This document shows, piece after piece, positions 1-64,000 of a stretch of DNA of 64,000 nucleotides (the first letter of the stretch is position 1; the number at the start of each line of letters is the position of its first letter). A program made the translations under genes and the position numbers. The stretch lies in IMG/VR virus record IMGVR_UViG_3300021339_000007, positions 16-64,015 of that record. One strand, given 5' to 3'. The notes beneath the pieces are model-generated. The model searched no databases and was not told where the DNA came from. It saw nothing but the letters and a program-made list of their open reading frames with translations. Source of the stretch: a virus. Lineage: Duplodnaviria > Caudoviricetes.

Positions 1-111
1 CGCACACCCCTAAATTATACCCGGAAATGCTCGTCATTCGTACACCTTTTGATCTCAAAATCACTCTACTGACAATCTAGCTATCTCACGGTCAATCAGT
101 TCGATGTCATG
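1..111. repeat. Direct terminal repeat, left copy (circular or terminally redundant genome)
   Basis: 1-111 is identical to 63878-63988. Confidence 0.95.
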
Positions 112-288
112 GACCTTCACTTCGCGCAAGCCTCGCATCTGGACTAGTAGGTCCTCACGATTTGCGGGCGGCGGCGGTAGAGTTGGCTCTACGACAACCT
201 CGCTCGCCGGGCGCAGGAAGGCGTCTGCGGTGGGATCGATCTTGCGCGTTGGCGGTGGGAGATCGTCTTCGGCGAAGAGGCTGCTCAT
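61..288 (-). CDS. Hypothetical phage protein
   Basis: 75-aa ORF coupled by ATGA overlap within the leftward operon. Confidence 0.6.
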   Translation of the reverse strand: MSSLFAEDDLPPPTRKIDPTADAFLRPASEVVVEPTLPPPPANREDLLVQMRGLREVKVHDIELIDREIARLSVE

Positions 289-442
289 GCCGCCACCTCG
301 TCGGAGGGCGCCGGTCGAACGTCTTCCAGATCGAACAGGCTTGGGGTAGCCAGCTCACACGGCATACCAGAGGATTGAGCAAGGCCAATCTTGGCGCGCA
401 AAAAGGCGTCGTACGACGGATCCAGGTTTGGGGAGTGATCGG

Positions 443-1927
443 TCATGCTACGGCTCCTGCGGTCTGCGGTGTGTCCAGGCTCTCGGCTATGCGCTGCATC
501 ACAGGCGGACAAACACCATTTCCGATAATCGTGACGGCGAGGCGCTTGTTTTCGGGCAGGATATAGCTGTCGGGCAGTCCCATGAACCGGGCGAGGCATC
601 GCGGCGTCATTGAGACGACCTTGCCGCCGTCTACCCACGCGCGAGTTTTGCCGTGAGCCGAGGCGCGGACACACGCCGAGTGCGTGTGTCCGCGCCTCGG
701 CTCCATCGAAGACGTTTCCTGGCAGAGAATCGCTCTTTGCGGCTGCGTTCCGTGGATCGTGAACACCGGTTCATCGCCGGTGCGAACAGGGAGATCGAAG
801 CGGTTCTCCTCGCCTGACGCCGAGCCTTCGACTATGAAAGCTAAAGGCGACGAGCTGCCACTGACGGTGTTCGCGTCCCGCGAACACCGTCTCGCGATTG
901 GGCCACGTTTGCCAGCGTTGTCGCCATCTACCAAGAGTGCCTTGGGCGCATTGACCTCGCGGCGAAAACACGAAGCCGTGATCGTATGCGCAGGCTCCTC
1001 GGGTTCGCGGTGCGTTAGCTCCGCATCTGTACTGTGAACGCAATTCACCAGCAATGCCTTCGGCATTGCTGCCTTCTGGTGGGATGTCGCGACTACTGTC
1101 GTGGCAGGCTCGGAATCACTGCGAATATCCATTGTGCCTTGATTGGAAAAGAGCAAAGAAAGCTGGCTCGGGTTATCATCGGCAAGGAATGCGCGGTGGC
1201 GACCGCATCCGTCGCCTGCCGTGACCGCGAAGGCAGGACTATCCTGCTCCTTCAGCGTTCCGCGCTCCGTATTGCCGGTGCGAGTGTTCCTACCATCTAT
1301 CAGCACGGTCTTGAGCGAGACTGGGAGGCGGCGAATCTGCCACTCAGCAAACTTTGTCTCAGGCAGTGCGGGTATCAGGTCCTTAATCGCTTCGTACCAG
1401 CCTATCCAGCGTGTAGGCGCAGGAAGCGGCTGCAGATGATCGGACTGTGTAGCTCGGACGAAAAGGCGCTTACGTGTCTGCGGAGTCCCGAAGTCAGCCG
1501 CGTTCAGGTGATGCTGTTCCCACCAATATCCGAGTTCATTCAGGCACTCGCAGATGATCTTGTAGGATTGGAACTTGCGATAGCCATAAACGTTCTCCAG
1601 CGTGAATGTGCGCGGCTTCAGCAAGCGAATGGCCCTGCAGATGGCTTGGGCACATTCGATGTCCCACTCAGTTTCTTTCCCGCCCGCCTTGGCGATTGAC
1701 GCGTTTTTGCACACAGGCGATGCGTGCAAATGGTTAGGGCGCTCTAGCCGCGCGAAATCCACGAAGCGAACGTCCTCCACGAGGATATTGTGAAATCCGT
1801 TCATTACGGCTACGGCTGCGATCTCAGCCACGAACTCCACGCCCCACAGGTGCTGCCAACCAGCCGCCTGCATTCCGATGCCTGCGAGTTCCCCTCCGCT
1901 GAAAAGTGTGCTGAATGTGCGGTTCAT
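443..1927 (-). CDS. DNA (cytosine-5) methyltransferase with a long repetitive variable region
   Basis: Motifs LFSGG, ASPVC, LENV, Q.RKRLF, C-terminal ARFMGLP..IGNGV; start at ATG 1927 (MNRTF) overlaps the upstream stop. Confidence 0.9.
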   Translation of the reverse strand: MNRTFSTLFSGGELAGIGMQAAGWQHLWGVEFVAEIAAVAVMNGFHNILVEDVRFVDFARLERPNHLHASPVCKNASIAKAGGKETEWDIECAQAICRAIRLLKPRTFTLENVYGYRKFQSYKIICECLNELGYWWEQHHLNAADFGTPQTRKRLFVRATQSDHLQPLPAPTRWIGWYEAIKDLIPALPETKFAEWQIRRLPVSLKTVLIDGRNTRTGNTERGTLKEQDSPAFAVTAGDGCGRHRAFLADDNPSQLSLLFSNQGTMDIRSDSEPATTVVATSHQKAAMPKALLVNCVHSTDAELTHREPEEPAHTITASCFRREVNAPKALLVDGDNAGKRGPIARRCSRDANTVSGSSSPLAFIVEGSASGEENRFDLPVRTGDEPVFTIHGTQPQRAILCQETSSMEPRRGHTHSACVRASAHGKTRAWVDGGKVVSMTPRCLARFMGLPDSYILPENKRLAVTIIGNGVCPPVMQRIAESLDTPQTAGAVA

Positions 1928-2355
1928 CGGGCGGCCTCGGCTTCGGCAGGGAGTTCGCGCTTCGGTTTGTAGATTTGGCCCAGTTTCCACGCCACCCAGC
2001 CCGCGCAGATCGGCGCGTTTGTGCAGACCTGCCTGCCATCTTTCTGCTCGATTGCGAATTGGAATGAATAGCCATGATCGTCCAGGATTGCAGGAACGCG
2101 CTTGTGGCAGTAGAACGATGCGCCGCGCTTGAATTCGGCCATGAGATAGGCCCAACGCTCGGGGTCGGATCGCTCCGGACTGCCGGGCCGCCATGCGCAG
2201 TTGTCGCAGGGTGTGACGGCTGGCACTTCGCGCAGCTCTGCTTCCCAGAAGGCGCCGCAGGTTCGGCAGGCTTCGAGGAGTGTGCCGTCTTTCAGGAACG
2301 GTATGATCTCCACGCTTGGCGATTCGCATTTTGGGCAGGTAACGGCGGTGTTCAT
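1924..2355 (-). CDS. Cys-rich zinc-binding hypothetical protein
   Basis: CPKC, CRTC, PCDNCAW, FYCH, ICAG motifs; coupled gene. Confidence 0.7.
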   Translation of the reverse strand: MNTAVTCPKCESPSVEIIPFLKDGTLLEACRTCGAFWEAELREVPAVTPCDNCAWRPGSPERSDPERWAYLMAEFKRGASFYCHKRVPAILDDHGYSFQFAIEQKDGRQVCTNAPICAGWVAWKLGQIYKPKRELPAEAEAAR

Positions 2356-2600
2356 CGGGCGGCCTCGGGTTCCAGCAGCGGTATGCCGAACCGCTCAGGA
2401 TCGTGAAGGAACTTGATATCGTTGTGCCAGCGCTTCGAGCGGGAGTGACTGTGGCGGTCGCGGTCGTAGACCGTGATGCACTCGCCCGATGACTTGTCGT
2501 ATCCGACTACGCGCATGAGCATCTCTGAGGACTTGGCGTCGCAGTCGTGGATAACGAGGTCGCCGGGTTTCCATCTGGTTGTGTTGGCGGCGTAGTTCAT
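2352..2600 (-). CDS. Hypothetical protein (small beta-barrel-like)
   Basis: WKPGDLV start; coupled overlaps on both sides. Confidence 0.65.
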   Translation of the reverse strand: MNYAANTTRWKPGDLVIHDCDAKSSEMLMRVVGYDKSSGECITVYDRDRHSHSRSKRWHNDIKFLHDPERFGIPLLEPEAAR

Positions 2601-3679
2601 CGGGCGGCCTCAGCAGGGACAGATGCTATGGCTGGGACGCAGGGAAATTGATCCCATAATTGACCATCCAGGAGGCGACCGGCGGCGTGCTTGCCGACGC
2701 GTGCGCTGGCGTGTGTCCAGTAACGGTCTGCCGCATCCCACAGGTGGACTTTCGGTTCTCCAGGGTTCGTCCAGAATATGCGGCCGACAGGTTGATCCTC
2801 TTGTGAGGACTGGCAGACCATCTTTCCCTTGGCGCGGTCGAATTTGCCACCGATCCACTCGCCCCACTGTTTCAGGTGAAACGGAGTTTCGGCTTGCAGG
2901 CATTCATCTCGAAGGAGGCGAAACCAATCCGGATGTGACGGACGGGCCTGGGGGCCGCTCTCGCCCCCGGTAATTGCCCACTGCAAGCCGGGGCCGACCT
3001 GCTGCATTCCACGGTTGAAACGGTGCGAGCCTGTCCAGTAATCCTCGCGTCCGCATGTCGGACAGACCTTCTGGTACCGGCCTGAAAAGTAGGATTGGCA
3101 GCCGGAACATTGCCACGCGATATGCAGGAAGTTGCGAATGCTTACGCACTCAAGCAACGGTTCCATGGAGACAAAGTTCGGGCATGGAATTTGCAGCAGA
3201 CGCGGAATATCGCGGTCTGCGTCTGGCTGCGTGCCGACGCTGATCCCGAGCCGAACATGTGAGGGCCAAGATTGCAGCCATCGGGCCGGAACCATTTTCT
3301 TGACATTGGAAATTCTCTTGGTCAGCACGAGGTAATCAATTCCCGTCGTCTCCTCCATCAACACCACAGCTCGCCTTCGCGCCTCACAGAGTTCGTAATA
3401 ATCCTTGTGCGTTTCGGGCAGGGCTTCGAAGAAATCGCCCATGCTCATCACGAAGACGCGGGGCCGAACGCCCGTCTGTTCGGATAGCTTCTGCCAGCGC
3501 GGGATGTCGTTCCAGACTTTCTTGACCATTGTGCGATCACGCTCGAAGTCGCCGCCGAAGCGGTTGGTAATCGACAGGGCGTAGCAGTTGGTACAAAGGC
3601 CGGGGTCGGACACTTTTACACAACCAGTCCAAAAATTTGCGGTATGCGTGGTCCAAGAAATCTCGGAGTTTTCGGCCAT
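2597..3679 (-). CDS. Phage Gp37/Gp68 (DUF5131) family protein
   Basis: ISWTTHTANFWTGC..C..CYA, FVMSMGDFF, LTKR, SMEPLL, WAITGGESG, LKQWG. Confidence 0.9.
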   Translation of the reverse strand: MAENSEISWTTHTANFWTGCVKVSDPGLCTNCYALSITNRFGGDFERDRTMVKKVWNDIPRWQKLSEQTGVRPRVFVMSMGDFFEALPETHKDYYELCEARRRAVVLMEETTGIDYLVLTKRISNVKKMVPARWLQSWPSHVRLGISVGTQPDADRDIPRLLQIPCPNFVSMEPLLECVSIRNFLHIAWQCSGCQSYFSGRYQKVCPTCGREDYWTGSHRFNRGMQQVGPGLQWAITGGESGPQARPSHPDWFRLLRDECLQAETPFHLKQWGEWIGGKFDRAKGKMVCQSSQEDQPVGRIFWTNPGEPKVHLWDAADRYWTHASARVGKHAAGRLLDGQLWDQFPCVPAIASVPAEAAR

Positions 3680-3766
3680 CGATCTGCTTTCGGAATGAGT
3701 GTGAGAGTAATCCGCAGCCGCCAGTCCTGCGAGGGGCGGCTGCGGGTCGGGATTTCGGGTCTCTGG

Positions 3767-4105
3767 TTACGGCTGGTCTGCCAGGCCGTCGAAGTTGATT
3801 GATCCGCCAACAATGCTTGCGGGGTCACCGGTGGTCACTGTGAATTGCTGACCAAAACTACCGAGCAGTGTTCCGTCCGGCGCTTTGACCTGGACATTCA
3901 CTGAGGCCACGCCTGGCGCGCCGATGTGGGCGTTGCCTTTGGTCTGGTCGGCGGGGTCCGGGGTGACGCTGAGCACAATGTCGTCCGTGCTGCTGACTTC
4001 GTAGATGAGCTGGGCGTCTGGGATCGCGTTCCCTTCCGCGTCTGCGGCTTCGACGCCTGAGATGGCGTAGCCGACATCCGAGTTGTCGTCCTTGAGGATG
4101 ATCAC
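3767..4105 (-). CDS. Acidic Ig-like beta-sandwich protein
   Basis: Beta-rich pattern (DAEGN, VSSTDD, GVASVNVQV); good RBS. Confidence 0.6.
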   Translation of the reverse strand: MIILKDDNSDVGYAISGVEAADAEGNAIPDAQLIYEVSSTDDIVLSVTPDPADQTKGNAHIGAPGVASVNVQVKAPDGTLLGSFGQQFTVTTGDPASIVGGSINFDGLADQP

Positions 4106-4267
4106 GAATTTGCCTCCTGTGAGGTGTGGTAGATGCGGGTGATGATGGTGATGATGCCCGACGAGTTGCCGGAGCAGATCGATGACTTCGGGCTGAATCC
4201 GAAGATTGAGGCCGATACTGAAAAGCTCTTTGCTCGTGGCGTTCCCTCCTTTCGTAGTCGGATGCGA

Positions 4268-4349
4268 TGGAACGAGAGGGAATTGAACCCTCTACCTCTC
4301 CCCCGCTTGTTTAAGGCGGTGGTCGCTCTCCCGGCGAGCTCTACGTCCC
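4268..4349 (-). ncRNA. tRNA-like or pseudo-tRNA element
   Basis: Acceptor GGGACG/CGTTCC-A, D arm GCTC..GAGC, T arm GAGGG-TTCAATT-CCCTC; anticodon arm is irregular and elongated. Confidence 0.55.
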
Positions 4350-4523
4350 CAGTCGCCGGGAGGGTGTCATTCCCGGCGCTGATATCGGCCATACAAGAGA
4401 TCGAACCGATCGGCGGTTACATCGCACACCTCGCTATCTCGTAGGCGGGGCCGATGGGCGCGAGCTCTCCAACACCCGCACTCGGCTGCCGCTGCGCCCG
4501 GTTCCGGTCGGGCGGCCTTACAC

Positions 4524-5273
4524 CTAAACTCCGTCGCTGGCCAGGATCTCCGCCCGGCGCGGATTGATCGGACAGCTCTCGGCCGTGATCGGCTTCGCAG
4601 GCTCGAACGTCACACCGTCCACCTCGAATGTATCACCGGCGACTACCGGCGGCAATTCCGCGTCCATGGCTTTAAGGTTCTCAAGAACCTCACGCGCCCG
4701 CTCGGTGGTGATCGTGACGTGGAAGCCCTCTTGAGGCTGCGGATCAGGCCCGGCGTTCCCGGAGCCGAAGAAGCCGTCCATCGGCAGAACGCCCTGCCCC
4801 TTCTCCATCGATGCGGCCATCAGCTTGATATCTCGCTGCCAGTAGCCATGCCGTTCGACAATGCAGCGGAACTCCTCAAGATCGTGACCGATCAGGTGCA
4901 GCACGACGTTGCCGTCATTGTCGTAGCGGGACCCGCAGTGCATCAGCTCATGATCCAGCAGCGCGCGGCGTTCGTGGGCTTCCATGTGACACCAGATCGG
5001 CTCTGAGATCACGATTGCGAAGAAGGGCTTAACCTTCTCTTCCTCCTCCTCGCGCCCGAAGAACGCCGCCAGGGAGGTCACCTTCTGTGCGGTGGCGGCC
5101 ACGGTCTTTCCGAGGCGTTTCTTCGTGTCGGAGCGGAACAGGAATTCAACGCGCACGTTGTGCTCATTGAGGTGTTTATGGAACTCGCCGATAATCGGCA
5201 GTGCCAACGCTTCCGCAGCCGGTGCCGGGGTAAACGTCGTAGGGGGTTTCTTCGGCTTCCTCACTCGTGGCAT
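4524..5273 (-). CDS. Putative phage metallopeptidase
   Basis: ALLDHELMH (HExxH) plus HDLEEF..IVERHG. Confidence 0.8.
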   Translation of the reverse strand: MPRVRKPKKPPTTFTPAPAAEALALPIIGEFHKHLNEHNVRVEFLFRSDTKKRLGKTVAATAQKVTSLAAFFGREEEEEKVKPFFAIVISEPIWCHMEAHERRALLDHELMHCGSRYDNDGNVVLHLIGHDLEEFRCIVERHGYWQRDIKLMAASMEKGQGVLPMDGFFGSGNAGPDPQPQEGFHVTITTERAREVLENLKAMDAELPPVVAGDTFEVDGVTFEPAKPITAESCPINPRRAEILASDGV

Positions 5274-5286
5274 TCGATCTCTCCTC

Positions 5287-5598
5287 TCAGTAGTAGTTCT
5301 TCTGAACAATCCCGAGCTTGTTGAGGGCCGAGTGGTCGAGCAGATACTTCTCCCGGAAATCGATATGCGCCCCGTAGAATTCCAACTCGTTCGCCTCGTT
5401 TATGTGCTCGCCGTGCTTTGTCTTGAGTGCGCGTATCGGATCGCCGTTCGTGTAATTGGCCCCTTGGATTTCGGCCGCTTCCATGCTCGCGATTTGTTCC
5501 GCATAAACCTGCGCGCGTTCACGGTGATGCTGGGCGCGCTGCATGCATAGTTGGCGTAGCTCGACACCTTCAATCGTGACTTTCAATCCTTCGATCAT
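5287..5598 (-). CDS. Hypothetical protein
   Basis: AAGGAG RBS; operon context. Confidence 0.65.
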   Translation of the reverse strand: MIEGLKVTIEGVELRQLCMQRAQHHRERAQVYAEQIASMEAAEIQGANYTNGDPIRALKTKHGEHINEANELEFYGAHIDFREKYLLDHSALNKLGIVQKNYY

Positions 5599-5803
5599 GG
5601 CTCTCCTTATAGATGTGCGGCCGGTAGATGTCTGAGAGAGGCATGCATGCTTCCCGGCGTTGTCTCATCTCGTCGTTTCGTTCCTTCGCGTTTGCCCGAA
5701 GCAGCTCGGCGTCGATGTCCGCGACTTCGGACTGGAGCCGCCTGATTGCCTGCAACTTGTTGAGGCGTTCGGCGCGCAGCTCCTCAGCGGTCAAGGTCTC
5801 CAT
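5570..5803 (-). CDS. Hypothetical coiled-coil protein
   Basis: RBS; helical charged sequence. Confidence 0.6.
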   Translation of the reverse strand: METLTAEELRAERLNKLQAIRRLQSEVADIDAELLRANAKERNDEMRQRREACMPLSDIYRPHIYKESHDRRIESHD

Positions 5804-6068
5804 AGCGCTCCTTGTTGGAAAAGCCAGAGGCAGAATGTCCCGCCGACGATGACGCCTGCCGAGAGGCCGATGACAAAGGCAGTCTGCGCGGTCGGGATCG
5901 GTCGGATGCGAGCCGGAACCGGCTTGCGCGCCGCGGCGTTGAGTGCTTTGATGCTCTCGCGCCAGTTGCTGCGAAGACGGAGCTGGTCGGCTTCGTGGAG
6001 ACGGGTGATCTCTTCGTCGCTTAAGCCGAATTCGAGCGGAGAGCCGTGGAGGTTGATCTTGACCTTTC

Positions 6069-6482
6069 TCATTTGGCCCACCAGTACGCCAGGACCGGCC
6101 ACTTTGCGACGACGCCGATGATCACGGCTACGATGCCGAGCCCGAGGATGCTGTACGCTGCGAGGAGCAGCGCGGCGCCGCGATCGCGCTGCTGACCCTG
6201 CCGAAAGGTCTTCGGTCGCGGCTCGGCGTCGTGGAGGGCGTCCCAGTCGCCGACGGGTTTCCAGGCGGGCTCGGGCTTTCCGGAATGGATACCGAGATCC
6301 GCGTTGGCCCGGCGAATGCCTTCGTCAACGGCGGCGTCGAACTGGGTATCCGACATGCGCTCAAACTCGGGCGCGTTCAGAATGTCGCGGCTCAGTTGGT
6401 CGAGGGAGGACTGCTTCCACTCGCTGAGCGGCGGAGCCTGGTAGTCGGCATCGATGTCAATCCTGCGGCGCGGTGCGTTCAT
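6069..6482 (-). CDS. Hypothetical protein with C-terminal transmembrane helix
   Basis: GGAGG RBS; hydrophobic C-terminus. Confidence 0.6.
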   Translation of the reverse strand: MNAPRRRIDIDADYQAPPLSEWKQSSLDQLSRDILNAPEFERMSDTQFDAAVDEGIRRANADLGIHSGKPEPAWKPVGDWDALHDAEPRPKTFRQGQQRDRGAALLLAAYSILGLGIVAVIIGVVAKWPVLAYWWAK

Positions 6483-6500
6483 CTTGTCCTCCGTGATCGT

Positions 6501-6866
6501 TTAGGCGGCCTGCGCGGCTCTGCGCAAGGCGTGATAGAGCTGCATGCTTTCGGACCGGCGGGCATTGCTCTGCTCGCTGTGGCGCATCCCTTTGCGCGAT
6601 TGTGAAATCTTGAACCGATGCGCGGCGGGCTGGCGGTATCCGACCAGACCGTGTTCCGGACGCGAAAGTATTGGCGCCGGCTCCGAGATCGTGCGCATCC
6701 TCGCTTGCAGCAACACCTCTGCAATGAAGCGACCGAGCGCGGGGTGCTTCAAGTCCGTCATCTCGCCGACCACGGCCGCTTCCACAATCAGGCCAAGGCG
6801 GCGCCTCTCGACAATGTAGCGAGCGGCTCGAACATGGACTTCCGGCGGGAGCGGCGAACGTTTCAT
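6501..6866 (-). CDS. Hypothetical DNA-binding protein with NUMOD3-like motif
   Basis: KISQSRKGMRHSEQSNARRS; RBS AGGAG before ATG 6866. Confidence 0.5.
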   Translation of the reverse strand: MKRSPLPPEVHVRAARYIVERRRLGLIVEAAVVGEMTDLKHPALGRFIAEVLLQARMRTISEPAPILSRPEHGLVGYRQPAAHRFKISQSRKGMRHSEQSNARRSESMQLYHALRRAAQAA

Positions 6867-7785
6867 GGTCACTCCTGGCTTATTGCGGAGCACTTCGGGC
6901 ACTCCGTCCATTCGCCCGCACCGACCTCGTTGGTCGGATTCGCCCAGACGAGCTTCCGGCCGCCGCAGACTTCGCACGATGTCCGCCGGCGCAGCTGCCG
7001 TTCGGCCTTGCGGATCATCGGCTCGGCATCGATCACGCGGCGCAGGTCTTTGCCGACGTAGATCTTGAGGTCTCGCGCCTCTTTGGCGGTGCACAGCAGG
7101 ATCATGGCGGCCACCTTTCGTCCGTCTCTCACCTTCGTTGGCGCTCTCTTTGCGACAGGAGCTTACTTTAGGTTCCGACCTGAGTTAGAGCCGGTCATTT
7201 CAGCGAAAAAAATAATAAGCCTGGCGGCTTACGGCCGTGTCTCGATGTGCCGCGCGATGCACTTCAGTTGCCGTTCGATGCGTTCTTCGGAAGCGCCGGT
7301 CTCTCGCAGGGTCACCAGGTAGCGCTCCATGCTCTCAAGGCTCTCCTGCCAGGTCGCCGACCAGACGGAGCCGTCTTTGCGCCCGTTGTAAAGCCTGCGG
7401 CGTACCAGAACGCGCGCTTCCGCCTGGTAGCAGGGATCTCCATTGCGTGCGCACACCAGGTTCTCCGACAGCGAGCGGTCTGCCGGGTCGGGTTGATCCT
7501 GGGTTCCGGTTGTCTGTGCGGTTACATTCATGGCTGATTTACCTTCGGCGGCTGCGGCGGCAGTGATCGAATGTGGATCTGCTGTCTGCATCATGCGGCC
7601 TGCTTCGTTTCCGGCTCGGACGCGGCAGCCTTGTCTGCTTCCATCTGTGCCAGAACCGCCTCCACAGCTTTCCAGCCCTCGTGCCATGCCGGCACTTCCG
7701 GATGCCAACGGTCGCAGGTCGTGCTGCCGCAGATCAAACAGGGCTCGGGCGCGGCTGATTGTAAGGTCTGGTTGGGCATCGTCGG

Positions 7786-8007
7786 TCACCGATTGATCTT
7801 CAGCGGCCCCTGGGCGGCGGTGTGCTGCCCGATGGCTACGCCGATGGCGAGTATCTCTTCGTGTTGAAAATTCTCAACGGAGTTGATCTTGCGTGAAAGC
7901 GTCGAAGGGTGGATGCCTGTTCTTTCGCAGATCACCTTTCGAGGCAGGTCTACTGCATCCAGGTACCCGGCTAGGTACTGGCCGAAGCCAGCGCTGCCTT
8001 GTCGCAT
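7786..8007 (-). CDS. HTH transcriptional regulator (CII-like position)
   Basis: ICERTGIHPSTLSRKIN helix-turn-helix. Confidence 0.65.
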   Translation of the reverse strand: MRQGSAGFGQYLAGYLDAVDLPRKVICERTGIHPSTLSRKINSVENFQHEEILAIGVAIGQHTAAQGPLKINR

Positions 8008-8204
8008 TCCGCTTCCTCTTTCTGGTTTTCCGATAGCTCTTGAATTACTGAGAGGATTCGCTCGTATTCCTCGTCAGCTAGAAGGATTTTGCCCCGCTCG
8101 ATCGCTCCGAGTGCGCCAGTAGGCAATTTGAGCCTTTCTTCGACTGGCTTCTGAGTTAGTTCAGCAGCCCTGCGAGCCGAAAGTATCTCCAGACCTCTGT
8201 GCAT
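7971..8204 (-). CDS. Cro-like XRE HTH protein
   Basis: RRAAELTQ..LGAIERGK; first gene after the leftward promoter, divergent from the repressor. Confidence 0.75.
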   Translation of the reverse strand: MHRGLEILSARRAAELTQKPVEERLKLPTGALGAIERGKILLADEEYERILSVIQELSENQKEEAECDKAALASAST

Positions 8205-8291
8205 CTCTTCTCCTATGCCTTTCGCGCTTCATTGAAGCGTGTAGAGCATCAAGCCGGGCAAAAAATGTGTACGAATGCTTCGTACGCTTCA

Positions 8292-8320
8292 ATGATAACA
8301 TATTGGCATTGCATTGTCAA
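8292..8320 (-). promoter_or_regulatory. Sigma70 promoter of the leftward early (cro) operon
   Basis: TTGACA-N17-TATCAT on the minus strand. Confidence 0.75.
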
Positions 8321-8397
8321 TACATTTTTATAAAATTTTATGGGAAAGTCGGATATGATCTAACTGTGAAGCATCAATCGAGCGAGGAAGAGTATTC

Positions 8398-8784
8398 GTG
8401 AGGCTAGATAGCCCTATTAATCGCACTGTGGGAATGCGCGTTAAGCATCTTCGAGAGGCTGGTAATTTCAGTCAGGACGATCTCGGCGAGGCATTGAATA
8501 TGACCGGGGAAAACGTCTCCAAGAAGGAGACGGGCAAGGTTCCCTTTACGGTCGCGGAGCTGTACGTTGTAGCCGACTTCTTCGATTGCAATATCACAGA
8601 CTTATTGCCTAAACGGGTGCCGTCAGAGGACGAGGTAAACGACGAGTGGCAGCTCGACGGCGTACCTGCGGCTTATTACAACGGGCTTCCGCCTCCGACC
8701 CAAGAGGTTGTTCGTGAAATGATCCGTGGCGCCTACGAGGCCCACCAGAGGGCACAGACGACGCACGGCCGGAAGGCAGAGTAG
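8398..8784 (+). CDS. CI-like XRE repressor
   Basis: VKHLREAGNFSQDDLGEALNMT..VSKKETG; divergent from the cro-like gene. Confidence 0.8.
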   Translation: MRLDSPINRTVGMRVKHLREAGNFSQDDLGEALNMTGENVSKKETGKVPFTVAELYVVADFFDCNITDLLPKRVPSEDEVNDEWQLDGVPAAYYNGLPPPTQEVVREMIRGAYEAHQRAQTTHGRKAE

Positions 8785-9447
8785 ATGAGATTTCGCACAA
8801 TTTTAGGGCTGCTAATCGTCGGCTTATCGGCGACAGGGTGTTTTCCTGACTACGAGGTAGTAGATCGCACTCACGAGCCGATCCGTGCCGACGAGGTGCA
8901 AGCGCCGACGCCCGTTAGGGCTGCGCCTGCGCCGCAGGCAAGCCAGGTAATTACTTCTCCTCCAATTCCCAGGGCACCCGAACTCGCGTCGGGAACGATC
9001 GAGCGGGTTCCTGCACCGCCGCAGCGAGTAATGAGCGTTGCGCCGCCTCCTTCGTCGCCGCCTTCGCCAGTGATTGATTTCCAGGAATATTCGAAGAGTC
9101 CCGACGTTGCTCCGCCTGCCCGTACCAGCGAAATCCAGAGTGCAACTGAGACGGTCTACATGCCGGACCGGCAGGGAAACCTCATCGGTGCTGACGGGCG
9201 GCGTTACAAGGAATTTACAGTCACCACAACGTATCCGGACGACCCCGACGCGTTTAACCCAGGCCGGTATAGCGTCACCAGGTCTTACAGCGGATCGTTC
9301 CGCGGTGCAGGGTCCGGCCCCTATTATGGCGGAGGACATCACGCGGGCAGCCACGGCGGAACCTACATCGGGGGGTCCGGGTCGTCGCACCGGGGCGGTC
9401 ACTACTCTAACGCGTCCACCGGTAACCATTATGGACATCATAAATGA
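8785..9447 (+). CDS. Lipoprotein with Pro-rich linker and Gly/His-rich tail
   Basis: Signal peptide with lipobox LSATG-C; co-transcribed with the repressor. Confidence 0.7.
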   Translation: MRFRTILGLLIVGLSATGCFPDYEVVDRTHEPIRADEVQAPTPVRAAPAPQASQVITSPPIPRAPELASGTIERVPAPPQRVMSVAPPPSSPPSPVIDFQEYSKSPDVAPPARTSEIQSATETVYMPDRQGNLIGADGRRYKEFTVTTTYPDDPDAFNPGRYSVTRSYSGSFRGAGSGPYYGGGHHAGSHGGTYIGGSGSSHRGGHYSNASTGNHYGHHK

Positions 9448-9851
9448 CACGGTTCCGCCTGCCGGACCTGTCGGACTGGATCAACCAGGCGCTCGGGGCG
9501 CAGCGCTATCGCTACTCGCATGAGTGCGGCTGCTGGCAAACGATCGTTCACGAGTGGCCCGGGACTATCGCGGAGCCGGGTGGGAAAGTCTGGCATGCCG
9601 TGGAGGGCGAGACGGAGCGGGAGTTGGATCGGCTGACACTGCTGCGGCCGATCGGGGGTAAGGGGGAGACAGGGCGCCGTGTTATGCGCAGATACCACTG
9701 CTGAGAGAGGAACTGTTGTATGTTGCAAAAGCGACGGTCGCAGTGCAAAAGCCGGCAGTGTCTCAAGAAACGCTGTGCTGCGAGGCAGCGCAAGGCGCTC
9801 AGACTTCGGTGTATCGTAACCTACGTACGAATTCGTATCGCGCTCTCGAAA

Positions 9852-10610
9852 ATGAAATCTCCTACTGAGTCCTCTACGGAATACACTCGACCACTATGCT
9901 GCATCGTGCATCTGGCTGAAACCGCCTTGCATGAATACCAGACCAATGAGAAGCCCTGGCTTGTATCGTGCTCGGGCGCGGACCCTTATGTGGTAAAGCG
10001 GCCGCCCCTAAAGCGGCTGATCATCAGTGATTTCGTTGTCGGTTCGCTTGGCAATGTGCTATGCGCTCCTGTCCCACAAATCGACCTAGTATATCTTACG
10101 GGTGAGTTTCTGGAAATGAATCCCCAGTGTAGCGATCTCGGCACAGGATATGCACACGGCAGCAGGGAGGTAAGAGACGTTCACGACTCCGATGCGATTG
10201 AGTATATCGATGGTGAGAATCGACCTCGGTTCGCGTTGTTGAGCCTGCTGTATGGATGGATGGATCCGAAGGACTACCAGTATCTTTACGGAAACGATCC
10301 GCCGCATCTAGTTTGGTCACATGATCATGGATGGTTTCTTCCTGGGGGCAATGACTGGAATTCCAGGACACTTGCCGATGCGTCCCCTGCAAGAGTCGAC
10401 TATACTGTTGTAAACCAAGTTGAACTCTCACAGAAGGAAATTAACATCGCCCGGGAATGTCTTGATGCCGTGACAACGGAGCAGGTACAGGACATCATCA
10501 ACAGCATCCCGAAAGAGTGGGGCATACTCGATTTCGAGCGAGACACCCTTTTCGGCTTCATTACCAAAAGACGTATTGAGTTGCTTGAATCGTCGAAAAA
10601 CGTGAGGTAG
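9852..10610 (+). CDS. HipA-like Ser/Thr kinase
   Basis: YVVK, DxKD catalytic loop, HDHGW (DHG) motif, IPKEW..RR C-terminus; upstream of DUF3037; start uncertain. Confidence 0.7.
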   Translation: MKSPTESSTEYTRPLCCIVHLAETALHEYQTNEKPWLVSCSGADPYVVKRPPLKRLIISDFVVGSLGNVLCAPVPQIDLVYLTGEFLEMNPQCSDLGTGYAHGSREVRDVHDSDAIEYIDGENRPRFALLSLLYGWMDPKDYQYLYGNDPPHLVWSHDHGWFLPGGNDWNSRTLADASPARVDYTVVNQVELSQKEINIARECLDAVTTEQVQDIINSIPKEWGILDFERDTLFGFITKRRIELLESSKNVR

Positions 10611-10615
10611 ATGAC

Positions 10616-11506
10616 ATGGGCGCAAAATATGCAGTCATACGGTATCTACCTGATCCGGTTGCCGGTGAATGTATCAACGTCGGAGTGATAGTAGTAGGAC
10701 AGGGCAAAACGCTGATCCGATTTCTTACGGACTGGACGCGCGTACAATGCTTCACTAACAAGGATCTCCAGTTCCTTAAAGATCTCGAAGCTCGACTGCA
10801 TAATGATGCGCAAATCAGCGAGCACCTCCCGGATTTGGCAAGCGGCTCCCGATTGGACGAAGAAAAATTGGCTCGCATGGCTCGGTGCTGGCATCACTCG
10901 ATTCAAGCGAGCCCCTTGGCAGGGTCTACTTTGGGACCGGAAGACCTGATGGAGCAGATCGCTCAGCGTTTCCTTAAGCAGGCGATCGTTAGGCGCGCTG
11001 TAGAGGAAAACCGAAACAGAACGTTCGCTACGAACCTGATTGAAGCACCCGTGATACTAGCGTTGACGGAGCTCCTAGGTCCCGAGGCTCCGAAGCAACT
11101 GTTGGACAAGTCACCGGTTATTCGCGGCAGGGATTTCAGCGATAATACATTAGGGTTTGCTGTTCAGCAGAAGGGAAATATCTATCTCGGCGGTGAGGGA
11201 ATATCGTTCTCCATCAAAACCCACAACCATGCACTTCAGAACCTGAAGGCTGTGAAATATGCCGTCAGCGATATTAAGAAGCTGCGTCCCATGTTACCGA
11301 TCGGAATAGTGATGCTCGGCCCTGAGATATCTCACTTTCCCAATCGGGAAGCTTTCATCAAACTCAACAGACAATATGAAGCCGGTATTGAGGAGCTGAA
11401 ACAAAGAGGCGCTGTAATCCTTTCGGAGTCTAACGCGAAGGATTGGGCGATGTCTTCCGTTACGAGGTACGTTCCGGCCTCGTTGGTCTTAGACGATTCT
11501 GAGTAG
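10616..11506 (+). CDS. DUF3037-domain protein
   Basis: YAVIRYLPDPVAGECINVGVIV N-terminus. Confidence 0.8.
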   Translation: MGAKYAVIRYLPDPVAGECINVGVIVVGQGKTLIRFLTDWTRVQCFTNKDLQFLKDLEARLHNDAQISEHLPDLASGSRLDEEKLARMARCWHHSIQASPLAGSTLGPEDLMEQIAQRFLKQAIVRRAVEENRNRTFATNLIEAPVILALTELLGPEAPKQLLDKSPVIRGRDFSDNTLGFAVQQKGNIYLGGEGISFSIKTHNHALQNLKAVKYAVSDIKKLRPMLPIGIVMLGPEISHFPNREAFIKLNRQYEAGIEELKQRGAVILSESNAKDWAMSSVTRYVPASLVLDDSE

Positions 11507-11606
11507 ACCTGCTCCACTGTGTATGCGGCAAACCCGGCAAATCACCGGTTGACGACTGTCTACCTTTAGTATTAAAATCCTATCATATCACCGATAGGAG
11601 CGAACG

Positions 11607-12086
11607 ATGCACATTCCGGAGACGGTCGATCACGAGATTCGCGGGGCAAACGGCGGCGTCTGGCCGCAGACTCCCTCGCAGTATCTGCGCGCGGCGAAGC
11701 GGTTCGGGTTCGATGTCTACTTCCACCCGCCGCCGTTTCCTCCGGAGCAGAGCATCCTGATCGGTGATACCATCCATGTGCCTGTGATCCAGCCCGGCCG
11801 TAGGCTGCTGCCGTGCCATAAGCACGAGCTGGCGGAAGCCGCGATGCAATGGGAGGGCCGACCGCCGGAAGCGGCGGCGGGCTGGGCTCGGCATGAAGTC
11901 GCGCGGGCGATCGACCTCTCGGAGCCGCGTCGCTATCTCACGGAGGGCCTGCAGCGGCGTATCCACCAGGCTGCAGGCAAGGTCGCGGAGCTTATCGACA
12001 TGGCGGGCTTTCAGCAGGTAGTCGTCACTTATCTTGGACCCGGCAAATGGTCGGCGGATTTGAAATACCTGGAGACGGAAGCGTGA
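11607..12086 (+). CDS. ImmA/IrrE-like protein with variant HELAE motif
   Basis: HELAE motif; sits just upstream of the integrase. Confidence 0.45.
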   Translation: MHIPETVDHEIRGANGGVWPQTPSQYLRAAKRFGFDVYFHPPPFPPEQSILIGDTIHVPVIQPGRRLLPCHKHELAEAAMQWEGRPPEAAAGWARHEVARAIDLSEPRRYLTEGLQRRIHQAAGKVAELIDMAGFQQVVVTYLGPGKWSADLKYLETEA

Positions 12087-12119
12087 TGGAGCAGATGTCG
12101 ACATGACCACGTTGATGAT

Positions 12120-13895
12120 ATGAGCGTCCGAGCTGCGATCATCGTCCGGCTTTCCCGTGAGGATCTCAACCAGCCCGGATCTGCCGAAGAGAAAGTCGCG
12201 CGCCACCTTGCGATCGCGCAGGACCTGGCGAAGCGCCACGACCTGCCCCCAATTCAGACCGAAGACATCTATACCGAGTCCGGAATCTCCGGACGTCGAC
12301 TCTCCAAACGCCCCGATACTCTCCGCATGCTCGATCGCTGCCGCACCGGCTACTATACGCATGTCGTCACAGCGTATCAATCCAGGATCCTCCGCGGCGA
12401 CAAGCGCGACGAAGCCGACGTCGAAGACGCGTTCCTGGATGGCTGCATCACCCTCATCACTTCGGAGAGCGTTATCTGTTTCGATGACACCTATGAGGCA
12501 AGCAACGCCCTGGTATTCGAGATCCGCGCGGCCGCCGATCGCAACTATCTCCGAGATATCTCAAAGAAGCTCAAGGAGAGCAACCGGCAGCGCACGCTGC
12601 TGGGCCGTCGCAGCGGCGGCATGGCGCCTTATGGATACTTTTGGAAAACTGCTGCCTATGATCAGCGCAAACAGATTGATGCCGCACACCATGAAGTCGT
12701 CGGTGAACTCGAAATAACCGACCTCAGCGCAGCAATCAGGTACGCACAGTCCGTACCTGAGCTGCAGCCCTTCGACGCTGCAAAATACCTTGAGGTCGCG
12801 CGACGCACAGCCGGTCCGGACGGAAACCTGCTGCCGGGCGTTGTCTGCTCAAGCGGAGAGTATGCCGTCCTCTGCGAGATCTTCGCCCGCATCCGTTGCG
12901 AAGGATATACACAGATTGTCCGAGCACTCAACCAGCGCGGGATACCTACCGCCGGCGCATCTCGATTTCGGGAAGGGTTTGCTGCGATGGTCTGGCACGA
13001 CTCCACGGTCCGGACCATCATTCGCAACTTCCACTATTCCGGCTTTCCTGCACATACGGTCACCACAGACCGCAAAGGCCGCAAGGTTAAACTTCCAACA
13101 GAGAAACACATCCTTCCGAACGAAGAGCAGATGTATCCTCACCCGATCCGGCTGCCGGACCACCGGGCGCTGCTTGAGCAGATCACGGCCCGCGCAACTC
13201 CCGGTTCCGTCCGACCGCAAGGTCCATCACTGTTGACCGGCCTGCTCAAATGCAGTCAGGGGCGCCCGTGCCGTGCGAATTCGACATCCTACCAGTGCCG
13301 CTGTGATCGCGAGACCGAGCGGCACCTCGGCAGCGGCATCCGCCGAGACCCCGCAAACCGGGTAGCGATCTCGGTCCTGCGTGAGGCATTGAGCGAGATG
13401 CCCACTTCTTCGGCGCCGGCGGCCAACCAGAGACCGCAGCAAACCTCCGAGTTGATTACAATCGACCGCGAGATAGCAGGCAAGAAGCGAGACCTGGCGG
13501 ACCTGCAGCGCCATGCCGCCACGTTCGCACGCTCCGGAGGCGCAGATGCCTTCGCAGCAACGATCAGCGCGCTCCGGCAGGAGATAGGGGAAGCGGAGCG
13601 GAAATACAAGGCGATCCTATCGAATGCTCAAACGCGTCAGGCAGCTGAAGCACTAAGCGCGCTAAACAAGCTGCGAGGGATCGACTTCGAGGAGTTCTGG
13701 AGCGCTGCAACCATCGTGCAGCAGCGATCAATCCTTCGCCTCGTTATCGCCGAGCTGCGCATCGTGCCACAGCCGGACAAAGGCCGACGCGTCCGAACCA
13801 TAACGATTACGGTGCAGCCCTGGATCACACCCTATTATAATCCGGGCGCCATCAAGCTGGTCGGTACGCGGCGTAAGATCGAGCGTCATATTTAG
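12120..13895 (+). CDS. Large serine recombinase (integrase)
   Basis: IVRLSRED catalytic Ser, SG..RP, SRILR, APYGY, recombinase domain, LLTGLLKC Zn ribbon, coiled coil. Confidence 0.93.
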   Translation: MSVRAAIIVRLSREDLNQPGSAEEKVARHLAIAQDLAKRHDLPPIQTEDIYTESGISGRRLSKRPDTLRMLDRCRTGYYTHVVTAYQSRILRGDKRDEADVEDAFLDGCITLITSESVICFDDTYEASNALVFEIRAAADRNYLRDISKKLKESNRQRTLLGRRSGGMAPYGYFWKTAAYDQRKQIDAAHHEVVGELEITDLSAAIRYAQSVPELQPFDAAKYLEVARRTAGPDGNLLPGVVCSSGEYAVLCEIFARIRCEGYTQIVRALNQRGIPTAGASRFREGFAAMVWHDSTVRTIIRNFHYSGFPAHTVTTDRKGRKVKLPTEKHILPNEEQMYPHPIRLPDHRALLEQITARATPGSVRPQGPSLLTGLLKCSQGRPCRANSTSYQCRCDRETERHLGSGIRRDPANRVAISVLREALSEMPTSSAPAANQRPQQTSELITIDREIAGKKRDLADLQRHAATFARSGGADAFAATISALRQEIGEAERKYKAILSNAQTRQAAEALSALNKLRGIDFEEFWSAATIVQQRSILRLVIAELRIVPQPDKGRRVRTITITVQPWITPYYNPGAIKLVGTRRKIERHI

Positions 13896-13963
13896 GACAC
13901 GCCTGTCTGCAGGCGTGCCGTAAATATGACATTAACAAACCGGGATATGTGTAGGGGTAACCG

Positions 13964-14482
13964 CTAAGCGGCTTGTGCGAGGCTGCAGCGGGAGGCGTGG
14001 ACCTTGCCCGCCGGCGCATGGCATTCCGGGCAGGTATCGCCCAGTTCGTTGACCACGGCGACGGCTGCGGCAGGCTGGCGAGCGGTGCCGGTGGATTTGG
14101 TGGACTGAGCGGATCGCGCCTGACCGGCCGGGCGCTCATCTTCTTCGCCCAGCTCCTCGAATGCGGCAACGCCGACATTCACGCCGTCTCTCAAAGCTCG
14201 GGCCTTCGCCCGCGTCTCCGCCATTCTCAATAGGCAGGTCTGCATCGCCGGCGCGACATTGTTTGGCGCAGCATCTCCGATTCCGGTGAATGTGCGCTCT
14301 ACGCCATCCCGCTCGAATACCACCGTCGCGTTACAGATCGCGACCCGGTTGTTGCCGTCCGTCGGCGCCTGGATCAGCTCGGTATGGATGGATTTCAGGC
14401 CCTGCTGTGTGGCGAGGTCCAGCAGCCCGGCATAGAGGCAGAAGGTGCGGCCCTGGCGCTCGACTAAGAATTCTTTTCTCAA
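13964..14482 (-). CDS. Rad52/22-like ssDNA annealing protein
   Basis: FTGIGDA..RMAETRAKARALR pattern; C-terminal Zn knuckle. Confidence 0.6.
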   Translation of the reverse strand: MRKEFLVERQGRTFCLYAGLLDLATQQGLKSIHTELIQAPTDGNNRVAICNATVVFERDGVERTFTGIGDAAPNNVAPAMQTCLLRMAETRAKARALRDGVNVGVAAFEELGEEDERPAGQARSAQSTKSTGTARQPAAAVAVVNELGDTCPECHAPAGKVHASRCSLAQAA

Positions 14483-14549
14483 TGAATTCTCCCTTCAATG
14501 TTCATAATCTCCCGGCTTTCCGATATTCCGGAAAGCCGGGATTGTGTGT

Positions 14550-14993
14550 CTAGCAGAAGTCGCCGCTCATCATCTGCTTGTATTCTGTGCTACCGTATTT
14601 CTTGGCCGAAACGACAGGTGCCGGCGCCGCCATTTTGGGGGCAAGCGCGCGGAACTGCGCCAGATGCTTCGCGCTGAACTGCGCCAGATGCTTCGCGCTG
14701 AACCGGCGGCGATTGCGAACCTTGACTACTCGGATCGCTTCCAGCGTTTTCCACCAGCGGCAACAGAGAGCGACGAAGAGCTGGTGTTTGCAGGGTGCCC
14801 CGTTGCGGCAGTAATCCATACAAGTGCAGGTTTCGCCGGCGACGTCCACGATGTACGGCTCAGCGGCGCCGCGCTTGCCGATCAAGAATACGCCGACTGT
14901 CTTGATGCTTTCGGAGAGCGTGTAGCCCTGGCGGCCCATCTGTCGGGCTTTCTGTTCGCGGGTCAATCTCGGTTGGGTCGCTGCTGCTGTCAT
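14550..14993 (-). CDS. SWIM zinc-finger protein
   Basis: CTCMDY..PCKH; contains a 24-bp tandem duplication (FSAKHLAQ x2). Confidence 0.75.
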   Translation of the reverse strand: MTAAATQPRLTREQKARQMGRQGYTLSESIKTVGVFLIGKRGAAEPYIVDVAGETCTCMDYCRNGAPCKHQLFVALCCRWWKTLEAIRVVKVRNRRRFSAKHLAQFSAKHLAQFRALAPKMAAPAPVVSAKKYGSTEYKQMMSGDFC

Positions 14994-15098
14994 TTCGATT
15001 GTCTCCTTAGCGGGTTCGGGTAAACTGCAAGTGTCCCTTAGCGGGGATGCCGGTCGGGAGGGTATGAGCTCCCGGCCGGCTTTTTGTTTAGTGTCTAT

Positions 15099-15127
15099 AG
15101 TATACGATACATCTGTAAATTTGTCAA
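15099..15127 (-). promoter_or_regulatory. Sigma70 promoter for the SWIM/SSAP operon
   Basis: TTGACA-N17-TATACT. Confidence 0.8.
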
Positions 15128-15175
15128 GATATAAACCGGAAATATATTGAATATTTTCAGGATGTATGTTATCAT

Positions 15176-15421
15176 GTGAGCATGAATCCTTCGGATCTAT
15201 TGAGTATCGCGGAAGTGGCGGAGATGCACGGCGTCAGCCGGTCCTCGGTCTATCTTGCCGTGCAAGAGAATCGCCTGCAGTCACTGGTAGTGGCGCGCAA
15301 GGTGGTAGTCAAACGGTCGGATGCTGAGAAGTATGAGCCGAGGGCGTATCGAGACCGGCCCGGTATTAAGGGCAAGGGTGGCCGGCCGAAGGGCTCGAAG
15401 AATAGGCTGAAGGACGTATGA
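15176..15421 (+). CDS. Excisionase-like HTH protein with AT-hook
   Basis: LLSIAEVAEMHGVSRSSVY; GRPKGSK. Confidence 0.75.
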   Translation: MSMNPSDLLSIAEVAEMHGVSRSSVYLAVQENRLQSLVVARKVVVKRSDAEKYEPRAYRDRPGIKGKGGRPKGSKNRLKDV

Positions 15422-15466
15422 TGGAACGCGATCAATCGCTGGCGGATCGAACAAGGAAACCGTGGT

Positions 15467-15901
15467 ATGGTCTGGGGAGAATTTGGTAAAGAGCAGAAGC
15501 GGCTGCGCGAACTGAAAGGCTGGTCGCTTGATAAATTGGCAGATGAGGCACGTGTAACTAAATCTTATCTCTGGAGGATCGAGCGGAATGAGCCTCATTC
15601 ACAGACCGGGAAGATGCCGAATCCGTCGCCGGATGCAATCAAGAAGATCGCAAAAGCACTGGATTGGAAACTGGAAGATGCCTTTGGACGAGCCGGGATC
15701 ATTGCTGAAAACGTCATTCGCCGAGTACCGTATTCAGAGCCTCTTGCAGCAGAATTGGAGCACGTCTATGCCTTGCAATGCCGCGCTTTCAACGCCCTGC
15801 CGCCAGGTCCCATTCGCGAACGGTATATTGCTTCATTGCGTGCCGATGCTGAATTTACACTCGATATCGCGGTGAGTTTGAAGAGCGATTTACATGAGTG
15901 A
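15467..15901 (+). CDS. XRE HTH transcriptional regulator
   Basis: RLRELKGWSLDKLADEARVTKSYLWRIER..PS..IKKIAKAL. Confidence 0.85.
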   Translation: MVWGEFGKEQKRLRELKGWSLDKLADEARVTKSYLWRIERNEPHSQTGKMPNPSPDAIKKIAKALDWKLEDAFGRAGIIAENVIRRVPYSEPLAAELEHVYALQCRAFNALPPGPIRERYIASLRADAEFTLDIAVSLKSDLHE

Positions 15902-16221
15902 GGCAAGCCGGCTCCGCCTTGAAGCGGTTGTGGGAATCTTCGGTCAACGGGGAAACTGCTGAAGATAGGATCGACGGCGTGATATGAGAGCAGATATTTT
16001 CAGGCGGGCACTGGTCTACACCTTCAGGCGGATGGCAATCGCAACTATTCTGGGGCTTGCCATGGGTCTTTTTGTCTACTTCGTTTTGCGGTACGGCGTC
16101 TTGCCGGGAATGATGAAGACGTTTCACGATACCACTTCCAAGCAGCATCAGAAGTGATCGTGCGGCGCTGGAGATGCAGAGGCGGACGGCTGGGCGATAA
16201 GAGATAACAAAGGTCGATTCG

Positions 16222-16533
16222 GTGAGGGAGACAAATAGGATGCGAGAAACAAAGCGAGTGTTGCTTAGCGACTTGAAGACGTTTCGGTTTGTCTGCAATA
16301 GTTGTGGCATCGCGGTTGAAATCAGCTTGGACAATGATGAACAGGTTACTCGTTTGCTGTCCAAGTCAAGCTGCCACTTTTGCAGTAATGGATCGATCGT
16401 CAACAATCAGGTTCCACCGAACTCAATGGAGCATCGACCTGTCGAGGTTCTCCGTCAAGCGTTGAAGGCTGTCGCCAAAACGCCCGGATTTCAGGTTGAG
16501 GTCGTTGTTCCTTTGGATGGGGAAGAAAGCTGA
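16222..16533 (+). CDS. Zinc-ribbon hypothetical protein
   Basis: CNSC..CHFC. Confidence 0.6.
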   Translation: MRETNRMRETKRVLLSDLKTFRFVCNSCGIAVEISLDNDEQVTRLLSKSSCHFCSNGSIVNNQVPPNSMEHRPVEVLRQALKAVAKTPGFQVEVVVPLDGEES

Positions 16534-16570
16534 CTGCGTTATACAGGCCGGGCTTTGCTTTGGGCGGCTG

Positions 16571-16864
16571 CTATCGGCGCCGCACGGACAACAGGGCATT
16601 GCGGCAAGCGATCGCTATTGACTCGCAACGCGCCATGAGTTTATCCGGCCGGCAGCTTTTACCTTGAATTATTTGCCGACCAGCACCGAGCTTAAGCATA
16701 CGCACCGTCGCACCATCAGAATCTCTTCCAATCTCTGCTGCGCTGAATCTGCCAGTGTCGGCGACGCGATCTAGCAACCATAGAGCTGCTGCCGGGTCGG
16801 AGTCGTATTCCGATCCAGCATCCGATTCCAACAACTCATCAATTTCGCGGTTCAATAGGGACAT
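16571..16864 (-). CDS. Hypothetical protein (possibly Gp38/ABA-sandwich-like)
   Basis: NREID..YDSDPAAALWLL..AIAC. Confidence 0.5.
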   Translation of the reverse strand: MSLLNREIDELLESDAGSEYDSDPAAALWLLDRVADTGRFSAAEIGRDSDGATVRMLKLGAGRQIIQGKSCRPDKLMARCESIAIACRNALLSVRRR

Positions 16865-16885
16865 GATCAGGTCTTTCGACAGGGG

Positions 16886-17974
16886 CTAAGTCCACGACTC
16901 GAGCAAACGCTCAGTATAGGACTTAACCGGCATCGGGTCTATTGCATATATGATCGAAGTCGTGCCTTCATTGTCAAGAATATGCAATGTGATAAACACC
17001 TTGCAGGTATCTTCGTACTTTCTTTTGACATGTCCAAGTACCTCGCCGAATTTCTTCACATGGTCGCCAGTGCATGAGTTGAACATCGCCATTGCGGACA
17101 ATAAAAACGTATAAGGCGGCCGATTATATACCATGTTAATGGTCCGCGGCCCCGTTTCACCGATCGGAACATCAAGAATTCTGCGTTGAGCGGCGCGTAG
17201 CATGTAAAGCATGCCGATCAACTCCGTCCAATTCAGATCATTCAGAACAGGTGTGAGAACCTTTAGCTGCTCGTCCTGGCCGCTTTTAAGCGAGCGATAA
17301 GATCGCACAATCTGCTTTAGTAATTGATCTGTCTCGTAGTCTGGGCAAATATCGGCGGCGCCAGCAGATGCAAACGCCATTTCATGTTGGTATCGCACCA
17401 TTTCCAGCGCGTCGGCAGCCATGATCGATTTGCCTTCTTTTCGTACCGACTCGACGAACTCCAAGAGATCTCTGGTACTTCCTCCGTTTTGCGCGAGATA
17501 ATGCAAAACCTTCTCAGGTACAGTGACACATGCAGTCACTTCTCGCCCGGCTTTTCGAAGCTCGGTCTTCATTTCATCGTGCCATTGAGCTACCGCGTGC
17601 GGACCTTCGACGACCGACACAAGAACCTTATGCTTATAATCATCAAATCCGATATCGTAGGTTGTGAACAGGGACTTACCGCGCAACCTATCGCCGCTCT
17701 TCCACCTCTTTAACCATCCCTTAAGATTCTTCATATTGTGCTCAAACATCATCTCGGCAGAACCCACAGTGTTGGTCATTCCCATCAGGATGATACAGTT
17801 GTTGCAAGCCCATACCATGTCTGCGGGTTCTCGTCGGCGGCCGCTCGATTTTACTATGTCTTCCGGAAAGAAAATGAAATCAGCACCCATGGAGTGGGCC
17901 ATTAATTCCGCCACAATGCGTTCTTGAACACTCGCAGCCTTACTAAGAAGTTCGTCTGCTTCTTCGGTACCCAT
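16886..17974 (-). CDS. Lower-GC accessory protein, possible nuclease-related (NERD-like) fold
   Basis: 362-aa ORF; E.AD motif followed by a hydrophobic strand; AT-richer than flanks. Confidence 0.6.
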   Translation of the reverse strand: MGTEEADELLSKAASVQERIVAELMAHSMGADFIFFPEDIVKSSGRRREPADMVWACNNCIILMGMTNTVGSAEMMFEHNMKNLKGWLKRWKSGDRLRGKSLFTTYDIGFDDYKHKVLVSVVEGPHAVAQWHDEMKTELRKAGREVTACVTVPEKVLHYLAQNGGSTRDLLEFVESVRKEGKSIMAADALEMVRYQHEMAFASAGAADICPDYETDQLLKQIVRSYRSLKSGQDEQLKVLTPVLNDLNWTELIGMLYMLRAAQRRILDVPIGETGPRTINMVYNRPPYTFLLSAMAMFNSCTGDHVKKFGEVLGHVKRKYEDTCKVFITLHILDNEGTTSIIYAIDPMPVKSYTERLLESWT

Positions 17975-18623
17975 CTACTTGAAGTCGTTCTTTCACACCA
18001 AATGGCCCGCTTCACACCCCTGGCCGGATGCAAGGCGAGCCATTTAGTAGAGCGAGGCGATACCTCGCATCCGGTATGAAATTGGGGCAGTCGCGGGCCA
18101 GCGCAACTTACCAATATGAACATGTTATCTCCACGGCAACTAGAATCCTTCCATGTTAGCCACTCGGCACGGTAAGAAGCCGTATGTACTCCTACTGCTG
18201 CTGCAGATCCGGCGCCCAGTGGTCCGGTCCGCTGATCCCCACGTAAGACGCCACGCAGCGCCAGGCGTTCACGAGGTACCGATCAGCTTACTTGGGTGCA
18301 GCCTTTGCCCGGTACCGCCGGCTGCGCTCTCTAATACTGACCGGGCAGTTCCCGAGGTGAGGGAGTTTACCGCAACTGCAGGGCTTGAGGTTTGTCCGCT
18401 CCTTCGGCGCCTTGCGCTCTAAGCTCGGCTTCGGAACGTGTTCCTTCCGCGGCGGGCCGCCGGGAAATCCGTGCTTTTCGCTGATGACGCGGCAGATGAT
18501 GCTCAGCACGAACTCGCAGCCCAAGCCGGTCTCACATGCGATCCTGGTTCGGTCCGGAGCGGCGCCATTGTCGACACACTCCAGGATGTAGGCTCGGGTC
18601 TGGGGCGGAATCTCCGGGATCAT

Positions 18624-19253
18624 CTACCGAATCGGCCGACGTCGAGCCGGTCCGCCGATTCGCGCGATGCTGGGGCCGCTTCGGAACCAGTTCGGCCAAA
18701 CGCCGACGGGCTTGTGATAGACCGTTACTTTGGAGCATTCCGATATGAGCCAAAAGGAATACGTCAGCTCCTCTTCCCGCGGCAGGCGCTTCCTCAGTTT
18801 CTCATAAGCCAGCTCGAGCCGGTTGCCTACGGTATTCCGGTGCACACGAAACCCCTGTGCGATTTCCTCCTGGTTGTACCCGTCCAACCATGCCTGCACC
18901 AGCGCTTTCTCGTGATCCGTAAGGCAATCCGGTAGCGGCCTTTGACCCATCACAATCGGCGGCGCCACTACGTTGCGCGCCTCCATCAGTTCAACCAGGA
19001 TCGGGCGATGCGCGGACTGCTTGCGTTCGGCGGAGCGGATCCGGCTCATCAGGTGCGTCAGCCACGACAGAACAGAGACCTGGGAAGTCGTTTCGCGGAA
19101 ATCCGCGAGGTGATTGAGGGCGCGCAGACATGTCTCCTGTACCAGATCTTCCGCGTCATCATCGGAGCGGGCACCGAATCGCTGGGCGGCCAGAGACAGC
19201 AACGAGGGGCGGACTTGTGGGATCAGGGCGGCGAACTCTTGAGCTGTAAGCAT
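18624..19253 (-). CDS. ECF-type sigma70 factor
   Basis: DAEDLVQETCLRAL (region 2); GYNQEEIAQGFRVHRNTV.NRL (region 4). Confidence 0.85.
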   Translation of the reverse strand: MLTAQEFAALIPQVRPSLLSLAAQRFGARSDDDAEDLVQETCLRALNHLADFRETTSQVSVLSWLTHLMSRIRSAERKQSAHRPILVELMEARNVVAPPIVMGQRPLPDCLTDHEKALVQAWLDGYNQEEIAQGFRVHRNTVGNRLELAYEKLRKRLPREEELTYSFWLISECSKVTVYHKPVGVWPNWFRSGPSIARIGGPARRRPIR

Positions 19254-19382
19254 AGGACTCCACTGTCGAAATGATGAGGCTGCCTTGCTTTGATCATACA
19301 CCGCGCATGCAAAGTAGTAAGTAGAATTGTGCAATAGCGCTCTAAAGGGGGCTAAATAGCATAGAGTTAGTGTGACAGTCGA

Positions 19383-19455
19383 TGCGGGGTGGGGCAGTTG
19401 GTAGCCCGCCTGGCTCATAACCAGGAGGTCGCCGGTTCGAGTCCGGCCTCCGCTA
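19383..19455 (+). tRNA. tRNA-Met(CAT), initiator (fMet)-type, CCA not encoded
   Basis: Full cloverleaf; CTCATAA loop; 1:72 mismatch; G11:C24; TTCGAGT T-loop. Confidence 0.9.
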
Positions 19456-19511
19456 TATCCCTTCATGTCTCTTTTGAGATTGGCTGCCTTAGTAAAACTT
19501 AGTATTTTTCG

Positions 19512-20069
19512 ATGACCGATAAACAGCAGTCCTTTGTATCCGCCTACCTTGGCCGCGCTCATCTTAATGCCACGGAAGCTGCTCGAATAGCCGGGTATCG
19601 TTACCCGAATGTCCAGGGCGCGCAGCTTAAGAAGGAGCCGGAAATCGCTGCAGCGATTTCCGCGAAGCTCAAGGAGCAGTCCCTTGGTGCAGACGAGGTT
19701 CTTCGCATTCTCAGCGACCAGGCGCGTGGAACTATTCAGCACTTCATCAAGGTCACCGGAGACGAAGTAACGATCGATCTTTCAACTGAGCAGGCCAAGG
19801 CGAACCTACATTTGCTGAAGAAGGCGAAGACAAAGCGCCGTTCGGGTGGTACGAAGGATGCGCCCTGGGAGGAGATCGACACAGAGCTGGAGCTACATGA
19901 TCCGCAGGCCGCAGCGGTCCAAGTCGGCAGACACTATGCAATGTTCACCGATAAGACAGATGGGAGCGTAACGGTAAACGGTGTCATCGGCTACGATATC
20001 ACCCCGCCAGACGGCAACGGACCTGGCGACGATCACTCCACAGAAGAAGATCGACTTCCGCCCGCATAG
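19512..20069 (+). CDS. terS: Terminase small subunit
   Basis: MTDKQQSFVSAY..NATEAARIAGY. Confidence 0.9.
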   Translation: MTDKQQSFVSAYLGRAHLNATEAARIAGYRYPNVQGAQLKKEPEIAAAISAKLKEQSLGADEVLRILSDQARGTIQHFIKVTGDEVTIDLSTEQAKANLHLLKKAKTKRRSGGTKDAPWEEIDTELELHDPQAAAVQVGRHYAMFTDKTDGSVTVNGVIGYDITPPDGNGPGDDHSTEEDRLPPA

Positions 20070-21336
20070 AGGGCAGTGGCGAGCGTGGAACAGTACCCGG
20101 CGGTTCATTGGCGTCATTGCTGGAACGCAGAGCGGAAAGACCGCGTTCGGTCCGCATTGGCTTTATCGCGAGATCCAGCGTTGCGGACCGGGCGACTATC
20201 TGGTTGTAACACCAACTTTCTCGCTGCTCGAAAAGAAGGCGCTGCCGGAGTTCCGTAAGCTGTTCGGCCGATGGCTGCAACTCGGCACTTACGTTGCAAG
20301 CCCGGTCCGAAAATTCACATTCAGCGAATACGGCAGTCGACGTACCTTCGGCAGTTACGACCCCGATAAGCCGACGGTCGTCTTCTTCGGATACGCGGAG
20401 GATCCGGAGAGCCTTGAGAGTGCCACCGCCAAGGCGGCCTGGCTGGATGAGGCCGGACAGAAGAAATTCAAGCTGGCGTCGTGGGAAGCGATCCTGCGGC
20501 GCCTTTCGCTTGCGCAGGGTAGGGCGCTGATCACCACAACGCCCTACGATCTCGGATGGCTCAAACAGCAGATATACGATCGGTGGAAGCACGCGAAGGC
20601 GACAGGGGCGCCGTGCGACTACGACATCATCAATTTCGACAGCACCGAAAACCCGATCTTTCCAAAAGCTGAGTTCGAACGCGCACGGCGGGAGTTGCCG
20701 CCGTGGAAGTTCGACCTCTTCTACCGCGGGATTTTCACGCGGCCTGCCGGACAAATCTACGACAGCTTCATCGACGAGTATCAGCCGGTTGGTCACAAGT
20801 GTGTGCGGTTTGCGCTACCCGACCATTGGCCTCGCTTCCTCGGTCTGGACTTCGGCGGTGTGAATACTGCGGGCATGTTCTACGCTCAGGAGCTCGGGGC
20901 AGACAAGCAACCTACCGGCAGACTGTTTGCCTATCGAGAATACAAAGCCGGGGGACGAACGGCGAAGCAGCACGCGGCCGCGCTTCTGGAAGGCGAGCCG
21001 ATGGTTCCGGTCTGTGTCGGCGGGTCGGCGTCCGAAGGGCAGTGGCGAGATGAGTTTCGCGCCGGTGGATTGCCGGTTATGGCGCCGCCGATCAAAGACG
21101 TAGAGATCGGTATCAACCGTGTCTACGGCTGCCATAAGCAGAACTTGATCATTGTGTTCGACGATCTCTCCGGATATCTGGATATGAAGGTGCGATATAG
21201 CCGCGAGCTGGATGATGCCGGCGAGCCTACGGAGAAGATCGAGGACAAAGAGACGTTTCACTTCCTGGACGCGGAACGCTATATCATTTCGCGACTGGTG
21301 CGCGGTCCGGTCGTTCATGAGATACAAATGGCATGA
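19981..21336 (+). CDS. terL: Terminase large subunit (start uncertain)
   Basis: Walker A GTQSGKT, Walker B WLDEAG, TTTP, RNase H-like GLDFGG, H.LDAERY. Confidence 0.92.
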   Translation: MSSATISPRQTATDLATITPQKKIDFRPHRGQWRAWNSTRRFIGVIAGTQSGKTAFGPHWLYREIQRCGPGDYLVVTPTFSLLEKKALPEFRKLFGRWLQLGTYVASPVRKFTFSEYGSRRTFGSYDPDKPTVVFFGYAEDPESLESATAKAAWLDEAGQKKFKLASWEAILRRLSLAQGRALITTTPYDLGWLKQQIYDRWKHAKATGAPCDYDIINFDSTENPIFPKAEFERARRELPPWKFDLFYRGIFTRPAGQIYDSFIDEYQPVGHKCVRFALPDHWPRFLGLDFGGVNTAGMFYAQELGADKQPTGRLFAYREYKAGGRTAKQHAAALLEGEPMVPVCVGGSASEGQWRDEFRAGGLPVMAPPIKDVEIGINRVYGCHKQNLIIVFDDLSGYLDMKVRYSRELDDAGEPTEKIEDKETFHFLDAERYIISRLVRGPVVHEIQMA

Positions 21337-21481
21337 GCCCTCTCAAACTCTTCTACTACCTCTGTGCAATCGGCGGCGGCGGCCTGGTGATCGGTCTGTG
21401 CGTTCTGTTCGTGTTGCTGCTATGGGTTCTGGTAATCGGCTGGTCGAAAAGGCCCGCCGTGAATGCGGATGATGCCTAACC

Positions 21482-22927
21482 ATGCCGAACAACTTCGCAA
21501 CCAGCGTCAAGAGCGCGTTAGCCGCGGGCATCAAATCGGTTTTCGGTCTTAGCGCGGGCGGCAACGGCATTATCGGCAATGCCGGTTACGGGTGGCAGGG
21601 CGGCTCTACGCCGTTCAGCCGCTACGCCGGATCCGCGGTCGATTGGGCCAAGGTCACTGGTGATCTGGCGAGCAACGCGATTGCGCTGACGTGCCTGAAC
21701 ATCATTTGCGACAACTACGTTGCGGCACGGATCAAGGTCGAAGAGAAAAGCGACACCGAGGATAAGTTCGAAGCGATCGAAGATCACCCGCTGCTGCCGA
21801 TCCTGAAGAAGCCCAACCCGTTCTACTCCTGGAACTATCTCACAAAGGGCATCCTGGCTTCCATGCACGGTCAGGGAGACGGGTACATCGGGATCGAGCG
21901 CGATGCCTACGGAGTCCCTGCTGAGTTATACTGGCTTCCGTATGGTATTCGTCCACGCTATGCCGAAGACGGCCGCAAGCTGATCGGATGGATCTACGCG
22001 CAGCAAGGCGGCCGGGAGCAGAAGGTCCCGCTTCGTGACGTGATCCATATCCCGATGGGCGCGAATCCGAAGCGGCCGGGATTCGGTATGCCGGTCTCGG
22101 AGGTGCTGAAACAGGATCAGTACAGCCTGCAGCAAGACGGCAACTACCGCGCCAACATCATGCGCAATAACGGCGCTATCGGTGTAATCATCAGCCCGAA
22201 GCAGATCAAAGATCAGTACGGTGAAATCACCCAAGCGAGGGCGGATGCGCAAGCGGTAGTCGATCTGTGGAAGTCGAAGACACAGAACGACAAAGCAGGT
22301 GATCCGATGTACCTGGATTATCCGCTGGATGTGGTGTTTCCGAAGAACAGCCCGCAGGATCTCGCGATTAACGAGATGATGGATCGACCGGAGCACAACA
22401 TCTGTGCCGTGATGCGAGTCTCGATCCTGCTGGTCGGCGCCTACGGCGGGCGCCATGCGAAGACCTTCGCCAACTACGCGGAGGCGCGCCAGTCCCTCTG
22501 GGAGGAGTGCCTGCTGCCGCTGCAGAGCATCATCTCCGCGGAGTTGACCACGCAGCTCCTGCCGCAGCTCGGAGGCGACGCGGAGAAGCAGCGGGTCGCT
22601 TACGATGTCGGAGGCATTCGCGCGCTGCAGCCGGACCTCGATAAGCTGCATGAGCGTATCCGCAAGGATTTCGAGGCGAACATCATCGACCTCTATACCG
22701 CGGAGATCGAAAGCAAGCGGGTTCCGGATGAGAAGCACAAGGGCCTCTACAGCTTCATGCTGCCCAAGGTGACGGATACCGGGCTGGTCGATGGCGGTGT
22801 ACTCGCATGGATTGGTGTCGAACAGAAGCCGCCGGAACCTGAGCCCGTGCCGATGATGAACGGCAACGGGACCGGTAAGCCCTTAAATGGTGCGAATCCG
22901 AAGATGATAGCCGGGAAACTGAGTTAG
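21482..22927 (+). CDS. HK97-like portal protein
   Basis: HPLLPILKKPNP, GDGY..IER, DVIHI; follows terL. Confidence 0.9.
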   Translation: MPNNFATSVKSALAAGIKSVFGLSAGGNGIIGNAGYGWQGGSTPFSRYAGSAVDWAKVTGDLASNAIALTCLNIICDNYVAARIKVEEKSDTEDKFEAIEDHPLLPILKKPNPFYSWNYLTKGILASMHGQGDGYIGIERDAYGVPAELYWLPYGIRPRYAEDGRKLIGWIYAQQGGREQKVPLRDVIHIPMGANPKRPGFGMPVSEVLKQDQYSLQQDGNYRANIMRNNGAIGVIISPKQIKDQYGEITQARADAQAVVDLWKSKTQNDKAGDPMYLDYPLDVVFPKNSPQDLAINEMMDRPEHNICAVMRVSILLVGAYGGRHAKTFANYAEARQSLWEECLLPLQSIISAELTTQLLPQLGGDAEKQRVAYDVGGIRALQPDLDKLHERIRKDFEANIIDLYTAEIESKRVPDEKHKGLYSFMLPKVTDTGLVDGGVLAWIGVEQKPPEPEPVPMMNGNGTGKPLNGANPKMIAGKLS

Positions 22928-23009
22928 CTACAGTTTCGATCGTGAATGTGGCGCCCGCGCTGAAAAGTGACGGGCTCTTATTTTGCCTGGTCTGTGGGAG
23001 TAACGCGCT

Positions 23010-24167
23010 ATGGACGAGATATTGGTCAATCAGGGCGGTTCAGTCAAAGCCGCCGGCGATGGGCGCGTACAGGGATACCTGATCCAGTTCAGCGATGCCG
23101 ACAATCCCGATCTGTCCGCGATGAAAGACTTCTTCCGGCCGACCACGGACTACGATTTCGAAGACGGGGACAAACGCAGCATCTACTTCCACCATGGGCT
23201 CGACAGCACGCTTAAAACCCGCAAGCTCGGCCGCGTGGAGATGAAGACCGATGAGGTCGGCGTGTGGGTGGACGGCATCCTGAACATGCGCGACGATTAC
23301 GAGCGCGCCGTCTATCAGCTCGCCGCGAAGGGCAAGCTCGGCTGGAGTTCCGGCGCGCCGGCGCATCTGGTGCAGCGGCAGAAGGTGGAAGGCAAGAACG
23401 CCCATGAGGTCCTGCACTGGGTCATCAGCGAAGCCAGTATGACGCCGAATCCGGCAGACCCGCGCAATGAAGTCGTCGCGATCAAGACCGCAGATATGAG
23501 CGTGTCGCTGTTCGCCAACCTCCTGCGCGAGATGGAAGGCAAGCCGCCGATTGAGACCAAGAGCGTGCTGGGCGACATGACGCCGGATATCGTGGCGGCG
23601 GCGTTCGACCGGCTTTCCTCCAAGCTCTCCCGTTTCGTGTATCAGCAGCTCTGGGGCGATAGCTGGGGTTGCTGCCGGCCCGCGATGTCCGACGATGCCG
23701 ATGCTAATGATCCAATCGACCGCGAGATGATCGTTCAGGCGCTGGATGAGTACAGCTCGACGCTGTTAGCGGTCTTGGATGCGCTTCTGGCATTGCCGAA
23801 GGCCGACGCGACCGCTACGAAGTCTTTCCTCGCTCAGTTTGATCGAACCGGCAGTAAGGACGTGGTTACGCTCCTTTCCGCCATGCCGATAAAGACCTAC
23901 CTGGAGACAATGGGAGCCGTTGTGTCCGATTCCGACCGCCGGTTGGCGTGGTACGCCGAGCAGCGGGAGATCAAGCAAGGCAGGGCCATCAGCTCTGAGA
24001 ACCTTGCTTCCATGCAGGACATTCACGACGGGATGAAGTCGCACCTTGAGCGCCTCCGAGCGATCATCGACAAGCATTCCCCGAAGTCGGCCAACCTCGG
24101 AGCCCGCGAATTCGCCCGGTATCTGGCGATCGGGGCCTCCGGCGCGGGCGCAACCATTAGTTTCTAG
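23010..24167 (+). CDS. Prohead maturation protease with C-terminal extension
   Basis: YFHHG, GWSSG, EASMTPNPADPR. Confidence 0.85.
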   Translation: MDEILVNQGGSVKAAGDGRVQGYLIQFSDADNPDLSAMKDFFRPTTDYDFEDGDKRSIYFHHGLDSTLKTRKLGRVEMKTDEVGVWVDGILNMRDDYERAVYQLAAKGKLGWSSGAPAHLVQRQKVEGKNAHEVLHWVISEASMTPNPADPRNEVVAIKTADMSVSLFANLLREMEGKPPIETKSVLGDMTPDIVAAAFDRLSSKLSRFVYQQLWGDSWGCCRPAMSDDADANDPIDREMIVQALDEYSSTLLAVLDALLALPKADATATKSFLAQFDRTGSKDVVTLLSAMPIKTYLETMGAVVSDSDRRLAWYAEQREIKQGRAISSENLASMQDIHDGMKSHLERLRAIIDKHSPKSANLGAREFARYLAIGASGAGATISF

Positions 24168-24176
24168 GAGAATTCA

Positions 24177-25523
24177 ATGGGATACGTTATTCCAGATGCT
24201 ATCAAAACCTCGGTCGAAGAGGCTGTTAAAGGCAAATCGCTTGCTCAAGTCGTGAAATTGCGCGACGCGAAGATGGCGGAACTCGGTTCGGTCTTCGAGA
24301 AGAGCGACACCGGTCAGATGGACGAGAACGGCAACAAGATCTTCGACTTTACCAAGGGCGGCTATGCGCCGACCGAGGTCAAAACGCGCAACGACGAACT
24401 CACGGTGTTCGGTGAGAAGGTCGATGAGCTGAAAGCGAACGACGAAGCCTATAAGGCGTACCAGGCGCAAGTTCGCGAGCAGGGACGCGTCAGCAACCAG
24501 TTTGCCGGCGGCAACAACGGAGCGCAGCAGGACGACAAGGACAAGAACTCCTACGAGCGCCGAGAGGGGATCAAGTCGCTTGCAGCGGAGTTCGGCGCGA
24601 ACGAAGCCTATAAGTCCTGGAAAGAGAACAAGCAGGGCTGCGTCATCGAAATCAAGGACGGAGTTCCGGCTCTCCTGGACGGCGTAAAGACCACGATGAC
24701 GACCACGGCCGGCTATACGCCGTATGTGCCGCCGGATATGCGGGTAGTCTTGTCCGCTCAGCGCCGCATCATGGTTACGGACCTCATGCCGAACGTGGAT
24801 GTGAACAGCCAGTTCGTCGCGTTCGTCCAGGAGACAACCTTCACCAATAACGCGGCGGCCGTCGCTGAAGGCGCAACCAAGCCTGAGAGCGCACTGGTCT
24901 ACACTCGTGTGACGGCGCAAATGGGCAAGGTCGCGACCACGCTTCCGGTCACTCGCGAGCAGTTGATGTTCGTGAACGCAATGGAGGCGCTGCTGAAAAA
25001 TCGGCTCGGCTTCCAGGTGAGGTTGGAACTGGAGCGAGAAGTCCTGCTGGGTTCCGGATCCTCGCCTGAAATGCGCGGTATTCAGAACACGGTCGGTATC
25101 CAGACGCAGGCGCAGTCCACCGACGACGTGTTCACCGCAATACTCAAGGCAATCACCAAGGTCAACTCTACGGTCGGAATGGCGGATGCTTCCGCAATCG
25201 TCATGAACCCCAACAACTGGCTGACGGCCCGAACGGTCAAGGATACGACCGGCCGGTTCATTCTGGGTAATCCCGACGAGATCGGGCCGCCCCGGGTTTG
25301 GGGTCTGCCGGTCGTGGCGACTATCGCCGAGACTGCCGGCACCGCGCTGGTAGGGGACTTCCAGACCTATTCCGAGCTTGACCGCGGCATGGACCTGACG
25401 GTGGAACTCGGCTACATCAACGATGACTTCACCAAGAACATCGTCCGGATGCTGGCCGAACTCTTCGCAGTCGTCCTGGTCTATCGCCCGACCGCCTTCT
25501 GCACCGTCACCGGCCTGGCCTAA
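24177..25523 (+). CDS. HK97-fold major capsid protein
   Basis: VAEGATKPES, LLGSGS, MNPNNW..KDTTGRFI, WGLPVV, VYRPTAF. Confidence 0.95.
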   Translation: MGYVIPDAIKTSVEEAVKGKSLAQVVKLRDAKMAELGSVFEKSDTGQMDENGNKIFDFTKGGYAPTEVKTRNDELTVFGEKVDELKANDEAYKAYQAQVREQGRVSNQFAGGNNGAQQDDKDKNSYERREGIKSLAAEFGANEAYKSWKENKQGCVIEIKDGVPALLDGVKTTMTTTAGYTPYVPPDMRVVLSAQRRIMVTDLMPNVDVNSQFVAFVQETTFTNNAAAVAEGATKPESALVYTRVTAQMGKVATTLPVTREQLMFVNAMEALLKNRLGFQVRLELEREVLLGSGSSPEMRGIQNTVGIQTQAQSTDDVFTAILKAITKVNSTVGMADASAIVMNPNNWLTARTVKDTTGRFILGNPDEIGPPRVWGLPVVATIAETAGTALVGDFQTYSELDRGMDLTVELGYINDDFTKNIVRMLAELFAVVLVYRPTAFCTVTGLA

Positions 25524-25592
25524 GCGTCAGCGTGCAAAGATCCTGCGCCTCTCGCATCCGTGCGAGAGGCGTTTTCATAGGAGGTTTTAACC

Positions 25593-26147
25593 ATGGCTGC
25601 AGCAGCCGGGACCGTCATCGAAGGCGGTAATACGATCCAAGGGACGCTCGGCCCTATTCGAAATCCAGGCGTACCCGTTGGCGGAACGAATGAAATGTGG
25701 ACTCTTACGATCGGCGGCTCTCCCACGGCCGGCCCTACCTCCGGTATCAAGTTCAATTACCAGGGCCTGGTATCGGACTTGTGTCTCTGGAGTGCGGTGA
25801 GCGCGACGTTCGTGACCAATCTTCAGGCATGCCTTGATGCGTTTTTCGGGTCAGGGGCGACCGTGGTTACGGACGGCACCTCGACCAATGGCGTCGGTAC
25901 GTTCGTTATCACGTTCTCGGGCGCGCTTCTCGCCAAGCGAAATTTGTCGGCCGTGGCGACGATCACCAATCTCCTGACGGGTTCAAGCCCAACCGCTACC
26001 GCTGCGCGAACAACTCCGGGGGTAGATGCGACGGCGCGCGGGTTGGGTGTCGGCGGGAAGCTGCTCGACATAACCAATGGTGTGGATTACACCAACACCG
26101 GTACCGCCGCCGCTCCAACTCACACCAAAACCGGAACACAGTCGTAA
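25593..26147 (+). CDS. Putative capsid decoration or virion protein
   Basis: Gly/Thr-rich; directly after the capsid gene; strong RBS. Confidence 0.6.
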   Translation: MAAAAGTVIEGGNTIQGTLGPIRNPGVPVGGTNEMWTLTIGGSPTAGPTSGIKFNYQGLVSDLCLWSAVSATFVTNLQACLDAFFGSGATVVTDGTSTNGVGTFVITFSGALLAKRNLSAVATITNLLTGSSPTATAARTTPGVDATARGLGVGGKLLDITNGVDYTNTGTAAAPTHTKTGTQS

Positions 26148-26162
26148 GGGAGGGCTTGAACC

Positions 26163-26711
26163 GTGGCGATTGACATTTACAACGATCCCGGCGCTGAGAG
26201 GCGGGGCGAAATCATCCGGCGCGTCAACCAGGCTCTGCCGGGCGGGGAGACGATACGGCCCGGTAAGGCGCTCTGTCTGACCGAGGATAACCGTGTCGTG
26301 GAGGCGGATGATCCGGAGGCTGCGTTCGTGCTGGTAGGCGAACACGGCACGCTCCCGGCCGACATTGCGAAAGAACTCGGGATCGAGGAGTACCAGCGCA
26401 CGAAAGAGGAACAGGCGGAAGCAGACGCGCGCATTGCGGCCGGCAAAGGCAATGTCGGGATACCCCCGAGCGCTGCCGCTGAAGCGGCGCAAGCGGAGCC
26501 GATCACACCGGCGGCTGAAGCGGTCATTAACGCGTCGGACCCGCGTGGACTCACGACAGTAGACGAGAAGGGCGCTGTGATTAACTCCTCCGCAACGGAA
26601 GATGAGCCCGCTGAACCGGAACCTGTGATGGCTGAAGAGAAGCCCGCTGAACCGGAGAAACCAGCGGCTGAAGAGAAGCCCGCCGGGAAATCTGCAAAAC
26701 CGGGCAGGTAG
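26163..26711 (+). CDS. Hypothetical head-module protein with EEKPAEP repeats
   Basis: RBS; position in the head module. Confidence 0.65.
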   Translation: MAIDIYNDPGAERRGEIIRRVNQALPGGETIRPGKALCLTEDNRVVEADDPEAAFVLVGEHGTLPADIAKELGIEEYQRTKEEQAEADARIAAGKGNVGIPPSAAAEAAQAEPITPAAEAVINASDPRGLTTVDEKGAVINSSATEDEPAEPEPVMAEEKPAEPEKPAAEEKPAGKSAKPGR

Positions 26712-26780
26712 CAGAATGTGCCGACCGATGTTCTTCCATCTCGGTCGGCGCTTCCTTATTAAAGAGACTGACGAATAGCC

Positions 26781-27479
26781 ATGCCTAACCCCGGCTCAGC
26801 AGACTTGCAGCGGTTCCTGATCGCCTCCGGCTTGTTCAGCAACCCGCCGACCGCCGCGCAGAAGTATATGGATTTGCGGGGCGCGATGGATGCGGCGAAA
26901 GAGGAATTCGAGCGATTGACCGGCTACCTGCCGTTCCTCAGCAGTGGCGAGCAGGAGACGCGCACATTCGACGGGCCGGAAAGCTCGATCCTGCAGCTGC
27001 GTGCGGGTCTGCTGTCTCTCACCAGCCTGGTCATCAACACCGTGACGTATACCGAGAATTCCCAGTTCGTGCTGCAGCCGACCGACGCGCCCGGGCGGAG
27101 GCTGCCGTACACCTATGTCGACTTCGGCAGCGGCTGGCAGTCCGGCGGATACGGGCTGGGCTCCGATTTCGCGTCGGGCTTCGGTGCGGGATCGGCGGTC
27201 GGTCTGGGCTATGTCGGCGGCGGTCGGCGCGCGATCAGCATCACCGGCGTCTGGGGATACTGCGCGACGCTGCCGGCGGACGTGAAGCAGGCATTGATTT
27301 CGTTCGGAGCGGCCCGGGTGGCGCCGCGGCTGATGCATAGTGTGACAGGCGGCTTGAAACAACAAAAGGTCGGCAATGACAGCTGGACGTGGGGCGAAAA
27401 CTTCTTCGGCGGGCAGATGAGCGCCTGGGACGCTGAGTTCCAGGAGGCCGTGAGAAAGTACAGGTTATTCCGGCTATGA
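26781..27479 (+). CDS. Head-tail adaptor
   Basis: FERLTG..ETRTFDG, ITGVWGY..LPADVKQA. Confidence 0.75.
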   Translation: MPNPGSADLQRFLIASGLFSNPPTAAQKYMDLRGAMDAAKEEFERLTGYLPFLSSGEQETRTFDGPESSILQLRAGLLSLTSLVINTVTYTENSQFVLQPTDAPGRRLPYTYVDFGSGWQSGGYGLGSDFASGFGAGSAVGLGYVGGGRRAISITGVWGYCATLPADVKQALISFGAARVAPRLMHSVTGGLKQQKVGNDSWTWGENFFGGQMSAWDAEFQEAVRKYRLFRL

Positions 27480-27826
27480 GCAACGGCGCCGCCCTCCTGG
27501 CATCCGCAAAGGCCCGCGTGGCCGCCGATGGGCAGATCCTGACTGTGAGGCGTGCTGCAGTGCCACATGGCACAGCACCGACGGATAGGCAGGTTGGGTT
27601 CCTACCGCAGCCGATGAAGATGGCGACGGGTGCGCTATCCGCTGAAGGGTCTGCTGCAGCCAATGATCCGAACCGGCATGACTTCGTCACACCCGGTGAC
27701 AGCGATGTGCGGCAGAAGGATCTGATCCTTGCTTATGACGGCACCAATTGGCGAATCCAGAACATCACCGGCAACCCTATCGGCGGGATTCGACCGTGGC
27801 TTCATTGCGAGTCGACTCGCGAGTAA
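27476..27826 (+). CDS. Head closure (stopper) protein
   Basis: Size and position; DVRQKD..YDG..WRI. Confidence 0.6.
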   Translation: MSNGAALLASAKARVAADGQILTVRRAAVPHGTAPTDRQVGFLPQPMKMATGALSAEGSAAANDPNRHDFVTPGDSDVRQKDLILAYDGTNWRIQNITGNPIGGIRPWLHCESTRE

Positions 27827-28030
27827 ACGATGCGATCTGTAAAGCGAGCTGCCTTCCGGTCGGCTCAGCGTATGCGGCCCGGGCATTCGTATCTGCGGCG
27901 CAGCGAGACGCGCAAGGCATCCGAAAGCCCGGCGGAGCAGGATCAGCCTGCCGATTCCGAACAGGATCTGCGATGGGAACAGCAGGTCGATGCACTGCTG
28001 GAAGCCGCCTTTAACGACTGAGAGAAACAG

Positions 28031-28612
28031 ATGCCAGTTACACCCGGTCTCTCAGAAGCCGCGCCTGACGCGATTGTCACCTATCTGAAAAGCAAGATCA
28101 CCGACCTGGACGCTCGGCTCGATCGGGACGATCAGACGCCGGGTTTGACGCCGACTGCAGCAGGGCAGATTTACCGAGGCGACCCGAAGATCATGGCGCC
28201 GTCGGCCTGGTGGGTTACGGTGGTCGGCGCCAACGCCAACGGCCGGGAGATCCAGAGCACCTTCGAGCTGATGGGTGAGAGCGGCGGCCGCGGCTTTTAT
28301 AATAAATGGTGGGGGACGATCTCTGCCTATGTGAGTATCGACACCACCTTTGACGATGATTCGTTCGTCAGCGTCGCGACACGGGATCGGCTGCTTTCGC
28401 GCCTGGCGGACTGGCTGAGGATTGACTGCTTTAATCAGCAGGCCACGCTGTTGCTCACGCTTACCAGTCAGGAGTTCAGTTCGGGCTTACAGTTCGACCA
28501 GCTCAAAGGGAACGTGCTGGAATACATCGACCGCGGCGAGGCGCCGAAGGGGTACGGCGAGACTGATTGGGTACCGTGCATTCGCGCTCACTTCGTCGGA
28601 GACTTAGCATAA
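28031..28612 (+). CDS. Putative tail terminator
   Basis: Synteny upstream of the tail tube. Confidence 0.5.
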   Translation: MPVTPGLSEAAPDAIVTYLKSKITDLDARLDRDDQTPGLTPTAAGQIYRGDPKIMAPSAWWVTVVGANANGREIQSTFELMGESGGRGFYNKWWGTISAYVSIDTTFDDDSFVSVATRDRLLSRLADWLRIDCFNQQATLLLTLTSQEFSSGLQFDQLKGNVLEYIDRGEAPKGYGETDWVPCIRAHFVGDLA

Positions 28613-28622
28613 GAGGGATGAA

Positions 28623-28865
28623 ATGTCAGATACAAAAGAGCCATCGACCGCGCCCGCCGAAACGAAGACTGCGGCATCTGAAGAGCACGCTCCCACTCTG
28701 AAGCAAGTTGCAGCAGAGGCCCGCGCTAAGGCCGTCCGCAGCCTGGAGCGGATCATCAAGGATCTCCCGGAACCCGGAGACAGCGGCGACCTGCATCTCT
28801 CCGGCACGCGTGCGCAACTCCAGCACTGCATCGACCTCATCAATCTGCACCCGTCGCACGCTTAA
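28623..28865 (+). CDS. Hypothetical protein
   Basis: RBS; operon context. Confidence 0.55.
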   Translation: MSDTKEPSTAPAETKTAASEEHAPTLKQVAAEARAKAVRSLERIIKDLPEPGDSGDLHLSGTRAQLQHCIDLINLHPSHA

Positions 28866-28877
28866 GGATATACGACC

Positions 28878-29753
28878 GTGACAAACTATTCCGATTGGGG
28901 CGGTCCCGGCTCCGTCATCCTGAAGAAGACGCTCGGAAGCGGGCCCTTCACCTTGAACTCGCAGGTGACGATCCCCTCCGCGATCGTGCAGCCCTTCAAG
29001 CCGCTGAACACGACTTATCTGCAGGCGATCAATGCGGCGCAGGGAACCTCGCTGTCCGTGGCTGGCAACCAGACCCCGGCGATCGCGCTCCGAACCTATT
29101 ACAAGCCCACGTGGGGGACCGCGGCGCTGCTGAAATCGCTCATCCAGTTCCGTGACACGACCACTTTCTATACAGACCAGTTTGCGATGCAGGTCAAATC
29201 GCAGTATCGAACGCGGAAGTTCTCGAAGGGGCGATGTACGGGCCTTACGATCACGCATACCAAGCAGGGCAACCAGCCGGGGCCGATCATCGTCGATATG
29301 GGCTTCGTGTTCATCTATGGCGATCTAGGCGGCGCGCCCGACGATCCTTCGCCTCCGACGTTTTCGGCTGCAGCGACCGATGCGGGTCAGGCGACGAATG
29401 CGGGGCAGGTCGCGTGGGCCACGGCTACGCAGGTAAAGAGCTTCCAGCTGCAGATGAACTGCGTCCAGGAATATCAGTTCTCGGATAACAACACGCTCTT
29501 TGCTGACGATATCGCAACCGGACCTCCGGACGGCGGGCTCGCGCTCGTGCAGTCAGACAGCTACACCGCAGCGCCGACCACAACGGACACGCTGAGCCTC
29601 GGCGGGGTAGGCGCGGGAATAGCTATCGCTCTCAACTTGGACCTGCACACGCCGTTCACGCCGCAAGACGGCGGTTTTATCAAATACAACAGCGCGTTCA
29701 AACTTGCCAACTTGACCACCGGCGGAATTCCGTGGGACATCACGGCACTCTAA
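28878..29753 (+). CDS. Major tail tube protein
   Basis: 291 aa, beta-rich; directly before the frameshifted chaperone. Confidence 0.7.
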   Translation: MTNYSDWGGPGSVILKKTLGSGPFTLNSQVTIPSAIVQPFKPLNTTYLQAINAAQGTSLSVAGNQTPAIALRTYYKPTWGTAALLKSLIQFRDTTTFYTDQFAMQVKSQYRTRKFSKGRCTGLTITHTKQGNQPGPIIVDMGFVFIYGDLGGAPDDPSPPTFSAAATDAGQATNAGQVAWATATQVKSFQLQMNCVQEYQFSDNNTLFADDIATGPPDGGLALVQSDSYTAAPTTTDTLSLGGVGAGIAIALNLDLHTPFTPQDGGFIKYNSAFKLANLTTGGIPWDITAL

Positions 29754-29762
29754 GGAGAAGAC

Positions 29763-30299
29763 TTGAAGCAGGCGAAGATTTTTATTATCAATAATGGCGA
29801 AGACCCATACGCGCTCCTAGATTCCGACGCCAACTTCTATGCCGTTGCTGACTGGGAGCTAAAGACGATCAAGAAACCCCCGGAGGAATTGGAGAAGGAC
29901 ACGAACGGAAAGGGTCGATGGCTGACCCTGGAACTCAAACCGGCAAAGTCGGGGCTTGACCGCGAAGCGAAACAGCGGTGCCTGGTTGGGGATGCACTGA
30001 CAGGGTTCAGGAATGACACTCTGCTGTTGCCCGGCAACCAGTTCGAATTGTTCGTTTCGAGTTGGCGGTGGGCAGACCGCGACGGCGACGACCCTCCGAA
30101 GCTGAAGGCCCCAACCGTTGATGTATTCGAATCCTTACATCCGAACGTAGCGGATAGGATCAGAATGACGCTGGATTGGCACATCCGGCCTAACATCTCG
30201 GTAGACGCTGATTTTTTTTCCGGATTGAGCGATCTGTCCACGCAGTCCTTGGAATCGAACCCTGCCAAATCCGAGCCGACGACCTCCACCCCGGAGTAA
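29763..30299 (+). CDS. Tail assembly chaperone (gpG-like)
   Basis: Position; T8 slippery run at 30212-30219. Confidence 0.7.
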   Translation: MKQAKIFIINNGEDPYALLDSDANFYAVADWELKTIKKPPEELEKDTNGKGRWLTLELKPAKSGLDREAKQRCLVGDALTGFRNDTLLLPGNQFELFVSSWRWADRDGDDPPKLKAPTVDVFESLHPNVADRIRMTLDWHIRPNISVDADFFSGLSDLSTQSLESNPAKSEPTTSTPE

Positions 30300-30511
30300 G
30301 GCTGTTCCTGGAAGAGCGGGCCGGAATGCCGCCGTTCTACCGTTCTAGGGAAAACATGGACGTGGAGACGCACGAGGTTTACCTGCATTGCCGGGGCATG
30401 GAGTTAGAGGCGCAGCAGGCAGACTCACCTCAGGAACCGGCACAGGGCGAAGTCCCAGCGCCGGACTTGTTCGACCTGGAGGCATATGGGCCGATGAACG
30501 TCGGGCTTTAA
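30212..30511 (+). CDS. -1 frameshift extension (gpGT-like)
   Basis: The -1 frame is open from the T run (FRIERSVHAV...) into MPPFYRS... and ends at TAA 30511. Confidence 0.7.
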   Translation, partial: FFFRIERSVHAVLGIEPCQIRADDLHPGVRLFLEERAGMPPFYRSRENMDVETHEVYLHCRGMELEAQQADSPQEPAQGEVPAPDLFDLEAYGPMNVGL

Positions 30512-30555
30512 ACGCCTTTGCCCGTGGGAGGAAAGCGTTACCGGGGTAACAGTTT

Positions 30556-30846
30556 TTAGCCTTCCCAGACAAGCGGACGCCAATCGGGAGGAATGATACC
30601 ATCTCGAATAGCGTTCGAGATCATGCCTCTATGCCGAAAATCAGCGCGGAGAACATGACAGCGGCGGCATAAAGTTCGCAAGTTTGATAGTTTGTTCGTC
30701 GCATTCTTGCCTGATTGGATGTGGTCAATGTGGCAAGTGTCGATTTCTAAGGGCGTCTGACAGCGGACGCACTTTCGCCCGTCGCGCTGCCAGACTTTAA
30801 CTCGAATAGCGTCCCATATTTCTTTCGGAGGTCGTTTTTTAGGCAC
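30556..30846 (-). CDS. HNH endonuclease directly downstream of pentamer array 1
   Basis: RDGRKCVRC..HIDHI..N..SNLRTLCRRCH; probable GTG start at 30846. Confidence 0.88.
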   Translation of the reverse strand: MPKKRPPKEIWDAIRVKVWQRDGRKCVRCQTPLEIDTCHIDHIQSGKNATNKLSNLRTLCRRCHVLRADFRHRGMISNAIRDGIIPPDWRPLVWEG

Positions 30847-30847
30847 T

Positions 30848-30950
30848 CTTTCAAACCCTTGTCTCGCCTTGCCTAACCCGTACACGCCAAGGCCCGCCGT
30901 AACTCGCCACGCCGGACCGTGTCAAGCCGGACCCGGTAGTACCCTAGCCC
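30848..30950 (-). ncRNA. Pentamer array 1 (GGY/GNY + NN), putative guide RNA
   Basis: gg|gct ag|ggt ac|tac cg|ggt cc|ggc tt|gac ac|ggt cc|ggc gt|ggc ga|gtt ac|ggc gg|gcc tt|ggc gt|gta cg|ggt ta|ggc aa|ggc ga|gac aa|ggg tt|tgaaag. Confidence 0.8.
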
Positions 30951-30957
30951 AATTGAG

Positions 30958-31563
30958 CTAGGATTCTGGAAGGATGTCAAACGATTCGACCGTGAAGCGG
31001 CCAAACCCTACCGACCGACCATCGGCCAAGCCGACAAGTCTGCCGGCATCGATCAATACAGTTTCCATCTGAGTTCTATTGACGACCGTCTTATCAAACA
31101 GCATATGGAATGTAGTTTCCCAACCGGGAGCGGCCGCGATCCGATAGCGAACGTTTCGGCCTTTCGTTGCGGGGTTCTTTACACTACAAATGTGCATGTA
31201 AACCGACTGGCTTGCCTCGGTCGGGATTGGTTCAGGCGGTACGACCAAGGGTTTGCCGTCGCGAGTAAACAGGATACGCTCATCATCGATCTGGAGCGTA
31301 GCAGCGACAGCGGTCTGAATGGAACCGCGTCCCGACTTGGTGTATTTCGCTGCATCACGACACATGCCGAAAATGTAAGTCGGATGCACAAACAACTGCC
31401 TTTCTGCGGTCATAAGGACCGTCTTTTTCCATTCTTCGGGGTCGTTACCCGCAACGCCGGTTCGCTCTTGCTTTTCGAGCGGAATCGCGTCGGGGCCGAA
31501 CTGGTGCCAGAGAATAGACCGAGTACCTTTGATTCTGACGCTTGCCTTGATGACGTTTGCCAT
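30958..31563 (-). CDS. Stand-alone Cas7/RAMP-like protein
   Basis: N-terminal strand VRIKGTRSIL; P..IFGM helix; C-terminal Gly-rich loop GLADGRSVGFGRFTV typical of RAMPs. Confidence 0.7.
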   Translation of the reverse strand: MANVIKASVRIKGTRSILWHQFGPDAIPLEKQERTGVAGNDPEEWKKTVLMTAERQLFVHPTYIFGMCRDAAKYTKSGRGSIQTAVAATLQIDDERILFTRDGKPLVVPPEPIPTEASQSVYMHICSVKNPATKGRNVRYRIAAAPGWETTFHMLFDKTVVNRTQMETVLIDAGRLVGLADGRSVGFGRFTVESFDILPES

Positions 31564-31610
31564 GAGAATCTTTCTGCCTGCCTACAATGCCGACAGGCGG
31601 GCGGTTTCGA

Positions 31611-31916
31611 CTAGATCAGTAATCCTGCGGCGCGGCAAGCATTGATAGCCTGCACCCTGTTGCAAACAGCGAGCTTCTTGTAAGCGTTCGATATGTGATA
31701 ATCGACCGTCCTTTTGCAAACGTATAGCTGATCGGCAATTTCCTTGTTGCTCAATCCAGTAGCGACAGCAGTAAGAACGACGACCTCTTGACGGGTAAGA
31801 GGCAAACCAGTCTCATCTTTTACTGATGGAACGTGAGGCTTACGGGCATTGGTCGGGCGGGCCTGAAGCCCCGCGAGTGACGTACAGTTCTCGAAGCGTG
31901 TAGCGATATTATTCAT
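31611..31916 (-). CDS. LuxR/GerE-type HTH regulator
   Basis: LTRQE..GLSNKEIADQLYVCKRTVDYHISNAYKKL.V.NR. Confidence 0.9.
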   Translation of the reverse strand: MNNIATRFENCTSLAGLQARPTNARKPHVPSVKDETGLPLTRQEVVVLTAVATGLSNKEIADQLYVCKRTVDYHISNAYKKLAVCNRVQAINACRAAGLLI

Positions 31917-32187
31917 TGGTGTCTCTTTCCGGCCGACCATCGACCAACCGTATACTGTGGATTAGGTCCGCCATTTTTTCAGCGCAATAGGCATCGATTA
32001 CCGCAACAAGGGCGGCATAACTAGCGTCTACGGCAGCATCCGCCAACCGGACGCGCAACGCCTGCTCATCTTGATAGTTGCGAGTCCTCATCCTTGCGCG
32101 CCGTACCTCGCAGTTGATATGCTCTCCTGCGGCGGTCTGAAATGTCGGGGACTCGCTGATCGATGTGCAGTACTTGTTATCCGGCAT
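31909..32187 (-). CDS. Hypothetical protein
   Basis: AAGGA RBS; overlaps the LuxR gene start. Confidence 0.55.
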   Translation of the reverse strand: MPDNKYCTSISESPTFQTAAGEHINCEVRRARMRTRNYQDEQALRVRLADAAVDASYAALVAVIDAYCAEKMADLIHSIRLVDGRPERDTNE

Positions 32188-32204
32188 TGTCCTTACCCTT
32201 CCTA

Positions 32205-32558
32205 TCAGGCAGCAAGGGTAAGGACAAAGGACCGACCTCGATAGGTCGGCTCTATCGTGCACGAGCAGCGGCAATCGCTGGACTCGCAGAAATCGCAGAA
32301 GTCTTCGGGCGAGGTTTCCGGCCTGCGGGCCATGTGTTCTGCGATTGCCCGTTCCTGGCGCTCGATCTGGTTCGTACGCGCTTCGCGGAGTTCGGCATTC
32401 GCAGGATCACATTCGCTGAAGCGATCCTTGAGGATTTGAAGGTAGCTCTGCATCGATTGCAGGTTCTCTGCCCAGGTGGCGGGCTGGACGGTGCCGCGAT
32501 GGTGGCCGCGATAATCGCGGGATCGAACACGGGCAGAAAGTGTGGTTGCGGTTGGCAT
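32205..32558 (-). CDS. Hypothetical protein with C-terminal Cys cluster
   Basis: AAGGAG RBS; CDFC..C.C.C. Confidence 0.6.
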   Translation of the reverse strand: MPTATTLSARVRSRDYRGHHRGTVQPATWAENLQSMQSYLQILKDRFSECDPANAELREARTNQIERQERAIAEHMARRPETSPEDFCDFCESSDCRCSCTIEPTYRGRSFVLTLAA

Positions 32559-32661
32559 TTCGTTGGTCTCCTTTGCGGTAAAGGGTAAACTGAAAGCGTC
32601 CCTTTGCGGGATGCCGGGAGGTGGTCTCAACACCGACCGGCTTATTTAGTTTACTGTGTAT

Positions 32662-32690
32662 ATTATACACCTATATTGTGTATACGTCAA
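32662..32690 (-). promoter_or_regulatory. Sigma70 promoter driving the Cas7-like/HNH operon
   Basis: TTGACG-N17-TATAAT. Confidence 0.8.
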
Positions 32691-32748
32691 GCCCGAATCC
32701 GGTGTTTTCAACATTTATTTTTGTGTATTTGTGCTGTATACTATCAGC

Positions 32749-32937
32749 ATGGAGAACACTGAACAGTCTGCACGCAAACGAGGCCCGGTGCCGGGGCCAA
32801 AAACAGAACGTTATCAGGTTCTTTTAGACCCAGACGCAGCCGATTGGGGAAAGCGGCAACCGGGCGGCCTTTCAGAACTGCTTCGTAAGCTTTTGAGCGA
32901 TGCGTACGAAAAAGCGAATTCTAGTCCATCGGGCTAG
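32749..32937 (+). CDS. Small ribbon-helix-helix-like regulator
   Basis: RGPVPGPKTERYQVLLD..GLSELLRKLL; TATACT just upstream suggests a leaderless transcript. Confidence 0.65.
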   Translation: MENTEQSARKRGPVPGPKTERYQVLLDPDAADWGKRQPGGLSELLRKLLSDAYEKANSSPSG

Positions 32938-33027
32938 AATGAACGGGCCATGGTGAGCCAAGGTTAGGTCTGGTCCGGCGGGGTCTGGCTTGGCGCGGCG
33001 GGGCAAGACAAGACAAGGGTTTGAAAG
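32931..33027 (+). ncRNA. Pentamer array 2 (GGY/GNY + NN), putative guide RNA
   Basis: g|ggc ta|gaa tg|aac gg|gcc at|ggt ga|gcc aa|ggt ta|ggt ct|ggt cc|ggc gg|ggt ct|ggc tt|ggc gc|ggc gg|ggc aa|gac aa|gac aa|ggg tt|tgaaag; same ends as array 1. Confidence 0.8.
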
Positions 33028-33089
33028 CAGGAATTGAATAGGTGCAGAGTCGAATAGCGCGTCAACTCGGTTGCATTAGAGAAGACGCG

Positions 33090-33278
33090 ATGAACACACT
33101 ACTTTGGGTTGTCGTAGGATTGTTGATATCCGCAGGTGGTATAGGCCTACTCTTCGCCGTACTGCTCGCTATGAACACTAACGAATCGGGCGCGGTAGTT
33201 GCATTCATTATCGGTGCGGCCGGCGTGGTGTCGTTGTTCACAGGTTTAATCGGAGCATTTATACTGCACCGGAAGTGA
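33090..33278 (+). CDS. Small two-TM membrane protein
   Basis: Two hydrophobic segments. Confidence 0.6.
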   Translation: MNTLLWVVVGLLISAGGIGLLFAVLLAMNTNESGAVVAFIIGAAGVVSLFTGLIGAFILHRK

Positions 33279-33305
33279 AGCGGTTTATCAGGTTCACAAG
33301 GAACA

Positions 33306-33336
33306 GGAGCGATCTCAATTAGAGATCGCTCCTTCT
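33306..33336 (+). terminator. Hairpin, probable terminator
   Basis: GGAGCGATCTC-AATTA-GAGATCGCTCC. Confidence 0.55.
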
Positions 33337-33522
33337 AGTTTGGCGGTGAAGCTTGCGCAAACGAGTTGAAGTTGAATTAGACATAAGCGAAGCTGCCCAT
33401 CGGCTTCAGACACTTATCTGCTCTTCCTGATCCTGCTTAGAAAATAACAGTGCGCGATAATTTGCAGGCTGCCACCCCGTCCGAGATTAGGGCGGGTTTT
33501 TTGTTGCCTGCTCGGAACAATC

Positions 33523-36500
33523 ATGGCTCGTAAAGTCGTTCAGGTAGATTTAGACATATCGGCTGCAGTTGCGAAGGTGCAAGAACTTGCAGCGCAACTC
33601 GACAAGCTGCGAACGGAGTCTAACATCTCGATCGGGGCACAGGGCTTGCCTGGAAACGGCTTAATGGGCACGTTTTCAAGCTCATCCGGTCCCGGCATCA
33701 ATCCGGCCACGACCGGCGGCGTCACCATGTCCGGTGGCAGCGCGTCGGTCTCCGTACCTGGAAACGTCGCAGCAGGGCCGCCATCTCTGGGGGTCTTCGG
33801 ATCGGGATTCGGAACCGGGCAAATGAACATGGTTTCCGGCACGGTTGCGGGCACACCTGCTAACGGCCGGGTTCCGTCGGATAGCGAATACGATTTCAGT
33901 GTGTCGTCTGGGTCCGCGCCGGATCAGCCTGGTTGGGCGGACGGCGAACAGTTCGCATATGTGAGAGGGCACTTTCGGCGTCACCCGCGCACGGGCAGAG
34001 CAGGTGGAGCAGGAGCACCTCCACCTCCATCGGCTACCGTATTTACCGAAGCCAGTGCGCCTTCTGATGATGACATGGGCGCACCCCCCATGCCGGTCCC
34101 TCCAACCGGCGGGGCAGGTGGGGGTGCTGCTCGTCGGCGTCGGCGCGCACGCGGTAACAATAACCGAGACGATGATGATTTCAACTTCGAGGACTACATC
34201 GGCTTTCGTACGGCCCGAGAGTTGGCACGTGGTGCGTCAGACGTTGCGAACGAATATACACGGTACACGATTTCGGGAGAACCCAATCCGCTAGCCCTGG
34301 GACAGAGCGCAGGTCTTCTAGGGGGAGGACTCTTTGCAACCGGACTGATTGCAGGCGGGATGGGGCTAGGGCCAGCGGGCATGATCGGTGCGATAGCGGC
34401 CCCGCTTATTGGCGCGGGCGTTAACGCATTTCAGGCCCCCGCCATTCAGCGACAGAACATTGCGGCATCCTTTTCTGTTTATGGTGCAGCTTCAGGGCAA
34501 GATCCCAATGGCTTAGCGTCCGGCGCGGCTCAGATCGCCTCGCAGCAGAATTCAATGTTCTATGCGCAAGGCTATGCGCAGAACGTTGCGACCGGTAACC
34601 CGGTGCGCGACTTTATCGGCGGCGCCTGGGCGACAGCGGATAACTACCTGCGTCGATGGGGAATGCACGTTGGTACCGACCAGATCAGCGCGCAGGACGT
34701 TGCTGCAATAGAACAGGCGGTTGGTTCGGCTGCATCCTCTGTTGGAGAGACGTTGACGCCTGAACAGTTGAGAAGTGCTTCTCAGCGATACGTGAGCATG
34801 GGCGGCCCAACTGGCAAGCCACTGTCTCAGGCTTCTTCTGCGGCAGTGTCGCGGTTGGGAGAGAGCGGCGGTAACCTGTTTTCGCTCTCATTGCGGGTTG
34901 GGGCGGATGCTACAAAGCTCGCAGCGAATATGCTTGGAATGCCCTTCGACGTCGAACAGGGTCGAAAAGATGCATGGGATTATCAAATAGGACAATCCCA
35001 TATCGCAGGCGCGGAAGCGATCGCATCCGGTCTTGGATCAGAATACGAACGCTCCGCCTTCAGCGGTAAGACCACGTTTGCACGCCGGCCAGAATTCGAT
35101 CGGATGCAGGCGGCACTGAGGGCTGATTATGACCTGACGGCCAGCGAGTATAACCGAATGCAGTCCGGCCCGCAGCGTGACAGTGTAGAAGCGAAGGGGC
35201 TATTCGCGCGTGGGCAGCAAGACCTTCTCCAGATAGATCGAAACCAAGCGCAACGATCCGAAGGGATTGTTGGAGACATCAGCGCAGCAGGGCGGGCAAA
35301 CCTTGCGGCGGCGAACTATCAGACGAGTATGGCAAACCTCTTCGGGGGTGAGGCGGACTTGAGGCGGGCCGGGGCTTCCACATTCGCAACGCTCATGGAT
35401 ACGGCGAATCGCTTAGAGGCCACAATCGGACTGCCGGGACAAACCGCGCAGCAGATGTACGATCAGCGCGCACTGGTCTCCGCAACCAGAGGCCAAGCTT
35501 TGCAACAGCGCACGCAACTGGTAGATGCGGGGCAACAACGGCGCTTCTTGTCTCAGGACGTGAATGTCAGCGTCTTCGCGGCGGACCTTACCGCTTCTGA
35601 GATGTTCGGAACCGATTCGCAGTTGGGTGCTACATTTGCGGCGGCGGTTGGAAGTCAAGATTTTATCGCAAACGATGCGTTCACTGCAAGCCAAAACCAG
35701 AGTGCCTCAGTTGAGCAAAAGGCACGGGACCAAGTTCGGAGTGCGAATGCCAGACAGCAAAGCCTGAATCTTCGGGCGCGGAGTCTGGACGTATTGCTCT
35801 CTCGGATTGGTGGCCGTGCTTCCATAGCCGAAAGTGACGCGTCCAACGTGCTGCTCGGGGCGGCCTACGGCGACGCCGGGGATGTAGAGCGAGCGGGCGC
35901 AGGCTTCATTGGAGCATTAGGTTCGGAAAGAGCGTCCCTTCAGGATCAGCTTCGCCAAGGCGGATTGACGGTTGAGCAGGACATTCGGCTGCGAAGCCGG
36001 GTTTCCTCGATTGAAGGGCAACAGATACGCGCGCAAATCGACGTAAGGGACACTGTGCTTGGCAGAGTAGAGACCACTGCCAACCTTGCGAACCAAGCAG
36101 CCTCCAACGAACTTAATCGCTCACTACGCCTTGGCACGGGAAGTGACGTTCGGAGCGCATCGGGCGGAATGCTTTCCTCCCTTGGCAATGAGTATTCCAG
36201 GCTGCAGGAGCAAATCGACCGAGGCGGATTGACCTTCGATCAAAGAAGCCGCGTACAGGAGCGGCAGCAGAGCATCGGTCGTTCGGTCTTCGACATTGGT
36301 CAAAACGCCATTGATGAATCAATCAGGCGCGATGATATGTCAGGCTTCGGCTTGGCGTCGATAGAGAACAGCGCCGCACGAAGGATAGCCTCTTTGATGC
36401 CCTACGGCTCAGGCGGCAGATTGAGTGCAGATGTTCGAACCATCCGTACTAATCAACAGCAACTCGGCGTCCTTCAACAACGGGAAGAGCAGTTGCGCCG

Positions 36501-36999
36501 AAGTGGAAACTTGTCTCCTGAGCGGCTGTCTTCCATCCGGGAGCAAGAGGCAAACCTTGGCGTGGAAATCGCGTCCGGCATTGCCGGCTTGACGGAAAAT
36601 GTGGCCGACTACCTTCCGGGTCTTTCTGCAGGCCGTGGCGCGAACTACTCTATGTACGACAGTCTCCAGCTTGCGGCGCTACGTGTCAATCGAACCGGCT
36701 CCAATATCCGGTCCTTCGGAGCGATCAACGGCGCCCAGGCGGCCCGGCAAGCGCATGCGTGGGACCAATTGTCCGGAGGCATGATCTCCGGCGGCCCTCA
36801 TTCGCTGACTCAGGGAATCAACCAGGGCCGCGGGACAGGCGCCATGGAGATCCTTCTGACGCAGATCCGCGATACGCTGCAACGCATCGGCAGCGGCAAT
36901 ACCGGCTCTACGCAAAGAATCGGCGAATCTGCCGGACAGGCGGCGGGGCAGATCAGTCAGCGCGATGTTGGATACGGATACGGCGGGCGCAAGCTCTAA
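33523..36999 (+). CDS. Tape measure protein
   Basis: 1158 aa, Ala/Gly/Gln-rich with helical repeats (GGLT.EQ); longest gene, at the tape-measure position. Confidence 0.75.
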   Translation: MARKVVQVDLDISAAVAKVQELAAQLDKLRTESNISIGAQGLPGNGLMGTFSSSSGPGINPATTGGVTMSGGSASVSVPGNVAAGPPSLGVFGSGFGTGQMNMVSGTVAGTPANGRVPSDSEYDFSVSSGSAPDQPGWADGEQFAYVRGHFRRHPRTGRAGGAGAPPPPSATVFTEASAPSDDDMGAPPMPVPPTGGAGGGAARRRRRARGNNNRDDDDFNFEDYIGFRTARELARGASDVANEYTRYTISGEPNPLALGQSAGLLGGGLFATGLIAGGMGLGPAGMIGAIAAPLIGAGVNAFQAPAIQRQNIAASFSVYGAASGQDPNGLASGAAQIASQQNSMFYAQGYAQNVATGNPVRDFIGGAWATADNYLRRWGMHVGTDQISAQDVAAIEQAVGSAASSVGETLTPEQLRSASQRYVSMGGPTGKPLSQASSAAVSRLGESGGNLFSLSLRVGADATKLAANMLGMPFDVEQGRKDAWDYQIGQSHIAGAEAIASGLGSEYERSAFSGKTTFARRPEFDRMQAALRADYDLTASEYNRMQSGPQRDSVEAKGLFARGQQDLLQIDRNQAQRSEGIVGDISAAGRANLAAANYQTSMANLFGGEADLRRAGASTFATLMDTANRLEATIGLPGQTAQQMYDQRALVSATRGQALQQRTQLVDAGQQRRFLSQDVNVSVFAADLTASEMFGTDSQLGATFAAAVGSQDFIANDAFTASQNQSASVEQKARDQVRSANARQQSLNLRARSLDVLLSRIGGRASIAESDASNVLLGAAYGDAGDVERAGAGFIGALGSERASLQDQLRQGGLTVEQDIRLRSRVSSIEGQQIRAQIDVRDTVLGRVETTANLANQAASNELNRSLRLGTGSDVRSASGGMLSSLGNEYSRLQEQIDRGGLTFDQRSRVQERQQSIGRSVFDIGQNAIDESIRRDDMSGFGLASIENSAARRIASLMPYGSGGRLSADVRTIRTNQQQLGVLQQREEQLRRSGNLSPERLSSIREQEANLGVEIASGIAGLTENVADYLPGLSAGRGANYSMYDSLQLAALRVNRTGSNIRSFGAINGAQAARQAHAWDQLSGGMISGGPHSLTQGINQGRGTGAMEILLTQIRDTLQRIGSGNTGSTQRIGESAGQAAGQISQRDVGYGYGGRKL

Positions 37000-37008
37000 G
37001 GCGGGGAA

Positions 37009-39240
37009 ATGCCGAACAGTTTCTTCAGCCAGACTTCGGCGCTCGTGACGGACATTCCAAGCGCTTACGGAACGGTCACATCTCCTGCCATCGCGATGAC
37101 GGTCGTCGTAGAACAGGCACATGACGAGAGCCGGTCCTATATCGACGGCCGTTTCCACAAGAAGCGAGGTTACGCGCAGGGGCAAGACAAGCCGTTCCTG
37201 CAAGACACTTACATTGTCGGAACGGGCGGCAGAACGGGCCGGGCCTTCAATATCATCGCGGGCTCCGCCTACGATAGCTGGCGCAGTCCCTACTCGGATA
37301 AGTACGGAATCTATTGGGCGGACGGCACTGCCGGTGAGACCTTCGAGGCGGTCAGCGATACGACGACGGACGGGATAGAAGCCGCTGAGATCATCGTCAG
37401 CCGGGGCGTCCCGCCGATCGGATACACTCGGACCCGCGCCAACACAAACGCCTACCTGCATCTGGCGTACCAGTCCTACCCGTACGACTACCGTGTCGCG
37501 TTTGAGGACGGGCAGGCTATCCGCCTAGACGGCACAATCGACGGCGGAAGCTCGTGGCAGCCTCTCATGGTGGCCAATGGGCTGATCACGGAGCGTTACT
37601 TCGCCGCGCAGCAGGATCATGCGTGCAGGCTGCGCTGTTGGTTTGATGCCGAAACGCAGGAGCTCTGGGTCGAGATTGGAGACAGCGGGCAAGACGGCGC
37701 CCTTCACCATTGGGCAGGTGCCGGCGCGACAGGGAAAATACGGCTGGTCGGCATGAACGGCTGGGCCGCGCTGGAGTATTACCCGCTCCAACACGCTGCC
37801 TTGACCGTAAATGTCGCGTCGCGGCCTCTGGTGTCGGTCCCGCACACGAATGCGGCTTCGGCGCGCGTTGTCGGGAACAGCCTGACGCCCACTCCCGCGG
37901 ATCAGGTCACTGAGACCGCATGGGCGACAGATGGGATCAACTTCGAATTCAGCGCGCAAGCGAGTAATCCCAACACCGCGGTCGCCCCAAAAATCAGTGA
38001 TATGACGCTGCTGGTGGATGAAACGTGGAGCGATCGGATCGACGGCGATATCTTCTCATTCACGCAGATCAATCAGCTTCGTACTACCCTGACTCGCGAA
38101 AGCCAGACATGGGACGATAACAACCGCTGCATTCTGACGTCCGGTCAGCTCTACATCAACAATCATGATGGGCGCTATAGCGGCGCCTTCGGCAACTTCG
38201 CCTGTTCGATCTCCGCGCAGCTTAACCAGGCACGGCAGGGCCGGATCACGCATCGGGGCGTCTGGTTTCCGCGCTGCATCGGAATCGCGGGCGCAGGCGA
38301 GCAGGGTATCGGGTTCGAGCGGGCGGACCCGCACCGCATGATCTCTCTGCCGTTTGCGGACAAGCGCGTCCTGATGATGGTGGATCTTGAGAATGAGGTG
38401 ATTTACGACGGGTGGCCGCTGTTCGCAGCGGTGCGGCATATCGCGCGCAAAGGCAACATCCATCCACTGTTTCTGCAGACCATTCCGTATGAGCCCGACG
38501 GGCCGGCCTCGCCGAGCTGCACGACGCCTGTTCTGCCGAGGGGGACGGGGAACAATCCGAAGTACCGATTCCAGCCCGGAATGAGCTGCTGGAGCGTGCT
38601 GTTGCTGCTCGCAGCCGACAGCGGGCTGCCGGTTGCAGGCGGCGCCTATTCCATTCCGTACTTTACCGGCTTCGACAACCAGGGGCAGCTTCGGTTTGAG
38701 CCCTATGATCCGGCCGCAACGCTGCCGCTGGTGATGTACACCTCGAATAACAACCTGGTCGATGGAAACACGGTTTTTCCAATCATTGGGCGGCTCCAAC
38801 GGTGGGCATCGACCGCGCAGATGCGATCCGATATCACGGTGCAGGGCCTGGACCCGATCTCTTATCAGCTCGCTCAGGTGCACGCTCAGACGGCGCTCGC
38901 GGTGCGCAAGGCGATTGGTTATCGGCATACCACCCTGGAGCGGAGTGCGCGATATGGATCCGGGACCTCGCTGATCGATACTGCGCGGACGGTGGTGTCG
39001 GTGTCGTCGCTTGCTTCAGAGGTCGTAAGGTTCGAGACACTCTTCTCGCCGTGGCTGAACGCGGGCGCGACCATGCTGGTGAGTGATCGACAGCTGGGTG
39101 TCGGAACCTATGTTGTAACGAACATTGAAAGCGCTTATGGGTCCGATATCCACGGCAGGAGCGGGCAGCGGCAGTGCTACAGCACCATCACAGGCCGCAA
39201 TGTGACGGCATATCCTACTTCGCTCGGGGGCCTTTTCTAA
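37009..39240 (+). CDS. Tail tip / hub protein
   Basis: Follows the tape measure gene; FDNQGQLRF and C-terminal hub-like pattern. Confidence 0.65.
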   Translation: MPNSFFSQTSALVTDIPSAYGTVTSPAIAMTVVVEQAHDESRSYIDGRFHKKRGYAQGQDKPFLQDTYIVGTGGRTGRAFNIIAGSAYDSWRSPYSDKYGIYWADGTAGETFEAVSDTTTDGIEAAEIIVSRGVPPIGYTRTRANTNAYLHLAYQSYPYDYRVAFEDGQAIRLDGTIDGGSSWQPLMVANGLITERYFAAQQDHACRLRCWFDAETQELWVEIGDSGQDGALHHWAGAGATGKIRLVGMNGWAALEYYPLQHAALTVNVASRPLVSVPHTNAASARVVGNSLTPTPADQVTETAWATDGINFEFSAQASNPNTAVAPKISDMTLLVDETWSDRIDGDIFSFTQINQLRTTLTRESQTWDDNNRCILTSGQLYINNHDGRYSGAFGNFACSISAQLNQARQGRITHRGVWFPRCIGIAGAGEQGIGFERADPHRMISLPFADKRVLMMVDLENEVIYDGWPLFAAVRHIARKGNIHPLFLQTIPYEPDGPASPSCTTPVLPRGTGNNPKYRFQPGMSCWSVLLLLAADSGLPVAGGAYSIPYFTGFDNQGQLRFEPYDPAATLPLVMYTSNNNLVDGNTVFPIIGRLQRWASTAQMRSDITVQGLDPISYQLAQVHAQTALAVRKAIGYRHTTLERSARYGSGTSLIDTARTVVSVSSLASEVVRFETLFSPWLNAGATMLVSDRQLGVGTYVVTNIESAYGSDIHGRSGQRQCYSTITGRNVTAYPTSLGGLF

Positions 39241-40608
39241 ATGGCGAATTACAACGGGGCACCGAGCGCAGCGCAGCTCATCACGGAATTCGACCAGATC
39301 GGCGCGGTTCTGGAGAACTGCTACGGAACGCTTGGCCTTGGAATCGCAGGAGAGACCGGCACGACGGCGGCGCAGGTCGCTATTGCTCGAGCTGCGATTG
39401 TCGGAGACGGAACGACCAGCAATCCGGGGCTCGGCAATATCCTTGGGCCGAACTTAGCGCCGTCTCTGGACGCCATGGCCGGATATGTGCGTTGGGATGC
39501 GCTTTTCAGCAAGCTCGGTAATCAGCCCGTGCGCCAAGCTGACACACAGATCCAGAACAATGTGCCGTCCGGCTGGCTGCTGACGGATCTAACCAATGTC
39601 CATTACCTGAACAATCATCTGCTGAGGATGAACTCGGCGCATACCGGCGTGCCGACGACGCCGAGCATCACACCGACGCTTGCAGCCACGACAGGCGGCG
39701 CGCTGCCTAACTTCTCTTCCGGCAACTGCCCTCGGGTCGTTTACACGTTCTGCGGCGCTAGTGAACTTGATGAGAGCCTGCCAAGCACTCCAGCGACGGG
39801 CGTCGCGTGTTCTGGCGGCAATAATGCGCTGACGATGACTATTCCGGGCGGCGGTAATGTTCCGGCTGGGGTGACACTGATCAAGGTGTATCGCGGCTAT
39901 GTCGCCGGTGGCGTGGGCATCTGGTACTACGACCAGAAGGTCGCTGTCACAGCAGGGCAGCCGTACGCGAGTTTCCCGATCACGATCACGCAGCCGGACA
40001 GCGCGCTCAAGACAGATTGGGTACCGCCTTCGTGGCTTATCTGCTTGCTGAAGCCCCCGGCAGCGTGCCTTGTGGCGCTCGCCTATTCCGTCACAGGCGG
40101 AGGGAACGCGTTTCTCTCCGTGGCGCCGGGAGCGCCGCTGCCGGGCGTTCCGCTGCCTTTGCTCGCCGCGAACATGCTGTCACCGCAGAATGTGGCGTTC
40201 GGACCGTCCAATGGCTTCCTCGGGCTGGGGAACAACTATTCCACGCAGGGCGCGATCTTCGGCACAACGGTCATCGGAACCGGCTTCACGGCCGGCACAC
40301 TCCAGACGGCCAACAACGCGGCGGCAGGGCTCCAGGGCTTCGGCGGAACGACCGCACTTCGCTGCCGGATCACGGTGGCGTGCAATGCGGCGCCGACCGT
40401 CAGCCTGACCTATTCCTATTACGACGCGACGCAGGGCTACGGAAGCGCTCAGAGCGCATCGATTGGAGGAACCTTCTCCTCAACCGCAGTCGGAACGATC
40501 CTGAACCTCTCAGTTCCGGCAGGCAGGCTTGTCTACGCTGTGACGGCGGATAGCCCGACGGGCGCAGCGAGCGGCACTTATATCACCGAGAGCCAGGCGA
40601 TTCGATAG
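39241..40608 (+). CDS. Tail / virion protein
   Basis: Thr/Gly-rich; ESLPS..IKVYR fibronectin-like motif. Confidence 0.65.
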   Translation: MANYNGAPSAAQLITEFDQIGAVLENCYGTLGLGIAGETGTTAAQVAIARAAIVGDGTTSNPGLGNILGPNLAPSLDAMAGYVRWDALFSKLGNQPVRQADTQIQNNVPSGWLLTDLTNVHYLNNHLLRMNSAHTGVPTTPSITPTLAATTGGALPNFSSGNCPRVVYTFCGASELDESLPSTPATGVACSGGNNALTMTIPGGGNVPAGVTLIKVYRGYVAGGVGIWYYDQKVAVTAGQPYASFPITITQPDSALKTDWVPPSWLICLLKPPAACLVALAYSVTGGGNAFLSVAPGAPLPGVPLPLLAANMLSPQNVAFGPSNGFLGLGNNYSTQGAIFGTTVIGTGFTAGTLQTANNAAAGLQGFGGTTALRCRITVACNAAPTVSLTYSYYDATQGYGSAQSASIGGTFSSTAVGTILNLSVPAGRLVYAVTADSPTGAASGTYITESQAIR

Positions 40609-43401
40609 ATGGCGCTCACTGGCTATTCCGGTCTAGGATATCAGACGCCCTGGGGATCGTTGTCCCTTGATCCGAATGTCTGCGATGGCAATACCGCAAC
40701 CGAATTCGCGTCCGCCCACTCGCCGCCTAACATCTGTACAGCGGCGATTGATACAGGCGCTTCCGGCTCGATCTCGCAGATCAGCTTTAATATCAAGTAT
40801 GCGGACAACTCGCCTACTGTCAGCCTGGAATGGTCCAATGATCACGCCACCTGGTCTTCGGCTGGCATTCCCGCTCTGTCGCCTCCGCCGCATGGTGGAA
40901 CCTATTCGGCGTGGTCACAGACCCTTACCGGACTGTCTCTTACGGCGCAATACGTGCGGATCTCCATCAGCGATCCATCGGGCGGTTGCGCGGTCGTGGA
41001 GCTCACGGTCCCGGTCATCTCAGCTTATGACTGCGAGACGACTACCACGACTTTGCCGGCGGAGTGGAACTCCTCGGCCTCGTTTAAGAAGCTGACGTTC
41101 GCGCTGGGCTCGCCGTCGACCGGGAAATGGTGGGGCGGAACCCTCCGGCTCGAATTCAATATCGACGTCGGGTTCACCACGATCGATACGGCGCACCGCT
41201 ATTACCTGGAAGCGTGTGTGCTGCGTGCGGACAATGCGACCAACGACGGCGCCTTCTTCCTGAGCAGCGGAAGCGGTCTGAGGTTCCAACTGGTCAACTC
41301 GACGCTCACCTATGATCTTGAGGTGACCCTGACCGATCAGTTCCTGGATGCGTGCTCCGCCTCGGCGGGCGGCAACCTGGTGATCACCGTCTATTCAAAC
41401 TGGCCTGTATCTCCGGCGCGGCATATCGCGATCACGGACGCAGAGCTGTGCCTTCGGAACAACGCGGGCAGCACGATCTCCGGAAGCAACGCGGGCGCGG
41501 TACCGGTCGACCAGCCGTGCGATCCGCTCTGCGGCTCCAATGCGATGACGGATGCGTCCGGCACGTTTTCTAGCCCGAATCTGGAAGGCGTGAAATACAA
41601 GGTCATCAGCGGCTCGCCGATCGATATGCTCACGCTGATGAGCGGCTACGTGAACAGCGCGGCCTCGGCTGCTACCTACGAGAGTGATGGGTTGCTGCGC
41701 CATATCGACGTCACGATCCCGGTACCGTCGACCGCCCAGCCGTTCGGGTGGCTGAGCGTCAAGCTGAACCTGAAGGGCACCTATACGCCGGATCATGATT
41801 ACGGGCAGCTGGAAACGACCAACGATTACCCGCTCTACCGGTTCCTGATCGGCTGCGACGTTCACGACCACGGCAGCTCGTTCACCATCGATCAGATTGC
41901 CCAGAGCGATACCTTCGACGGTCGATACGCCGCCGACTTCTCGGTGGACGGCATCGAACTTGACCTGTGTCCGGGATCCGGTTCGGTGACCTCTGCGCCG
42001 TTCGGCACTTCGATGAACAGTAATCTGGGGCATACTTACCGGCTCTACATTGCGGCGCTGCATATCGCGAACGACGGCGCCGGCCATAGCGGAGACAGCC
42101 TCATCGATTGGGGCAACTTCACCTTCACGGATGCAACGTTCACCTTCACGGAGTGCGAGCCCGGTACCGCCGGATCCTACGATTCGACCAAGACGGCGGA
42201 CCCGGGTCCGGTGTTCTCGGATCCATCGCCCTTGCCGCTCGACAGCATCGGCGGGTTCATTGCTCATCTGAATGCGACGGCGGTCTACAAGAAGGCTGCG
42301 AATCCGGACATCGTGCTGACTTACGATCGGTGGATGGGGCCCGCGGCGCCGTCGCCTACTTACGGCGCCGGGTGGCACTACTATCATACGAACACCGGCA
42401 TCAGTGACGCAGACGGGCATGTCAACCAGTATGTCGGCGATCTTTACCATCCGCCTCCGGCCGGCTATACGCTCGACAGCTTTACTATCAACTCCTTGAC
42501 GGAGGAGTATTGCAAGTGCCTTGACCTGGACATGAACTCGGTTCTGCTGCAGGCCGACACGTTCAAGGGCATTCTGAACGCGTTATGGGTGAGCGGCGGC
42601 CCGCCGGGGAAACTGAAGCACGCCGCGCACCTGGCGCCCGCGAAGCACATCGGCAGCTCGACGGTGGGCTGGGAAGCAACGCAGGAGATCGAGACGACCG
42701 ACGATGTCAGCAACTGCGGCATGGTGTATCTGCCGAATGGTCGGCTCTACATCAATTACCAGTATGCGGGCGATTTCAAGCAGCGGCACAACGATCGGTT
42801 CGGGACCGGCTCAGCCTCGGACTGGAGCGCGAGTGCGGCGGCAGACAGCGACCATATCAGCGCGGCCGGGACCGGGCAGCAGCAGGTATGGCGCTTCGAA
42901 GTCGGCGGCGCCGGGATACCCGGGATCATCTATTTCGCGCAATGCCGGGATAACCGCGGCGAGGAGTGGACGACGGCCGTAGAAGCGACCGGCAACATTG
43001 CGCGAGGCCCACTCTGCGCGGGGGCCTTTACCGGAAATCAGTATCTGCTTCTCTACACCAGAGGGGCGGACGGCAATATCTTCTTCCTATCTACGGCAGA
43101 CCCGGCCACCTGGAGCGGAGACGGCACGGATACGGGATATGCGGGCAATGTATGCGGATTCGCGCGGCATCCTTCGGGGCGGCTGGTGGGGCTGGTACAA
43201 GCGACCAAGGGCGGGCCGTGTAAGTGCCTGATTTCCAACGATCAAGGCAGCTCCTGGACGCAAACCGCAGAGCTTGGGATCAGCCCGGAGATTGCGCCGG
43301 TGATCGTTTCGGACATCGCCGGGATTATCTATGTGGTCTATATCGAAAGTGACTCCCCCCGATTCGTCTGCAGCGTCGACGGGGGAGTCACTTTCGTTTA
43401 A
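40609..43401 (+). CDS. Large tail or receptor-binding protein with C-terminal BNR beta-propeller
   Basis: Asp-box motifs SNDQGSSW and SVDGGVTF; N-terminal discoidin-like region. Confidence 0.65.
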   Translation: MALTGYSGLGYQTPWGSLSLDPNVCDGNTATEFASAHSPPNICTAAIDTGASGSISQISFNIKYADNSPTVSLEWSNDHATWSSAGIPALSPPPHGGTYSAWSQTLTGLSLTAQYVRISISDPSGGCAVVELTVPVISAYDCETTTTTLPAEWNSSASFKKLTFALGSPSTGKWWGGTLRLEFNIDVGFTTIDTAHRYYLEACVLRADNATNDGAFFLSSGSGLRFQLVNSTLTYDLEVTLTDQFLDACSASAGGNLVITVYSNWPVSPARHIAITDAELCLRNNAGSTISGSNAGAVPVDQPCDPLCGSNAMTDASGTFSSPNLEGVKYKVISGSPIDMLTLMSGYVNSAASAATYESDGLLRHIDVTIPVPSTAQPFGWLSVKLNLKGTYTPDHDYGQLETTNDYPLYRFLIGCDVHDHGSSFTIDQIAQSDTFDGRYAADFSVDGIELDLCPGSGSVTSAPFGTSMNSNLGHTYRLYIAALHIANDGAGHSGDSLIDWGNFTFTDATFTFTECEPGTAGSYDSTKTADPGPVFSDPSPLPLDSIGGFIAHLNATAVYKKAANPDIVLTYDRWMGPAAPSPTYGAGWHYYHTNTGISDADGHVNQYVGDLYHPPPAGYTLDSFTINSLTEEYCKCLDLDMNSVLLQADTFKGILNALWVSGGPPGKLKHAAHLAPAKHIGSSTVGWEATQEIETTDDVSNCGMVYLPNGRLYINYQYAGDFKQRHNDRFGTGSASDWSASAAADSDHISAAGTGQQQVWRFEVGGAGIPGIIYFAQCRDNRGEEWTTAVEATGNIARGPLCAGAFTGNQYLLLYTRGADGNIFFLSTADPATWSGDGTDTGYAGNVCGFARHPSGRLVGLVQATKGGPCKCLISNDQGSSWTQTAELGISPEIAPVIVSDIAGIIYVVYIESDSPRFVCSVDGGVTFV

Positions 43402-43462
43402 CGGGCGAATCAGGGCTCCACAGTGGTAAGCATCGGGAAGACTATCTTCTTGGAGAAATGGG

Positions 43463-44074
43463 ATGAGAATGCGCAACGTGTTTGCAGGGTTGGGAATGGC
43501 GCTGCTTGCGGCAGCGATGATGCTGGGAGGCGTGAAGCCCGCTGCAGCTCAGTCCGACGCATTAGTATGGGCTTCGCAGTATGGCAGCGTGTCCCAAGGG
43601 TCCACTCAGGATGACGTGTACTGCACCGTAGGGATCGGGAACTACCCGACCGCGCATGCAGCGGCTCTCGCGGCCAGTCATTCTTGTGATTGGGGGATCG
43701 TCTTCCACCGGATCGTTACCAAGATCGAGAAGTCGACCAACAACGGTACGACCTGGACACAGGACGGAACGGCGGAGAGCTACATACTTGGGCACCTGAA
43801 CAAAGAGGATACCGTCTGGAACACTTCCGGCACCGTACCCACCCTGGACCCGCAGACGTTCAATGTCGACTACATCTGCTATAACCCGACAGATAACTAT
43901 GTGACGTGGGCGTACCTATGGAACCCTTACTCGGGCTACGCAGGGCTGGATTACAAGATCACCTACCACTACCGTATTAAGTTCGTGTATAGCGATAAGT
44001 ACGGCTACGATCAAGACGGTGGCGATTACGAGACCGCTAACCTGACCGCGTATCGAGGCGAGCATCACAACTAG
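43463..44074 (+). CDS. Secreted protein (moron-like)
   Basis: Sec signal peptide ending ..PAAAQ. Confidence 0.65.
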   Translation: MRMRNVFAGLGMALLAAAMMLGGVKPAAAQSDALVWASQYGSVSQGSTQDDVYCTVGIGNYPTAHAAALAASHSCDWGIVFHRIVTKIEKSTNNGTTWTQDGTAESYILGHLNKEDTVWNTSGTVPTLDPQTFNVDYICYNPTDNYVTWAYLWNPYSGYAGLDYKITYHYRIKFVYSDKYGYDQDGGDYETANLTAYRGEHHN

Positions 44075-44305
44075 GGGTTTCCAGGTGTAATAATCGCGTG
44101 TGCTCCACTTGGTCGAAAGCGCGTTTGCATCGCAGGCTCTTTCTTCGGAGGCACGACTACGGTATACATTGGGACCATTCGCACAAGGATGGTCCCGACC
44201 ACGACAAGCAGTGCGACGATGGCGGTAGCTAAGATGAGCGCTGGGATGGTTTTCTTTTTGGTGGGCATGATGCGGGGATTGTACCCGATTGGTTGAGGAG
44301 AGAGC

Positions 44306-45868
44306 ATGACAATTGCCTTTGATGCAGTCAGCGGCGGCTCGGTATCAGGCACCGCACTCACCGTGGCTCATACGTGCGCGGGCAGCAACCGGCTGCTTCT
44401 GTCGAGCATCTTCGGCGACTCTGCAGATGTGATCACGGGGGCCACCTATAACGGCCTCGCGATGACGCTGGTCGACAAGCTGTTCGATGGCGCCAGCAGC
44501 AGGTTCCATTACTGTTTCGCTCTCCTAGCTCCCGCGACCGGCACGCACAATATTGTCGTCTCGGCGAGCACATCGATCATTATGGGCGCTTCTTCTGCGT
44601 CCTACACAGGTGTTCTGCAGTCCGGCCAACCAGAAGCCTTCGCTCATAACTCCAACCCGTCTACGGCGTCGCTGGCAACCATAGTAACGACACTTACGGA
44701 CAATGCCTGGACCGTCTATTGCGCTCATGCCGAGGGGGGGCATCCGGCAGCAGGCGCCAACTCAACTTTCAGGGGCGACGACGGCTTTGGCGGGGTCGGT
44801 ATTTCCGCCATTATGGACAGCAACGGCCCGATATCGCCCGCTGCTGCGCATTCCATGACGTTTACGGCTACCAGTGGCCCTTGCATCGGGATCATCGTTT
44901 CGATCGCGCCTTTAGGTGCTGCGCTTTCACCCGGCACGGCTTCGCTCACTTCGGCGACCAATACTACGCTCACGCTGAACGGAGGCACCGCGCTTGGCGG
45001 CACGGCTCCCTATACTTACCAGTGGTACCGATCGACCACAGCCAACTTTACTCCAGGCGCCGGGAACCTGCTGAGCGGAGCGACCAGCGCAACGCTTGCC
45101 GATAGCGCATCTCTTGCGGCGGACACTCCCTATTACTACATCAGGCGCGTTACGGACAACGTAGGGGCGACCGCCGACACGAACCAGGTTGCAGGTGTGC
45201 TCAAAGCTGCGCCGATCATTGTGTTCTTTCTTGGAGACAGCATCACCCTTGGAACCGGAGGCCCGAACCCTCCTGCAGACAGCTTCCCGGCCCTGTTTGC
45301 AATCGAGCTGGCGCATCTTTACAAGCAGCGCGCGGTCACGGCGGTCAACGGTGGGATCGGATCGACAAGTTCAACCGATTGGGCCACGGACGCAGGCGGA
45401 ATACTCACCGCTGCCAGAGCAGCTGCGACCGGGGCGGGCGCCACTCACGTGATGATCATGCTGGGCGCAAACGATGCGGCGGCTCACATTTCGGCGGCGA
45501 CGTACAAGAGCAACCTTCAAACTATTGCGAACGCCTTCATCAGCGATGGCAAGAAGGTGATGATCAACTATCCCAGCTACATCCCGGCCGGAGCCAATGG
45601 CGGCGCGACGGATGTAGCCGCGACGGAGAGCATGCGCAGCTACCTCGCTCAGATCGACTCGCTTGTAGATAACGTGAACTATCTGCAGAGCGACAAGATC
45701 GCTTATAACTGGTTTGTCGATCACCAGAGCGAGGTCCAGACCGACCAGACGCACATGCTGGAAGCGGGTCATCAATCTCTGGCAATCATACAGGCGAGGG
45801 CTTTCGATCGGTCGGTGCTTCAGGTCGTTGCAGCGGCAGGCACAGCTTCGGGATTTGTGGAGGGTTAA
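44306..45868 (+). CDS. Virion protein with SGNH/GDSL esterase domain
   Basis: FLGDSIT, G.G, LGAND, DQTH blocks. Confidence 0.8.
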   Translation: MTIAFDAVSGGSVSGTALTVAHTCAGSNRLLLSSIFGDSADVITGATYNGLAMTLVDKLFDGASSRFHYCFALLAPATGTHNIVVSASTSIIMGASSASYTGVLQSGQPEAFAHNSNPSTASLATIVTTLTDNAWTVYCAHAEGGHPAAGANSTFRGDDGFGGVGISAIMDSNGPISPAAAHSMTFTATSGPCIGIIVSIAPLGAALSPGTASLTSATNTTLTLNGGTALGGTAPYTYQWYRSTTANFTPGAGNLLSGATSATLADSASLAADTPYYYIRRVTDNVGATADTNQVAGVLKAAPIIVFFLGDSITLGTGGPNPPADSFPALFAIELAHLYKQRAVTAVNGGIGSTSSTDWATDAGGILTAARAAATGAGATHVMIMLGANDAAAHISAATYKSNLQTIANAFISDGKKVMINYPSYIPAGANGGATDVAATESMRSYLAQIDSLVDNVNYLQSDKIAYNWFVDHQSEVQTDQTHMLEAGHQSLAIIQARAFDRSVLQVVAAAGTASGFVEG

Positions 45869-45871
45869 TCA

Positions 45872-46690
45872 GTGAGTAACAACACGGTGCTTAATACCGG
45901 GGCCGGGGGCGATACGGTTCGCACGATCGAGAAGGGAGCGTTCAAGGTCGCTTCTTCCGTGATCGATAAGGGAGGCTCCGGAGCGGAAAGCCTGGTCAGT
46001 GACGCCAATCCGCTTCCGGTGCAGCTTACCGATGGGACCAATACGCAGGGAACCTCGGCGCATCCGGTTCGCACGGATCCGACCGGAACGACGATCCAGC
46101 CGGTAAGCGGAACCATCGAAGTTACAAACGATGTCGGAAACCCGCTGCCTGTCTCGGCTTCGGCCCTCCCCCTTCCTACCGGTGCGGCTTCCTCGGCAGC
46201 GCAGGCCACCATCATTACGGCCCTGGCGGCGATCCTCTCCGCGCTTGGGACGGTGGAGATCACCAACGACGCAGGCAATCCGCTTCCCGTCTCCGGAACG
46301 GTGGGCGCCAACCTCGCCGCAGGGACCAACCTGATCGGAGCGGTGGCGGCGGCGCTGCGCTCGGATGCCCTGATGAACGGGACCACGCTGCTGACGCCCA
46401 AGTTTAAGACCGTCACGCTTTCGGCAACCGGGGAGCTGGTCGCCCTGGTGAACGCGAAGAAGATCAGGGTGGTGCGCTATTCGCTCATGGCCGACGCGGC
46501 CTGTACGGTCTACTTCAAGAGCCATACGGGAGGCCAGATCAGCGGCACGAAGTACCTCGGGGCGCTCGGAGGCGCGGGCGGCACCTTCTGCGCGGCGGGA
46601 CACTTTGAGACGGCATCCGGCGAAGCGCTCGATCTGGTGATTACCGGGACGGCAAACGTCTCCGTCGATGTCACTTACGTGGAGGTCTGA
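45872..46690 (+). CDS. Tail fibre-like protein with NPLPV repeats
   Basis: ANPLPV / GNPLPVS occur three times. Confidence 0.65.
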   Translation: MSNNTVLNTGAGGDTVRTIEKGAFKVASSVIDKGGSGAESLVSDANPLPVQLTDGTNTQGTSAHPVRTDPTGTTIQPVSGTIEVTNDVGNPLPVSASALPLPTGAASSAAQATIITALAAILSALGTVEITNDAGNPLPVSGTVGANLAAGTNLIGAVAAALRSDALMNGTTLLTPKFKTVTLSATGELVALVNAKKIRVVRYSLMADAACTVYFKSHTGGQISGTKYLGALGGAGGTFCAAGHFETASGEALDLVITGTANVSVDVTYVEV

Positions 46691-46822
46691 TATGGGAGCG
46701 TTCATCCTCTGGGCATGGCTGAATCTGCCGGAGATCGGTGAACAGCCCGAAGTCCCTGCGCCGGTTCGGGTCGTACTCTCCGGGCGCGTTGACGGAGTAG
46801 CACTGTCGGGAGGAGTCGCGTA

Positions 46823-47161
46823 GTGGCAGACGGATTCGGGGATATGAAGCTGCGCGAGGAGCGCAATGTCTACGGCACTCTCACTCCGGATCCTGACGGC
46901 GATCCGAACACTCTCACCATCGTTTCGGCGACTGTGACGCTGAAGGATGAGGATGATAACGTGGTCGGCACGCCGCCGGTCTCGAATGTGCCTGCTACGA
47001 GTTTCACGGATGGAGAAAGCACGGCGCCGGAAGCCTGGTACCTGCTGAAGCCGACCGCGCTTGCGCTGTCGCCCGGGAGCTACGTCGCTGAGTTTCTAAT
47101 CGTGTGCGATAACGGCTGCAAGTATGAGCCGGTTGTGTCGGTGATCGTCTGCGACGATTAG
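46823..47161 (+). CDS. Small virion protein (BppU-N-like)
   Basis: Acidic, beta-rich; PGSYVAEF. Confidence 0.55.
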   Translation: MADGFGDMKLREERNVYGTLTPDPDGDPNTLTIVSATVTLKDEDDNVVGTPPVSNVPATSFTDGESTAPEAWYLLKPTALALSPGSYVAEFLIVCDNGCKYEPVVSVIVCDD

Positions 47162-47180
47162 CTCGGTGCGGCAATTCAGG

Positions 47181-47216
47181 AAAGCAATGGGAGCTGCCTT
47201 CGGGCGGCTCTTTTTG
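47181..47216 (+). terminator. Rho-independent terminator
   Basis: GAGCTGCC-TTCG-GGCGGCTC-TTTTT. Confidence 0.8.
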
Positions 47217-47300
47217 TTGGTCAGGTAGTATCGGCCCAATCTTCAAGAAGAGATTTTCGCGGCCCTGTACGTCGCTAATCCAGAATGGAAAGGCACGCTT

Positions 47301-47765
47301 ATGGAACATGTGAGGTGCGACTGGAATTCCGTGAAGATACCAGTGACCAGACCGACTTACGAACACATCCGCACTCGCAAAATTCGGATCATGTCGTTTC
47401 TAGACAAGAGTGAAGCGGCGATTATCGGGGTCAAGATCGTGGTCGGCACGCAGCTTGCTATCGATCCGCCACCGCTTTATCTGAACCCGGTTTCTCACAT
47501 CCTGCGCACGCTGTTTCCAGGTGTGCCCCTGTGGGTGCATGGGATGATCCTGGTCGTACTGGCGATGCTGCATGTGTGGGCGGTAGTTCGCAGCAGCTTT
47601 CGATGGCGTCGCCTTTGTATCGCGGCTGGAGTGGCGCTCTTTTTATACATTGGGTGGGCGGCGATTATGTCCGGCGGGATCGTGCCGGGTCTTTTGCTGG
47701 TCGTGCTTTACACGTTATTCGGAGTGGTCAACTACATGACACTCATGCGGCCCCCCGCCGAATAG
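47301..47765 (+). CDS. Multi-TM membrane protein (holin-like)
   Basis: 3-4 hydrophobic helices; lysis region. Confidence 0.55.
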   Translation: MEHVRCDWNSVKIPVTRPTYEHIRTRKIRIMSFLDKSEAAIIGVKIVVGTQLAIDPPPLYLNPVSHILRTLFPGVPLWVHGMILVVLAMLHVWAVVRSSFRWRRLCIAAGVALFLYIGWAAIMSGGIVPGLLLVVLYTLFGVVNYMTLMRPPAE

Positions 47766-47773
47766 GAGGGCAA

Positions 47774-48127
47774 ATGCCAACCTGGTTATCTGCGCTAGTA
47801 GGCACCATTTGCAGCGGGGTAGCCATTGGATGCGTGACGTGGCTGATGAACCGCCAGGGATGGCTGATCAGTCGGCGCGGCACGGTCGAAACGCTGTATG
47901 CGGCGGAAGTCAAACAACTGCGCGAGGAAAACAAGATCGCCCATGATCTGATCTACGCGCTGCGGCAGGAGATCTTGAAGGAGATGATCGGCAAGATCGG
48001 CACAGACGGGCTGACGCCGCGCCAGGTCAAGCTGATGACTTACACGATCGAGGAGTTGCACAAAGAGTATCTGCACACGACCACCGACGATGCTCTACGG
48101 GGCAGCGAAGTGGATCGTCACAGGTAG
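47774..48127 (+). CDS. N-terminal TM plus coiled-coil protein
   Basis: AGGAGG RBS. Confidence 0.6.
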   Translation: MPTWLSALVGTICSGVAIGCVTWLMNRQGWLISRRGTVETLYAAEVKQLREENKIAHDLIYALRQEILKEMIGKIGTDGLTPRQVKLMTYTIEELHKEYLHTTTDDALRGSEVDRHR

Positions 48128-48433
48128 GAGAGGCAAGGAGATTGATATGGCTGGTATCGACATAGGCAAATTCTTCCACAACGCGATCCATGTCAAGCCC
48201 GCGACTTTGAAGGGCACTTCCTTTATAAAGCGGGGTAAGGAAACCGAGGCGGCAGACGCAATCAATGCCATTACCGCCCCACTCGCAGAAGCCGCACTCG
48301 TGGCGTTCCCTGCCGTGGCTGCTGGAGCTTTGCACGTTCGTCCTGAACAGCTGCATGGGGTACCTCACATTACCGACCATATTGCGGCGGCAGCGGCGAT
48401 AAACGATCATATCGAGGAAGTGTTGAAGCCGAA

Positions 48434-48817
48434 ATGAGCGTTCAATGCTTCCTGGTTGAACAGTCTGAAGACCGCCATTCATGGTTCCGCCCGGATATAG
48501 GCGAAACATACCCGAATTACGCGGCCCTGCCTGTCGGCGCCATGTGGTTTGCGGTAGACCCTGACATCTGGAAGGGCATGGGAATAGGGCCGGACGGACG
48601 ATCGCTTATCGTAAAGACACCGGGCGGAATGTGGAATATCGACAGCCGGGCATCCAACTGCACGTTGCCGGACGATAACGAACATCGCTGCTGGATACGG
48701 CACGGCGAGCCGCCGAATGTCACAGTCGATAAGAACGGAAATACCTGTCAGGCAGGAGCGGGCAGTATTCAATGTGGCGACTACCATGGATTCCTGCAGA
48801 ACGGAGTGTTGACATAA
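48434..48817 (+). CDS. DUF6527-like Cys/His metal-binding protein
   Basis: C-terminal SIQCGDYHGFLQNGVLT. Confidence 0.55.
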   Translation: MSVQCFLVEQSEDRHSWFRPDIGETYPNYAALPVGAMWFAVDPDIWKGMGIGPDGRSLIVKTPGGMWNIDSRASNCTLPDDNEHRCWIRHGEPPNVTVDKNGNTCQAGAGSIQCGDYHGFLQNGVLT

Positions 48818-48819
48818 CT

Positions 48820-49155
48820 ATGGACCTCAACCTTGTCGAGCATGGCCCGTCCGTGCCGGTCATTCCCGCAACGCCAAGCCGCTTGCAATGGCGCGCGGTT
48901 GCTTCGTGGATGCAAGCAGCGGGCGCTTCCCTGGGCGGCATCATCATTGCGCTGGCGCAGAACAAAGAAACCGTCGCTCCGCTGATCCCGGTGAAGTACG
49001 CCTGGATCGGAGCTGTCATCTTTGCCGCCGGAAAGATCGTCGAAGCGGTGCAGCACCAAAAAGATCTGACCCGCCCTACAGAAAAGGTCAACATGAGCGC
49101 GCCCGCGTCGTCGCCGGTGAGTGAGTTTCCGGAGGATGGACCGCCGACACCATGA
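48820..49155 (+). CDS. Holin-like two-TM protein
   Basis: Two TM segments; upstream of the endolysin. Confidence 0.55.
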   Translation: MDLNLVEHGPSVPVIPATPSRLQWRAVASWMQAAGASLGGIIIALAQNKETVAPLIPVKYAWIGAVIFAAGKIVEAVQHQKDLTRPTEKVNMSAPASSPVSEFPEDGPPTP

Positions 49156-49390
49156 AGATCGAACCGACCGGATTTAGGGTCACGCCCGAGGAGGGCGGGC
49201 CGACGCACGTTTATACCGTGGAGCAGGCAATGGCGCTGCATGCCGCGCTCACGATCTGGCTTCCGTCTCCGGAGGAACATGACGAGCCGCTCTTGACCGA
49301 CGAAACACCGCCCGAGCCTCAGTACATCAAGCAGGCTCTGGTGTCTCCTCCTCCGGTAGACATGGGTGACACTCAGAGGATGCCCGAACT

Positions 49391-49939
49391 GTGAACTTAA
49401 ACGCGCTGGTGCCTCTGCCTGCCAGGAGCGATATCAATACCGGGCTCTCTCCTGCCACCCAATACACGATGATCCATACCCTCGGCGTACCGGGGAAGCC
49501 GACGCGTGACTGCGGGCCGATCACTAATCAGCGTCTGCGCTCGCAGATCTTTCATCACCAATTCAACAACTTCGGCATCGAAGGCTGGCGCCCCGGCGTT
49601 GAGCTGTTCAAGCGCGCGATGGATGATGTCTATCACGAGGATCGCGAGCTTCATGCCTCGATCGGAACGGCCGGGATGCTGTGCTGCCGGCTCGTGCGCG
49701 GCGGTTCCAACATGAGCAATCATTCGTGGGGAACCGCGATCGATATCACGATCAACGGCAAGCTGATCCCGCTGGGTTCGACGGTCTGCTATGTGGGTCT
49801 GCTGAAGCTCTACCGCTACATGCACCGGTACGGATTCTACTGGTCGGCAGGACTGCCGGGCCGCAAAGATGCCATGCACTTTGAGCTTGCAGAACAGATG
49901 ATCGTTCGGCTTTACCGCCAATACTACGGAGCGCCATGA
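49391..49939 (+). CDS. Endolysin, M15 family Zn peptidase
   Basis: R..RGG..SNHSWGTAID, DAMHFE. Confidence 0.88.
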   Translation: MNLNALVPLPARSDINTGLSPATQYTMIHTLGVPGKPTRDCGPITNQRLRSQIFHHQFNNFGIEGWRPGVELFKRAMDDVYHEDRELHASIGTAGMLCCRLVRGGSNMSNHSWGTAIDITINGKLIPLGSTVCYVGLLKLYRYMHRYGFYWSAGLPGRKDAMHFELAEQMIVRLYRQYYGAP

Positions 49940-51591
49940 TGAGATCGGTAGTGATGGCGATACCGCCGGCGCGCCGCAAGGAGCTGTCTGCTGAGATCGA
50001 TCAGTGGCGGGCGGACCGCGAGCGCGTGATTGACACGGAAGGCTGGAGCACGTCGGTCCTGGAGACATCCGCAACCAGCGGCTATGATCTGCGCGAGCAG
50101 CTGCTGGCACTGCCGCCGTTCGATCAGCTCTGGCTCGTGGGAGATCTGCCGACCCTCTGGGTAACCGACGCGCCGGACCACCATGGCGACAATCGACGCC
50201 CGGTGCCGGCGGACTGGTACCTGGTCAACCGCGACGCCGGGATCAAGAACGCCCGGGTGACCGGGACGGACAGCTGCGCGCTTGCGACGGTGCTGGGCAG
50301 GCCGTTTGCCGGAGTCGGGCGGCTGAAGTTCGACGACCTGGAGGGGCTGACGCCGGCGCAGGTAACGGCGCTCTACCGGAAGCGGTTTGCAAGGCGGCAC
50401 CAGCTGGCGAGAGAGGGCATGGGTGCCTATCCCCTGCCCTGTCGGCTGAACGATCATCTGAACTACAGAGATCCGAATACGGGCGGCGAGTATTTCCGCT
50501 ACGGCGATTCAGTCGTAGCGGAGTTTGCGAGGTACCCGGACGCTCTAAAGCGCTTCTCTCCCATAACGGTCAACGATAACGACGGCGAGCTCGGCGCGGC
50601 AGTCCCTACCCTGATCAATCAGATCAATTCCGGCGGTTTTTCGTGGCAGCTCTTAAACTACTGGGGAGATTGGCAGGCGGTTCGAGATCATTCGCTGGTT
50701 TCGCCGATCGCGGCCGTGTGGGGCTCGTGCATGTGCGAGAGCATGGGGCCGACCTCGCTGGTGCGCTGGCTGCTGACGGGCGACCACGTTGAAGCCGCCA
50801 TTTACAATCAGGACTGCCTGTTCCTGTTCTCCAAGCTGCTCGACGGCGCGTGCCTCGGGGCTGCTGCACTGGCCAGTGCGATCAGGATTGGCTATCCGTG
50901 GTCGCTCTTGTTCGGAGATCCAACGCTGCAGTTCGACGCGGGTACGCTTGCAAGGCTCGCCGGAAAGGTCACGGAGGTCGTAGAGATGGATCCACGCGTG
51001 GATGAGGTTCTGAAGCGGCTGAACACGCTGGAGATAGCATTCGCGGCCATGAATGCGAACGCACAGACCGGGACCGGTGGGAGCGGAAGCACAGACACCG
51101 GCACGGGCAGCGGCGGCAATGATACCTCCGGAGTGTCGGTCCTGCGCCGAAACTGCTGCGGGCCTGCCGTGGGCGATTGGCTTGCCGATGACCATTTCAG
51201 CGGCGGGCAGCCCTGGAGCCCCAACATAGCGATCGCGCTCGGCGGCTTGTCGAACGCAGCTCCCGCAGCGATCTACGGCTCCTGCCGAGCCGGAACATCC
51301 TTCGGCTATGTAGACAGTTTGGAGCCGGGCAGTTATATGCTGCGGCTCCATTTCGAGGAGAGCGCGAATGCGTCGGCGGGCAGGCGCCTGATGGACATAC
51401 GGGCGCAGGGCGTTCTTGCGCTTTCAAGGTTCGATATCTTCGCCGCGGCGGGCGGCAAGGACCGCGCTTGCGTGAGGGAGTTGCCGGTCACAGTGGGCGC
51501 AGATCGGAAGTTTGCCCTGGCAGTTACGGCGAGCGCAGGCTCTCCGGACCCATGGGCGTTATTGTGCGGTTATGAGTTGATCAAGAGTTAA
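49936..51591 (+). CDS. C25 peptidase-like domain fused to a malectin domain
   Basis: LVGDLP, PADWY, LFGDPTL; C-terminal LRLHFEE..GRRLMDI..FDIFAAAGG. Confidence 0.65.
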   Translation: MMRSVVMAIPPARRKELSAEIDQWRADRERVIDTEGWSTSVLETSATSGYDLREQLLALPPFDQLWLVGDLPTLWVTDAPDHHGDNRRPVPADWYLVNRDAGIKNARVTGTDSCALATVLGRPFAGVGRLKFDDLEGLTPAQVTALYRKRFARRHQLAREGMGAYPLPCRLNDHLNYRDPNTGGEYFRYGDSVVAEFARYPDALKRFSPITVNDNDGELGAAVPTLINQINSGGFSWQLLNYWGDWQAVRDHSLVSPIAAVWGSCMCESMGPTSLVRWLLTGDHVEAAIYNQDCLFLFSKLLDGACLGAAALASAIRIGYPWSLLFGDPTLQFDAGTLARLAGKVTEVVEMDPRVDEVLKRLNTLEIAFAAMNANAQTGTGGSGSTDTGTGSGGNDTSGVSVLRRNCCGPAVGDWLADDHFSGGQPWSPNIAIALGGLSNAAPAAIYGSCRAGTSFGYVDSLEPGSYMLRLHFEESANASAGRRLMDIRAQGVLALSRFDIFAAAGGKDRACVRELPVTVGADRKFALAVTASAGSPDPWALLCGYELIKS

Positions 51592-51602
51592 GGAGAAACC
51601 AG

Positions 51603-52046
51603 ATGTACGCAATATTGGGCGCAGACAGCGCGGTTCCGTTCTTCTACCAGCAGGCCAACCTGAAGACCCCGGCCGACAAGCCGGATCTATTCACCTGGAT
51701 CAATGTGAGCAACACCGGCCCGAACGGCTCTCCGCAAGGCCCGGTTCAACTCGGCGAGGCCTGGCCCGGCATCTCTTTCGGCGGCGCTCCGGTATCGCTG
51801 GACTTCCCTTCCGAGGGTGAGTTCGTCATCCAGGCGGCAGGCGGATACGGCGCCCAAGGCTTCGGACAGGCGGCCACTGCTTTGATTAAGGTGCATGCCG
51901 ACCGGACGATCGAGTTTGTCATTCGGGACGGCGTCGGAGCGACCCTGCTGGCCGGCACGCACTCCTACGACAGCATGGCGGAGTATTGGGACAGGGGCCT
52001 GGGCGGAATGATGGCCGATGAGGTCTCGGTCGCTTCGCCGGTCTAA
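51603..52046 (+). CDS. Hypothetical protein
   Basis: AAGGAG RBS; last gene of the late operon. Confidence 0.6.
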   Translation: MYAILGADSAVPFFYQQANLKTPADKPDLFTWINVSNTGPNGSPQGPVQLGEAWPGISFGGAPVSLDFPSEGEFVIQAAGGYGAQGFGQAATALIKVHADRTIEFVIRDGVGATLLAGTHSYDSMAEYWDRGLGGMMADEVSVASPV

Positions 52047-52185
52047 TAAAGGGAACGATCGTTCCCAGGCTTAGTACGTGACTTTGGCCGGCGCGGCTGA
52101 ATTCTCACCCGGCGGAGCCGTCTTTCTGGTACAATAGTCTACCTACTATCCGTTGGTAATTCGACTTTGGCGCGCGAGCGCTTCA

Positions 52186-52222
52186 GCCCGGTGGGGATCA
52201 CTCCCTGCCGGGCTCTTTTTTT
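52186..52222 (+). terminator. Terminator at the convergence of late and early transcription
   Basis: GCCCGGTGGGGA-TCAC-TCCCTGCCGGGC-TCTTTTTT. Confidence 0.7.
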
Positions 52223-52657
52223 GTTTGGCCCTCACTCCTCATCATCCGCACCTTGCGCCGTTGCCAGTCCTGATCGGCCAACTCGCGCGCCTGCTGTTCC
52301 ATGAGCGGTATGCGCTGCTTGTGTGGCCAGGTGGAGACACTACAGACGTGTTCGCGTCCGTCACCAGGATAGACGCGGAAGCCGTGCTCTGTGTCGATAG
52401 TGGCTTCGCCTGCGGGAGTATGGATGGTGTACTGAGCCATGCCTAGTCTGCCGGAATTGGCATGGCTTCGCCGTTAGAGAGTTCGACGCCGCCGAAAACG
52501 TGCTCCACATAATCACCGTCGGAACATCGGACCACGGCGTAAACATGCGTGCCCGTACCCTGGTCAATTCCGCAGAAAACCGATAGGAACTCTTGGCCGT
52601 TCGACTCGCCTCGATAGATTTCTTCTGCGCCTTCTTGCCGCCACCACTCTTGACCCT

Positions 52658-53200
52658 TCATCGTTTTAGCCTTCCTACACTCCGGCCCAGTTGACTAACC
52701 GCGATTCCGCCCATCGCCTCCGGCCTCATCCACCGCACTGCCCGCGCCGGCACCAGAAACCACAACAGACAGTACACCACGACCCGCAGCAGCCACACCA
52801 TCCGCACCGCGAACGAGCTGCGGGCGGCGGCGATCAGCACCCGGCCGAGGGATATACGCCACACGACGATTTGAACCGCGAAAAGCGGGCGGCGCGGGTC
52901 CCCTACCGGCAACGCGGGCCCGCTCTCGAACTCCACGGGAACCTCACGAGAACCACACGGCGAGATTGGGGGGGGCTCAATCGGGGGGGCTTCCGTGGGA
53001 CGCAGGATTTGCGCAAGGCGGTCGTAAGTCGTCAGGCTGATGCACGTCATGTGCCGCACCTTGCCGTCATCGGCCTTCTGTGGCGCTCGGAATGTCGATA
53101 GCCCGTTTTCCCGCAAGCGGTCACGCAGAGTACTCTCGGGGCTTCGCAGGCGGCGTGCTGCCGTTTTTAACGGCATGGCGTCGCGGGGTATGATATCCAT
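52658..53200 (-). CDS. HTH-containing protein with C-terminal hydrophobic segment
   Basis: LKTAARRLRSPESTLRDRL. Confidence 0.5.
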   Translation of the reverse strand: MDIIPRDAMPLKTAARRLRSPESTLRDRLRENGLSTFRAPQKADDGKVRHMTCISLTTYDRLAQILRPTEAPPIEPPPISPCGSREVPVEFESGPALPVGDPRRPLFAVQIVVWRISLGRVLIAAARSSFAVRMVWLLRVVVYCLLWFLVPARAVRWMRPEAMGGIAVSQLGRSVGRLKR

Positions 53201-53670
53201 GATCGAACTCCTCTCTAGTTCGGTCGAATGCTTCCCGATTTCGTTGCGCGTTATCGGGAAGCGCTTTTTTTCTATCTCTGCCTCTCAGACATCGGCAAGT
53301 AGATCACCTTGCCGTCTTCTGGAATTGCTTCTCTCAAGTCTGCGTCCGACCAGCGAACCGTCTTGTCCAGTTCTTGCTTTGCTTCCTTGTAGAGCGCAAG
53401 GCATTTCTCGCGCAGCACCTTGTTCGTAAACGGGTTACTATAACGGCGTACCGAGAGACAAAGAAGCGATACCACATCGGCGAGCTCATCATATTCTGCG
53501 TTAGACACGATGCGCATTCCGCGAGCCCGCATCTCGGCAGCCCATTCTTCACGTCGCTTCTTAACGTCTGCCTCGTCGCGACGCTCTTGTGCGGATTTAC
53601 GTAGGCTCATTTCCTCGTGTCCTAATTCTCGGCCGTGGGAACTCCCGGTCTCCTCGGACTGTCATTTCTT

Positions 53671-54186
53671 TCAGCGATCGTCGGCGGGCGCGGCGGTTGG
53701 ATCGTGATCGGCTGCGGCGCCCGCTCCCCGTTTTTCCGCGAATCTCGCTTGCTGCGCGGCCCTCATCTTCTGCTTGGTCTCCTCGCTCATCGGCTTGCGG
53801 GCTCCGGGCTTCCGCGGCTTGGGCTCGAAAAAGGTCTGGATGAACCGGCTCACAGCGCCCGCGCTCATTCCGGTCATAGCAGCGACAGTGGCGCGATTGA
53901 CGGACTTCCCGGTTCTGACGCAGTCTTCCACGTAGGCGCGGGCCTCTGCGAGTGGATCGCCGGTATCCTTCCGATTGGTCGGCGGCGGCGGAGCGATGGC
54001 TGCGGCCGGTGCGACTGCGACGGGCGGTTTACTACCCGTGCCGGACTTCGCCGCTGCAGACGGCCCCAGGCGCTGAGCGACAATGGCCCGGGCGTACTGG
54101 CTTGCTGGATCGTCCGGTAGAACGTCCTGGAGATGCTTGTCCATCAGAAAGCGAAAGGCGTCTCCGGCCACAGTGATTTCATCCAT
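53671..54186 (-). CDS. DNA-binding protein (HTH plus NUMOD3-like motif)
   Basis: VAAMTGMSAGAVSR; MSEETKQKMR. Confidence 0.55.
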   Translation of the reverse strand: MDEITVAGDAFRFLMDKHLQDVLPDDPASQYARAIVAQRLGPSAAAKSGTGSKPPVAVAPAAAIAPPPPTNRKDTGDPLAEARAYVEDCVRTGKSVNRATVAAMTGMSAGAVSRFIQTFFEPKPRKPGARKPMSEETKQKMRAAQQARFAEKRGAGAAADHDPTAAPADDR

Positions 54187-54916
54187 TGGGTGATCTCCTC
54201 AGATCTGCATCGGTACAGTCAGCGGGCACCGCTCGGCGGCGGGCTCGGGCGCTCCGAAGTCCTGCGCCGTGATGATGGCGCCCTTCTCGAACTTCCAGAA
54301 TAGGTCGCTCCATCCGGTTGTGCAGCTCCATTCCCCGGTTTTGCGAAGGAAGTTGACGAGCTTGCAGGCTTGCTCTACCTCGATCTCCCCGCCGTTGAAG
54401 ACGCAGGAACCGGTCCACTTCCCGTAGGTTCGCATCTGGATCCGGACTTGCGACTCCGGAGGGTCGATGACGACTTCCCGGGGCGAAGTGTGGAAGTTGA
54501 CGATCATCGGCGTAGTGGCTTCGAATTCGCGCGAACCATCGTCATAGATCTCCAATCGTGACGGGCCTTCGATCTCCATGCAGATGTCCTTGCCATCGAG
54601 GTCTTCGAGGTCGATCTTGGCGACCATTCTCACGAAATGGCCACGGTCGTCGTTGCAGGCGAAATTGACGAATAGGTTCATGCCCATACACTCACGATCG
54701 TTCTATCAGGTTCGCCGAGATTCGGAATTGGAACGAGGCCACAGTGTTGAAGATGCAACTCCACGTTGGAAAGGCTCCTGTCTCGATAGAAGAGCTCCGA
54801 ATGCGGCGTGACCTGGCCAGGTGTAACGAGATGTGCGCGGCAAACATACTCCTCCGAATAGTCGGAAGGGTGATCGTAGACGGCAAAAATCCAGAGACCG
54901 CCAATCGCAGTGTCGC

Positions 54917-55435
54917 TCACGCCGTCACCTCGATTGAGTGGGTGATGTGCCAGGCGCCGGTTGCGCGCTTGATGTTCTCGGTGAGATACGGCATGATCTC
55001 GTCCGACCAATCTTCCTTCGAGACCCATCCGGATCCATTGTTGAGGCAATTGACGTCGAAGATCCCGATGCCGTGCGGGGCGGCTTCTGCGCCGACCCAA
55101 TGGGTGTAGCGGTATCGCGCCGCCATGGGGACGCCGGGATTGCACCAGGGACCTTCGAACTGTATTCGGGCCAGGCCGTATTCGGGCCATCTCTCCCTGC
55201 CCGGATTCTTTTCGATCCCGGTGTAAATCGTCCGGAAGTCCTTGCCGAGGGCACGCAGCGCGGCGTACATCATGCTGGGGCTGGTGTAGCGCTTTACCTC
55301 GAAGTCGGGGATAGCGAGACGGACTTGCTCCGGTCGCAGGCCGTAAATCGCGGCTAGGGCAGCGGGGCCGCAATTCATGCCCCATTCCTCATAGGCGGCT
55401 TCGGCCTCTTCATAGGTGAACTTGGTGGGGATCAT
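54917..55435 (-). CDS. Peptidase C39-like protein
   Basis: NCGPAALA, HWV, FD: Cys-His-Asp pattern. Confidence 0.55.
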   Translation of the reverse strand: MIPTKFTYEEAEAAYEEWGMNCGPAALAAIYGLRPEQVRLAIPDFEVKRYTSPSMMYAALRALGKDFRTIYTGIEKNPGRERWPEYGLARIQFEGPWCNPGVPMAARYRYTHWVGAEAAPHGIGIFDVNCLNNGSGWVSKEDWSDEIMPYLTENIKRATGAWHITHSIEVTA

Positions 55436-55767
55436 TCCGGCTGCTCCTGGGAAGAATGGGAGTCATGGGAACGGCCGGCATCTATTGCGTCGGTGGCGTT
55501 GGCCGGGTCTTCGTGCCATTTCATGAACAGATCACGTTTGACTTCTGCTCGCTGAAAGAACGCTTCTTTATCTAAATCATAGATTTCTGCTACGACGCCT
55601 ATTGCCGCCATGACATCCGCCATTTCGTCGCGCAACCGATCGTCAAGCGGAGGACCGCCGTCCGGATGCTCTTGTGTGGCGTAATAGGCTAACTTTTTGC
55701 CTATTACCTGAACAAGCTCGCCGCATTCTTCAGCAAGCTTCGCGAGACCATTAGCAGGCAACGCCAT
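55432..55767 (-). CDS. MazG-like NTP pyrophosphohydrolase
   Basis: LAEECGEL..EMADV. Confidence 0.8.
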   Translation of the reverse strand: MALPANGLAKLAEECGELVQVIGKKLAYYATQEHPDGGPPLDDRLRDEMADVMAAIGVVAEIYDLDKEAFFQRAEVKRDLFMKWHEDPANATDAIDAGRSHDSHSSQEQPE

Positions 55768-55845
55768 ATCACTCTCTCCCTGGCACCCACGTACCAAAAA
55801 TGCACAATGTGCCCCTCTTCATCCACCAGCGTCAACGCTCGTTCC

Positions 55846-56352
55846 TTACAACCGCTCAATCGTCACGACGACCCCGGCCCGGTTCGGCTCCTGCTCGCGC
55901 GGTACGATCGAGGCGTGAAAGCTGGTGACGAACTCCTTCCGATCGTCCTGGATAACGCCCATCTCCACCAGGGCGTCCACGACAGCCTTGCCGGCGCCGG
56001 AGGCGTTCTGCTCGTCACGAGGCCGGTAGAGCTTGTCCGAGGTGCGCCCGCCGACGTAGAAGACCAGAGAGATCGTCACCGGCGCCGTGAAGGTCGGAAT
56101 GCCCTCTTCCTTGATCTTCCAGCCGATATCGGCTTTGTAGTCGGCGCGCGCCTTGCTGCGGTAGCTCCAATGGCGGTGGCTCTCTTCGTTGGGCGAGCAG
56201 GCGCGCGGCGGTAAGTCAATCTCGAACGTGACGCGCTCGGGCTGATCCCCGGTGGCGACACGAGAGGGCGGCGCAGGCCTGCGGGGCGGCCTGGTGGGCG
56301 GCTTGCTGCCGGTCAGGCGCTGGTATTCGGCGTTGGTTAGGTGGATGGGCAT
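55846..56352 (-). CDS. RusA-like Holliday junction resolvase
   Basis: PRD.QN..K.VVDAL..GVIQDD. Confidence 0.75.
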   Translation of the reverse strand: MPIHLTNAEYQRLTGSKPPTRPPRRPAPPSRVATGDQPERVTFEIDLPPRACSPNEESHRHWSYRSKARADYKADIGWKIKEEGIPTFTAPVTISLVFYVGGRTSDKLYRPRDEQNASGAGKAVVDALVEMGVIQDDRKEFVTSFHASIVPREQEPNRAGVVVTIERL

Positions 56353-57044
56353 GGCACCTCGATGTACTTTTGCGCGATGCTCAGGATTTGCTCGCACTTG
56401 TCGATGTCGAACCAGTCGTCTGTGCGGGCGCCGGTCTCGATATCGATCCAAAAGTCGTTCGGAGCATCCATGGATAGGATTGCCTCGATCTTATCTTCGA
56501 GGTTTTCAAGCCAGATGCCGCCGGCGTATCCGACGAACCGGCGATTTGGAGGAGTCTGAAAAGCACCGCTAATACCCCGGCCTCCGGATGCATCATGCAG
56601 GAAAACTACGCTGTCACTGCCGGACACGGCTGGTTCTATGGCCGCTATGTCGAAACTGTAGGCTTGAATGATGATATCGAGCCGTTGACGCCAATCGAAC
56701 CTGATATAGTTGTAAATGTCCGGATATCGGTCGATGCTGCGCCCAAGGTTGATCTGGACACGCTTTGCGCCTTCAACCAACTGGAGTGCCGTCTCGATTG
56801 GGAACCCTCTTCCTTCCGCAGCACACCGTGCCAAATTCCCACACAGGTGAACCGATTTGCGCGTCTGCGTCATAGCCATTCGGCGCAGTTCGCGCAGAGC
56901 CGGGTACCTCGGTTCTGCGCCGGTGCGCTGGTCGGAGAGAAGCAGGCCCCATTCGACGAACGGGTAGATGCGGCTCAGTCGTTCGAGATCATGCTCGCTT
57001 GTGCGATCGTCCGCACCGGTGATGGTAACGGTCCTAAGCTTCAT
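56337..57044 (-). CDS. Phosphoribosylanthranilate-isomerase-like TIM-barrel phage protein
   Basis: TITGAD, VEWGLL, HLCG, DASGGRG, GYAGGI, WIDIETG. Confidence 0.7.
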   Translation of the reverse strand: MKLRTVTITGADDRTSEHDLERLSRIYPFVEWGLLLSDQRTGAEPRYPALRELRRMAMTQTRKSVHLCGNLARCAAEGRGFPIETALQLVEGAKRVQINLGRSIDRYPDIYNYIRFDWRQRLDIIIQAYSFDIAAIEPAVSGSDSVVFLHDASGGRGISGAFQTPPNRRFVGYAGGIWLENLEDKIEAILSMDAPNDFWIDIETGARTDDWFDIDKCEQILSIAQKYIEVPCPST

Positions 57045-57444
57045 TTCTCTCCTTCTCCGGTCACTAATCCTCGGATCTGCAACGCCCATTCACGATCGGC
57101 AGGCGCGCCGACGTGAAGGTTGAGGAAGTAGCAGAGGCGCTCCCACTGCTCGTAAAGCAGCTCGGGCGACTTGTAGACTAGTCCGTCCTTCAGGTGAGTA
57201 AGGGCGCCTACCAACTCCTCGTGTTTCTCGAACTTGGCCGGGATCAGACCAATGATGATCTCGATCACGTAGTACAAGTCAGTCATGTTGAAGTTCTGCG
57301 GTTGACCAGCCTCGTTGCGGAGTCGCGCGTTCTCGGTCTTGAGGACGTGGAAGTCGTACCAGAGCCAACTCAGAAAGATCGTGTCGATCGTCTCGCCGCG
57401 CCTTAGGACCGCAGAGATGATCTCTTGCGGACGGCCTTTGGTTT

Positions 57445-57861
57445 TCATTCGAAGGACCTTTCGACCTGGTGCGCGAGCTTCTCCAGGAGATTGGCCGCGT
57501 ATACCAGTGTCTTCGCGGTGTCGGGCTTGGCTTTACGCGAGGCGCTGAGCTGCCGGCGGCTCTCCTGCCGGATATGCGCGGCGACCTGTGCCGCAAGGCC
57601 GTCGGCCGGGTACAGCGCCTTGCGGCCCTGCAGCGTGATGACAGCGGCGGAATTGACGCGGTACGGGATATCGAGCAGTTTCCGCCTCTTCAGGATGAGC
57701 AACTGCCGGTTCAGCTCGCCGGGATCGGTCAGGCCGGTCCTCTGCGCGATCTGCTCAATGTTCAGCTTGCAATCGGACTGCTCCGACAGAACTTCCAGCA
57801 GCCGGCGCTGCTTGGCCGTCAGCTCTTCGACCTGGTATCTTTCGGGGGCTTCAGTCGGCAT
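57445..57861 (-). CDS. Winged-HTH protein
   Basis: LTAKQRRLLEVL..IEQIAQRTGL. Confidence 0.55.
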   Translation of the reverse strand: MPTEAPERYQVEELTAKQRRLLEVLSEQSDCKLNIEQIAQRTGLTDPGELNRQLLILKRRKLLDIPYRVNSAAVITLQGRKALYPADGLAAQVAAHIRQESRRQLSASRKAKPDTAKTLVYAANLLEKLAHQVERSFE

Positions 57862-59215
57862 ACGGTATCCTCGGATCTTCGTAGCGGGTCGTGATCTCCT
57901 CGAAGCGGGTGCAGGCGCCGCGCCAGGCGAGCTTGGCGGTCCCGGTCGGGCCGTTGCGCTGCTTCGCGATGATCCACTCGGCGGGTTCGGTCTCGGCGTA
58001 CGGATCCCGATCATCCTCGCGTTTGTAGTAGTCCGGGCGGAACACGAACGTCACAACGTCTGCGTCGGCTTCGATCGATCCGGATTCGCGCAGGTCCGAC
58101 ATGATGGGCCGCTTGTCCGGACGTTGTTCCACGGCGCGGGAGAGCTGAGCGAGCGCGATGACCGGCACATTCAAATCACGCGCCAGCGCTTTCAGGCCGC
58201 GCGAGACCTCGCCGACTTCCGTGGTGCGGTTCATGCGGCCACCGGAGCCCGAGATAAGCTGCAAGTAGTCCACACAGACCAGCGAGAGAGCACGGCGATC
58301 GTGGAGACGCCGGGCCTTGGCGCGCATCTCCTGGATGGTCAGCGCGGGTGTGTCGTCGATCGTAAGCGGCGCCTCACGCATTTCGAGGATCGTGTCGCCG
58401 ATGCGCTGCCATTCGCCGGTACCGAGGTAACCGGTGCGGATGCGGCCGAAGTCGACGCGCGATTCCGAAGCGATGAGCCGGTCCGCGAGCTGACCGGCCG
58501 ACATCTCGAGCGAGAAGATCAGCGCCGGGCCATGCCGGCCGGCATGATGGAGCGCGATCTGCAACATACCGCTGGTCTTGCCTTGCCCAGGTCGGCCGGC
58601 CAGAACAGTGAGCTCGCCTGAGTGCAGGCCCTGGGTGTAGTAGTCGTAGTCGCTGAAAGGAGTGCCGCGACCAGCCGGGCCCTTGCGTTCGTAGCGGCTC
58701 TCCAGCGCCTCAAGCTGTTCTTCCAGGATTTCGCGCAGGGTGCGAGATCGGTCGTCGGTGCGGACGGCTCCGATCTCGCGCAGAAGCGTCTCGGCCTGAT
58801 CGATAATCTCGGAGGCGGTGCGCTCGCCAGGCGAATACGCGACGTCCGAGAGCTCTGCGGAGAAGCGGACCATCTCGCGCAGCAGATGCCGTTCGCGGAC
58901 GATCCCGGCGTAGTACGCAATATTGGCGGAGCTGCTGGGCTCGCTGGTGAGATTGAACAGATAGACCGGCCCGCCGACCAGGCTGAGTTGGTCTCGCCGG
59001 CTCAGGACCTCTTCGACGGTTAGCAAATCGACCGGCTCATTGCGTCCGTGCAGATCCAGGATCGCTTCGTAGATGCGGCGGTGCGCTTCGCGATAGAAGG
59101 CCTCCGGGCCGACGATCTCCGAGGCGATATCGATCGTGTGCGGATCCAGCAGCAGGCTGCCGAGTGTCGCGGTTTCGGCTTCGATGGAGTTGGGCGGGAT
59201 GCGGTCCTGTATCAT
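57851..59215 (-). CDS. dnaB: Replicative DNA helicase
   Basis: PPNSIEAE, AGRPGQGKT, SLEM, VDYLQL, LAQLSR, DLRESGSIEADAD, KQRNG. Confidence 0.97.
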   Translation of the reverse strand: MIQDRIPPNSIEAETATLGSLLLDPHTIDIASEIVGPEAFYREAHRRIYEAILDLHGRNEPVDLLTVEEVLSRRDQLSLVGGPVYLFNLTSEPSSSANIAYYAGIVRERHLLREMVRFSAELSDVAYSPGERTASEIIDQAETLLREIGAVRTDDRSRTLREILEEQLEALESRYERKGPAGRGTPFSDYDYYTQGLHSGELTVLAGRPGQGKTSGMLQIALHHAGRHGPALIFSLEMSAGQLADRLIASESRVDFGRIRTGYLGTGEWQRIGDTILEMREAPLTIDDTPALTIQEMRAKARRLHDRRALSLVCVDYLQLISGSGGRMNRTTEVGEVSRGLKALARDLNVPVIALAQLSRAVEQRPDKRPIMSDLRESGSIEADADVVTFVFRPDYYKREDDRDPYAETEPAEWIIAKQRNGPTGTAKLAWRGACTRFEEITTRYEDPRIPYAD

Positions 59216-59784
59216 CTCGGTTCACCTGGCGCCTCGTTTCGCCCGATGGCCGCTGGAGCGCGGCCGGACAGGGCCGGTAGGGTCCGACGAGCCGCTTCGA
59301 TCTTCAGCGCTTCGACGACGGCTTCGGCTTCCTGCTCGGCATGGCGCCAGAAGATATCCGGCGTATTGCCGGGCTCGGAGCAGCAGAAGGCGGCCCATCC
59401 GCCGCGCTGATCCACGAAGCGGCGTGCGGCTTCCGAAAGGTCCGGAGGCGGGCCGGCATCGAAGCATCCGGGTCGGCCCGCGACCGGCACGGCATTCGGG
59501 CCGTACTTCACGGCCGCGGCTCGCAGTTCGCGGAGGACGGAGGCGCCGTTGGGCGAAACTATGCCCAGCAGCAACTGGATCTGGGCGTGAAGGGCGCCGA
59601 TGGTTGGTCGGAATTCGCCCGACTCAGACGCGACGACCCATTCAAACAATCGTGAAGTGAGCTCGCCCGGCACGTCCATAAGCAACTGCGTCAGCAGCTC
59701 CACAAATTGCCGGTCGTTCAGATTGTCCTGTGTCGGCTTGGTCTTCAGGCCGACCTCGATGTACGCGATTTGCTTGCCGTTCAC
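59212..59784 (-). CDS. Putative helicase loader/inhibitor
   Basis: Between initiator and dnaB; FRPTIG..GGW motifs. Confidence 0.5.
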   Translation of the reverse strand: MNGKQIAYIEVGLKTKPTQDNLNDRQFVELLTQLLMDVPGELTSRLFEWVVASESGEFRPTIGALHAQIQLLLGIVSPNGASVLRELRAAAVKYGPNAVPVAGRPGCFDAGPPPDLSEAARRFVDQRGGWAAFCCSEPGNTPDIFWRHAEQEAEAVVEALKIEAARRTLPALSGRAPAAIGRNEAPGEPR

Positions 59785-60644
59785 GTTGCCTCTCCGTGGG
59801 CGCCGTTGCGCTGCGCCTTGATCTTCTCGATGATGGCGTCGGCATCTGCGGCCGTCGCCTCAATGCGGTCATCGAGAGTTTCGGGACTGCCGCGAACCGT
59901 GCAGCCCGCGATCCATCGCCGCGCAGCGGCTTGCCAGTCCCGCATCGGGTTTTTGCCGACGCGCCAGCCGTTCGACTGGTAGTAGTCCCAGCTGACCTTC
60001 GCCTCTTTGCCGGTGGAACCGTTGGCTTTGAAGAACTCTGCGAACTCACGCTCAGTCGGCCGGACGAAGCGTTTCGAGATGGGAGGATCCATTTCGGGAT
60101 CGGGCGTCGGCGCGTCAGCGCTGCACTCACTCTCTTCCGGAGTCTCCACTGAAGGTGTAGGTGAAACAGAGGGAGTAACAGAAGGTGAAGGTGAAAGAGA
60201 AGGAGAAGCGCTGTTTTCTGCTGTTCCTTGCTGTTCCTTGCTGTTTTCTGGCAAAAGCGTCTCAGAATAGGCGCGATATTGCTGATTGGCAGGAAATCTT
60301 GACCCTGTATCAGCAAATCTTTTGCTGATATTGATGTAGCTTTGCCGCTTGAACCATGTCTGAGGCGGGAACGCGATGTACTGTCGGCCGTCGACTTCGT
60401 ACCGATCCCAAAGTCCCAGTTCCGCAATGCGTGATAGGACCGCATCGACGTCCGCAATGGTTTCGTCGAACCCCGGGCAGACCAGCATTCGGAACTCGCG
60501 CGGGTTGCCCGGCAGCCGTCCCCAGTCATCCGCTTGTGGGATTGCCATGAGGTAGATCGCGACGGCGTTATGGCCGAAAGCCGAAAGGTCGGCGATTCGT
60601 GCGTCCTGGCTGATATCGGTTGAGATTTCGCGTTTACGGCTCAA
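59781..60644 (-). CDS. Phage replication initiator
   Basis: ADDWGRL N-domain; PSPS linker; YY.SNGW..G..M.DWQAAARRW C-domain. Confidence 0.8.
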   Translation of the reverse strand: MSRKREISTDISQDARIADLSAFGHNAVAIYLMAIPQADDWGRLPGNPREFRMLVCPGFDETIADVDAVLSRIAELGLWDRYEVDGRQYIAFPPQTWFKRQSYINISKRFADTGSRFPANQQYRAYSETLLPENSKEQQGTAENSASPSLSPSPSVTPSVSPTPSVETPEESECSADAPTPDPEMDPPISKRFVRPTEREFAEFFKANGSTGKEAKVSWDYYQSNGWRVGKNPMRDWQAAARRWIAGCTVRGSPETLDDRIEATAADADAIIEKIKAQRNGAHGEAT

Positions 60645-60704
60645 GGAATGCGATCTCCAGAATCTGAATGGTTGTGACTGAGCACACAGGTACCTGCGGC
60701 ACCC

Positions 60705-60944
60705 TTACTGCAGGTCGAAGTCGAACGATCCAACGCCCGCGTGCATGCGCCGGTGCAGCTCATCGCGAATGACCTTGCCGAACTCCTCCGGCGCGTCTGT
60801 GATCTCACGGAGCGCCCAGCGCAGATAGTCGTCCGGCACGTCCTCAAGCGCTTCGCCTTTGTGCTTGCCGAAGATCACAAATGTCTTGCCACAGGTGATT
60901 TCGAGGTACATGCCGATCTGTTGGCGCAGGACGCTACTGCTCAT
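60705..60944 (-). CDS. DUF3820 / ExoX C-terminal-like protein
   Basis: FGKHKGEALEDVPDDYLRW. Confidence 0.75.
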   Translation of the reverse strand: MSSSVLRQQIGMYLEITCGKTFVIFGKHKGEALEDVPDDYLRWALREITDAPEEFGKVIRDELHRRMHAGVGSFDFDLQ

Positions 60945-61558
60945 AACTGGTCGATCTTTCGGAACTCGATGATCCAGACCCACGGATTGAGCGCCCACGA
61001 GCCGGGACCGTGGATGGTTTCCCACAATTTTTCGTATGCTTCTCGCGCCCCGATACAGCCTCGCGCATTGCAGCCATTGGGGCCGTCAAGACAACCGGGG
61101 CCGTAACAATGAAGGTCGCTTATGCCCTCAGCACGGGCGTCGGCTCCGATAATCTCGTTCAGCCGTTCCACACGGACCAAGCAGACATCAAGCGTAATGC
61201 GGGACGCCCAACGCGGCATGAAGAGAGAGGGACGCCACTTCTCAACCGCCACATCGGGTTCGTCAGCGCGTGTGTAAATTGCGTAACCTTTCGGAACTTC
61301 AGAAGGCTTAACGTGATCCCACGACGGGCGGGTGGCCCAAGTCTCGCGCACCCACAAGCGATCTCCGGGGACGCCGTACGGACATCTGCGACGGGACGCC
61401 ATTGTCGCCCATTGCCACGTCCCATCAACAATCACAGGATTGATTTCGCTGTCCGGGTCAGGCTTCACGATCCTGCGTGTCTGCGTCTTCTTGCCCGCAA
61501 GCAGAGCCTTCACCATCGGGGCCGAAAACAAGATTGGTCGCTCTTTGACTTCGCTCAT
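60941..61558 (-). CDS. ASCH/PUA-like phage protein
   Basis: PILFSAPMVKALLAGKKTQTRR, GDRLWVRET, WRPSLFMPR, NPWVW. Confidence 0.8.
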   Translation of the reverse strand: MSEVKERPILFSAPMVKALLAGKKTQTRRIVKPDPDSEINPVIVDGTWQWATMASRRRCPYGVPGDRLWVRETWATRPSWDHVKPSEVPKGYAIYTRADEPDVAVEKWRPSLFMPRWASRITLDVCLVRVERLNEIIGADARAEGISDLHCYGPGCLDGPNGCNARGCIGAREAYEKLWETIHGPGSWALNPWVWIIEFRKIDQL

Positions 61559-62330
61559 TGGTGGCTCTCTCCGGGTTGGGATGGGTCGGACGGATCTGAT
61601 GGGTTGGCGGCGGGTGGCGCCGGCAGGCGAATGTAGCGGGCCTGGACCCATGCGGCGCGCTCGGTGCTGTCCAGCGGGCTGAGCTTGCCGCTGACATAGC
61701 ATTCGCGGGCGGCGTTGGACTTGCCCTCGAAGACGATTTTGCGAACCTTCATCGGATGCCAGCGATCGTGCTTCGAGGGCGTGTGGCCGCGTGCGAAGAT
61801 GCGGACCTCTACGGTGTCGCCGATGTTGACTACCAGTGCGCTCATTCTGCCAACCTCCGTGTTCCATCGGGCTCGGTGGTGTATGCGAATATCACGACAC
61901 TGGAGCGGACGGACCAGCCTTCGGCTTCCCATTCCACCATCTCGGCTTCCTGGGATTCCAGGGAGAAGTGCGAGGACAACCGCGTTTCTTCTCGTCCGTC
62001 CGCGGCGAGGCGGAAGGCGATCGTTCCGTAGACCGAGCGGAACACGACGTGTGGGCGCTGATCGTTATTGGGCACTATCAAACTCCTGTCAATTCAAGGG
62101 ATCGTCTCGCGCTGTTGGTTTACTTCTCTCCCAGCACTTTGCCGCGGTCGGCGGCGCGTTCGTCTATCATGCGGAGATTGTAGGATGCCTGCTTTGCGCC
62201 ATCTGACGAGTGATCGAGCGCCCAGCAGAGGGTATCCCGCATCATGGTAAGCAGGCGTTTTTCATTCTTAGGCACTGGCCCCAGCTCTCCACGGAGAGTG
62301 CAGTTGATCTTGTCGTGTGCGACGACGATC

Positions 62331-62735
62331 TCAGCTTTTGTTTTCAAGTGGTTTCTCTCTTGTCTGTGCTGACTGACGAATGTGCTCCACTACCCCGTCT
62401 GAATCCGGTGTGCCCCATTTCCTGTGTTTGATCTCCCCTGCCTTTACATTGGCGAGGTCGAGCATGGAGATGCCACGTTTGTGGCAGAGATGCAGAAGCA
62501 GCAACACGCAGTCTGCGATCTCCATGTTTGTGCGGTGAAGGTCGCCGGATAGCGAGGCATCGGCGAACATAAGAGGCTTTGTCTTCTCGTGCGCCAGTGC
62601 TTTCTCCATTTCGGCAATGCCAACAAGCTCTATGGCCTCCCGTGCGAAATGCTGGCGGATGGATTGCTCGGTGCTTGCTGGGAACGTGTCATCGGCCCAT
62701 CGGCCGAACTCGTTCTGGAACTGATCGATGCTCAT
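62331..62735 (-). CDS. DUF550-like dNTP pyrophosphohydrolase
   Basis: WADDTFP..H..EA.E..EIAD..RKW..GVVEHIR. Confidence 0.75.
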   Translation of the reverse strand: MSIDQFQNEFGRWADDTFPASTEQSIRQHFAREAIELVGIAEMEKALAHEKTKPLMFADASLSGDLHRTNMEIADCVLLLLHLCHKRGISMLDLANVKAGEIKHRKWGTPDSDGVVEHIRQSAQTREKPLENKS

Positions 62736-63206
62736 TCGGGCTCCTTCTCCACCGTTCCCAGTTTCTCACCCATGCCGGCTTTGAACGCGTCGAACTCTGC
62801 GCGGGTCATGGTGGGCCATTGCTGCCAGTCAGCGGTGAGGGCGCGGAGTTGTGTCGCCTTAACCGGGCCGGGAACCTCTTTGCGAATCGCGCGCTGAAAG
62901 CCGCCGTCATCGAATTTCCAGAGCAGTACTAACGTGTGAGTGGAGTTGTCCGGGTTGATCTTGACGAGGAGGTTCGGGTTCGGGTTCAACATTGCTGATT
63001 GTCCTTGAACCCATAAACTCTGGCGACGATCGGCCTGCGGACTTCATCGATGCGGTTGAAGCCGGGGCAAGGTTCTTCCAGTGGAGCCGTGCATTTGTCG
63101 GCCATCTCTGGGAACGTACAACGGCAGCGGCCGCAGATGATTGAGTTGCCCAGGACGGCTTCGACCTCGTTGCAAATCTGGCTTTGCCGAAGGTCTCGTT
63201 TACGGC

Positions 63207-63818
63207 TCATGGCTGCTTTTTCCCCCAATGGGCACGCGCCCAAATCCTTTTGCATTCTCTGCACTCCCTAATAATTCCGGATTTGAATCTCCGAACTTGA
63301 GTGTTGAGAGCGTTGAACTCGTGCCCGCGCTTGCAGTGCGTTTTGTTACGGTTGATGTATGCAGGACTCGAAGGAGTGACCGCTGAGTGCTCTAGAGCCG
63401 TGAGGTTTTGAAGATGGTTCGGATTCACACATCTCTTGTTTTCGCAAGTGTGATGCAGGTCACTCTTTGTCTTTTTGTGCCCCGCGACCACCTCGTAGGC
63501 GTAAACATGAGCTTTGATGCATTTGCCGTTGACCCACATCTCACCATAAGGTTTATCAGGCGAGTTCAAAGGCCAAATCCAGCACCCGTTTTCCTGCTTG
63601 ATGACTACGGACAGAAACAGTTCCGGCGTCCATTTAAGCAGCTTCCTGAGGCCCAAGATGCCGCATCTGGATTTAATAGCACCGGGAGTGCGGGCGATTA
63701 ATTCGCTGAGCTGTTGGATTGTGTGATTGGGATGAAGGAGACGAAGAAGGGCATCTTCTTCAGGAGTCCACGGAGTACGACCGGCAGTAACGCCGGTAAA
63801 TGGGGGTACACTAGCCAT
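63207..63818 (-). CDS. HNH homing endonuclease with N-terminal Myb-like repeat
   Basis: WTPEED; GCWIW, AHV.AYE, HHTCENKRCVNPNHL, THCKRGH. Confidence 0.88.
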   Translation of the reverse strand: MASVPPFTGVTAGRTPWTPEEDALLRLLHPNHTIQQLSELIARTPGAIKSRCGILGLRKLLKWTPELFLSVVIKQENGCWIWPLNSPDKPYGEMWVNGKCIKAHVYAYEVVAGHKKTKSDLHHTCENKRCVNPNHLQNLTALEHSAVTPSSPAYINRNKTHCKRGHEFNALNTQVRRFKSGIIRECRECKRIWARAHWGKKQP

Positions 63819-63877
63819 GATGATCACCTTTCGGAAGAAGGTTGATTGTCCACGCGGAGGGGTCGCCAAACCGCCTC

Positions 63878-63988
63878 CGCACACCCCTAAATTATACCCG
63901 GAAATGCTCGTCATTCGTACACCTTTTGATCTCAAAATCACTCTACTGACAATCTAGCTATCTCACGGTCAATCAGTTCGATGTCATG
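63878..63988. repeat. Direct terminal repeat, right copy
   Basis: Identical to 1-111, then 12 non-matching bases. Confidence 0.95.
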
Positions 63989-64000
63989 TGCTACTTCCTC

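What the first reader, a model, noticed from the sequence alone, without database searches (positions are those of the whole stretch)
32931..33027. Array 2 dinucleotides decode to a diverged tape-measure segment
The NN string AT GA AA TA CT CC GG CT TT GC GG decodes to I/M-D/E-N/K-Y-L-P-G-L-F/L-A-G. The tape measure gene at 36601-36633 reads GTG GCC GAC TAC CTT CCG GGT CTT TCT GCA GGC (VADYLPGLSAG). From TA to GG, 15 of 16 bases match in the same codon-1-2 register, and the three preceding units each match one base. This is an independent second case of the same gapped code, again in an essential tail gene.
Basis: partly seen in the sequence, partly recalled or inferred. Interest (0 to 1): 0.92.

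Follow-up and report, generated by a model that had tools for sequence, protein, structure and literature searches.

The report
Phage VIPR guide aimed at tape-measure gene

Summary
Observation confirmed. Array 2 (32950-33004, +) is 11 NNGGY pentamers. Its NN string matches the putative tape-measure gene at 36601-36633 in codon positions 1-2: 15/16 over the last 8 units and 18/22 overall. Only 15 of 4000 unit-order permutations do as well anywhere in the window.

The gapped code is the published VIPR 1-nt-skip rule (bioRxiv 10.64898/2026.04.26.720920). The neighbouring 201-aa protein matches the SUSP1 Vipr structure 36pp (E 1.7e-4), and its model resembles Cas7/Csm3.

All four known homologues of the target protein read GMEN(Y/R)LP(G/A)LS(A/S)G at this site. 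The guide decodes to (G)-M-E-N-Y-L-P-G-L-(F/L)-A-G, while the phage's own copy reads NVADYLPGLSAG. Relatives therefore fit better (up to 20/22, or 22/24 with a twelfth unit) than self (18/22, or 18/24); 0 of 2000 permutations do as well.

Array 1 behaves the same way against the 291-aa tail gene: relatives 22-24/26 (four of five), self 19/26.

Most likely the cassette silences or cuts rival sister phages, and the phage's own genes escape through changes at paired bases.

This is a new member of a known kind. The scan found VIPR loci before on other DNA. Relatives' DNA could not be fetched, so their scores are bounds from protein sequences.

The parts
32918..32940 (+). 5' hairpin just before vrRNA2: 10-bp stem, 3-nt loop. 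It overlaps the stop codon of the upstream small gene.
   Evidence: MFE -12.8 kcal/mol, z -2.4. The equivalent hairpin before array 1 has different closing pairs.
32945..33004 (+). vrRNA2 repeat tract (the guide). It has 11 NNGGY units from 32950, plus a possible twelfth degenerate unit, GG-GCC, at 32945-32949.
   Evidence: The twelfth unit decodes to G, which 4 of 4 relatives carry and the phage's own gene does not.
33005..33027 (+). vrRNA2 3' tail. It ends in the 16-mer GACAAGGGTTTGAAAG, which is shared with array 1.
   Evidence: No significant fold was predicted.
36598..36633 (+). Near-target site in the phage's own putative tape-measure gene (codons 1026-1037, NVADYLPGLSAG), in NNx register with the guide.
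   Evidence: 18/22 with 11 units, 18/24 with 12 units.
33523..36999 (+). 1158-aa ORF, the putative tape-measure protein. It is assigned by position and size only.
   Evidence: No Pfam or PHROG hit. Four homologues found.
30958..31563 (-). vipr gene: a 201-aa Cas7-like RAMP with the G-loop GLADGRSVGFGRF.
   Evidence: PDB 36pp_D, SUSP1 Vipr protein, E 1.7e-4. (phrog_4652). (model resembles Csm3/Cas7). (1834 relatives).
30941..30964 (-). 5' hairpin before vrRNA1.
   Evidence: MFE -15.8 kcal/mol, z -3.4.
30866..30935 (-). vrRNA1 repeat tract. Units 1-13 (30866-30930) form the guide, and a further unit lies at 30931-30935.
30848..30865 (-). vrRNA1 3' tail (GAGACAAGGGTTTGAAAG). It lies over the likely ribosome-binding region of the HNH gene.
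30556..30846 (-). HNH endonuclease gene, the likely accessory (vap) gene.
   Evidence: PF01844, E 1.4e-8.. Adjacent to vipr in 4 of 4 relatives.
29652..29690 (+). Near-target site of vrRNA1 in the phage's own 291-aa tail gene (codons 259-271, PFTPQDGGFIKYN).
   Evidence: 19/26.
28878..29753 (+). 291-aa structural gene to the left of the cassette, a putative tail tube protein assigned by position.
   Evidence: No family hit. Five homologues found.
31611..31940 (-). LuxR/GerE-type HTH gene inside the cassette. It is not conserved in relatives.
   Evidence: PF00196, E 4e-18..
32650..32690 (.). Divergent sigma-70-like promoter pair that could drive both arms of the cassette.
   Evidence: 11/12 and 9/12 consensus matches. 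Consensus match only.

Best explanation
Array 2 is a guide RNA (vrRNA) of a VIPR system carried by this soil phage.

The published mechanism, shown for other members, runs as follows. Copies of the small Cas7-like Vipr protein bind one GGY triplet each and hold it away from pairing. The NN pairs between them are presented to DNA and pair with two target bases, skip one, pair with two, and so on. Because of this spacing, the guide reads codon positions 1-2 of a gene.

In this phage, the 11-12 NN pairs of array 2 spell codons 1026/1027-1037 of the putative tape-measure gene as related phages write it (GMENYLPGL-AG). The phage's own copy has changed at the paired bases of the 5'-side codons (NVAD instead of GMEN).

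Array 1, made from the other arm of the same cassette, does the same for the 291-aa tail gene on the other side.

Most likely (inferred) the complex binds, and with the conserved HNH nuclease perhaps cuts, these tail genes in co-infecting or superinfecting sister phages. The phage's own genes are spared by their mismatches.
For: Protein.
- The 201-aa protein matches PDB 36pp_D 'SUSP1 Vipr protein' at E 1.7e-4 over residues 94-194, including the G-loop.
- Its AlphaFold model (pLDDT 63.7, pTM 0.65) finds Csm3/Cas7 chains at E about 1e-7, with 129 chains at E <= 0.001.

RNA.
- The two arrays have 11-14 NNGGY units with different NN strings.
- They share an identical 16-nt tail and equivalent 5' hairpins.
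- This fits the published 9-16 YNNGG repeats plus an invariable tail.

Code.
- Only the 1-nt skip gives a significant match in the window: 1/500 permutations, against 449/500 and 454/500 for skips of 0 and 2.
- The match lies in codon 1-2 register on the coding strand.

Target.
- In each of the 4 homologues (P0002-P0005), the best-fitting site in the whole protein is the homologous one.
- The largest possible NN identity there is 19-20/22, against 18/22 for the phage's own gene.
- 0 of 2000 permuted guides reach 20, and the highest permuted score was 18.
- M-E-N is shared by both clades of relatives (63-65% and 41% identical), so the phage's V-A-D is the derived state.
- Each of the three changed codons differs at exactly one paired base.
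- The changes sit beside a stretch of 28 residues that is identical to P0002.
- With the twelfth unit, self falls to 18/24 and the relatives rise to 21-22/24.

Array 1.
- Four of five relatives score a maximum of 23-24/26 (minimum 22-23); the fifth, P0011, scores 16/26. Self scores 19/26.
- The guide agrees with relatives exactly where the own gene differs (T, V, R against G, I, K).
- 0 of 2000 permutations do as well.

Accessory gene. vipr and HNH are adjacent in 4 of 4 relatives.

Both matches end exactly at the last GGY unit before the tail.
Against: - No DNA of any relative could be read.
- No perfect target is known. All relatives have S where the guide needs F or L, and the exact and loosened guide patterns found 0 matches in IMG/VR.
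- Relatives of the target genes were absent from the viral, metagenome and genome collections, apart from one distant locus without the site.
- There are no RNA data, so expression and the ends of the vrRNA are not shown.
- The phage's own site scores 18/22 = 82%. This is above the 80% threshold at which the authors found no self hits, and the 8 units nearest the tail, where R-loops start, match 15/16. Self-binding is therefore not excluded.
- In two relatives' records, guides show at most one weak near-self match (17/22, 10/300 permutations), so the self/sister pattern is not general.
- No pseudoknot or significant fold was predicted for the tail.
- The 'tape measure' assignment is by position only.
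Confidence: 0.8

Rival explanations
1. Self-regulation. vrRNA2 binds the phage's own tape-measure gene, and vrRNA1 binds its own tail gene. This would hold late tail genes down, for example in the lysogen or early in infection. On this reading the partial match is the functional one.
For: The phage's own site scores 18/22 = 82%, above the authors' 80% cut-off. The 8 units nearest the tail match 15/16, and R-loop formation proceeds from the 3' end. The cassette has its own sigma-70-like promoters, and its leftward arm (vipr, array 1, HNH) reads against the structural genes.
Against: Relatives fit better than self for both guides. The phage's own differences fall on paired bases and look derived. 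With the twelfth unit, self is 75%, and guide 1 against self is 73%. The authors report no self hits at >=80% in their sets and lower self scores as a means of avoiding autoimmunity.
Confidence: 0.1
2. RNA-guided homing or allele exclusion. The cassette aims its two guides at the alleles of its two flanking genes in cassette-less relatives. The HNH nuclease cuts there, and repair from the cassette-bearing genome copies the cassette and the protective polymorphisms across. This would work like free-standing phage homing endonucleases, but with an RNA guide.
For: Both near-target sites lie in the genes on either side of the cassette: 29652-29690 to the left and 36598-36633 to the right of 30556-33278. 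HNH is conserved next to vipr in 4 of 4 relatives. The phage's own alleles carry clustered changes at the sites. None of the best 120 of 1834 Vipr relatives sits on a contig of the length (9336 bp) that carries both a sister tail gene and a sister tape-measure gene; this is weak evidence.
Against: Cutting by any VIPR-HNH pair is only predicted in the text I read. The sister contig could not be read, so absence of the cassette there is unknown; 9336 bp is long enough to hold it. Guides of two relatives do not point at their own neighbouring genes.
Confidence: 0.2
3. The true target is a phage satellite or other parasite that carries copies of the helper's tail tube and tape-measure genes, as in the SUSP1 system, rather than a full sister phage.
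For: SUSP1 satellites encode a tape-measure protein and a baseplate protein, and they are the main natural VIPR targets. The homologues P0002, P0003, P0007 and P0008 are known only from short contigs of 2.4-9.3 kb.
Against: No satellite features could be examined. P0004 and P0005 lie on 43-53 kb contigs, which is phage-sized.
Confidence: 0.12
4. Coincidence. The NN string matches the tape-measure gene by chance in a GC-rich window.
For: The in-window p of about 0.004 is not overwhelming once that is allowed for. No exact target was found in any collection.
Against: The second guide shows the same behaviour (0/2000). Only the published 1-nt skip works. The match stops at the last repeat unit.
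Confidence: 0.02

Closest known systems
VIPR systems, type II (Escherichia phage SUSP1; Pseudomonas fulva prophage): Vipr protein plus vrRNAs (bioRxiv 10.64898/2026.04.26.720920 and 10.64898/2026.04.26.720927)
   Same: A small Cas7-like Vipr protein (E 1.7e-4 to the solved SUSP1 Vipr). Guide RNAs made of GGY/NN pentamers with a constant 3' tail. The 1-nt-skip code aligned to codon wobble positions. Carried by a phage. Natural targets in competing mobile elements. Self scores lower than non-self.
   Different: The accessory gene is an HNH nuclease, not the DNA-binding vap1. The tail differs and has no predicted pseudoknot. A 10-bp hairpin precedes each repeat tract. The two guides sit on opposite strands in a divergent operon within the tail-gene block. 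The targets are structural tail genes of close relatives. One guide scores 82% against self (11 units).
Nuclease-associated VIPR types (III-V, as described in the same preprint)
   Same: An HNH-type accessory gene. The preprint's legend for fig. S21 lists HNH domains among Vap proteins of types II, III and VII, and the text says types III-V encode nucleases or helicases. The guides target viral sequences.
   Different: Types III and V are described as enriched in cellular defence islands, whereas this one sits inside a phage's tail module. I could not place it on the authors' tree: the supplements are closed and the type tables were not seen. The type is therefore an inference from the accessory gene alone.
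Class 1 CRISPR backbone (Cas7/Csm3 filament on crRNA)
   Same: RAMP fold, G-loop and thumb. One protomer binds per repeat of the guide, and bases are periodically excluded from pairing. Best fold matches are Csm3 chains.
   Different: There is no CRISPR array, no spacers between repeats and no other cas genes. The period is 5 nt on the guide against 3 on the target, rather than 6 against 6.
Free-standing phage homing endonucleases (for example the T4 seg and mob genes; recalled, not looked up here)
   Same: A nuclease gene inserted between conserved genes. The likely targets lie in the neighbouring genes of relatives. The phage's own alleles are protected by sequence differences.
   Different: Here recognition would be RNA-guided through Vipr. 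Cutting is not shown.
TRAP-binding sites in Bacillus trp leaders: 11 (G/U)AG triplets with 2-3 nt spacers (recalled)
   Same: A 5-nt period: a conserved triplet plus a variable pair, about 11 units.
   Different: The triplet is GGY, not GAG or UAG. The partner protein is a RAMP, not TRAP. The variable pairs carry information. I considered this early and dropped it.

Membership tests
VIPR system | Vipr protein: a small single-RRM RAMP with a glycine-rich loop and a thumb | tested here: met
   phmmer against PDB finds 36pp_D 'SUSP1 Vipr protein', E 1.7e-4, residues 94-194 aligned with 91-189 including G-D-x-R...FGRF-VE. The AlphaFold model (pLDDT 63.7) finds Csm3/Cas7 chains at E about 1e-7. H20, R136/139/141, D181 and R183 are invariant in 5 relatives; their equivalence to the published contact residues is my inference.
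VIPR system | vrRNA: 9-16 tandem YNNGG repeats with conserved GGY and hypervariable NN | tested here: met
   Array 2 has 11-12 units and array 1 has 13-14 units. GGY is kept in 10 of 11 units (array 2), and the NN strings differ between arrays.
VIPR system | An invariable, structured 3' tail after the repeats | tested here: inconclusive
   The last 16 nt are identical in both arrays. However, RNAfold finds no significant structure (z +1.3 and -0.8), and the tails of relatives differ.
VIPR system | Targets follow the 1-nt-skip rule, with skip bases on codon wobble positions | tested here: met
   Only skip 1 is significant in the window. Both matches are in codon 1-2 register. Relatives' homologous sites are the best sites in their proteins, with 0/2000 permutations as good.
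VIPR system | An adjacent accessory (vap) gene with a DNA-related function | tested here: met
   An HNH gene (PF01844, E 1.4e-8) lies next to vipr here and in 4 of 4 relatives.
VIPR system | No self-target at >=80% NN identity (as reported for the authors' sets) | tested here: inconclusive
   Self scores 18/22 = 82% with 11 units and 18/24 = 75% with the degenerate twelfth unit. Guide 1 against self scores 19/26 = 73%.
VIPR system | vrRNA is transcribed at about 100 nt and co-purifies with Vipr | not testable with these tools
   All five runs listed for this DNA (kind dna asked) are on record as DNA.
VIPR type III (nuclease-associated) | Placement in the authors' Vipr phylogeny and their vap gene clusters | not tested
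Only the HNH association is known.
TRAP-regulated leader | (G/U)AG triplets bound by the TRAP (MtrB) ring | tested here: not met
   The triplets are GGC or GGT. The adjacent protein is a RAMP.
Any Rfam family | A match to a curated covariance model | tested here: not met
   The only match at gathering score in the window is a tRNA at 19383-19455. Nothing relevant appears in 30700-33200 at E <= 10.

The most novel reading that the evidence does not exclude
The cassette may be an RNA-guided homing or allele-exclusion element. Its two guides address the alleles of the two genes that flank it in cassette-less sister phages. The conserved HNH nuclease would cut there, and recombinational repair would spread the cassette together with the protective substitutions seen in this phage's own tail genes. 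That would join RNA-guided recognition to the lifestyle of free-standing homing endonucleases.
Probability: 0.2. Interest if true: 0.8.

Novelty: new member of a known kind. Interest (0 to 1): 0.5.

Why it matters
VIPR was described only in 2026 preprints, and natural targets are known for few clades.

This phage gives a clean natural example. Both guides of one cassette point at structural tail genes as close relatives write them. The phage's own copies of those genes, which lie on either side of the cassette, differ at the paired bases. That is a readable footprint of self/non-self discrimination achieved by target-site divergence.

It also gives a test case near the published 80% threshold: self at 82% or 75%, depending on one degenerate unit.

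The strict pairing of vipr with an HNH nuclease inside a phage, rather than in a cellular defence island, raises the open question of whether some phage VIPRs cut rather than silence, and whether they spread by homing.

Tried and rejected
Early ideas, dropped.
- A TRAP-like ring-protein binding site. The triplet is wrong, and the partner protein turned out to be a RAMP.
- A G-quadruplex array, an Rho-loading site, transposon ends (the arrays are inverted and 2 kb apart) and a DGR template/variable repeat pair (period 5, not 3). All were superseded once the Vipr match and the preprints were found.

Rfam gave nothing. blastn of 30500-33500 against 50,697 phage records found no match.

The 16-nt tail as an exact pattern in IMG/VR gave 24 stretches. 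None of the 24 has a pentamer array upstream, so all are chance or unrelated.

My caller found 358 arrays in the loci held (output cut, only part read). Most look like vrRNA tracts. L126 and L131 are plain (GGTAT)n, and L133 is a 10-nt repeat.

Array 1 scored with all 17 units and free sub-stretches was not significant in the window (102/1000 for the 13-unit stretch). With the guide limited to units 1-13 it was 9/500.

Searches for relatives' DNA that found nothing:
- Tape-measure C-terminus in IMG/VR.
- Alignment A2 in IMG/VR.
- A2 in metagenome contigs: one distant locus, L150, 28% identical, with the site reading GLEDRFPARRAN.
- A3 and A2 in genome contigs.
- The four Vipr relatives' own records.
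- Exact and loosened guide patterns in IMG/VR.

Laying contigs of 4 runs on 28878-37000 showed only identical fragments of this same phage and a few unrelated short pieces. No sister variants appeared, and parts without cover are not evidence.

Guides of two relatives' records (G002, G003) were scanned against their own genomes. Three of 4 arrays gave nothing, and one gave 17/22 with 10/300 permutations as good.

The tail fold was not significant.

Full report
**What is there.** Window 32950-33004 (+) is a run of 11 pentamers of the form NN-GGY (one unit has GCC). The five-unit pattern (GGYNN x4 + GGY), with up to one mismatch, occurs 11 times in the window against 0.33 expected. All matches fall in two places: this array, and a second one on the minus strand at about 30851-30935. 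Aligned in their own orientation, the two arrays share three features:
- the GG positions, but not the NN pairs;
- an identical last 16 nt (GACAAGGGTTTGAAAG);
- a 10-bp hairpin just upstream, with different closing pairs.

The window is an IMG/VR virus record of 64 kb, estimated 71% complete. Large terminase, portal, major head and adaptor genes lie upstream.

**Checking the arithmetic and the odds.** Window 36601-36633 reads GTG GCC GAC TAC CTT CCG GGT CTT TCT GCA GGC, in frame with the 1158-aa ORF 33523-36999. Against codon positions 1-2, the guide matches 15/16 over its last 8 units and 18/22 overall.
- I shuffled the order of the 11 units and scanned both strands of the window. 15 of 4000 shuffles reach 15/16 in any 8-unit stretch, and 19 of 4000 reach 18/22 (0 of 400).
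- Skips of 0 or 2 bases give nothing (449/500 and 454/500 shuffles do as well). A skip of 1 gives 1/500.

**What it is.** Rfam has nothing here, and known phage records have no similar DNA. The gene just upstream of array 1 (30958-31563, minus strand, 201 aa) ends in a glycine-rich loop.
- It has relatives in four IMG/VR contigs, each with an HNH gene next to it, and GGY-NN arrays follow nearby in at least three of them, L146-L148.
- A note search of this scan and a literature search both led to the 2026 preprints on VIPR systems.
- In the text I read, Vipr is a small Cas7-like RAMP that polymerises on a vrRNA made of 9-16 GGY/NN repeats plus a constant tail. The GGY bases are held by the protein. 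The NN bases pair with DNA while every third target base is skipped, and in natural targets the skipped base falls on codon wobble positions. R-loops grow from the tail end towards the 5' end.
- The 201-aa protein matches the solved 'SUSP1 Vipr protein' (PDB 36pp_D) at E 1.7e-4 across the G-loop region.
- A moderate-confidence model (pLDDT 63.7, pTM 0.65) finds Csm3/Cas7 chains at E about 1e-7.
- The family has 1834 members at E <= 0.001 and no Pfam domain.

**Is the tape-measure match real, and what is the target?** The large protein database holds four homologues of the 1158-aa protein: P0002 and P0003 (65% and 63% identical over the C-terminal part) and P0004 and P0005 (41%).
- At the site they read GMENYLPALSSG, GMENYLPALSAG and GMENRLPGLSAG (twice). 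This phage reads NVADYLPGLSAG.
- The guide decodes to (I/M)(D/E)(N/K)-Y-L-P-G-L-(F/L)-A-G.
- The three 5' units that fit the phage's own gene at only one base each are therefore exactly M-E-N, which is what all 4 of 4 relatives carry.
- The degenerate unit just before them (GG-GCC, 32945-32949) decodes to the G that all four relatives have and this phage lacks.
- Scoring each relative by the best and worst synonymous codons, the best site in the whole protein is the homologous one in 4 of 4. The maxima are 19-20/22 (minima 15-17), against 18/22 for self. 0 of 2000 shuffled guides reach 20 in these four proteins; the highest shuffled score was 18.
- With 12 units, self is 18/24 and the relatives reach 21-22/24 at most.
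- M-E-N is shared by both clades of relatives, so the phage's V-A-D is the derived state. Each of its three codons differs from the guide at exactly one paired base. The changes sit next to 28 residues that are identical to P0002.

**The second guide behaves the same way.** Units 1-13 of array 1 decode to P-(F/L)-T-P-V-(D/E)-T-G-(F/L)-V-R-Y-(N/K).
- The phage's own 291-aa gene (codons 259-271, 29652-29690) reads PFTPQDGGFIKYN, which scores 19/26 (9/500 shuffles do as well in the window).
- Three relatives of 81-86% identity read PF(T/S)PQDTGFVRYN. They agree with the guide exactly where this phage differs (T, V, R against G, I, K). Their maxima are 23-24/26 (minima 22-23). P0010 (55% identical) reaches 23/26, and the most distant relative, P0011 (53%), only 16/26.
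- 0 of 2000 shuffles do as well.

One relative's tail gene (P0009) and tape-measure homologue (P0003) are both reported on a longest contig of 9336 bp, so they probably come from one sister phage. Both matches end at the last GGY unit before the tail.

**How it most likely works.**
- Shown for other members (read): Vipr plus vrRNA binds double-stranded DNA by the gapped code and represses transcription, and natural guides aim at competing phages, prophages and satellites.
- Shown here: the parts are present, and both guides fit relatives' alleles better than the phage's own.
- Inferred: the cassette is expressed from its own divergent sigma-70-like promoters at 32650-32690 (consensus match only) and acts on tail genes of related phages that enter the same cell, while the phage's own genes escape through mismatches.

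Whether the conserved HNH protein cuts the bound DNA is open. The preprint only predicts target destruction for nuclease-linked types.

**What speaks against, or remains open.**
Relatives' scores are therefore bounds.
- No perfect target is known: all relatives have S where the guide needs F or L.
- There are no RNA data.
- Self at 82% (11 units) exceeds the 80% threshold at which the authors saw no self hits, and the tail-proximal block is 15/16. Some self-binding cannot be excluded.
- In two relatives' records, three of four guides show no near-self match, and one shows a weak one.
- The tail has no predicted structure.
- 'Tape measure' and 'tail tube' are assignments by position and size. 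Neither protein has a Pfam or PHROG match.

**Comparison and novelty.** This is a member of the VIPR family by protein, RNA architecture, code and accessory gene (see Membership tests). It differs from the studied type II systems in four ways:
- its HNH partner;
- its 5' hairpins;
- its unstructured tail;
- its divergent two-arm layout inside the tail-gene block.

By its accessory gene it resembles the nuclease-linked types, but I could not place it on the authors' tree because the supplements are closed. This scan has already reported VIPR loci on other DNA, including HNH-linked ones and one where guides spell sister-phage versions of neighbouring genes. It is therefore a new member of a known kind.

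The boldest reading not excluded is RNA-guided homing or allele exclusion.

**Verdict.** Interest is moderate (0.5): it is a clear natural-target example with a self/non-self footprint, not a new principle.

Noticed in passing
window 32918-32940 (+) and 30941-30964 (-): Each vrRNA repeat tract is preceded by a 10-bp hairpin (CUAG..GGGCUAG core). The outer pairs differ between the two copies (compensatory). Each hairpin overlaps the stop codon of the upstream gene. It could be a 5' cap or a processing signal.
   Followed up: partly
window 30846-30865 (-): The shared vrRNA tail of array 1 ends 2 nt before the likely GTG start of the HNH gene and contains its only Shine-Dalgarno-like AAGGG. Vipr loading could therefore affect HNH translation.
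   Followed up: no
Some phages carry 0.7-1.1 kb of back-to-back arrays of 9-13 units, often each ending in GGCAA GGCAG. L126 and L131 are plain (GGTAT)n repeats.
   Followed up: partly
window 36580-36720 (protein alignment A2, columns about 1170-1230): The phage's own tape-measure protein differs from P0002 at 6 of 7 residues (LTENVAD against LSEGMEN) immediately before a stretch of 28 identical residues. This is a local burst of change at the 5' side of the guide footprint.
   Followed up: partly
window 28878-37000, runs X2-X5: Fragments identical to this phage (0 other letters) occur in soil-metagenome contigs from two studies other than the likely source, dated 2018 and 2025. The phage is therefore widespread and stable in sequence.
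   Followed up: partly
G003 (record of L148) 11240-11294 (+) against 5141-5173 (-): One guide of a complete related phage has a 17/22 near-self match about 6 kb away (10 of 300 shuffles do as well). The other three guides examined in G002 and G003 have none.
   Followed up: no
window 33305-33333 and 33476-33496: Two terminator-like hairpins lie between the 78-aa membrane-protein gene and the start of the 1158-aa ORF. The cassette is thus insulated from the downstream tail genes.
   Followed up: no
window 32749-32937 (+): The small gene upstream of array 2 (62 aa from its internal ATG) looks like a ribbon-helix-helix DNA-binding protein by eye. It has only a weak DUF2239 match (E 0.0012, below the cut-off) and is not conserved in the four relatives.
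   Followed up: partly
window 19383-19455 (+): A tRNA gene (Rfam RF00005, 64.5 bits) lies just upstream of the large terminase gene.
   Followed up: no
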